Source of the DNA: Cetorhinus maximus
Lineage: Eukaryota
NCBI RefSeq assembly: GCF_964194155.1
Contig: NC_135913.1
Span: 4,898,001-4,962,000, forward strand
Length of the DNA: 64,000 nt
Direction: 5' to 3'
The position numbers and the translations under genes were made by a program. Every line of letters begins with the position of its first letter. Within the stretch, counting starts at the first letter, position 1. The notes beneath the pieces were generated by a model. That model had not been told where the DNA came from and searched no databases. It saw only the letters and a list, made by a program, of their open reading frames with translations. Of the stretch, positions 1 to 64,000 are shown one piece after another.

Positions 1-170
1 TAACATATTTTCAGGTCAGGGAACTGATGGAAGAAGATAATCATTTCAATCATGGAGGCTGCTCGCAGTTTTTGAACATTCACGCCGAACCCCATGTACA
101 ACACCCATATACAACACCTTAACCACTCAGTCACCACAGCTGAACAAATGCAGTCTTGGTAAATGCCTGC

Positions 171-297
171 ACAAAAATAGAAAATGCTGGCAAGACTCAG
201 CACGTAATGCAGCATCCACGGGGAGTTAATGTTTCAGGTCAATGACCCAAAGCTGCTGCCTGATCTGCTGAGTGTTCCCAGTATTTCCTATTTTTGT
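171..297. mobile_element. Old degenerate inverted-duplicated Penelope-derived short element
   Basis: acaaaaatagaaaatgctgg..ctcagca..gcagc mirrored by gctgc..tgctgag..ccagtatttcctatttttgt; similar to the younger copies at 6071 and 28006. Confidence 0.55.
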
Positions 298-339
298 ACT
301 GAGCAGATGTTAACATTCGAGCATGATCCTTAAATTCAT

Positions 340-1460
340 TCCTGGGTTCAGAAGAGAGGTTGGGTAAAATGAATCGAACTCTCTGGAGCTTAGAATAATG
401 AGTGACGAGGAGGCATTTCTTCATTCAGAGATTTGTGAATCTTTGAAATTCTGTACCTCGGAGGTTTGGGAGCGCTCAGTAAAGTTGAGATTCATAGATT
501 ATTGAATACTGAGGAGATCACGGAAAATGAAACAGTCCAAGGTTAATTCACCAGCCCGATTGGAACAATGCTTTATTATATAGAGAGATAAACGAGATGG
601 AAAGAGGGAGACAAACAGACAGACATTCAAAAAGTGCCAGATAGAGAATGCAGGGCAGAGGTAAGCGTCAAAATTCTATCTCTTCATTAGCTAAAAGTGG
701 GAAAGATAAAGACTTCCAGTGAAATAAAAATCCGCTCAGAAAGGGGTTCAAAAAGTAAGAGGCACTCATAATAAAAACACGTTAAAAATGTAGACGCATT
801 TCAGTACGATGAAGTAAGAAGTGAAATTGTGAACCTTGGGAGGACGAGTATGGAAAGTAAGGACGCTGTAAATGCCAGAATTTTGTAAAGTGTGGATGGG
901 CAGAGAGATTTGATCTCCATATACATAAAGTTCATAATGTAGTTCGAAAGTCACATTGGTTAGTTGTGTTTATAAATCACGAAAGAGAATATAAAAACAC
1001 CAGGATCATGCTAGAACCTTAGCACTTGTAATTCGATCTTAAAAAGGAGCCTTGTGGTTCAGGGTGGTCACCACTCTTCAGCAAAGGCGTTAGGAAGGGA
1101 ACAGAGGACGATTACTTGGAGGTTTTCAAGGGTGAATTAGTTCAGATATGAGGATTTGTTGGGGAAGTTCGGATTAATTTACTTTGAAAATGGAGAAAGA
1201 GAAAATGACCTAATAGCAGTTTTCCAGGTGATGCGAGGTTTGGAGAGAGTAAACAGGGAAAATAATCCCTCTGCGCGGATCAAAAACTATGGGTCGTGGA
1301 TTTAAAGTCATTGACAAAAGATATAGAGAGTACGGGAGCAGAGACATCATTTTCACTCAGAGTTGGTGGGATCTGGAATGCTCTACCAGTAAAGGTAGTA
1401 GAAGGTGATGCCATGAACAATTTCAAAAGGGAATTGGAAAGGTATTTGAAGACGACCACC
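340..1460 (+). mobile_element. Highly degenerate CR1 LINE 3' fragments
   Basis: ORF 1296 FSLRVGGIWNALPVKVVEGDAMNNFKRELERYL is the typical CR1 ORF2 C-terminus. Confidence 0.7.
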
Positions 1461-1812
1461 TTACAGGCAGATAATAAACAAAAACAATTAAGGAACAACA
1501 GACATAAACGACGCACAGAGGTACAAAGAAAAACTCACGCACAAATGCTCCCGCGCAAACACGCAGACACCTATATAATTAGACACAGAGTGACTAAGAC
1601 AAAGGGAGAGAGGGCCAGAAAGAAGACAGGCACTAATTTGGTTCATTTTTGCTGTATTCATCGCCGAAACTTCGTGAATATACACAGGTGAACAAGAATG
1701 AGAAAAACGCTCCTATTGTTTGTCCCTGTGGGGTGTCAGTTCGCGTGGGGCATGATTCATCCCAAAGGAACTTGGTCAAATTTTGAATTTGAGCGAGTAA
1801 AAAAAAACAGGG

Positions 1813-1893
1813 AGCAGTCGGCAGGATTCGAAGCTGTGCAAGGAAGTCCAATAGATGCTGCGTCCATCACCTTAACCACTAAGCCACTACTGC
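1813..1893 (-). pseudogene. tRNA-Ser-derived pseudogene
   Basis: Reverse complement GCAGTAGTGGCTTAGTGGTTAAGGTGATGGAC...TTCGAATCCTGCCGACTGCT aligns to the Ser tRNA at 20639; B box and T-stem damaged, anticodon loop altered. Confidence 0.8.
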
Positions 1894-2198
1894 GTAAAAA
1901 AAGTGCCAAAATCACGCTAACTTCTGCTGAAAATTATTCTCACGGCGAGCCTCTCGATGCAATTTTGACTTCTTGTATTTGGTCTAAATGCATTTCATCA
2001 CTCTGTTGGTGACATAGATTTGCATTTCCCATCATTTCGACTGAATCTGAGTTGATCCAGAAAGTGATTGTTATAGGTTATTATTCAGGAGAGATGTATG
2101 TGTACCTGTGGGTTATTTCTCAATGCATTCGTGTTTTTGGAGTATTGATATGTAAGGGAGAATTAAATAGGAAGAGAAATGAAATTTCCCCATTGAAG

Positions 2199-3269
2199 TC
2201 AGCCGAATAAATGAGCAAAGAGTAGAGATGCATGTAAACAGATCTGCCTAACCTCAGTGGTGGGGAAACTATTGGAAGTAATTATGAGGGGCAGAATTAA
2301 TCTACTATTGGAGAGGCAAGGATGAATCAAGGACAATAAGCATGGTTTTGTTAACGGGAGGTCATGTCTGCCCAATTTGATTGAATTTTTCGAACAGGTG
2401 ACCAGGTGTGTTGAGGAAGGCAAAACATTTGGCGTAGCCTACTTGGACTTCAGCAAGGCTTTTGATAAGATCCTGCATGGGAGATTGGTAACGAAGGCGA
2501 GAGCCCATGGAATCCAAGGCAACCTGGCAAACTGGATCCAGAATTGGCTGAGTGGTAGAAAGCAGAGAAGTGTTTTTGTGACTGGATGCCTGTGTCCAGT
2601 GAGGCTCCACAGGGATCAGTGTTGGGACCCTTGCTGTTTTTGGTACATATAAACGATTTAGACTTTAATATAGGAAGGGTGATCAGCAAGTTTGCGGATG
2701 ACGCAAAAATTGGTGGGGTGGTAAATAGTGAGGAGCACCGCCTTAGATTACAGGAGGATATAGAAGGGCTCGTCAGATGGGCTGACCAGTGGCAAATGGA
2801 ATTTGTTCTGGGTAAGTGTGAGGTGATGTACTTGGGCAGGACAAACAAGGCACGGGGATACACGATGAATGGTAGGACCCTGGGAAGTACCGACAATCAG
2901 AGGGACCTTGGCGTGCATGCCCACCAGTCCCTTAAGTTAGCCAGACAGGTCGATAAGTTGGTAAAGGAGGCATATGGGATACTTGTTTTTATTAGCCGAG
3001 GCATAGAATGTAAGGGCAGGGAGGTTATGCTGGAACTGCATAAAATGCTGGTTAGGCCACAGCGAGAGTATTGCGTGCAGTTATTGAATCCGCACTACAG
3101 AAAGGATTTGATTGCACTGGAGAGAGTGCAAAGGAGGTTTACCATGATGTTGCCTGGGCTGGAGAGTTTTAGTTATGATGAGAGATTGGATAGACTGGAG
3201 TTATTTTCCCAGGAGCAGAGGAGATTGAGGGAGGGTCATGATTGAGGTTTATAAAATTATGAGGGGCAT
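2199..3269 (+). mobile_element. CR1 LINE 3' part (RT), interrupted by a younger CR1; continues at 7936-8285
   Basis: LDFSKAFDK, PQGSVLGPLLF and KFADD motifs; sequence stops at gaggggcat and resumes as atagttagggtagacagg at 7936. Confidence 0.9.
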
Positions 3270-6070
3270 TGTGTGCTTGCACACGAACAGGAGAGGGAGC
3301 ACATCCTGAGTGGGGCACAACCAGGGTGTGTATTCGGAATTTGGTGCAAAGCTGGAATTCGGTGCATAGGGGAGAGGTGCTCTTTGCATTTTTTCTTCGC
3401 TATCCAACTTCTTAAGTCTTCAGAGCATGCTGCAGCAGTAGAGGCTACAAGGGAAATGAATCACTGGCAAGTAGTGAGTAAAGTGTTTACGACTTTACTC
3501 ACTTACAGTTTAAGGTCTTTTTCTGGTTAACAGTTTGTATATTCTACATTAACGAGGATCAGGAAAGAAGGGCTCTAGAGTAACTGACTTTAAAGGTTTA
3601 ATTTAAAGGGATAAGTCAAAGCAGGAGCACTCGAAGCGGTAGTTTGCTCCTCTTGCTCCATGTGGGAAGCTGCAGATATTTCCAGTGCCCGGGACTAGCA
3701 TGTGTGCAGGAAGTGTGTCCAGCTCCTGGAAGCTCGGGTTTCAGAGCTGGAACGGTGGCTGGGGACACTGTGGAGCATCCGCTAGTCTGAGAGTTTAGAG
3801 AGGTGGTCACACCGATGGTGAAGGGACTTGAGGAAGGAAGGGAATGGGTGACCATCAGGCAGTCCAGGAGAAACAGGCAGGTAGTTCAGAATTCCCCTGG
3901 GGTGCTGCTCGCAAATCGGTATTCCGTTTTGGAAGCTGATGAGTGTGCTGGTTCCTCCAGGGAGTGCGGACAGAGCCAAGCTTCTGGTAGCACAAGCAGT
4001 CTGTCTGCAGAAGAGGGGAGGAAGGGAGGAAGAGCAATATTAATAGGGGATTCTCTAGTCAGGGTAACAGATAGGCGCTACAGTGGCCGTCAATGTGACT
4101 CCAGGATGGTACGTTGTCTCCGTGGTGCCAGGGTCTGGGATGTCATTGAACGGCTGCAGGGCAACCTGAAGGGGGAGGGTGATAAGGCAGAGGTCATATT
4201 GGTATCAAAGACATTTGGAGAAAGAGGGATGAGGTCTTGCATCAGAATTCAGGGCGTTAGGCAGTAGGCTAAAAATCAAGACCTCTCGGGTTGTAATCTC
4301 TAGTGCCAGGTGCCAGCGAGCTCTGAAATAGGAGAATAGCGCAGATGAATACGTGGCTTAAGAGTTGGTGCAGGAGGGAGGGTTTTAGATTTCTGGATCA
4401 CTGGGACCGTTTCTGGAGAATGTGGGACATGTACAAGCGGGACGGTCTATATCTGAACCAGGGCGGGACTAACATCCTTGCGGGGGCATTTGATAGTGCT
4501 GTTGGGAGGAGTTTAAACTAATTTGGCAGGGGGAGAGCACACAGAATGTTAACAGAACAGGGACACATCATAATACAGTAAAACAATGAAGTCAGAGGGA
4601 GTACAGCTGCAATAAGATTCAAGGGAGTAAGGCAAGGCTGGATGACCTCTACTTTAATGCCAGGAGTATTACAGATAGAACGGATGAGTTGAGGGTGAGG
4701 ATTGACACGTGGAATTGTTCTGTAGTAGCCAGCACTGAGACACGGTTGAGGGAAGGGCAGGATTGGCAGCTCAACATTCCGAGATATAGAATCTTCAGGC
4801 GAGACAGGGTAGGGGGTAAAAGAGGAGGAGACGTTGCGTTATTAGTAAAGGAGTTAGTTACTGCAGTAAGGAGAGATGATATCTTCGAATTAAGGTTTGT
4901 GGGTAGAGCTTAGGAATGAAAAAGGGGCAACCACATTAGTAGGTGTTTATTATAGACCCCCAGATAGTTAGCAGGAAATTGAGGAGCAAATGTGTACACA
5001 ATATCTGGAAGTGTGTAACAACAATAACATAGGGTAATTACTTAAGGTGATTTCAACTTTCCCAACATTGATTGGGATATACATAGTGTTAAGGGCTTGG
5101 ATGGGGTGGATTTCTTGAAATGTGTACAGAAGAGCTTTTTCGTTCAGTTTGTAGAGGATCCAACAAGGGACGGTGTATTGCTGGACCTAATTCTGGGGAA
5201 TGAAGCCAGACAGGTGGCTGAGGTGGTGGTGGGCGAGCATTTTAGCGATAGCGACCACAACACGGTACAGTTTAAGTTTGTTATGGACAACGAAATCGAC
5301 AAGTTGCAAAAAAATGTTTTGGATTGGGAGAGAGTGGATTTTAGTAAAATAAGGCAGGTTCTGGCTAAGGTAGACTGGGAACAGTTACTTGTGGGGAAAT
5401 CTACAGAGGAACAGTGGGGGGGTGTTCAAAAAGGAAATGGGGAGGGTGCAGGCTCAACATGTTCACTCTAGGGCGATAGAAAGGAGTAACAAGCCCAGAG
5501 AATCATGGATGACCAGAGATATTCAGGTTATGATGAGGAGGAAAGGAGAGGCTTTTAGCAGGTACAAGGGAAGCGAATCAGCAGAAGCATTAGCGGAGTA
5601 CAGACAGTGCAGAGTGGAGTTTAAGAAAGCAATTAGGAGAGCAAAGAGGGAATAAGAGAAAGCTCTGGCTGGAAAAAAACATGGAAAATCCAAAGATATT
5701 CTATAAGTATATCAATGGCAAAAAGGTAAACAGGGAAAGAATAGGGCTCATAAGGGACCACTCTATGGGTGGAGCCAGAGGACATCGCTAGAGTGTTGAA
5801 TGAATACTTCACGTCCGTCTTCACCCAAGAGAATGAGGATGAAGGTATCTAACTCGGGGAGTGAGACTGCGAGGTTCATAAGCAAATTGATGTAGGGAGT
5901 GACAAGGTATAAGCCTGGCAGGCTTAAAAGTGGTCAAATCTCCAGGTCTGGATGATTTGCGTCTCAGACTGTTGAGGGAGGCAATGAAGGAGATCGCAGG
6001 GGCTCAGACCCAAATTGTTCATTTCTCCCTGGCCACGGAGGAGGGACCAGAGGACTGGAGAACAGCTAAT

Positions 6071-6265
6071 AAAAACAAAAAACTGCGGATGCTGGAAATC
6101 CAAAACAAAAACAGAAATACCTGGAAAAACTCAGCAGGTCTGGCGGCATCGGCGGAGAAGAGCAAAGTTGATGTTTCGAGTCCTCATGACTGTTGAAGGG
6201 TCATGAGGACTCGAAACATCAACTTTGCTCTTCTCCGACGATGCTGCCAGACCTGCTGAGTTTTT
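6071..6265. mobile_element. Penelope-derived short element inserted as an inverted duplication with 15-bp TSD
   Basis: 66-bp arms at 6125-6190 and 6200-6265; TSD tggagaacagctaat at 6056-6070 and 6266-6280. Confidence 0.85.
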
Positions 6266-7123
6266 TGGAGAACAGCTAATGTGGTTCTGCTATATAAGGG
6301 TTGGAGAGATAAGCCAGGGAACTACAGGCCAGTGAGTCTCACGTCAGTGGTAGGGAAACTATTGGAGAAAGTTCTGAAGGAGAGTATCGGCCTCCACTTC
6401 GAGAGGCAAGGTTTGATCAGGGAGAGTCAGCATGGCTATGTCAGAGGGAGGTCATGCCTAACAAATTGGATTGAATTTTTTGAGGAGGTGAGCAGGTATG
6501 TAGATGACAGAAGTGCAGTTGATGTAGTTTTATATGGATTTCAGCAAAGCTTTTGACAAGGTCCCACATGGGAGACTTATGAAGAAGGCAAATGCACATG
6601 GGATACAGGGTAATTTGATAAGGTGGATTCAAAATTGACTTAGTTGTAGGAGGCAGAGGCTGATGACAGAAGGATGCTTTAGTGACTGGAAGCCAGTGTC
6701 CGGTGGCATACCACAGATTTCTGTGCTGGGCCCCCTATTATTTGTCATTTATATAAACGACATAGATGACTATGTGTGGGATAGGATTAGTAAGTTTGCA
6801 GATGACACAAAGATTGGTCGGGTGGTTAACACTGAGGCTGAGTGTATTGGGCTACATGAAGATATAGATGGGATGGTCAAATGGGCAGATAAGTGGCAGA
6901 TGGAATTTAACCCTGATAGGTGTGAGCTGATACACGTTGGAAGGAGTAATTTGACAAGGAAGTATTCAATGAACGGCATGGCACTGGGAAGTTCTGAGGA
7001 ACAAAGGGACCTTGGCGTATGTGTCCATAAGTCTCTGAAGGCAGAGGGCCATGTTAATGTGGTGGTTAAAACGGCATGTGGGACACTTTCCTTAATCAAT
7101 CGAGGCATAGATTACAAAAGTAG

Positions 7124-7343
7124 TAACAAAAAACTGCGGATGCTGGAAATCCAAAACAAAAACAGAAATACCTGGAAAAACTCAGCAGGTCTGGCAGCAT
7201 TGGCGGAGAAGAACAAAGTTGACGGTTGGAGTCCTGATGACCCTTCAACAGAACTAAGTAGAAATAGGAAAGGGTGGGTCATGAGGACTCGAAACGTCAA
7301 CTTGGTTCTTCTCCGCCGATGCTGCCAGACCTGCTGAGTTTTT
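7124..7343. mobile_element. Second inverted-duplicated insertion of the same short element inside the CR1
   Basis: Same sequence family as 6071; the CR1 resumes at gaggtcat (7344); no TSD seen. Confidence 0.85.
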
Positions 7344-7935
7344 GAGGTCATATTGGAGTTGTATAAAACCTTGGTGAGGCCACTGCTGGATTACTGTGTG
7401 CAGTTCTGTTCGCCACATTATACGAAGGATGTGATTCACTGGAGGGGGTGCAGAGGAGATTCGCCAGGATGCTGCCTGTGATGAAACATTTAAGTTATGA
7501 AGAGAGGTTGGATAGACTTGGGTTGTTGTCTTTGGAGCAGAGAAGGCTGAGGGGCGACCTGCTCGAGGTGTACAAGATTATGAGGAGCATGGACAGGTTG
7601 GATAGGGAGCAGCTGTTCCCCTTAGTTGAAGGGTCAGTCACAAGGGGGCTAAAGGTCAAGGTGTGGGGCAGGAGGTTAGGGGGGATGTGGGAAAATACTT
7701 TCCTACCTAGAGGGTGGTGCTGGTCTGGATTGCACTGCCCGGGAGGGTCGTGGAGGTGGATTGCCTCACATCCTTTAAAATACCTGGATGAGAACTTGGC
7801 ACGTCATAACATTCAAGGCTATGGGCCAAGTGCTAGTAAATGGGGTTAGGTAGGTAGGTTAGGTGTTTCTCACGTGTTGGTGCAGACTCAATGGGCCGAA
7901 GGTCCTCTTCTGCACTGTGATTCTGTGATTCTATG

Positions 7936-8285
7936 ATAGTTAGGGTAGACAGGAAGGAACTTTCCCCTTGGTGGAGGGGACAATTGCCAGGGGTGCGTAG
8001 ATTTAAGGTAAGGGGCAAGAGGTTTAGAGGGGATGTGAGGAAGATTTATTTTTCACACAGTGGATGGTAGGACTCTGGAACTCACTACCGGAAAGGGTGG
8101 TAGAGGCAGAAACCCTCGTACCATTTAAGAAGTATTTAGATGTGCACTTCCGATGCCATGACAAGGCTTTGAGCCTACTGCCATAAAAATGGGATTAGAA
8201 TAAATAGAAACTTGTTTGACCGGCGCAGACTTGATTACCGAAGGGCCTTTTTCTTTGTTGTAGACCTCTATGACTCTGTGACTCT
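7936..8285 (+). mobile_element. 3' end of the older CR1 that starts at 2199
   Basis: CR1 ORF2 end and tail ctatgactctgtgactct. Confidence 0.85.
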
Positions 8286-8485
8286 AAACTGCAGAGTGAT
8301 GAATTGATTTGCATCCAATAAACAAAATCAAAAGCACATCCAAATGAACTCTGGTCAGTTTATTTAAATGTCGTTCCCTGGTGATCTAGTAGTAATAGAA
8401 AAGCGCCTCATTTTTCTGCTCAGTACACTGCAGCCTTCTGAACTCATCAGATTAAGTTAGATCCAACTACTAAAGAAATGCGCGG

Positions 8486-8559
8486 AGGCACCGCTGAGAT
8501 TCGAACTCAGGATCTCCTGTTTACTAGACAGGCGCTGTCACCAACTTAGCCACGGCGCC
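8486..8559 (-). tRNA. tRNA-Thr(AGT), near-intact
   Basis: Reverse complement GGCGCCGTGGCTAAGTTGGTGACAGCGCCTGTCTAGTAAACAGGAGATCCTGAGTTCGAATCTCAGCGGTGCCT folds as a cloverleaf; D-arm substitutions relative to the vertebrate consensus. Confidence 0.85.
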
Positions 8560-9513
8560 AAGCTGTGCACCCGACGTTTATTGCAATATTTTCAATTGTA
8601 TCGCACTATTTTACTGCAAGAGAATGGGCAAATATTTGTCTGGTATGAAGCATGCAGCATGCCGGCAGTGCGAAGCGAGAATTTACAGGATCATTCAATT
8701 GAGTCAGATGATCAGCCAGGAGATTCTTCAATGTTTGAGAAGTCGTGAAATACATGAAACACCTGCTCCTATTTCACATGGTCTTACAGACACTACTCAG
8801 AGGAAACACCAGGAATATATTGACCTTGGAGAGTAAGCAGCGCTGATTCGCCAGTTGGAACAGATAATTAGTAGTTTACATTTGGAGTTCAGATATGAGA
8901 ATCATCGTATCGTGCAACCTTAGAATCGTGCAACCTTCGAATGGACACAGCACAGAGGTAGATATTTGGCCTTTCTGGTCTGTGCTAGCACCCTCAAAGA
9001 GATATTAATCGCGTCTTTCTCCCCAGCCGTCTCCACGGTTCCCGCACTTATTTTGTTTCCATTTCGGCTTCTCCCTGTTCTGTTCCGTTGAGTATAGTAG
9101 AATGGAGAGTGATCTGATTGAGGTTTCCACCCTGTAAAAATGAATTGTTAGATCCGTGTTTAGAATAGGGTTGTACCTGAACATGTTTTTCCCGCCGCTC
9201 CACAGCGATCGTGTCGAGGCCAACCAAAAGAAAAGTCAGGAACACTTTTCATACAGGGTAGCTGGAAACCTAGAAACAATTCCTAAAATAATGCATGGAT
9301 ACCGCAACTTCTAGAAGATGCAGTTCTTTACAAATGAAAATGAAAGTCTGCAAGAAAATGAGAAATAGAAGCAGGTGTTTCATGTATTTCACGGCTTCAC
9401 AAACATTTAAGAATCCCCTGGCTGATCAGACGCCTTAATTGAACAATCCGCTCTTCTTGAAGCACTCACCATACATTGCTCCTTCTTGTCGTTTCACTTT
9501 GAGCAAAATGCAA

Positions 9514-9586
9514 CGCCTCGGTAGCGATTGGAGCCCTGAAACCTCAGTTTAAAACTCTGACGCCCTGTCACCTCAACAACCTGAGT
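9514..9586 (-). pseudogene. tRNA-Lys(TTT)-derived pseudogene
   Basis: cgcc..gagccctgaaacctcagtttaaaactctgacgcc aligns to the reverse complement of vertebrate Lys-TTT. Confidence 0.6.
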
Positions 9587-10267
9587 TGTCTTCAAGCTAT
9601 GAAAGCTATGATAGCTGCACTCGCTGACAAGAGACATCACAAGATTTCCTTCACATTTCGTGTTTGGTAATTCACCCTCTACAGCGCATTTCCCTCACGG
9701 GCAGGCCGACAGTCTGCCTTTGGCTTCATTTCACAAACCTTCTAACTTGGACCAACTACTCGCTCCTTACCAGTGACGTGTGATGTGACAACTGTTGCTA
9801 CCCAGGTGTCTGCACTGGGCCTTCAAAGATTTGAAGATCGGATTCATTTGGAGAGATATGAAGTCGCAGATATCGGAGTCGGAAGCTGCAAAGACACAGA
9901 TGGATTTCGCGAGTAGGTATAAAATGTCAAATGGTGTTTGTTGCAGCAATGTGTGAAGGCAAGAAAGCTGATTCGGCTTAACGTTTTAAATTATGTGCAT
10001 ACAAATTGCAATGGTATACATAGATCTTTCAGCCCAAGCTCTTGATTTTAAAAGTTCCACCATTTATCCCTTCCTACTCTTTCCCGAATAATGTGCAGTA
10101 ACGTAAATTATAAAACCATTGCTCAGTCATCGCCGGCAATAATTCAAAATGTTCCTCAAACATGAAGCTCAAAAAGGAGCTGTGACCACATCCGTTCCTT
10201 ACTCGGGCGGATAATTCTGTTTCTGGAGTTCGTTTGATATAAAGCCCCACGCTGACTACGCCGATAA

Positions 10268-10341
10268 AGGCACCGCTCAGATTTGAGCTTAGGACCGCCA
10301 GTTTACGAGACAGGGGCTTGAACCAACTGGCGCACAAGGCC
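10268..10341 (-). pseudogene. tRNA-Thr pseudogene (CGT anticodon)
   Basis: aggcaccgct...gtttacgagacagg...aaccaact...ggcc is collinear with the 8486 tRNA; B box destroyed. Confidence 0.75.
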
Positions 10342-11447
10342 GAATTGTGACAGAGTTTTTTAATGCAAAGTTTTAAATTGTGCCCCACTATTTTGCTGTA
10401 AACATCACTGTTCACTTCCCACGGGGCTCTATGACAGTGCTTTGAAAACTTTGATTTGGAAGAGCTTCGGAGCACCGATATGACTCTTGAAAAGTATAAC
10501 TTAGTTAACGGGAGAGGACAGATGGATTCGTACCAAATTCGGAAGAATCAGGGTGACCTGATTGAAGTATGTACCATTTTATGGTCCTTGACAGGGTAGA
10601 TGTTGGGAACATGTTTCCAAAGGCTCGGGTTTCAAGCACCAGCGCCTCGGAAGAAGGCATCAGCCATTATCCGCGAGATGACAGATATAGAAAACTCCCG
10701 GGGTTCTGTGAGAACCATTGGGATATGAGGATAGTTCAGGAAGTTGCAAATGAGGCAGATCAGTCAGCAAGTTATTGAATGCTTGCGAAGCCGTGAAAGC
10801 CAGTACATGATACACCTGCTTCTATTCCTTTTGTTCTTAGAGACGCTGTAAGGAATAACCAAGGTTATACTGACCTTGCAGTGAAAGCAGTGCAGGTTCA
10901 CCAGGACGATCCCGGGGTTTAGCGGCGTTACATTCGGAGTACGAGTTCCATACACAGAATCTTGGAATGCTTACAGCACAATAGGCTGACATTCGGCCCA
11001 TCGTGTCTGTGCTGGTACTCTGAATGAACAATTCACCACTGCCACTCCCCAGCCGTCTCCAGGGCTCCCTGCGCATTGGTCCTTTCCAGAGCTTCTCCCT
11101 TATTCTACTCCCATGAGCATTGAAGAATAAATGGGGATCGGTTCGGGGTTTGAATGAATTGTTATGTTAATCTTTTTTGTTTCCCGGGCAGCAAGAATAG
11201 AGTTGAATTTAACGATCCGAAGCGATAGTGCCAACCAAGAGAAACGTCAGGAAGCACTTTTTTATACTCAGGGCAGCTGGAAATCCAGAAATGATTCTTA
11301 AACATTATCGAGGCTACCACAATTTCAATAAGATGAATTTTTCCGAAAATCGAAAAATGCATCCGTCATTCTGCTCTTATTGAAGAATTCAGCAGACATC
11401 GTTTTTTGTGTTCGCTTGGGAATTGAGTATCGTGAGTCAAAAACAGC

Positions 11448-11520
11448 GGCCGACACGGACTGGAATGCTGCACCCCTCAGATTAAAGGCCAGATGCGCGG
11501 CCAACAAATCTACGCGACCT
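11448..11520 (-). pseudogene. Very degenerate tRNA-Lys pseudogene
   Basis: cccctcagattaaaggccagatgc core; same position in the tandem unit as the 9514 copy. Confidence 0.5.
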
Positions 11521-12195
11521 TCGTCCGCCAGCTTTCTCATGGGTTCCTCCAATGACTAACAAGAGGCATCCCGACCTTTATCTTTGCTTTTCCTTCTTTG
11601 GAAATTCACTTTCTATATGATATTTCCCTCACAGGCAAACCGACAGCTTCCCTCTGGATTCATTTGACAAACCTTCTGTCTTGCACCAACTAATCTCTAC
11701 TTACCAGTGACGTGTGATGTGACAACTGTTGTCACCCAGGTATCGGCACTGGATCGTCAAAGCTTTGAAGATTGCATTCAGTTCGGGACGATATTAAGTT
11801 GCAGAAATTGGCGTGGGAAGCTCCAAAGGAACAGAGATGGTTTTCACGAGTGGGTGAACGGTTTCACATGGTGTTTGTTGTGGCAAAGAGTGCAAGCAAG
11901 AAACTCATTTGGAGTAACTTTTAAATTCTGTGAATCACAAAGTGTAGGAGGTGGAAATAGATCTGTCAGTTTAAGGTCTTCATCAAAAAGCTCCAACACG
12001 TATTTCCCCCCCATTCCTTCCTGCATAACGCGCAGCAACATAAATCATTCAAATTTGCTCACAGTTATCGCCGGCAATCACTTACGCATGAGCCTCCAAA
12101 GGTGACATTGATCCTATGCGGCTTCTACATACGGGCGCATAATTCTATCTGCTACTGCTGGACGTCATTGGTTTGATTTAAGATCGTGGATTAAT

Positions 12196-24780: not shown

Positions 24781-25394
24781 ATTATTATTTTTTTCTTCAA
24801 TAATGCCGTGAGAATAATTCTGAATAAACGCTGGCCCTTTCAATTCCTTCTATTAATGCGAATATCGATGTTTAGTTCAATATAGACATGTGCGTAAACC
24901 TGACCATTGTGCCTGCGAACTCTCAGGTTGTTGCTGATTGATTTCTGCTGCTGAGTTAGTAGAAGTTTTTGGTAGGTTCCACTGTTATTTGAGTTGGTGG
25001 AGACTACGTGGAGTGGTGTGGCATGTGGAGAATTATTTCGTTATGACTTCAAGGGAATCCGCTTGCTTCAGTTATGGGTGATGCAGTTTCTTCTCCCACT
25101 TATTTAAAGTATGACAGAGAGAATGATCGAAAATGACAGATAAGCGGATAAACTGCTCGAAAGGGGAGGAGGAGAGCTTACATAACCCAGTGAAACACTG
25201 TACTGCAGCAGTGTATCAGTTCCCAGAGTTTTCTCCCATCCTCAATACACATCATAACAGTGAAACTTAAGTAACACAGGGAAACAGTGTATTTAGGTGA
25301 GGCCGTACCTTCAGATGCGAAGGCCTTAAGCTCTGCAATTTCCTTCTTTACCCTCTCTGCTCCTCGAACTTTCTCTTCTGCTTTCAGATACTCG

Positions 25395-26136
25395 TTCAAT
25401 ACAGTTATTAACAAAAGGGTTTCAAGCACATGCATTCGTCTACGAATTATTACTATTAAAGCTCCTAAAACCGCTAACTAATTTGTCTTCCACTTACACC
25501 ACCGTTAAGGCAACAGTAAAAACAAATAGAGTTAAACATATCCAGGCAAGTCAACATAATACCCTGGGCAGTCGAATTCAAATTGGCTTTTCCCAGCTTC
25601 GACCTCTGTAGACAGTAGGCTTGAGGCACAAATATTGAAGGTTTTTTTATACTTATGGTGGCTTTTAAAATGCGTCCTCTAACACAGGCCCAAATTCACC
25701 TTCATACATATTTCTCCCTTTTAATATAAATCCCATTTCTCCCATATGTCTTTAGAACTTTGTCTTTCTCAGAATATGAATCATGTCGCGGCCCTAATAT
25801 TATCAGTAACCTTTGGGAAAAATAACCTTGCTGCTTGACTAGCTTCACTGGCTAGGTGCAACATCCTGCCATCTCTTCAAAATTCAAAATACGCTGATTT
25901 ATCTAAAACTGCAAATCCTCCTCCCCTCACATCCTAAGACTCATGCCATGTTTACATATTTAGGATTTCAAATATGGCTTTGTTTAATGAGCAAAAGACT
26001 CCAGACCACATGCCTCCAATTCAATTAAATCTCGCCCCCAGCGATACACACACACAGAAACTGCCCAAACCTCACTATAATCTACTTCTACAATGAATCA
26101 CAATAATATTATGAGAATTATTACACTTTCGTGACA
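25395..26136 (-). repeat. 3' LTR (truncated)
   Basis: Aligns to 31550-32317; ends gtgaca next to the polypurine tract. Confidence 0.8.
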
Positions 26137-28005
26137 CCTTCCCCTCCCCCACCCCCCCCACCCACCCACCCCCACCCCCCCCCCCCACCCCCCCCCCCCG
26201 CCCCCTCCCCCCCCCCCCCCGCCCCCACCACCACTCCTCACTGGAAAATGAACCATCATAATTCAAAAAGACAGCTTCATTTTTTTAACCCAACTTATAT
26301 TATGTCCAATAATTACCTATATACACACGCTGTTACATTGCCAGACGCATGCATTAACATAACATTATATGTACAAATTCTTGGTATCAACAGGAATCAT
26401 TTCATTCCAGTGTTGAGGATTTAAATGTCCAATTCTCCTTTCAGATTGAAACTCTCTACAATGCATCTGCAATTGCATTTACTCGTCCAGTCACATGTAT
26501 AAACTGTAGATTAAATGGTTCCAGTAATAAACTCCACCTGAATAGCCTTGCCTTTGGGTCTCGAAATTTGTTAAGAATCTTTAAATGATTGTGGTCTGTC
26601 TAAACAATTGTTTCTGGTGAATAGATTGGAAAGTAAATCTCGAAATGCTGCAACGCTAACACCAGAACCAGAGTCTCCGTTTCAATCGCTGAATATATTA
26701 TCTTTTGTACATTCAACTTCCGTGAAGAATAGCCTACCTGTTTCTCAATTCTAGTTTCATTTTCTTGTAACAGTGCAACATCAATACCTATATCGCTCGT
26801 GTCAATGGCCAAATTAAGTTGTTTGGCATGATTGGGTACGACGAAATCTCCCGAAGTCAATATAGTTTTTAAACTGTCAAAAACTTTCTGACAGTCCTGT
26901 GTCCACTGAAACTGCATGTCCTTTTAAATATCTCAGTCAATGGAGAAAACACACTGCTAAAATTTGTTACACATTTCCAGTGAAAACCACTCATGCCCAG
27001 AAATCTCAAAACGTCACGTTTTGTTGTAGGCAAGGGGAAATCCAGAATACCTTTGACTTTCACATCTCTCAGAGCCACCTTACCATGAGCAATGGTATGG
27101 CCTATATATGTAACCGGTTTTCCAAATTCACTTTTCGCTAAGTTCATCACCAAATTTGCTCCTAGCAGTCTACTAAATAATTATTCCAGATGTTGCAAAT
27201 GCTCCTCCCACGTTTGGCTGAACGCTATCAAGTCATCAACATAAAGAAAACAATGGCTCAATCCTGCAATCACTTTGTTTGTCACTCTTTTATATGTTTC
27301 TGGTACCATTTTCAGACCAAAGGCATGACTTCAAACTGATACCGTCCATCTGGTGTCGCAAAAGCCTACATCTCCTTTGGTCTCTCCAGTAATGATACTT
27401 CCCAATACCTTCTCAGCAAGTTAATCTTTGTGCGAAATTTTTGATTGTCCCACATTCTAAATGCAATCTTTAAACTGTTGTACAGAATATGAACCAGCTT
27501 TTGTCGTTGCATTCACCTTTCAATGCGCCACACACAGTCTGTGTGTTCCATCATTTTCAGTATCATCAAAATAGGCAAACTCCACTTCCTGAAACTAGAC
27601 TCAATGATGTCATTTTGAAGCATGAATTCAATTTCATTCTATACTTGTGATAAAGTTGCTGGATTTAATATATAGGGCATTGCCATATTGAAGATTAAAC
27701 CTCTACACACACGTTTTGTGTTTTTGCCTAATTTGTCCTCTCCAGCTTATTCCCACAAATAGCTTTGTGTGACTGCAATAGCTTTTCCAAAGGACTTTGA
27801 CACTTGTCTGGAAAGTAACTCAGTATTACATTAAAATGTTCAAAGAGCCCCTCGTTATCCAATTTGATTAGAGGAAAATCAATTTCAGAATTCTTCATTT
27901 CTACCTCTTTCTCCTTCTCTACACCAGTAATGCTTCGTTTCTGTCCTCTTCCCTGTCAATGTACATTTTAAGCATATTTACGTGGCACACCCTCTGCTTC
28001 TTTAT

Positions 28006-28230
28006 CAAAATAAAAACAGAATTACCTGGAAAAACTCAGCAAGTCTGGCAGCATCGGCGGAGAAGAAATCAGTCAACGTTTCGAGCCCTCATGGCCATGA
28101 GGGCTCGAAACGTTGACTGATTTCTTCTCCGCCGATGCTGCCAGACTTGCTGAGTTTTTCCAGGTAATTCTGTTTTTATTTTGTTTTGGATTTCCAGCAT
28201 CCGCAGTAGCTTTTAGCTTTTTGTTTTTAT
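28006..28230. mobile_element. Short Penelope-derived insertion containing a perfect 178-bp palindrome; 14-bp TSD
   Basis: Arms 28006-28094 and 28095-28183 are exact reverse complements; TSD ctctgcttctttat at 27992-28005 and 28231-28244. Confidence 0.92.
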
Positions 28231-31200
28231 CTCTGCTTCTTTATGTTATCTGAAGCTATTATTAAATAATTTATTTCACCTTTTTTCTTTTCAATATTTT
28301 AAGGCCCTATTAACCTTGCCTTTAACGAGTCATCCAATAACGGTAACAAAACTAACACTTCTTTCCCCAGCAACAAAACTACGAGCTATCTGCCTTTACT
28401 TTCACCACTTGCTGCAATACCTTTAAATGTTCCCTAGCTAACTCACATGCTCTGTCCAATCATTCTCTGAAGTATGTTGCATAATCCAGGAAATTAGTTT
28501 CTGAATTTTGACCCACCAAGTTCTCCTGAAGCAATTTCAGTGGCCCCCTTATCTCATGACCACAGACTAATTCAAAAGGACAAAATCCAGACGATACATA
28601 AGGAATATCCCTAATAGGAAATAACAATAATGAAACTCCCTCATCCCAATCTTGTGGGCTGTCCAGACTTTAGGCTCTTATACTTTTAGCAGTTTGATGC
28701 TATTTTGCCAAAGTCCTTTGTGATTCAGGATGGTAAGCTGTTGCTGAGACTGTTTTATCCCAAAACTGTTGATTACCTCCTTAAACAGATGTGCCATGAA
28801 ATTTGAACCCTCACCTGAACCCTGATTCTATTTCGTTTGGTAAACCACATCTTTGGGGGAAAAAAGAGGTGGCTGTTGCACAATTCTCTTTGTTGTAATA
28901 TTTCTCAAAGGAAAGCTTGTAGACACTATTGTCCATTATTGTTAGTAGCACTGATTTCCACTTTTAGTATTAGGGAGGGATCCAAAACAATCAATCCTGA
29001 CCTTATGAAAAGGTTATTTAAATGCTTGAATTGGAATTAAAGGTGCAGGTTTAATCACTGCTTGCAGCTTCCCTATCACCTGACATGTGTAACATGTTCT
29101 ACAGAATTTTGCTACATTCCTATGCATTCCAGGCCAACAACAAGGTTTTTGCATTTTTATCGTTGTATTTCTAATTTCGAAATGCCCCTCCATTGGAATT
29201 TAATGAGCTTTTCTCTGGATCTGATTTCTTTACCCAAATGAAATAACAATCTGATGTACTTTCATCCAGTTTTCAAGTGCTAAAACATGATACGGCCGCT
29301 ACTTACTCACCAACACATCACCCTTAAGGTTATAACATTCTGTAATAAATTTTGACTATGTTTCTGAGGAAGCTGTCTGATGTAACTGTTTTTCTGTGGA
29401 TCCTTTTTCTGTAACTTTAGTAACTGTCTGAGCTAAATACCTCAGTTGAATTCTCTTCCATATTTCCTGCCTGAACAATCTCGTCGAAGACAGTGTCAGC
29501 TAATTGAACTTTAACACATTTTCCCTGCCTTTGAATATCCTGGTCTTCCTGATCTTCCTGTTTAAACGTGTGAGCTTACGGACTTGTTACCACACAATCT
29601 GGAAGCGATCTAGCATGCTCTATCTGCAAGGATTCTGCTGAAAACTACTCTACAGGCTGCTCAACAACCATAGGCATAACCCACATCTGTAATCCAGGTG
29701 TATCATTATCTAAAATAAATTGAATATCTTCAATGGGGTATTGTTCCACTACTCCAACAATCACCTCATTTGATTTCCACTTGTTCTGTAAACTTACCTT
29801 CCACAATGGAATTGGTTTAGCATCTCCATGAACCCCACCTGTTCCTGCAGTATTCCCTTTGAGCAAGAAATATCACTATCCAACAGCATTGAAGGTTGAC
29901 TAGCCCCACTGCCTCTTAAAATTTTATTACATTTACCTACTCTACCCTGGACACATGGGAATACTTCCCCTTCCCATAAAAAATCTTTAAACATTTCGGC
30001 AACCTGCTCCTCAGAAGTCCCTTGAGTAAATTGTGAATACATCCCCACTTCTTTACTTATCATTGGTTATTCCAGTTTTACCTCTACACAGACTATTGTT
30101 TTTCCTGTGCCTGAACCTCAGAACCACAGTACATTTATTTGCAGCACATTTATGAACCCCCAACAATGCCAACAGGTTTACCCTGTAATTTCCAACACAC
30201 TGACTTCGTGTTGACTTTATTACAAGGAAAAAACCTCAATTTTCGAGTGTCACTTCTAAACTCAGTACCTCCCTGTTAAGTCTGAGAAAAAAAAACTTCC
30301 TAGGAATATCCACCTACTCCTCTTCTGTGACTACCCACCTTCCTTTCACCTTCCCGCTTTCTATCCTTCTCTGATTTAAAAGAGTGACGATAAAAGGTTT
30401 AGATCTATGAACTAACTCATAATAATCAGCTATCTCTGCTGCTTGTCTTACCGTTTTAACCCTCTGTTCCTCCACATGAGTTCTCACTGCCAAAGGAATT
30501 GAACCTTTAAATTCTTCCAGAAGAATTACTTCTCTAAGAGCGGCATATGTTGTCTCCATCTTTAATGTCTGTACCCACCGGTCAAATTTTATTTGTTTTA
30601 CCCTCTGACACTCAACATAAGTTGACCCAGTTTTCTTATAAGTTTTCTTGTATTCCTAAATTTCTGCCTGTATGCATCTGTTTAGCTATCTTAAATCAAA
30701 TAAAAACTCCTCCACATCGCTTCCTTGAAACTTTGGAAGAGCTTGCACAAATTTAAACAACTCCGCATTGGGTTTTAGGTTAATGGTTTTATCATCACCA
30801 GAGCATTCCTCAGCATCTAATCTCTCTTTTTAAAAATATCAACTTTTAATTCGGTACCCTGTGTTTATTTCCTCATCTCTCTCCTCCGTTGCTAACTTTT
30901 CTCTTTGGAGATCAAGTTTTCGCATTTCCATTTCTTTTTGAAATAATCTGTCTTTTTTCCTTATGCCTCCAATTCAAGATTTTCACTTCCTTTGTTTGTT
31001 CAAATTCAAGCTTCTTCATTTCTAACTGAAGTCTCACTATCTCCAACTGTGACTCATCCGTGTCAGGCATCACTTCCAACTTCGAATGTTGTGCTATCGC
31101 TTCAAATATGTATGCTTTCTTTGTCCCTACAGGTAACCTTACCAACAACTTATCCACAAACTCTTTTAACTTACCCTTGTATACTTTTTGGAGCCCAATC

Positions 31201-31388
31201 AGAGTTATATCTTCTACTTCCAAAAAGGCTTCGACATGGATACCGCCGTTTTTACAGTCTCACCACTATCAAAAAAATCCCGCACACCAACTCCTGAATT
31301 CAAAGTGCTTCTCGTACTTGCAACCTTAAGATTGACGAACTCCAGGCCAATTGAAGAATTTCAAATATTCCGCAAAGAGCCCCCAATT

Positions 31389-32195
31389 TGTCAAACCGCA
31401 GCAGGTGAAGTGTGCCAGGTAAATCACACCCACAAGGGAAACTTGATCACACAGTATCAACAATTTTGCAATTTGTATTTTATCTCGAGATGTGTGCCCT
31501 GCATGGAGTGCACCAAGGCTTTAGCGATATATTTTTAAAAAAACTAAATTAAACATTTATTAATAAAAGAAAAGATTTCAAGCACAACACAGGTCTACGA
31601 ATTACAACTACAATAACTTCTAAAATCCTTAATAATCTGGCTTGCACTTACACCCCCCTTAAATCAACAGCAAAAACAAAATAGATTGAAACAGATCCAG
31701 GCAAGTCAACTCAATATCCTGGACAGCAGAATGCCAAGTGGCTTTTCCAAGCTTCGGTCTCTGTACACGGGAGGCTTGCTTCACAAATACTGGAGGCTGT
31801 TTGCATTTCCGGTGGATCTTACAGTGCCTTCTCTAACAGATAGTCTCATTCTCATTTATACATTTCCCTTTTATACATTATCCCTTTTAATCTAACTCCC
31901 ATCGCTCAGATATGTCTTTGGAACTTTACCCTTATCATTATATAATTCATTTCATTGTCCTAATATTATCAGTAACCTTTAGAAAATATAAAAACGCTGC
32001 TTGGTCTGCCTTCTACGACTAGTGCAACAACCTACCAACCCCTTGATGTTCGAACTACCTTGATTTATCTAAAACTGCAAATTCGCCACACCTCAGATTC
32101 TACGTCTTCAGCCGTGTTTACGTGTTTAGCATTTCAAACGTAACTTCTTTAGATGAGTGAAAGCCGCTCGGCCAGCTGTCTCCAATTCAATTAAA

Positions 32196-32235
<40 letters not shown>

Positions 32236-32317
32236 GGAAACTATCCAAACCCAATTATTAACCTGCTTTTGCAATAAATCACAAGAATGTGATGAGAATT
32301 ATTATAATTTCCTGACA
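31389..32317 (-). repeat. 5' LTR (929 bp) with internal (CA)n
   Basis: TGTCA...TGACA termini; PBS adjacent at ~31370-31386; (CA)n at ~32197-32232. Confidence 0.85.
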
Positions 32318-32732
32318 TATGGAATTCCCTCCCTTAATCTCTGCACTTTTGCGTCCCTCTTCTTTTGTCAAATCTCCCTATTTTACCAGACAGTTTGGCG
32401 TCTTCCCAAATGCCTCATTGAGGAACTTCGTTTCAAATGTTGTTAAATAACACTCTTTTCAAGCGCCTTGTGGGCTGAGGGGAAGGGGTGCGGGGCGGGG
32501 GTGGTGGGTGGGGCGCGGTATGGTTATTTTGTCAAATTAACACCTAATTATAATTTTCGGTTCTGTTGTTCAGCTGAACAGACTTCAAAGTTAAATTGCA
32601 AGGTGCTTCAAAAATAAAAATATCCCTCCGATCAGATTTAGGAGTGTGGAATATTGGTGATGGCCACTGTTGAACCTGTGATAACGGGTATTATCTACAG
32701 TTGGCTGCCATGTATAGCGGCAGTTACCACAG

Positions 32733-33410
32733 TCCATCCACCTTCATTATGCCGGACCTCCACCATCGAATGATAATTTGACAATTTCCACGAGGTGACC
32801 AGAACTGCACACAGCACTCAACATGTGGCCTAAATAATGATTTACACAGTTCCAGAATAACCTCCCTGATAGTATATTCTATGCCTCGGCTAATAATTGA
32901 AACGTTTCCATATGACTTCTTAACCACCTTATCGACCTATCCTGCTATCTTCGGGGATCTATAGACATTCACTCCAAACTCTTACGAGTTATCAACAGTC
33001 ACAGATTGCAACTCTTTCGAGTACAATCACAGTTCTTGGTTTCCAGGAGTGTGACATGAACCCACAACCCTCTGATTCAAAGGCGAGGGTGCTATGAACT
33101 GAGCCACAGCTGACACCTCTACATTCACTCCAAAGTCTCTCACTTCCTCTACACCTCTCAATAGCCTATCATTAATTATGTATTCCCTTCGACTTGTTTG
33201 AACTCCCCAACTGCATTACTTCACTCTTCTCCGACTTGAATTCAATTTGGCACTTTTCCGCCCATCTAACCAGTCAATTGATATCCTCCTGCAGCCTAGT
33301 TATCCTCCTCACTATAAATCACAGCAAACTTTGACGTTGCCAGAAAACTTCCTGATGATTCCCCCTATACCTATCCAAATCGTTAATATTTAACACGAAA
33401 AGCACGGCTA
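32733..33410 (-). mobile_element. Degenerate CR1 fragment
   Basis: ISRGIEYTIREVILELCKSLFRPHVECCVQFWSP. Confidence 0.8.
32979..33120 (-). mobile_element. tRNA-derived SINE head inserted in the CR1, with 14-bp TSD
   Basis: A box tggctcagttcatagc and B box gggttcatgtc on the minus strand; TSD acattcactccaaa at 32965-32978 and 33121-33134. Confidence 0.7.
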
Positions 33411-35574
33411 ATCATGCACGTGGTTTGTTTTCAGAAGAGAAACCCGATTGGTACAAATTCATCTCCCCAATACCCTTAACGCTGATGTTTTCAGGATTCA
33501 TGTCGGTGTTCGGGCGGTCTTTTAAATGCAAGTTCTCCTTTCGCTGTGTCATGCAGCCCGATAACAGATGAAGAATTCCCAATGATGTTTGCAGCAACAC
33601 ACTGCTAGCAATTGAAAACTTTGCATTACGTCGTTGATGGGTGACGTTGATGGCTCAGAAAACAATGCCTCCCCCTTCTAAATCCAGCCAATCTTGGGCA
33701 CTTCGTTAAGAAGACACCAAGCAGAGGGTAAACGCAAGGCAAAATAGGAATGAACTGCCCCGAAAATTTTGCCCTGCGGCCTGTGAAGTGGCGCTGCTAT
33801 CTGACTGTTACTCAGATAAATACATCAATCATAACAGCAGTTCGCCTATTATGTAACGCTTTCCCAACTTGCTCTAAACGCCCAATGTAATTGACTGAGG
33901 GCCAGTCGGAAATATATTTCAGTGGCAGGGCAGGGCCTTGCAACTCCCCGAACTATAGTACCAAATTTAAATTTCAACAGGCACTCCGTAATTTCTCGTT
34001 GAAGCCCCCGTCGTGAGTTTGCGTGACTGTGAGCACCTTCCTTCCAATTCGCCATGAAAATCCATACGCTTCACTTGCAACATCCTTGGGATACGGCAAC
34101 ATGTCGACATTGTTTTCACTTCGATGTTGGAAGTGCTTATACTCTTTGAATTCAGCATCCTTCTCAAGGCAATTGTGAATGAGCAACTTACACTGCTCAT
34201 GCGCGACATGCCCACATCCCATGAAAGGAATAGAAAAGAGATTGCCTGAGACATCAGCCTATTGATGCCGACAACTTGTGCATCGTGAGGTCTGCTTTAG
34301 GCAAAATATTTTCAACATTGTGAAGAAGGAGAACGTGTCTGTTGCTGAACAGCTTTGTGAAGATAGGACTATTCAGCAGCTCTGGGACAAACGTATCCTT
34401 GCAACTCGCTGGTAACCTGAAGCTTTGACTCGGCAAAAACGACAATTCCAGAACAAAGAGAAACTAACGAGGAGCAGCTTCAGAAGAGACCTGTGCTGAT
34501 CATGGGGCAATTAAATCGTTACAATGCAACCAGTCTGTCTATTTGTGGGTTGATAAGAATCATAAATTCCAGATTGGAATTGAAACACAGTCAATTCACT
34601 CAGAGAAGGTATCTTGTCATACTACGAGTCTCACTCTGAGATGATTGAAGGAAGTCCGCAGTCCTTGCAGTCCCGCAGTTAATTGCTAATTCTTGAAAGG
34701 ATTGGGCCACCCCCTCGTTTCCATCTGAATGTGTCAATGCCCAATCTAAACCGCGCATTTATCTACACCTTTCAGCAGCTAAAGCGTTCCTTGTATGATT
34801 CGTATCTTCGCCAATCGCGCGGGAGACTGACGTTCAAAGCCCCAGCGCTTTGCGTACGCTTACTCACAATTTTATAGAGAACACACGACATTGGAAATAC
34901 ACTTTAGAAATGGGAATTGTTTGATAGGTGGGGAATGTCATAGAGTCACAGAAGTCTAGAGCACAGAAGGAGACAGTGAGTGCTGACAAACATTACTCAT
35001 CAGAGTCAGGAACAGCGGTTTTTGTTTTCAGAGATCACACCAGCAGCCAGGCGAAATTTCCGTGTGTGTCTGAACACAGAGACTGGCTCTTTCACCTCAA
35101 CTGGGCTGAATGGGAATTTCCGTAATACCATGAATTAGTAACTTGAATTCAGGACAGTTTGTTGAAACAAGATACTTTAAAACGGAGAGGAACCGACCAT
35201 ACTCGATTTAGCATTGAGTAACGAGGCAGAATTCATAGATAACCTGACAGTAAATGTGAAACTTTTAAACAGTGACCTTAACATGCCAGAGTAACTTACA
35301 TTGTATTCAGTAACACCATTTTGTTCGTTTCTTTTGAAATTTAATTTTACCCTCATATTTCCTTTGTTTTCAGACGGCAGCTATTCAGGATCCTGCCATT
35401 CATCATTTTTTAACTTATTCCATTCCCTCTCCCTCAGTACATATCAGGATTGTCCTAATTCCAGGTCTATTGTCTGACCTCTGCATTAATCAGCAGCTTC
35501 TTGACACAAAGATGATTTTCTTTTTTGGCCTTTCTTTGAGTACAATTTGAAAGATGCTGAACGCCATTCACATT

Positions 35575-36178
35575 AGAATAGAAGAGCAGGGAGATTATGC
35601 TGGAACTGTATAAAACGCTGGTTAGGCCACAGCTAGAGTGTTGCACGCAGTTCTGGAATCCGCATTATAGGAAGGATGTGATTGCATTGAGAGAGTGCAG
35701 AGATTTACAAGGATGTTGCCTGGGGTGGAGAGTTTTAATTATGAGAGATTGGATAGACTGGGGTTATTTCCCCTGGAGCAGAGGAGATTGAGGGGGGACA
35801 TGATTGAGGTGTATAAAATTATGAGAGGCATAGATAGGGTGGACAGGAAGGAACCTTTCCCCTTGGTGGAGGGATCAATAACCAGGGGGCATAGGTTTAA
35901 GGTAAGGGGCAGGAGGTTTAGAGGGGATGTGAGGAAGATTTTTTTCACCCAGAGTGTGATGGGAATCTGGAACTCACTGCCTGAAAGGGTGGTAGAAGCG
36001 GAAATCGTCATAACATTTAATAAGTATTTGGATGTGCACTTGCGATGCCATTGCATACAAGGCTATGGGCCTAATGCTGGAAAATGGGATTAGAATAGTT
36101 AGGTACTTGTTTGACCGGCGCAGACTCCATGGGCTGAAGGGCCATTTTCTGTGCTCTAGACCTCTGTGACTCTATGAC
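35575..36178 (+). mobile_element. CR1 3' fragment
   Basis: ORF 35695 [17 protein letters not shown]...WNSLPERVV; tail ctgtgactctatga. Confidence 0.9.
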
Positions 36179-36689
36179 ATTCCCCGCTCTTCCTCCTTGC
36201 CAATCTTTCAGATTTCTTCCTCTTTAACTCTGCTTGCTTCTTGAACTCCCTCCTAACGCTCCTAAACTCCAGACACTAAACCACAGCTCAGTCCCTACAT
36301 TTAAACCTTTACCGAAGCCCTTCCTCAGGATTGCAAGAAGGATTTGCTACAACTTTTTGCCATGTTAAGGCGAGCAGGTAAGATCAGTCCAAGAACTATT
36401 ACCGCTGACTAGGAATGTAGGGCTAAGGGCTACAGTCAAATAATTAAAGTCAGAGATTTCACCACGAGAGTTAGGAAAGAAATCTACATTCAAAGGGAGC
36501 TATAGCTTCTGTACACGGCAATTAATGTTTAACCCATTGCTTTATTTTAAATCTGAGATGAATAGATTCGTCTTAACCAAAGTTATTTAGGAATATGTGG
36601 CAAAGTGTAAGTGTGGAGATAGTTGCACGTCAACCACAATCTCATAGAATAACAGAACAGGCCCCAGGGACTAAATGGCCTCAACAACA

Positions 36690-36900
36690 GCAAAGCGCGA
36701 GGAACAGCCCCTCATCTTCCAATTGGGTGTGGTACAGCCTACCGGGCTCAACACTGAGTTCAACAATTTGACATCATAAAATCTGTCCCCATGTTGTTTC
36801 TTGCTGATTTGGTTTTCTCACGTTTCTTTTTTTATTCTTTCATGTTACATTCGGATGGTTGCTATGCAGCTATTCACAACCTCATCTGAGCACATCTTTT
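36690..36900 (+). mobile_element. Penelope-like 3' fragment
   Basis: gaggaacagcccctcatcttcc...acagcct...ctcaacactgagttcaacaat resembles 19455-19530. Confidence 0.6.
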
Positions 36901-36914
36901 GTTTCTTTACTGTA

Positions 36915-37460
36915 TTCACAGAAGCACAGGAAAGTTACAGCTCAGGCGAAGGTCATTCCACCCATTGTGTCTGCACCAGCTCTCCGAATGAGTAATTTGC
37001 TTGGTGCCATTCGCTGCCTTCTCCCCGTAACCCTGCACATTCTTTCTCTCGGAAAGTAACTTATTTCTTTTCTTGATGCCTTAATTGCAAGTCTCAGGCA
37101 GTGCATCCCAGACCGTAATCACTTTCTGCAAGAAAAGAAGTTTCCCCTCATGCTGCTTTTGCTCCCTTTACAAACTGCTTTAAATCTTGTGTCCTGTCGA
37201 TCTCGATCCTTTCCCAAGTGGGAACACTTTCCCCCTATCTATTCTGTCCAGACCACTCATGATTTTCAATCCCTCTATCAAATCTCTTCTCAGCCTCCTT
37301 TTCTCCCAGGAAAACAGTCCTAAATCCTCCAATCTATCTTCATAACTGAAGTTCCTTATCCCAGGCACCATTCCCGTGAATCTTACCTGCCCTCCAACAT
37401 CCTTCACATCCTCCCTGAAGAGCAGAGCCCAGAACCAGACGGGACACATCAGTTGTGATT
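36915..37460 (-). mobile_element. CR1 3' fragment
   Basis: SYEDRLEDLGLFSWEKRRLRRDLIE. Confidence 0.85.
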
Positions 37461-37906
37461 GAACTAGCGCCTTCTACAAATCTTGTTTATCTTATTCCCA
37501 TGACAACACTCGTTGGGTTTTGTGCTATGAAAATTTTTGTCTCCTGTCCTCACATGTCAAAGTGATCCCACAACCAACCGATCAGATCTAAGCGCTGCAG
37601 TCCTGCCACATCCAGTCGTGAACGGTGATGGAGGAGGAGTTTCCACAAATAAATGATGGCCTTACCAGCGATGCTCACATCCAACGATGAACAAAAAAAG
37701 CTGTCAATGTTTTCCAAATCTCACGGCAAACCTACTCCAATGTGGCAGTCTCCACAGAAACAGCTGAAAGAGTCCCAGAGTGACATCAACCTCATCTACT
37801 GCACACCGACAGATACAGCAAGGTCACCGTCCTCTTCAAGAATTTAGCGCATGTGGCTTTTTGTTTTGTTGTTTTCCGGGCAGTGAACAATTTGAGCCCA
37901 AAGGCA

Positions 37907-37978
37907 GCACTCAGATGGACTGGAACCCTAGACCCGCATATTAAAAGACTGGTGTTTTACCAACTGAGCAATCCGGGT
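37907..37978 (-). pseudogene. tRNA-Lys(TTT) pseudogene with duplicated flank (to ~38390)
   Basis: ggactggaaccctagacccgcatattaaaagactggtgttttaccaactgagcaatccggg; flank 38060-38390 is homologous to 9670-9990 and 11610-11930. Confidence 0.7.
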
Positions 37979-39009
37979 TCCATTCACACATACTCCCATA
38001 GTCGCCTTCACTGTCTGACAAGAAGCATCCCAATCTTTTTTTTTGCATTTTCTTCTTTGGCAATTCACCCTCAACAGCGCTTTTCCCTCACAGGCAGACC
38101 GGTAGCCTCCCTTTGGCTTAATTTCACAAATCTTCTAACTTGCACCAACTGTTCATTCCTTACCAGTGGTGTGCGATGTGACAACTGTTGTTATCGATGT
38201 ATCCGCACTGAGCCTTCAAAACTTTGGAAATTGCATTTATTTCAGGGGGATATTAAGATGCAGAAATTCGAGTCGGAAGCTATAAAAACAGAGATGAATT
38301 TCCGAGTGGGTAAGCGATTTCTTCTGGTGTTTGTTGTGGGAAAGTGTGATACCATCCCCTTGAAAGCAAGAAAGCTCATTCTGAGTTATGTTACTAATGA
38401 ACTTGGCTCTATTCAGGGCACGGCCCTTACAGAGCGACTGCTCAGCTCCAATATTATTGATGCATCAGGGAGGGAATTTACAGTGTAGCATGGATGTTCC
38501 AGGATAGAAAGCCCAGGGAACGGACTGAACTGGGTCAGATCAGAGGGAATAATCCGAGTTAGAAATTCCAGGAGCTGGACTTAACCAAATCGAGACATGG
38601 AGAATGAAGAGTCTTTAACCAGTGACTGAAGAATGAAACTATCACATGTTGTGGCCATGGCTGGAAGGTGAGATGGAACATGGGGAATTGAAGCTGTGCA
38701 CTCATTCATTAAGATATTTAATTAACAAACTTGTAACATTTATTATTAAACATTAAAGAACATATGTACATTATTACATTTTTTTTCCTAAGATCATCAG
38801 AATTGTTATTTTCTGTCCTGCCATAAGTAGATTTCTTGGTGGATGAGGGAGATGAAGAAGATCCACAGTTAAAAATAAACAGGAATTGTAAACTAAGGAA
38901 CAACAGCAGCTGAACCAGCACAAGATTGTGAGAGCACCAACCAGAGAGAACTCTTCTGATTCAAAGAGCTTTCACTGATCGACTGGAGAGGAAGGTAAGA
39001 GAAAGCCTA

Positions 39010-41555
39010 TTCCTAGAAACTACAGGCCGATCAATGGGACATCAATGGTGGATAACTCACTCACTGACTTTTCCAGAACCGCTTTATCCAATTCAGGGTG
39101 GCCGGGAGTCAGAGACTATCCCGACTGGCGATGGGCGCCAGGCGGGGTACACCTAGGCCAGTCTATCACAGAGCACAGGCTCACACGCAACATACTCACA
39201 CACACACTAATATACCATAGACAATCCATCTGACCAGCACATCTTTGGATGGTGGGAGGAAACTGGAGCACCCGGCGGAAACCGACGCAGAACTTGAGGA
39301 GGGAGAAGGTGCAAACTCCACAAAGACAGATACCCGAGGTCAGGATCAAACCCGGGTCCCTGGAGCTGTGAGGCAACAGCGCTATAAGATTAACCACCAT
39401 GGTGGATAACGTATTTTTAAAAAAGTAATCTACAAAAATATCAGCAGGCACTTGGAGCGTTTTGAGTTAATTCAGCACCAATTTCTGAAAGGAAAATCGT
39501 GTTTGATTAAGAAGCAAAGATAGAGCAGGAGAAAAGACTATTGACGAACATAAAAAAGGTATTCAAAAACCTTCAATTGGCATATAAATCATAAAAATCA
39601 GGTAAAAGGGGTTCTGGGCTCAACTCGAGATCTAAAAGGGGATTTATACGTGGAGGCAGAAGGCGTGGCTGAGGTATTAAATGAATATTTGGCATATGTC
39701 TTCACCAAGTAAGAAGGTGCTGTCCAAGTCATGAAAGAGAAGGCAGTTGAGACACTTGATGGGGCAAAAATTGATCAAGAGGAGATATTGGATAGGCTGG
39801 CTGTATTTAAAATTAATAAATCACCAAGACTGGATGAGATGCATCTAAGTATATTGAGGAAGCTAAGGGTGGAAATTGCAGAAACACTGGCCATAAAGTT
39901 TTCCAAACCTGCTTCGATACAGGAGTGGTGCCAGAGACTGGAGAACTGCAAATGTTAAATCGTTGTTCAGAAAAGGGTGCAAGGATAGATCCAGCAACTA
40001 CAGGCCAGTTGTTTTAACCTGTGTGCTGGCAAAGCTTTGGGAAAAGGCAACCTGGATCTAAATTAATGGTCACTTGGCCAAATATGGATTAATTAAGGAA
40101 ATCCAGCACTGATTTGTTAAAGCAGAATCAAGTTTAACTAACATGAGTTATTACATAAATCCATTTATCTCATTGCTCTACTCATCATTCACTGTCATGT
40201 CCACCTGTTTTATCTCCCTGGTAAATGCCAAAGCAAAATAATTATTTAATAGTTCTACCATCCCTCTTTGGTTATGTGGTATTACTGTGTTTATCCCTTA
40301 ATGGTTCTATTGCCATCACAGCTTTCATTATTTATTGATGCCCCTGTAAAATATTTGACTGTATCAGTCTTTGATCCCTGATAATTTAATTTCATACCTC
40401 GTTATTGCCTTCCTACTTGCTTTGTTTTGAATTTTCTCCTAATCTCTTCTTGTTCTTTCTTATCATGCACTTTGCTCCCATCTTTTACTTATTCATGTCT
40501 ATTTCTTCACGCTCAGTTGTTCTCTTATCCATGGAGTCACGCTAGTGTTAAGTTTGTTCTCTCCTGTTAGTGGAATTGATTTTTCCTGCACTCTGTTGAA
40601 CACCTTTTTAAATATATCCCATTGTTATACATTGTTGTTTGCTAACACAGTTGCCATATAAAATAAAGGTTACAATTCTAAAGGGGCTAAGGAACAAAGA
40701 ACCCTGGGGTAATTCATTTTTACTTATTCTTGGGATGTGGGAGTCGCTGGTAAAGCCACTTCTAAAAAAAATTCTTTTATGGAATATGGGCATCGCTGGC
40801 GAGGCCAGCATTTGTTACCCACGTCTAATTATGCTTGAACTGAATTGTTTACTAGGCCATTTCAGAGGGCTGTTAAGAGTCAACCACATTGCTGTGGAGG
40901 AACCTGGGGTATATGTACCCTAATCATTGAAGGTGGTAGGGCAGGTGGAGAAAATGGGTTAAAAGGTATACGGGGCAGTGGACTTTATAAATAGAGGCTT
41001 TGAGTAAAAACATTGGAAGTTATGAAAAAACTTTTAAAATAACTAGCTCAGTGTCAACTGGAGTATTGTGTCCAATTCTGGGCATCACACTTCAGGAAGG
41101 AGGTAAAGACATTAGAGAGGTTGCAAAAAGGATTTATGAGAGTGGTTCCAGAGGCGAGGCATTTCAGTCATGTGAATAGATTGCAAGTTAGCATTGTTTT
41201 CCTTAGAAAACTGCTTGAGAGAACGTTTGATAGAAGGTGATCAAAATCATGAGGGATCTGGAGAGCAGATACAGCGAAACTGTTCACATTGGCAAGATGA
41301 ACAGAAACCAGTGAACACCAATTAAGATAAATGGCAAAAGAACCAAAGGTGACATGAGGAAAAGCATTTTGGTGTGGCACGTGGTTAGGATCTAGAATGC
41401 ACAGTCTGAGTGTGGTGGGGGCGCATTAATCATTACTTTCAAAAAGAAAATAGATAATTATCTGAAGAGAAAAGGCTGGATTACTATTTCAGAGAGCCGG
41501 CATGGACATGACAGGCAGAATGGCCTCTTCTTATGCTATAACCATTCTATGTTAT
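39010..41555. mobile_element. Mosaic of degenerate CR1 fragments (both orientations) and L2-group tails
   Basis: KSPRLDEMHLSILRKLRVEIAETLA, caactacaggccag, and a CR1 3' end at 40900-41555. Confidence 0.7.
39057..39398 (-). mobile_element. V-SINE (HE1/DANA superfamily) with 12-bp TSD
   Basis: tRNA head ctcacagctccagggacccgggtttgatcc; V domain gtggagtttgcaccttctcc...tgctccagtttcctcccac; TSD atggtggataac at 39045-39056 and 39399-39410. Confidence 0.85.
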
Positions 41556-41884
41556 GGAATTGGTGGCCTCAATGAAACAGTTTGGTTTCTATCTGAGTGA
41601 CCCAAAATACCAGTTTTATGTCACATTTTCCATCCATTCTGGAGCTGTGGGTGTCGCTGGTAAAGCCTCAAAAATTATCTACCCCAATTACCCTGGGAAG
41701 GTGCTGGGGGCTGTCTTCTTTAACCACTGATATTGCTGTTTGATATGACTAAGTGGGGTGTCAATGCACTTCAGAACAACAGTCAATCCCATCGATGAGG
41801 GATGACAGTCATGTTGTAACTACTGGTTCCCTTCCCAAAATACATTGTATTTAAATGAATCTTGGACAATTATGTTTTTTTTAA

Positions 41885-42375
41885 ATTCATTTACGGGATG
41901 TGGATATCACTGGCTAGGCCAGCATTTATTGCCCATCCTTAACTGCCCTTGAGAAGATAGTGCTGAACTGCCCTCTCGAAGCACTGCAGTCACTATGGTG
42001 CACATACACCCACAGTGTTGTTAGGGAGGGAGTTCCAGGATTTTGACCCAGTGACAGAGAAGAAACGGCGATATATTTCCAAGTCAGGATGGTGATTGGC
42101 TTGGAGGGGAACTTACAGGTGGTGTTCCCATGTATCTGCTGTCCTTATCCTTTTAGATGGTAGTGGCTGTTGGTTTGGAAGGTGCTACCTAAGAAGCCTT
42201 CGTGAGTTCCTGCAGTGCATCTTGTAGATGGTACACTCTGCTGCAACTGTAAACCGGTGGCGGAGGAGTGAATATTTGTGGAAGGGGTGCCAATCAAGCG
42301 GGCTGCTTTGTTCTAGATGTTGTCAATCTTCTTTCGTGCCATTGGAGCTGCACTCATCCAGGCAAGTGGAGAGTC
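41885..42375 (-). mobile_element. CR1/L2-group LINE (second family) 3' end
   Basis: Reverse complement of sequence like 17020-17480 and 23260-23560. Confidence 0.8.
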
Positions 42376-43169
42376 ACTGATACAAGATGGATTTAGTTGC
42401 AGTCTCTTGAAAGCCAAATTTAAATTCTCAATCTACCATTTGAAATTATGAAGACCTCTGAATTTCCAGTAACATAACCACTGCACTTCGCTGGCTGACC
42501 TGACAGTCTCCAGAAAATCTACTCCATTAACTGGTCATCTATCTTGTTTTATTTTGTGGGTTTTGAGTGCTAACTGGTTGCTCGCTTTGCCTGAACTGCA
42601 ATAGTGACTGAGCCTGGAAAGTAAGTAAAAGGCGTAATAAAATGTAAGTTCCTCATCCCCACCCATTCTCGGTTTCTTCCACGATCTGTTATGATTTACT
42701 GATTGAATGGTCATTTAATATGACAGTTCTACGTGATATTAGCATTAAATCATGTGGGCGGGTCCCTCTTTCCCTTGATCTGTTAGTTTATGGCCCCAGG
42801 TGATACCTAACACTGGGTCATCTTTGTTGTGTACACATGTTGTTCTAATCTGCATATTGCTGATTACAATGAAATATTACTTCTCATTCTTTAACCTTTG
42901 ACCTGGAATAAACCTTTGTTATTTTTAATCCCAAAGTAAGGAGAAAAGGAAGAAAACCTGTTAGGGAATTTAAAAACAAATGTACAGCAAGTCTATCAGT
43001 AACTGGAAAATAATCAGATTACAAAATAATTACAGCACAAGCAACTTGATCCAAAACATCAAACTATCTTCCTTTCTCATTAAAAGCTGAGGATCCTGCA
43101 TATTTGCTGCAGTTTAGATTCCCTTATCCACACAACATTTACAACTTGTTAGCTTTTGAGCAGGTGGAT

Positions 43170-44480
43170 ATCAACTTATTCATTCTCCAATCCCTGTGCG
43201 ATATCACAATTCCACGGGTGCATATCTGCAGGCACCTTCCCAAGAGGATATTTGCTCTTGGATCCTGATCGAACACAGTCCCAAACTGAATTCATAGAGG
43301 GTCAATTCCAAGGAGGATCATTGGGCACTAATACTGAGTGGGAGCCCTGGGTAATGTTAGCCCCACACATAGTGATACTGAGAGCAACTGTCCGTGTTCC
43401 GCTGCAGCTCAGACTGATCCCCACCCTGGCCCCGACCTGTCTATGTTGTGGTTGTCCCAATGCCAAATCAACAACCAGCAATACTGGACAAACAATACCC
43501 AATCACCTTTACAGATCACTTCTCTAAGATTCTGAAGCAGTTCACGACTACATGGTTATTGTCAGACATCAATCCCCGACTTGATTGTCACCTGGAAGAT
43601 CAACAACCCACTATCTGGTTAATGTTGTGAGCTTCCTTCATAAAAAAAATGGCCAATATTCTGGGAACAACCTCAACCATTAGCACAACAGATCATTCAA
43701 AACATTTGACAGGATTGATCATACAGTTAGAAACCATAGAAACCATAGAAAAGTGGTGGTTAAGAAGTTAATAAGGTTAAGCATACACAAGATTCTTGGT
43801 CCAATGGATTGCTAACTTCGTCAATGGCCATACTGTGTGTGTCAGACACCGTGGCTGTCCATCTGAAAGTGTTTAATTAATAGCTGGTGTACCTCGGGGC
43901 ACTCAGCTAAGGCCAATTCTTCTCCTGATCCTCATTAATGATGCTTTCACTTCTGGCCTCAAAAACCGGAAATACATGGATGATAAAACAGTCCCGGTGC
44001 TGCCAGTGGGGTTCAGAAAATTCTCAACACTCACAACGAATGTTGTGAGGAAAGCAGAGTGCAGCTCAATGGTACTAAAAATAATGCCATGCATGTAGAC
44101 TTTGGCAGACATAAGCAAATGCCCCTTGACATAAAGTTTGGCAATTACACCCTGGGGGAAGTGAAAGCCTTGAAAGTCAAAGGAATATACATTCAAGCTG
44201 ACTTGAATTGGGATGGAGAAATTAACAGTATGTTTAAAAAAATAAACAAATTCAATATTTATTCTCGGATGCCTCAAACCTTTTAGACTCCCTGTCCACG
44301 ACCTGTTGATAAACACTGGCTACATCTGTCCCTTCGTCGATATGTTATGCCCGTGTGGCACCCTGGCCTCACACACACACAAACTGCCCAGAGCAAGATA
44401 ATACACAAGCATGCACTGAGAGTGATCTTTAGCCCTCAGTCCCAGTCGTAGAACATCCTTTATGTCACATAGCTGAAACG
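43170..44480 (+). mobile_element. Degenerate non-LTR retrotransposon RT (Rex1/Babar- or L2-like)
   Basis: 43883-43985 reads AGVPRGTQLRPILLLILINDAFTSGLKNRKYMDDK. Confidence 0.65.
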
Positions 44481-44615
44481 CTAAAAACAAGTTATATTTC
44501 GTTAAATTTATAAAACTCATTATGCAATCTACCCAATTTTAGAACTGGTTACCACCACTAAACCCAGGGAAACTCAGGGACCTGTGTACTTGTATGCCAA
44601 GATCTCTCACTTCAT

Positions 44616-44703
44616 CTACAGTTTCACACTCAGTCCAGATCTTGTACCCTGCAGCGACTTCAGTTGATATTTTCCATTCAAACTGAACTGATTCTTCACC
44701 AGC
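44616..44703 (-). CDS. NLR last coding exon
   Basis: tttcag| acceptor; (W)[28 protein letters not shown]. Confidence 0.85.
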
Positions 44704-47700
44704 CTGAAACAGATTAAAGATTAAACAGAAAATAAACAGATTCAAAACAACTTATAACATAGGAGGCTGGGTTTAACACAACATTAATAATTACCCATAC
44801 AATGATGTACAATTTATATGCTGTTTTTACATTAAACATAAGAGTTACACTAACCAGATCAGCTCCAGACTTATGCATTTCAGTATGATGCGGCGGAGAG
44901 CAGAGACAGATTGATCTGTAAGTGCATTTGATCCCAGGTTTAGAACCGTTAGTGACCGGTTTGTTTCGAGTGCAGAGGCGAGATCTTCAGCACAAGAATC
45001 TGAGAGATTGACAGCCCATAGACTGGTGACCAGAGAAGGAAATATCAGAAAATGAGTTCATTGTCAATGTTAATTAAACACAATATTCAACATCCAGCTT
45101 TATAAGCAGAAGCTTACACTTACTCCAGTTTTTGTATTTTACAGTCCGGATTCCTCAGAGCCACATGCAGTAGCTCCTTCACCCCTGGATCTCCCAGTTT
45201 ATTGTTCCTCAGCCTAAATGCAAACATATACAGATTGAGATACAAACTGAATCAGGGATATGAGATATTTTCATCTTGAATTTCCCAAAAAACACAAAAT
45301 ATTTCAGGAAATTAATCTCCTGATTTTCTATGACAGTGAATCTCAGTCTGTCCTGCTCCATGTACATTTGGGTACCATCAGGAAATGTGTTTATTAAATA
45401 AAGCGTTGTCTGTGTAGAGCTTATATAGAGTCATAGAGTTCTACAGCACAGAAAGAGGCCCTTCAGCCCATTGTGCCCACGTCGGTCATCAAGCCCCCAT
45501 CTACCATAATCCCATTTTCAAATCCTCAAATCTAAACCTCCTGCTCCTTACCTTAAATCTGTGCTGCCTGGTCATTGACCCTTCTACTATGGTAAAACTT
45601 TCTTCCTATCAACCTTATTTATGCCCCTCATAATTTTGTACACATCAATCAGGTCCCCTCTCAGCTTTCTCTGCTCTAAGGAAAACAACCCCAGCCTATC
45701 TAGTTTCTCTTCATAGCTGAAATGCTCCAGCCCAGGCAACATCCTCTGCACCCTCTCGAATGCAATCACATTCTTACTATAGTGTGGTGACCAGAACTGC
45801 ACACAGTACTCCAGATGTGGTCTAACCAAGTTTTGGTTTCAGTTTAAATCTCATACACTGCAGCCAACTCCCAGAACTCAATGTAATCTCATGAGCACAG
45901 TTCCCCACTGAATTGGCTGGCACAAAGGGGCACAATTTCTGGTGGGTGAGCGGTAGTGTATTGAAAATTACACTGTGTGTTTTGTCCACTTGAGGCTACC
46001 ATGCACACATGTACTAGCAAAGGGAGTGAAAAGAAATTAAGAAGGATCCATGTTTTAACAGCACCTTTTAATTGACCCTCAGTCCGCTCACTTTCCCGGA
46101 GGCTCCGAGAGGTCACTGACAGCCCTCAGCATGTTTGAGAAACGTGTGTCATACACGTTTCTCAAACGTTTCTCATACGCTGATTCTAAAATCCTGGATT
46201 TTAAAGGAAAGGGGTGATTTTTCCCCAAATTAAGTGATGAAGCAGTATTCCCCTATACTTTTCACTGTTACACACTCTGTCTCCCAGAATTTTATGTAAC
46301 AAGGAGGTCATGTTGAACATGTATAAAACACTAGTTAGGGCTCATCTGGAGCAATGTGTCCAGTTCTGGGCGCCATACTTGAGGAAGGTGTGTGAAGGCA
46401 TTGGAGAGAGTACAGAGGAGATTCACAGAAATGATTCCAGGGATAAGGAACTGTAGCTATGAGGATAGATTGGAGAGGTTGGGACTGCTTTCCTTGGAGA
46501 AAGGAAGGCTGAAAGGAGACTTGATAGAGGTATTTAAGATCCTGAGGGGTATGGACAGGGTAAATAGAGAGAAACTGTTCACACTCATGACAGCATCAAG
46601 AACCAGAGGGCACAGGTTCAAAATAATTGGCAAAAGGAGTAAATGCGAAGTGAGGAGAAAAGATTTCAACCAGAGGGTGGTTGGATTCTGGAATGAACTT
46701 CCTGAGGGGCTGGAGAAGGAAGGTTTGATCGAGGTTTTCAAAAGGGAATTGGATTGTTATCTGAAAAGAAAGAATGTGCAAGGTTACTGGAATAAGTCGG
46801 AGGAGTGGGATTAGATAGAATGCTCTTTCATGCAGCCAGTGCAAACTCAATGGGCTGAATGGCCTCCTTCTGCACTGTAAAAATTCTATGATTTCACTTT
46901 ATTCCTCACTGAATTGCCATTGAATTAGCTCTACAGTTATTTAAAATGGCACAACAGTATTTGGGGAATTTTTGGAAGGTCCTACCCTGAGCAGGGTCAT
47001 GCACATAGCGGGTGGACTATGGCAAATTCCCAGTTTTACTGCCTCTGGTTTGCCTGGAGTTTCCCACTATGTGTGCCGCTGCTGACTGGTATGTGTCTGT
47101 ACTCCGGGGGTAATGCACAAACCCATCAGTTTGGAGCTTTTATCCCAAGTGATTTAAGCTTCCATGTTCAATGAAGTAACGACTTGGATTACTAGCAAGG
47201 AGCCTGACTCCACCACTTCTGACACAGCAGCAAGAGTGCTGAGTGAATTAGATATCCCTGACTGAGTGTCCTGTAATTGCTGTGGCATTAGGTAACCTAA
47301 TACCACCCTGTGAAGAAAGCTCACCTCTTCAACTGGCAGTTCACTGCCCTGAAACTGTTCTTTTCTCCCTGTAACTCAATATTTGGTGTTCCTGCTTCCC
47401 TCGCAAATGTACGTTGACAATCCGGTAACTGCAGCTTACCACTACACCTTAGACGGGGTGGGATGATGTGACAGGAGGACTGCTGCAATGAGTGATGGAC
47501 TATGTGAAAGTTACAGTGAGGAAGATCCGCTTCACTGGACATGACTTAGACAGTGAGAGAAATGGCAATTATTCTTGTAATGAATTTATCAGACCCTTTC
47601 TTTGACCTGTATTGAATGGTCCATTAGGGGCTGTAAAATCCAACACAAGGGTCCATCTTAAATTTTCCAGTCCTTAGGGAATTACTAAATGATCCTCTTA

Positions 47701-50700
47701 TCATTGGTCATATTTGTATTGAATCTGTTTCTCTGGTTTAACTGAACTGTTTGTTTCCTTTCGTTACAGAGCAGCAAAACAACGTAAGACTCTTCCACAA
47801 TTCGCCCAAAGATTAAAGACAAATAAACAGTTACCTCAGCACTTCGCATTTATGAAGTGCAGATCTCAGCTCTTGGAATCCATCACAATGAATGCAGCAG
47901 GACTCCAGATTAAGTTCTACTATTGTATCACACAATCCAATCATGCGAGACAAGACTGTGCAGTCAACTGGCTTCAGGACCAATCCACAAAACATAAGTA
48001 CTTCTGCAGACCCGACTGTGACCCGAGCTAGTTCTTTATTCTGAGATTCAACCAGGTAGTGAAATGAATTCAGAAGTTTCATTTTACCAGCTTCACTCTC
48101 TGTCTTTCCAATCTGAACTTTAACCTTCCCCTTCAACCAGTCAATCACTTGGCAGGTTACTTGATGAAGAAATGGACCCAGAACCTCCTCAAGGGGCCGA
48201 GCTGACTGTGGGGAGGAGAGACCAGCAACAAAACGGAGAAATATCTCAAATCGTCCATCTTCCTTGCTGTAAGCTTCACTAAGGAGTTTCTGGATGCCCC
48301 CGGGATCTGGATTCAGGAATTGTGCGAGTGCAGCTACAAACTCTTGGATGGTGAGGTGTGGGAATGTGTAAACCACACTCTTGGCAGAATCATCTCTCTC
48401 CAAAAGTTCCATCAGGAACCCAGACAGGAACTGGGAAGGTTGCAGATTGTACGTGATCAAATCTTCATTCCTGAACACAATCTTCTTCTCAGAGACTCCT
48501 GTGAAGGCCATCTCACCAAGCTTCAGGAACACATCACGTGAACTTTCAATCTCTGGGCTATGGTTTTTCAGAATGTTGTAAATATAGGAGGAATATAGTT
48601 GGGTGATGGTCTTGGGAACTTGCTGCTGTTTCCTGTCTCTTTGTGTAAAGAAGGGGCCCAGTGACAGACCGAGGATCCCGCAGTAGGAAGGGTTGTAGCA
48701 CATGGCGTACAGGATCTCGTTCTCCTCCACGTGTTTGAAAACAGCTGTTGCCACTTCCTGATCTTCAAAATACTTGTTGAAATATTCTTTCCGTTCATCA
48801 CCAACAAATCCCAGAATTTCCGCCCAGACACTGATCTCAGCCTTATCCAATAAATGTAATGCAGTGGGGCGGCTGGTCACTAGCACTGAACATCCTGGGA
48901 GCAGCTTGTGTTGTATTAAACTGTACACAATGTCAGACACTTCACACTGGCATTCAGGATCTGTGCACATGAACTGAGGTTCTGTATTTCTTCGATTGTC
49001 AGCAAAGTCAATATTCTCCCTGAATTCATCCAAACCATCTAATACAAACAGCAATCCCTCTGGGTTCTTCCAGAGCTCTCCCAGAGCATTCTCAAAGTAA
49101 GGATACTGATCCAATATCAGATTCCTCAGGTTTGTTCTGCAGTTAATATCGTTCAAATCCCGGAATTTGAAACTGAAAACAAATTGAAAGTGTGGGTATA
49201 TTTTCCCTGTGGCCCAATCATAAACAATCTTTTGTACCATTGTTGTTTTCCCAATTCCTAGGACTCCACTCACTGCTACTGTACTCCCAGATTTGGATTT
49301 CCTCTGGGAAAAACTACCCTTGAACAATTGATTACTTCGGATTTTTTCCAGTTCTTTCCGCAGATGTTTCTCTCTCAATTCTTCACGGTCTCGCCCCCTT
49401 GCCAGCAGTTCATGGTCTACAAGTGTCCGATCTCGAACAGTGGCAATGACCGTTAGCTCAGCATATCGGTCAGCCAGCTGGAAAATCTTAACCTTCTCCT
49501 TCATGAGAGTGTTCACTCTCAGTGTTTCCGTTTGTACCCGGAGTGTTTCCTTGTGTTTCTGTTGAATATCTTAAATTAGAACAGACAAAAAGAGGTTATC
49601 ACTGTTAGTTGTATTGACATAATAACGACTTCTCAAGACCATTTCAATATTCAGAAAAATATTGCAAGATTTAACTTACAGCTTTAATAGAGCTACATGT
49701 AGAATTTAAAACTTTGTTATTCGAAACTTCACTTGACAGTTAACAATGGCGGAGGAAATTATCAAATTTCACTTTATTCTAATATTTACTGAACAGTGAG
49801 ATGTCTACAAAGGTGATGTTTTCGCTCTGATGGTTAATACTCTATTCCTCCTCTGTACTATAAACATAACTCATCTCACATGATCCATGTTAGTGCACAA
49901 TAGAGATCCTAATGGATCAAGTGTTGAAACAGCCAATGATGTGAAAGTTCTGCAGAATTGGGAAACAGGACATTTAATATCCCCGGAAGGGGAATGTGCC
50001 GTGCATGGTCTGTAGAGTGCTACTGTTACTAAAGCGGACGTTAGGCAGGTTATCTGCGAATTGTGTGCACTGAGAGATCGACATACTGTTCCTGGACAGG
50101 AGTTTCACTATTATTGCAAAAAACCTTAGCCAGTTAGCTGCGGTATTGAAGGCAATGCAGGAGGAGTAGACTGTAAATGGATGCACCTTCCATTCTGCAT
50201 TCCATTTGACCCACAGCTGAACTTACAATCACATGTCCTCTCCATCACCAACACCACATTCAAACATCGTTGTAATATTTACCATCTCCACCCTTGCTTT
50301 CACTCATCTGCTGCTGATACAAGCATTGATGAGTGTATACCTCAAGAACCGACTATTCCAATAATCTCCTGGTCTGTGATTTCTCTATCTGTAATCTTGA
50401 GCTTATTCAAAAATCTGCTGTTCAAATTCTAACTCATGCCTTGTTCCGTTCACCCATCACCACTGTGCTCATTAACTTCCATCAGCTTTCATTCTGGTGA
50501 AATGTCAAATTCAAAAATTCTTATTTTTGTTTTCTGATTTCCCACCTCTTCCTACCTCTGTAAGCTCCAATACTAAAATGCTCAGAGATCTCTGCACTGC
50601 TCCAAACATCACCTCTTGTGCATCTCCACATTTCACTGTTCAAACATTGGCTGGCATGTCTTCAGCTTTCTGGGCCCTAAATTCTGGAATTCAGTTCTAA

Positions 50701-53700
50701 GTCCTTCCCAGCCCTAAACAGAAGTTCCTCCATTATTATATCAGGGCCTTGGGCAGTTTAACTAGGGTATTGTGGATAGTTGGCAGTTACATAATGAGAT
50801 AAATAGAAGCAAGAGTAGGCCAGTTAGTCCCTCGAGCCTTCTTCGTCATTCAATAGCATCATGGTTGATCTGATTGTGGTCCTAAACCCGTTTTCCTGCA
50901 TGTCCTCCGTTGTGGGTTGAACATCTGTCTATCTTAGCCTTGAATGTATTAAATGACAGAGCCTCCGCTGTTTTCTGGGGTAGAGAATTCAAAAGATTAA
51001 CAACTGTTTGAGAGAATAAATTTCTCCTCATCTCCCTCTTAATTGGGAGGCCCCATATTTTGAAACTATGCCTCTAGTTCTAGATTCTCCCACTAGGGGA
51101 AACATCCTCTCAGCATCTACCCTGTCAAGCCCACTCAGGATCCTATCTGTTTCAACAAGATCTCTCATTCTTCAAACTAGGATGAGTATCACAGGATCAC
51201 AGAATCACAAAATCACACAGTGCAGAAGAGGCCCTTCGGCCCATCGAGTCTGCACCAGCACGTGAGCAACAACTGACCTACCTACCTAATCCTATTTACC
51301 AGCACTTGGCCCATAGCCTTGAATGTTATGATGTGCCAAATGCTCATCCAGGTACTTTCTTAAAGGATGTGAGGCAACCCGCCTCCACCACTCTCCCGGG
51401 CAACACATTCCAGACGTCACCACCCTCTGAGTAAAAAAAGTTTTCCTCACATTCCCCATAAACCTCCTTCCCCTCACCTTGAACTTATGTCCCCTCGTGA
51501 CTGACCCTTCAACTAAGGAGAACAGTTGCTCCCTATCCACCCTGTCCATACACCTCATAATCTTGAACACCTTGATCAGGTCGCCCCTCAGCCTTCTCTG
51601 CTCCAACGAAAACAACCCAAGTCTGTCCAACCTCTCTTTATAACTTAAATGTTTCATCCCAGGCAACATCCTGGTGAATCTCCTCTGACCCCCTCCAGTA
51701 CAAACACATCCTTCCTATAATGTGGTGACCAGAACTGCACACAGTACTCCAGCTGTGGACTCACCAAGGTCCTATACAACTCCAACATGACCTCCCTACT
51801 TTTGTAATCTATGCCTCGATGGATAAAGGCAAGTGTCGTGCCTTTTTCACCACCCCACTAACATGCTCCTCCGCCTTCAGAGATCTATGGACACACATGC
51901 CAAGGTCCATTTGTTCCTCAGAACTTCCTAGTGTCATGCCGTTCATTGAATACTTAGAACCATAGAAAAGTTACAGCACAGAAGGAGGCCATTCAGGTGC
52001 CCTTTCTAATCCCACCGTCTTGCACCCGGCCCATAGCCCAGCAGCCTACAGCACTTTAGTGCAAATCCAGGTACTCTCCAGGTACTTTTTTTAAAAAAGA
52101 GTTTAAAGTTTCTGCCTCTACCACCAACTTGGGCAGCGAATTCCAGACACCCACTACCCTCTGCATAAAAAAGTTCTTCCTCATGTCCCTTCTGCCACTT
52201 ATCTTGAATCTATGTCCCCTGGTTCTAGAATTCTCTGTCAAGGGAAACAATTTTATCCTGTCCACTCTATCTATTCCCCTCATAATTTTGTACACCTCAA
52301 TCAAGTCACCTCTCAGCCTTCTATGTTCTAAGGAAAATAACCCCAACCTATCCAATCTCTCCTTGTAGCTACTCTTTTCTAACCCTGGCAACATTCTTGT
52401 AAACCTCCTCTGCACTCCCTCCAGAGCTATTACATCCTTCCTGTAATGTGGTGACCAGAACTGTACACAATACTCCAGTTGTGGCCTCACTAGTGTTTTA
52501 TACAATTCCAACATTATATCCTTACTTTTATATTCTATACCTCTGCCAACGAAGGAGAGCATTCCAAATGCCTTCTTTACAACCTTGTCTACTTGAACTT
52601 CAGGGACCTGTGTACTTGTACGCCAAGATCTCTTCATTGTCAAATTACTTCTTCCAAAGTGTATCACCTCACACTTTTCAGGGTTAAATTCCATCTGCCA
52701 CTTATCTGTCCATTTGACCATACCGTCTATATTTTCCTGTAGCCCAAGACACTCAACCTCACTGTTAACCACCCAACCAATCTTTGTGTCATCCGCAAAC
52801 GTACTAATCCTACCCCCCACATAGTCATCTATGTCGTTTATATAAATGACGAATAATAGGGGCCCCAGCATAGATCTCTGTGGTACGTCACCGGACACTG
52901 GCTTCCAGTCACTAAAGCAGCCTTCTGTCATCACCCTCTGTCTCCTACAATTAAGCCAATTTTGAATCTACCTTATCAAATTACCCTGTATCCCATGTGC
53001 ATTTGCCTTCGTTAGAAGTCTCCCATCTGGGACCTTGTCAAAGGCTTTGCTGAAATATAAACTACATCAACTACACTACCCTCATCTAAACACCAGGTCA
53101 CCTCCTCAAAAATTCCAATCAAATTTGTTCGGCATAACCTCCCCCTGGCAAAGCCATGCTGACTATCCCTGATCAAACCTTGCCTCTCCAAGTGGAGATA
53201 GATTCTTTCCTTCAGAATTTTCTCCAATTGTTTCCCTATCGCTGACGTGAGACTCACTGGCCTGTCGTTCCCTGGCTTATCTCTCCAAACCTTCTTAAAT
53301 AGCGGAACCACATTAACTGTTCTCCAGTCCTCTGGCACCTCCCCCGTGGCCAGAGAGGAATTAAAAATTTGGGTCAGATACCCTGCAATCTCCTCCCTTA
53401 GCAGTCTGGGACACAAATCATCCGGACCTGGAGATTTGTCCACTTTTAAGCCTGCCAACACCTCCAATACCTTGTCGCTCCCAATATCATATGCTAGATT
53501 CGTTCCCACATTTGATGAGAGTTAAGTGGAGTCCTTTATCCCCACTTTAAGGAAACACAGCTACGCAACCACACGTCACTGAACGAACCTCACTCCCTAC
53601 TGACCCAGCCCCACACCCAACTACCCGGTCCCGCGCCTCAGTGACTCAACCCTGCAACTGCAACCACTGACCCTGCCCTGTACCCACACCCCACTGACCC

Positions 53701-56700
53701 AGACCCGCGCCTACAACCTACACCCAGCCCCACAGCTCACTGATGCAGCCCTACCCCCAACTGACCCGGGCCCACACACCATTGACACAGCCCCACACCC
53801 AGACCCATGACACAGCCCCACAGCCAGACCCATGACACAGCCCCACACCCAGACCCATGACACAGCCAGACCCATGACACAGCCCCACAGCCAGACCCAT
53901 GACACAGCCCCACAGCCAGACCCATGACACAGCCCCACACCCAGACCCATGGCACAGCCCCACACCCAGACCCACACCCAGACCCCTGACACAGCCCCAC
54001 ACCCAGATCCATGGCACAGATCCACAACAAGACTCATGGCACAGATCCACACCCAGACTCATGGCACAGACCCACACCCAGACCCATGACATAAACCCAA
54101 ATCCACATCCACACCCCAGTGACACAGCCCCACAACCACATCCCTTTGACCAGGCTCTGCACTCCCTCACCCAGCCACCCACCTGCAACCCACTGACCCA
54201 GCCCAGAATCCCACTGACCCGGCCCCATGCCTTACCAACACGGCCCCGCGTCCCGCTTACCCAGCCGTGCACCCCACTGACCCAGCCCCATGCCTTACCA
54301 ACACGGCCCCGCGCCCCGCTTACCCAGCCCAGAATCCCACTGACCCGGCCCCATGCCTTATTGACACAGCCCCACCAACACGGCCCCGCGGCCCGCTTAC
54401 CTAGTCCTGCACCACACTGACCCAATCCTAAGCCCTGCGAATTGTGTACGAAATAACATGTGTTAATTGTGTGCAGGCCGTGGGTGTTGGTTGGGGTTTC
54501 ACTTGTGCACGTCTGAAGGGGCACTTATGAAACATTGGGGCATACTTCCAACTAGCATCATAAAGGGATGGCCCGCAAGAATTAGAAGAATAAAATACAT
54601 ACTTAACTGCCCTTTAAAATTACACTTTCCATTCCATTCACCGGCGTTGCTTGAGGCCTGCCTCCAATGACACCTCGCAGGCCCCAGAGAAGTGTTTTAC
54701 AGCAATTGCTCCCATATAGCAGGAATGCTTTGAGGGCCAGGGAAATTGACAGAACAGGGAGCAGGTAAGTTTCTAAGGTAAGTGGATAGGTTTTGGGGGT
54801 TGTGGGGGGGATGGGTTGGGAAATCAGGGGTGTGGTGGGGTGTTGGGGCTCAGAGTTTGGGAGGCTCGGAAGTATTCGAGGATCAAGGGAGTGGGGAGGT
54901 TGGGATGGTGGGGGGATTGGAGGTTGGGGATCGGTTGTCAGGGGAGGTGAGGGTGGGGAAGTTCAGGCGTTGGGGGTGGGGGGGGGTAGAGTCGGATGTC
55001 AGGGTGTGGGGAGGGGGTTGGAGGGGTATAAAAGTCAGATGTCAGGATGTGGAGGGGTGTGAGGCCAGGGTGCTTGAGGGCAGTCGGGGTGTGAGGGTTT
55101 CATAGGGCGTGGGGGTTGGGGCATCAGAGGTCCAGTTGGTGGCAAGGGTGGAAGTCTGAGGCCCGGGGGTTGCGTCCATGGAGATTCAGAGGTCGGGGGG
55201 GTGGGAGGCTGGTGGTGGTGCATGGAGTGGGGGTCGGCGGTCAGCGAGTGGGGTGTTGGAGGTTGTCGGTGTATTTGGGGGAGTCCGTGAGGGGGGATCT
55301 TTCTGGGTCTTTACAATAGTTACCCAGGAGTTAGAAGAAGTTTTAATCCTTCTAACTTTTTCTGAGTAACTATAGCTGTAACCCTGGCAAGAACCATCCA
55401 AAGTCTGCAATTTAAATCGAATTTTCAGATGGTTACCAGTGAAAGGCAATTGTCCAGAGGAAGTGTGCACTTCTGGGCAATTGCCATGCAAACCCTTAAC
55501 CTGGGAACTTTCCAGACGGATTCCCCAGCGCATCTTTGGGGTATCCCCGAAATCCAACGCTGGGGAGCTTGGAAGTTACAGCCCATTATCGTGGTTGAGT
55601 TTCAATGTTTAACTCTGTAAATACATGTAAGACTGACTAAAGAATAGCTCCACTACCTCCTACTGGCTAACCAGAATAGAACGTGGTAGCAAGAGGGTAG
55701 TTGTTTAAACTGAGGATAAAAGCGAATAAAAATCAGTCCAGAAAATACAATCCTAGCAACCATCGTGAGAAATGGCAAGGGTAAATTGTTGGTGGAATGA
55801 TTGCCGTCCGATGTTCTTGGAGTGTCAAACCGGGTCAACCGGATGACTAGTGGAAGGAGGAATTGGATATGAGGGAATAGCATTCACCCCTATCAAAGAA
55901 AAAATGAGTTATGTCCTTCGCACTGTTATTTCCTACCAGAAGCAAAGTATTTTGTGAACTGGATGCCATCAATTGTCTACTGATGAAGGTTAGTATTGTC
56001 TACTCTAGTTCTTGAATAAAATTTACAAGAAAGATTATCTATTAAATCTCTGTAAATATGGCCAGACTATGATGAATTTTGGAAAGCAGATAATTATTCA
56101 CTGGAGAAATGTTTCACGGGCGTTAATGGATTTTATAACAGTTGGGGGATCTCTGGATCGTTACCGGTGTTCAAATTGCTGGCTTGTGTCTCAGGCGTCT
56201 CATATCGATGGGCATTAAGTTCTAACCAGTTTTCAGTTCTTGAGAAAAGATTCCTTGTTGGTTCAGATCTCTGTTGCCTTGAAAAAACTCTTGGGGAAAT
56301 CGTCATTTCCTGCCCCCTTAGTGGAACCAATGTGCCATTTCACGGTGATACAATGAATAGTGGACTCGATGATTGCTAGGCTTCAAAATGGTCCTGATAG
56401 CAGACACAAGCCTCAATTAATATAAGGATTATAGACAGGTGGAATGAAGATGGAAGCAGCTTTAGCAGGTTTGGCTCTTACAGTAGGGGACTGAAGCAGA
56501 ACAACAATAATAGACGAATGAATCCCAGGAATGATCAAAGAACAGTTAATAGGTGCTTCAGTTGTGACTTGAAGTATCATTATGTGATGAACTGCCCAAA
56601 GCAGAGTGGCAGGATCCTTGAAATAACACAAGACAAAGAGCATTCTGAGGCCGATGAAGATAATGATAAATCAAAATGAATTGTACCTGTCACAAAGAGG

Positions 56701-58343
56701 ATGGGTGACTATGATGGAAATGTTTATCATGAACTCATTCTACCGTGCTATGCTAGATAGTGCTTGCACTTCAGCAGCACGTGGAACAAATTGGTTAGAA
56801 TGTTATTTGGATGCACTCGTGAGGATTGAAGCAAGGTTATGAAATATAGAGGTACTACATGGTTGGGGTTTGGTTATGATAACACATCATTCGCTAAAGA
56901 GGTTTGTGCATCCACGTAACAATGCTGAGTAGAGTTCTGGTAAATCAGGAGGGAAGTATGTGGGTGCTGGGGCAACAGGCAATGAAAAGAGAAAAAAACA
57001 GCTGGATATCTTGCCTTATTGTTGAGTTAATCCTCTCGCAAAACCTGTAAAGCTGTATCTACAAACTGCATGGTCCCTGCAGGACCACAATGTTCATTTA
57101 CAACTGCTCACAGCCAAGATAGAGGCTTTCTTTGCAGCCACGTGATTGGGTGCAGGTTCAGAGGGAAGTGTCCATTCTGTGCACTGAAAAAAATTTCTAT
57201 TCCATTCACATTTTTGCCAAAAAATAGAGGGGAGAAAGTAGAAATTGCAGCAAGTACAGACGTTAGTAATTATTCCCTATTTCTAACAGTATTCCTATTT
57301 TATGCTGGGTGTTTTGCCGTACTAGTTGAATCATTCAGTTTTTTAACATTGAAATAAGATTAATTCTACTAACCCGTTTTTCCAAAGCTTGGAGTATTCA
57401 TGAATAATAAATCAGAAGCATTTGCATTCCTTGCACCAGTTCCTGTGATCTGATCACCTTCCCCAGGAGCATGAGCTTGAATGTGGCTTTGTTCACTGGT
57501 ACCAGTTTCTGTGGTCTGATCACCTTCCCCAGAAGCAGGAGCTTGAATGTGACTTTCACTGGTGTCAGTTTCTGTGGTCTGATCACCTTCCCCAGGAGCA
57601 GGAGCTTGAATCTGACTTTGTTCACTGGCACCAGTTCCCGTGGTCTGATCACCTTCCTCAGGAGCAGGGGCTTGAATCTGACTTTGTTCACTGGTACCAG
57701 TTCTTGTGATCTGATCACCTTCCCCAGGAGCATGAGCTTGAATGTGGCTTTGTTCACTGGTACCAGTTTCTGTGGTCTGATCACCTTCCCCAGAAGCAGG
57801 AGCTTGAATGTGACTTTCACTGGTGTCAGTTTCTGTGGTCTGATCACCTTCCCCAGGAGAAGGAGCTTGAATCTGACTTTGTTCACTGGCACCAGTTCCC
57901 GTGGTCTGATCACCTTCCTCAGGAGCAGGGGCTTGAATCTGACTTTGTTCACTGGTACCAGTTCTTGTGATCTGATCACCTTCCCCAGGAGCAGGGGCTT
58001 GTATGTGACTTTGTTCACTAGCGCCAGTTCCTGTGGTTTGAGTACTATCTCTTGCAGATGGACCTTGAATCTGACTGTGTTCACTGGTAACAGATGCTGG
58101 AGTTAGACTCCTTCCAGTTGTACTGATAGCAGTGATATGTCTCTGGCTTCTTGCAACGCCTTCCAGAATGTAACTGCGTGCATTGTCGACGCTTCCTGCG
58201 GCACAAGATGCTTCGACAGTATCTGTCATGTCCCTTTCATCGATGCCGTCTATTAGGCCACGACAATGATAGCCCTCCAGAACTTGACTCGGTTCATTTA
58301 AGCATTCACGATTGCAGCAGGGTTTACACAATAATTGCCCCAT
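44616..58343 (-). CDS. NLR-family gene (acylation motif + tandem repeats + NACHT + LRR); 5 coding exons, ~1016 aa
   Basis: Exons 58343-57374, 49569-47835, 45213-45124, 45022-44855 and 44703-44616; all introns GT-AG with compatible phases; total 3051 nt in one open frame. Confidence 0.8.
44855..45022 (-). CDS. NLR LRR exon (168 nt)
   Basis: [47 protein letters not shown]; ribonuclease-inhibitor-type LRRs; AG/GT sites. Confidence 0.9.
45124..45213 (-). CDS. NLR LRR exon (90 nt)
   Basis: [29 protein letters not shown]; tttag| acceptor and |gtaagt donor. Confidence 0.9.
45425..45830 (-). mobile_element. CR1 3' fragment (intronic)
   Basis: [14 protein letters not shown]...[15 protein letters not shown]. 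Confidence 0.85.
46298..46895 (+). mobile_element. CR1 3' fragment (intronic)
   Basis: ORF 46392 encodes the CR1 ORF2 C-terminus. Confidence 0.88.
47835..49569 (-). CDS. NLR NACHT/HD1/WH/HD2 exon
   Basis: Walker A GVLGIGKT, Walker [11 protein letters not shown], sensor 1 [22 protein letters not shown]; acceptor taag|AT and donor AG|gtaact. Confidence 0.95.
50200..50700 (+). mobile_element. Old L2 LINE 3' fragment
   Basis: ctcatctgctgctga...gactattccaat...ttcacccatcaccactgtgctc, typical of the L2 ORF2 end. Confidence 0.55.
50795..53500 (-). mobile_element. Nested CR1s: family-A copy 51188-53500 interrupted by another CR1 3' end (~51956-52631), plus an older tail at 50795-51175
   Basis: RT motifs in ORFs 53012 and 52056; family-A sequence ttgacaa.gaag|tattcaatg is split by the insert; two distinct tails. 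Confidence 0.88.
53600..54430. repeat. C/A-rich minisatellites (~25-bp cccagacccatgacacagccccaca, then longer units)
   Basis: Tandem copies visible at 53786-54120 and 54190-54400. Confidence 0.85.
54780..55300. repeat. G-rich low-complexity tract
   Basis: Dense GGG/GGGG runs on the plus strand. Confidence 0.6.
56420..56930 (+). mobile_element. LTR retrotransposon relic (gag zinc knuckle + aspartic protease), probably Ty1/copia
   Basis: [16 protein letters not shown] (C-x2-C-x4-H-x4-C) followed by [20 protein letters not shown]. Confidence 0.65.
57374..58343 (-). CDS. NLR first coding exon ([10 protein letters not shown] + 22-aa repeats)
   Basis: Acceptor ttttcag| at 58360, ATG at 58343, donor ACG G|gttagt at 57374; phase 1 matches the NACHT exon. 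Confidence 0.75.
57432..58085 (-). repeat. Coding tandem repeat: ten 66/63-bp units with a 261-bp higher-order period
   Basis: SEQS(H/Q)[16 protein letters not shown](T/A) x10; tgatctgatcacc recurs at 57446, 57707 and 57968. Confidence 0.95.
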
Positions 58344-59489
58344 CTCAGCAAATTTGTCAGCTGAAAATAAGGTAATTCCAGGTTACAATTGAGTATATTA
58401 GGAAAGAACAAAAATGTATGGATTCAAATTGATCCCAATGCAGCACTGCTCAAACATTGAAAGATCAGCTCCTCAATTGTTAGATGATAAAGAGTGATTA
58501 AATATATTTCTACTCATTGATAACCTGAGCGAGTGGGGGGCACAAGTGGGGGTCGGGGTAAGTGGGGGTCGGAGCAAGTGGGGGTCGGAGCAGGGTTGGG
58601 GGGGTGGAGCGGGCGTCGGGGAAAGTGGGGGGTGAGCGGGTGAGCCGGGGTGAGTGCGCGGGTGGATCATATTTTCTGTGTTGATTTGACAGCTGGCATC
58701 ATTGACAGTAACTGTACTAATTGTGAAGCTGCTATTTCTGACTGCATCTGCAGATTAGAGCTGATATTGATGACAGTACTCTGCTCATTATAGAACTGAT
58801 ATTAATGACAGTATCTGATCTACAATTATTTTGTCTGAAGTGACTAAATCTTCAGCTAAAATAGCAGCTGCAAAATGTTGTGTTAATTCGCCATCAGCTA
58901 TTCCTCAGCTGCAACATCTTGCAGCTTATATCTTATACAAGCCAACTAACTTCAATCTGCGCTTTGCCAACCTACCTGAGGTTGCAATCCACCGAATGTT
59001 TCAACCTAGGTTAACATCAGGCTGGCACAGCGACGCTTCTGTAAGTCACCTGCTCTGTTAGGTCCCTGTGAAAAAATTACCAGTTTGCAGAATTAATCTC
59101 AATTACTGTAGCATTTAGAGCTGTGGATTAAGATTGTCAAAATCATGTTCAATTTAGGAATTGATACTATAAGAAGTCTGATTTCAAATAATTTATATCA
59201 AAAACAGGTTGTCAGGTTGCTGAAACTTGAAAATTGCTAACTCCCTCAGCAAAGGAGCACACCCAGCAGCTTAAACATATCAAGGTTAGATTAATCACGT
59301 GGGGAAAATAATGGGAGAAAATGAATTGGTATTAAATTTCACATTTTGGACTTTTTTTTTTCCATTTACTTTAACAAGGAAGCAGATTTTGATTTTGTGT
59401 GACTGTGTAAACGGGTATTAGCGAGTCACAGCTCATCTACATCACTCCCAATTTTTACTGCCACAGAAGTGAAAGGGGGTGTTCTCAAA

Positions 59490-60660
59490 GGGTCGGTTCA
59501 GTTCAGCCCTGGGGCCTCAGCTTTTCGTTACGTTTATTAATGACTTGGATGAATGAACATAAGGAACAATCAGCTCACAGGACACTAAGTAATGTGGATT
59601 GGAGCTAATAGCTGTGAAGGATGATTGATAGATTAGATGGGAAGCACTGGGGAAGGTGGTGATGAATGTGGGCAAGTGTCAGTTCCCACACTCTAGACCC
59701 AAAAAAACAAATCAAAATATTTCATCAACAGTAAAAAAGTAGAAGCTTTCAAAGAGTAAAGGGATCAGAGATTCCAAATCGATAAATAATCATTAGTGGG
59801 AAAAATAATAGAAACCCTACTGTAGGAAAGAATGGAAGAATTCCAAAAATGAACCAATATTTCAAAAGAGAAAATCTTGTTTGACCAAACTTATTAATTT
59901 TTATGAGGGGGCAAGAGAGGCCAGACAATGATAATGCATAGATGTGGTTTATCTGGATTTTCAAAAAGTCTTTGATAAGCGCTGCCCCACAACATACTAA
60001 TGAATAAAACCAGAGAATGTGGAGTCAGAGGACAGGTAGCAGGATGGATTGTGAGGTGACTTCAAGACGGAAAGCAGAGAGTGGGAGTAAAGGATCGTTA
60101 TTCAGAGTTGAAGAAGGTGTTTTGAAAGGATCAGTGCTTGTTCACAATTTACATTAACGATTTGGAATTTGGAATCAAAAAATACAATTTCTAAATGTGC
60201 AATTGACACCAAATTGGGTGGGAGGGAGGGAGGGGTAGAATGTCAATAATAAGGAGGACTGCATCAAATTACGGGAGGACATTAATAAGCATGCAGAATG
60301 GGCAGGTAATCGGCAAATGAAGTTGAACACGCAGATGGAAGACAATACATTTTGGTAGGAAGAAATGGAACACGACTTACTGCTTTTAAGATTCAAGTCT
60401 AGATGGGGTAGAGGAACAAATAGTACCAATACAATCACGAAAGGTAACAGCACAGGTAAGCAACACCATTAAAAAAAAGCAAACCAAGCTTTATTTCTGA
60501 AGTGACAACATTGAAAAGTAGGGAGGTCATGCTAAACGTGTATCAAGCCTTGGTTAGACTTGGCTTAAAAGTATTGTCTGCAGTTATAGTCACCATGTGA
60601 GAAAAAAAGACAGTGGCACAGGAGAGGGTTCAGAGAAGATATACAAGGCTAACACTGGAA
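59490..60660 (+). mobile_element. Degenerate CR1 RT fragments
   Basis: gatgtggtttatctggattttcaaaaagtctttgataag (DVVYLDFQKVFDK) and further RT remnants. Confidence 0.7.
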
Positions 60661-60929
60661 AGATGTTTGAAAGGCTGTGTCACATTTCACGATCACGTTT
60701 ACACAAAGCGTTTACATTACTGATGCAATCCTTTCTCCCTCCCTCAATTTTTGTGTATACCGTGTAAGGCAGGATTTACGATTCTTCCTGTTCTTGTCTT
60801 TATAAAGGTTGGAGGAATGGCAAGCTCTGACCTGAGCAACCCTTGTTGCTTTGAAGGTTGCTTTGAATTCGGTTGATCTGAAAGTTGATTAATTTTTGAT
60901 TCTTTTTTTTTGCGTTTTTTGCAGATGAA

Positions 60930-61320
60930 CCGCTCCTTGTCAGCTCATCTGATCTGCTCAATGGTCATGGGTTTATCTTGTTCCGTTTGGAGAGTATATA
61001 TCCGCTGCTCGTCCTAAGTGTGCACCTGGTGTTGCTTTTCACATGTGGCCCGGCATGACTCATATGGGGATAGAGGGTGTCTTTTTCTAATTTGTGATGC
61101 ACCTCATCAATGAGCTCACCTTGCAGTTTGGTTTTCCGTGCAACAACATTCCCTTTGGTGTGCTCCCTTGCCTCTCTGAGGTGTGTTGTGGTCAGTTGGT
61201 GGCTGCTTCTCTGCATCAGCGTCGTCAGGCAAATAGGAGTACTAGCTGGAGGTTACAGCATCTGTGTCCTGGCTTCATGATGTCTCGTAACAGCAAATGT
61301 TGGAGCTGAAAGATGGGGCT
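60930..61320 (-). mobile_element. Degenerate LINE RT fragment (possibly RTE)
   Basis: Minus strand ctcctatttgcctgacgacgct resembles a frameshifted LLFADDA. Confidence 0.4.
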
Positions 61321-61914
61321 CTTCTTACTGCTGTTGGCTCATCTCTTGGTCCTCTTCCACTCGAGGCATTGTGATAACCATCTCAGTTGTTGGCAGGTCT
61401 GGCCAAAGAGGAGTAACTGACATCTGCAAAGAAAGTGGGCCAACCAGTTCTGCAAAGGGTGAAGACAATTCAGGGCTGAAGTCACAATCGGGAGTATCCT
61501 TTCTGTTAGGGTTGTTGGAAACTTTCAGTACTGTGTAGTTGAGGGCAGAGGTTGTTTTGACGTATTCTGCCATTTTCAGAAGGTTCAGGGCAGCACAGGC
61601 ATCTCAGCTCAAAAGTGAAAAATACTGGTTATGGGTGATCTACAAGACTTCAAATATTTGATTGCCGCCATACGTTAATGGTTCCAGAATCATGCCTATA
61701 ACTGGAAGCCAGATTCATAGACATAGAGTGGTGTGCATTTCGTTTGTAGTGAGAGGTTTCTCAGCCATTGTTCCTTTTCCTAGAGGGTCATAGCACTGGC
61801 TCCAGTGTCCAATTTAAGTTGATGAACTGACCAAATGTCTGCATTTCAGAGTAGACAGCAGATTGATGCATAGAAGCTGGAGGGTTCTCACACTTGTTAG
61901 ATCCTGCAATGCCT

Positions 61915-62345
61915 TCTCTTTACACGTAACCTTATCTCTTTATACACTTTCTCTCTTTGTCATGTAAATTCCATTGTCCCGATACGTCTTTGCAATTTTA
62001 CTTTTCCCATAATATAAATCTTCTATAGTACACATATTATCAGTTATCTTTTGGAAAAATAAAGCCACTGTTTGGCTTACTCTCTGTTGGCTAACACCTT
62101 ACCATCTCTTCGAAATTCACGACTCTGGTTTATCTAAAATGCAAATGTTCCTCACACATCACATTCTAACATTTCAGCCATGTTTACGTATTTAGCATTT
62201 CAAACCTAGCTTCTCTTTTGATAACTCAAAAGCTCCAGACGAGCTGTCTGCAATGCAATTAGCCTCTGAACACCCCCTCAAACACATGCACACAGCCCCA
62301 CAAAGAGAAACTAATCCAAACGCCACTGTTAACCTACCTTTATAC
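61915..62345 (-). mobile_element. Solo LTR fragment of the Gmr1-like family
   Basis: ttatctaaaatgcaaat...cagccatgtttacgtatttagcatttcaaac matches 32065-32140 and 25900-25970. Confidence 0.75.
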
Positions 62346-63414
62346 GTTCATGACAGAAAGGTTAGTTAAAGTTTGCTTTTTGTAGGTTTTGTTACTCCTC
62401 ACATTAAAGTATGCATCAAATGATTTTGACTTCATCAAACTTAGCTGAGGATTTACTTATTCCTTGTCTAGCTATTATGTGGTCAGCTATTGAACCTACC
62501 AGATAAAGCAGTACTAACTTGTTCAACATTTGACTCTCTGTTCGGACCTGAACCAAGCATATATCTAAGGAATTTGTTTTGTTAAAGTGTGCAATTTTCT
62601 GTTTCGTTTGAATGTAGGGTGAGTCCAACGCAGTCTGGTAAAATCGTTTCTTGATGCATGTTCATTTAATAATGTGTATGTGTACAGATGTAAATTCTGA
62701 AATCCAAAGTGGCACCGAAGTGCACTTTTTTTCCAGCAAGGTATCTTCTGTTTGTTGGGTTTCGGTGGACTCTGGTAATCGCAGTTCTCGGGTTTTTCAA
62801 ATGTAATTTTCTGGCTTTGGCTGGGCTTCTAAAGTGCAATTCTTTTCCGCAGGGATCTCGGCTACCACATGGTCAGGTGCCAACTCGGAACGCTGGCTGG
62901 TCGCGCTGCTTTTTAAAAGAGGCTACTCTGACTTCTGAAGACTGAGAAAAAGCTTTTTAAACCAGTTCTGGCCAACAACTTAATGTTTTAGACCACCACT
63001 GCTACGTCCCCTAACTCCGCATTCCATAGGTAGTAAAACTGGAACTCCACCAGATCTAATTGAGCCCTCTGCCGCACAGTGGAGTTTTATTTCTGAAGTC
63101 TGTTTCCAATTCAGCTGTTGAGCTTCTCTCAGGCGATCTCCCTCTGTGTCTTCTCTTCTGGTGTTTTCAGTAAGGGCAGAATGCTTTTCTTTTGGCCTTC
63201 CTGCTCTTGAGTTTCTGGTTCTAGGCTTTACTGATAGTTGTCACCATGCTGTACAGTGTTACATTCTGTCCAGTATGTCTCACAAAGATGTTCTGAGTGT
63301 TGTTTCGTTTAACATCAAGTGTTTATTGGTAACACATAACTTTGTGCACATACGCAGAGTATAGTCCAAGCCACCAGGTGCGAACACAATGCTGAATTCT
63401 ATACAGACCATTTA

Positions 63415-64000
63415 TTTTATTAATTCATGGAATATGAGAATGAGTGGCTGGGCCAGCATTTATTGCCCATCCCTAATTGCCCTTGAGAAGGTGATGGTGA
63501 GCAGCCTTCTTGAACCGCTGAAGTCATGTGGTGTAAGCACACCCAGAGTGCTGTTCGGGAGGGAGTTCCAGGGTTTTGACCCAGCGACAGTGAAGGAACG
63601 GCGATACATTTCCAAGTCAGAATAGTGAGTGACTAGGAGTGGATTTTCGAGACACATGTTTCCATGTGTCTGTTGCCCTTGTCCTTCTCAACAGTAGTGG
63701 TAGTGGGTTTGGAAGGTGCTGTAGAAGGAGAGTTGGTGAATTCCTACATTGCATCTTGTAGATGTTACACACTGCTGCTACTCTGCATCAGTGGTGGAGT
63801 GTGTGAATATTTGTGCCTACGTTGCCAATCAAGCATGTTACTTTGTCCTGAATGTTCATAGATTCATAGAGTTAGACAGCACAGAAGCAGGCCATTGGGC
63901 CCATCAAGTTGTGCTGGCCATCGAGCACCTCTCTACCGCAATCCCATTTTCCAGCACTAGGCCCGTAGCCCTTCTTGAGAGTTGTTGCAGCTGCACTCAT
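63415..64000 (-). mobile_element. CR1/L2-group LINE 3' end with an inserted CR1 tail (~63857-63970)
   Basis: Same family as 41885-42375; catagattcatagag tail insert. Confidence 0.75.

Follow-up and report, generated by a model that had tools for sequence, protein, structure and literature searches.

A CARD-less NLR gene with an acylation-like N-terminal motif and a repeat spacer in Cetorhinus maximus

On the minus strand of the window, the whole 64,000-nucleotide stretch of Cetorhinus maximus DNA that was analysed, lies an NLR gene of five exons, all with GT donors and AG acceptors, which splice in frame to 1016 amino acids plus a stop codon. No internal stop or frameshift was found over the 3051 nt. 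What is probably the first coding exon (57374..58360) is in phase 1 at both ends, occurs as a single copy in the genome and encodes a repeat region. It is joined directly, through the phase-1 junction 57374/49569, to the NACHT exon (47835..49569), which encodes the pre-NACHT segment, NBD, HD1, winged helix, HD2 and the first LRR-like units. An LRR exon of 30 codons (45124..45213), a terminal LRR exon of 56 codons (44855..45022), omitted from one catshark isoform, and a C-terminal cap exon terminating in TAG (44616..44703) complete the gene, and the protein stops after the LRR cap. Walker A (GVLGIGKT, 49244..49267) and Walker B (49025..49054) were both read in the sequence, and Pfam recognized NACHT (6.3e-39), NLRC4_HD2 (3e-17) and NOD2_WH (3.4e-13), together with LRR_6 at 7.9e-05, slightly below the curated cut-off. 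With a NACHT bearing Walker A/B, a winged helix, HD2 and C-terminal LRRs, the protein is an NLR. The exon model, the direct join and the intact Walker motifs proposed in the initial annotation all held; its count of only four or five LRRs did not, as the AlphaFold model of the catshark orthologue shows seven strand-helix units with a pLDDT of about 90. This full-length model has low quality in the NACHT (pTM 0.42) and served only for disorder and the LRR count. Reads from one small set, possibly of RNA, fell only on paralogue-like pieces and repeats and were uninformative on expression. By its sequence, the gene is intact.

About 85 unique residues separate the N-terminal motif from the repeats (57435..58093, minus strand), which are 22-residue T/Q/G/S/E/A/P units, acidic and predicted to be disordered. 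The tandem count of 10.1 copies of a 66-bp unit agrees with the ten repeats originally described, and seven of nine measured intervals are 22 residues long, the other two being 21. The region has a pLDDT below 50 in the orthologue model, and its unit is conserved at 20 of 22 positions between C. maximus and catshark. At 16 of 22 positions it also agrees with the repeat consensus of horn shark, where the exon ends similarly and a CARD then follows. As horn shark has the repeat together with a CARD, the repeat is older than the CARD loss, and because in the horn-shark paralogues it sits before the CARD, at a free N-terminus, it was not born as a tether. No second copy was found in the NLR cluster among the 150 of 822 candidates scored, and DNA searches with the repeat exon and its 5' flank returned only interspersed repeats and no paralogous exon.

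A two-exon N-terminal CARD is usual, although not universal, in the elasmobranch NLRP-like expansion; it is absent here, making this gene a CARD-less variant. In the sister receptors the N-terminal domain adopts a CARD fold (model pLDDT 94): the first eight Foldseek rows include the CARDs of ARC, NLRC4, CARD8, caspase-1 and RIP2, and comparison with the NLRC4 CARD gave a Z of 12.6 and an rmsd of 2.8 over 88 aligned residues. This CARD is present in full in 101 of 123 database relatives, and at 44 of the 49 family NACHT loci in the genome its second exon lies within 14 kb upstream; the nearest same-strand CARD second exon to the CARD-less gene is 814 kb away. An upstream CARD exon (G000:C36:4984110-4983940) was considered as the CARD of this gene and rejected, having lost its acceptor AG, carrying an in-frame TAG and lacking a second CARD exon.

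Pfam models for CARD, PYD and BIR, the last a domain that NAIP has, matched nothing in the protein, and the intron stretches were likewise free of a death fold. Genome scans with Pfam CARD, Death and PYRIN gave no match within 1.4 Mb, which is a weak test since Pfam misses the family CARD. For this reason a family-specific profile was used instead, which matched the CARD exons of the neighbouring gene at iE values of 4.5e-32 and 5e-23. Applied to the 7.8-kb intron between the repeat and NACHT exons (49570..57373, minus strand), this profile and a comparison at the DNA level detected no CARD exon or relic while the positive controls worked, and no death-fold family was detected in any of the 34 minus-strand open stretches of at least 45 aa. 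Pfam and the family profile thus agree with the earlier report that the intron contains no CARD or PYD exon, and no Death exon or relic was found there either. The intron contains LINE fragments, with reverse transcriptase pieces, and minisatellites (53683-54360); the earlier description of it as mostly TE relics and minisatellites is borne out in part, at least 34% of it matching repeats elsewhere in 153 kb.

Four catshark models (XP_038656802/804/805/806; P0003-P0006) have the same repeat exon joined directly to NACHT, with no CARD. They also share the MGQLLCKxCC start, the 22-residue repeats and the minimal LRR; they are automatic models, labelled 'PYD-containing' without a PYD. In a NACHT tree of 121 sequences the C. 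maximus and catshark CARD-less NLRs are sisters (support 0.995), and nine rare residues at positions 481-569 are common to the two. Their LRR tails measure 114 and 116 aa, the shortest on record here, since among the 166 other relatives measured none has fewer than 170 aa (median 287). The NACHT is nested among the expanded paralogues (121-exon tree; 70 genome matches), the exon being about 70-83% identical to its sisters and the core about 80%. At 19 or more near-invariant family positions the C. maximus protein departs whereas the catshark protein mostly does not, which could mean relaxed selection. The gene was found in only two species in the searches made: no model with an MGQLLCKxCC-type N-terminus was seen in Mustelus, Carcharodon or Heterodontus, all of which are in the database, and a C-terminal homologue search ordered by LRR number returned no further orthologue in the best 120 of 816. 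An atlas search with residues 1-110 gave no usable match, and the sole match of the unique N-terminus among 1.84 billion representatives, P0126, was discarded as an unrelated repetitive protein. Since the catshark orthologue has the same build, sequence comparison indicates an old architecture rather than a recent deletion, and the possibility of a recently deleted pseudogene, which paralogue comparison was meant to expose, was not borne out.

The N-terminal motif (58311..58343, minus strand) carries predicted sites for N-myristoylation (Gly2, Lys7) and S-acylation (Cys6, 9 and 10), and its ATG has G at -3 and +4, a strong start context. Ten of the first 11 residues are identical to catshark versus 18 of the following 43 (p = 0.004, with the window picked post hoc). 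Both species have Cys at position 6, a departure from the GxxxS/T consensus, and Lys7 is present; in one study, Ser/Thr is preferred at position 6, Lys7 favours myristoylation, and palmitoylation of Fyn comes after its myristoylation (PMC2133112). The acylation-like signature recognized earlier, Gly2 with nearby Cys, is selectively conserved, and a lipid anchor is predicted from it.

In exon phases, terminal LRR and cap exons and a multi-megabase cluster, the gene resembles the elasmobranch NLRP-related expansion (Tan et al. 2021, PMC8455134), which is probably the same family. NCBI names the family models 'NACHT, LRR and PYD domains-containing protein 3-like'. Unlike that expansion, the gene lacks the CARD module, has the shortest LRR tail and a Met-Gly-Cys start, and exists as one copy with a one-to-one orthologue. 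NLRs that begin with peptide repeats and have no death fold are not new, having already been described in zebrafish NLR-B30.2 groups 3 and 4 (10.1101/022061); these differ in being a separate family with repeats of about 30 aa, FISNA, often B30.2 and many copies, and the word 'myristoyl' does not occur in the text of that source. According to PMC13043302, the plant group II CNLs SUMM2 and RPS5 have an N-terminal Met-Gly plus Cys membrane anchor and signal via other NLRs, but with NB-ARC and a coiled coil, an M-G-x-C-x-S/T motif and no repeat spacer, so that the likeness is one of analogy only. Lipid-driven membrane targeting of animal NLRs is represented by S-palmitoylation of NOD1 and NOD2, which, unlike the CARD-less NLR, retain their CARDs and bear the acyl group on internal cysteines (PMC8061762).

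Our preferred explanation, held tentatively, is that the CARD-less NLR acts as a lipid-anchored, non-signalling brake on those sister receptors that carry a CARD. A CARD module of three exons (phase 1 to phase 1) would have been lost from a horn-shark-type ancestor with a repeat exon, CARD, NACHT and many LRRs, after which the repeat exon would splice straight onto NACHT. Translation would begin at Met-Gly, with Gly2 myristoylated and Cys6, 9 and 10 palmitoylated, and the acyl groups would hold the protein at the membrane with its NACHT-LRR on an acidic disordered spacer of about 220 residues. The paralogue-like NACHT could then enter oligomers of activated sisters without bringing a CARD, so that CARDs would be less densely packed and would recruit less ASC or caspase at that membrane. 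Little has been described of the inflammasome sensors of sharks, and as Pfam does not see the family CARD, their architecture has been misread. In a quickly turning-over family, retention of one gene with no CARD, a minimal LRR and a conserved lipidation-like start points to a dedicated regulator. If acylation is true, the anchoring of NLRs by an N-terminal lipid, already established for plants, would reach vertebrates. More speculatively, and with a low probability in our estimate, an N-myristoyl plus palmitoyl anchor in place of the CARD, in a gene retained as one copy in two shark orders, may nucleate or control the inflammasomes of about 40 CARD-bearing sisters at the membrane. It would then be a vertebrate counterpart of the acylated NLRs of SUMM2/RPS5 type, and acylation-like starts would have arisen independently on CARD-bearing ray NLRs.

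The predicted anchor depends on the start codon. The ATG at 58343 had been taken as the start of a first exon, but 17 nt of exon sequence separate it from a phase-1 acceptor (58360/58361), through which the reading frame stays open. All four catshark models start 64 residues ahead of Met-Gly, and such a start, if used, would block co-translational myristoylation. A decayed family first exon on the same strand, 30 kb upstream, retains its donor as well as an ATG, which splicing to the repeat exon would bring in frame, with nine residues added. With Cys at position 6, these observations would speak for a CARD-less protein that is not myristoylated, with an upstream start and a Cys cluster that is palmitoylated alone, metal-binding or in disulfides, and that regulates in the cytosol as the NLRs of zebrafish groups 3 and 4 would. 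We consider this doubtful but worth weighing: Met-Gly-Gln and Lys7 are conserved, identity to catshark drops to 3/6 immediately upstream of Met-Gly, and, apart from the residues within the shared exon, nothing corresponding to the catshark extension occurs in the window or in 89 kb upstream. A genome search with the extension also found nothing, although it missed the known 15-residue match and so had no working control.

That the protein is instead a membrane-anchored sensor or nucleator, detecting a signal at the membrane and seeding oligomers of CARD-bearing paralogues as myristoylated SUMM2 does for plant helper NLRs and NAIP for NLRC4, is unlikely in our judgement. The intact Walker A/B and paralogue-like NACHT core would suit it, as would the two precedents (PMC13043302 and PMC3779445), although NAIP has BIR domains and binds ligand. 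The sensor role put forward at the outset is weakened by the loss of the variable LRR exons, and we infer that a single-copy, conserved gene whose sisters multiply is unlike a ligand-chasing sensor. Protease cleavage of the repeat was also suggested initially; even less probable is a tripwire of this kind, in which a pathogen protease would cut the Gln-rich repeat and free the NLR from the membrane. The long disordered spacer would allow this, and an S-x-I-Q-A stretch of the repeat resembles Gln-specific viral protease sites. In horn-shark units, however, Gln-His stands at that place, and the unit is conserved between species whereas the CARD8 tripwire is a rapidly evolving region; NLRP1 cleavage releases a C-terminal CARD, and neither FIIND nor a C-terminal CARD was found here by Pfam, in the exons or in the orthologue. 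Improbable too, if marginally less so, is an untranscribed or decaying duplication leftover in C. maximus, for which the dead 5' family exons upstream, the many broken neighbours in the cluster and the substitutions at near-invariant positions would speak. Against it stand the uninterrupted coding frame, the orthologue of the same build, and the DNA runs of one other sample, in which the three checked among the exon differences listed are two silent changes and one Lys-to-Glu.

The NLR gene at window 44616..58343 (-), in a window at G000:C36:4898001-4962000 of the 4.0-Gb basking shark genome, has canonical splice sites at its five exons and encodes 1016 codons followed by a stop, bearing out the in-frame model of about 1016 residues in the initial annotation. 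Its first coding exon contains a ten-residue start motif, a further stretch of about 75 unique residues, and a 66-bp unit repeated 10.1 times; the array also shows a higher-order period of 261 bp (96% match). The junction with the NACHT exon is in phase 1. Pfam matches in the gene comprise NACHT, winged helix, HD2 and LRR, with none above cut-off in the first coding exon. Most exons were covered by contigs from two DNA runs of one sample; among three exonic differences checked, two are silent and one is Lys-to-Glu. A LINE-like fragment starts at or beside the stop codon (window 44574-44620, -); the catshark protein extends two residues further.

Genome-wide, 70 matches to the start of the NACHT exon were found, most of them clustered on contigs C36, C16 and C11, while the first coding exon is single copy, with one match. 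An expanded NLRP-related family described in the whale shark by Tan et al. (PMC8455134) is probably the same family. Pfam CARD and Death scans of C36 gave no match, and the only PYRIN match there, at C36:6384004, belongs to an exon (G000:C36:6384004-6384210, +) that is one of four genome-wide. Since three full-length paralogues likewise gave no death-fold match in Pfam, a family-specific CARD profile was used to assess absence. The N-terminal domain shared by the paralogues has a predicted fold (pLDDT 94) that matched CARDs in Foldseek (probability 1.0, though the E-values were weak, 0.3-0.5) and the NLRC4 CARD with Z 12.6; structural comparison gave 37 death-fold rows at Z of at least 8, with unrelated rows beginning at 4, and CARD clusters of an atlas matched at 0.89 (a lead only). 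As judged from these predicted models, the whole shark NLRP-like family has, as its N-terminal domain, a CARD encoded by two exons and undetected by Pfam (for example L008:8242-8412 and L009:2194-2394, both +), in proteins labelled 'PYD-containing' by NCBI. The profile, built from 83 such domains, found a full CARD in 101 of 123 relatives, a partial one in 4 and none in 18, namely four catshark orthologue isoforms, 12 models in which NACHT is preceded by at most 39 residues, a GPCR fusion model and a model whose repeat differs. In Heptranchias, the family model P0088 likewise lacks a CARD and has an N-terminal repeat of another kind (AEERAQ type); mis-annotation is possible.

In the 7.8-kb intron (49570-57373), this profile gave no match, and it does detect the CARD exons of the neighbour gene, so that the earlier claim of a missing death fold held. 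Upstream of the NACHT acceptor, DNA similarity to the neighbour extends for only about 40 nt. A second CARD exon lies within 14 kb at 44 of 49 family loci (the 70 genome matches minus 21 partial or distant rows), and this gene has none closer than 814 kb; of the four further exceptions, three copies carry stops and one is a distant copy. The absence of the CARD is thus real and unusual for the family. A family NACHT exon at G000:C36:5713511-5713933 (-) carries one stop and lies 48 kb from the closest CARD second exon.

When residues 1-130 were used as the query, one protein cluster was found among 274 candidates, the catshark P0003 with its four isoforms. The catshark protein begins with MGQLLCKACC, shares 20 of 22 residues of the repeat consensus, joins the repeat directly to NACHT and has the same short LRR tail; the feature is real and conserved. 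Basking shark and catshark belong to different orders, which diverged roughly 180-200 million years ago. Their NACHT exons paired with a support of 0.995 in a tree of 121 sequences. This signal is carried by NACHT residues 481-579 (74% identity versus a median of 59%), the pair being no closer mutually than to other paralogues over residues 1-480, a pattern that would fit homogenisation of the NACHT core among paralogues. At 114 and 116 aa, the two tails that follow the NACHT exon are shorter than any other: the remaining 166 of 167 database rows have at least 170 aa, in searches that favour long LRR arrays. No third species with the gene was found in protein searches with N-terminal and C-terminal queries, the latter covering 120 of 816 rows.

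Four horn-shark paralogues (P0013, P0015, P0017 and P0087) start with the same 22-aa unit as the basking shark gene (16 of 22 identical) and have a similar exon end, followed by a CARD and then many LRRs. Junction comparison suggests that the CARD module is phase 1 at both ends, and its loss from a horn-shark-type ancestor would join the repeat exon to NACHT. Because the repeat precedes the CARD in these paralogues, it is, on sequence comparison, older than the CARD loss; the repeat proposed earlier as a tether is present, but a tether was not its original role. Only the CARD-less pair was seen to carry the unique stretch and the Met-Gly-Cys start.

The proposed ATG is present, but the initial annotation missed that it sits 17 nt inside an exon having its own acceptor, across which the frame is open. 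All four catshark models begin 64 residues before Met-Gly. Outside the shared exon, this extension matches nothing near the gene, so the catshark models may have taken an untranslated leader as coding. Upstream on the same strand, a decayed small first exon (about C36:4988714-4988626, L004 about 7626-7714, -) has lost the usual ATG and kept its donor and a second ATG; its splicing to the gene would lengthen the protein by nine residues and leave it without the N-terminal Gly. A decayed upstream CARD exon (L004:2940-3110, -) has a dead acceptor and a stop. Dead 5' modules of family genes on the same strand also include L007:7676-7829 (-); the CARD first exons among these modules show a stop, a frameshift or loss of the acceptor.

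With a paralogue-like nucleotide-binding core but neither a CARD nor variable LRRs, the protein is unable to bring in ASC or caspase by the usual route and would probably offer little surface for varied ligands. Its gene has persisted as a single orthologue in a cluster with rapid turnover, in keeping with a regulator. We tentatively favour a lipid-anchored brake, in which the protein, through its paralogue-like nucleotide-binding core, would join sister oligomers, both anchor and binding being putative. The start motif fits a predicted dual acylation (Gly2, Lys7 and three cysteines) and is 10/11 identical between shark and catshark, against 18/43 over the aligned residues that follow (post hoc p = 0.004) and 3/6 just before the Met. 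Position 6 is Cys, and Ser/Thr is described as preferred there for N-myristoylation (PMC2133112). A CARD-less regulator that is not myristoylated is rather unlikely. The putative lipid anchor and regulatory role are plausible.

A NAIP- or SUMM2-like sensor or nucleator at a membrane, to be set against the limited ligand surface, is also unlikely, although NAIP is reported to work via NLRC4 (PMC3779445) and N-myristoylated plant NLRs to act via helpers (PMC13043302). Decay of the gene is very improbable: decayed family exons do lie upstream, but the catshark orthologue of the same build contradicts the recently deleted pseudogene considered earlier. Cleavage of the repeat as a protease tripwire, with the repeat unit conserved in catshark, is very improbable. 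As in the shark gene, zebrafish NLR groups 3 and 4 are described with repeats and without a death fold (10.1101/022061). For NOD1/2, palmitoylation at internal cysteines is described (PMC8061762). A literature search, with most subscription journals outside its coverage, found no CARD-less or N-myristoylated NLR of a shark or other animal.

Myristoylation-like starts may recur within the family, as 5 of 165 family proteins combine one with a retained CARD, including stingray MGQCFSS models. Such starts on CARD-bearing models were noted in P0173, P0177, P0178 and P0180 (Hypanus), P0155 (Hemitrygon), and P0010 and P0030 (Mustelus). Elsewhere in the window, a broken seven-transmembrane receptor gene with stops and frame breaks (14294-15256, -) gave no Pfam match at 0.01 and resembles the GPCR part of the catshark-genus model P0120 (E 1e-8).
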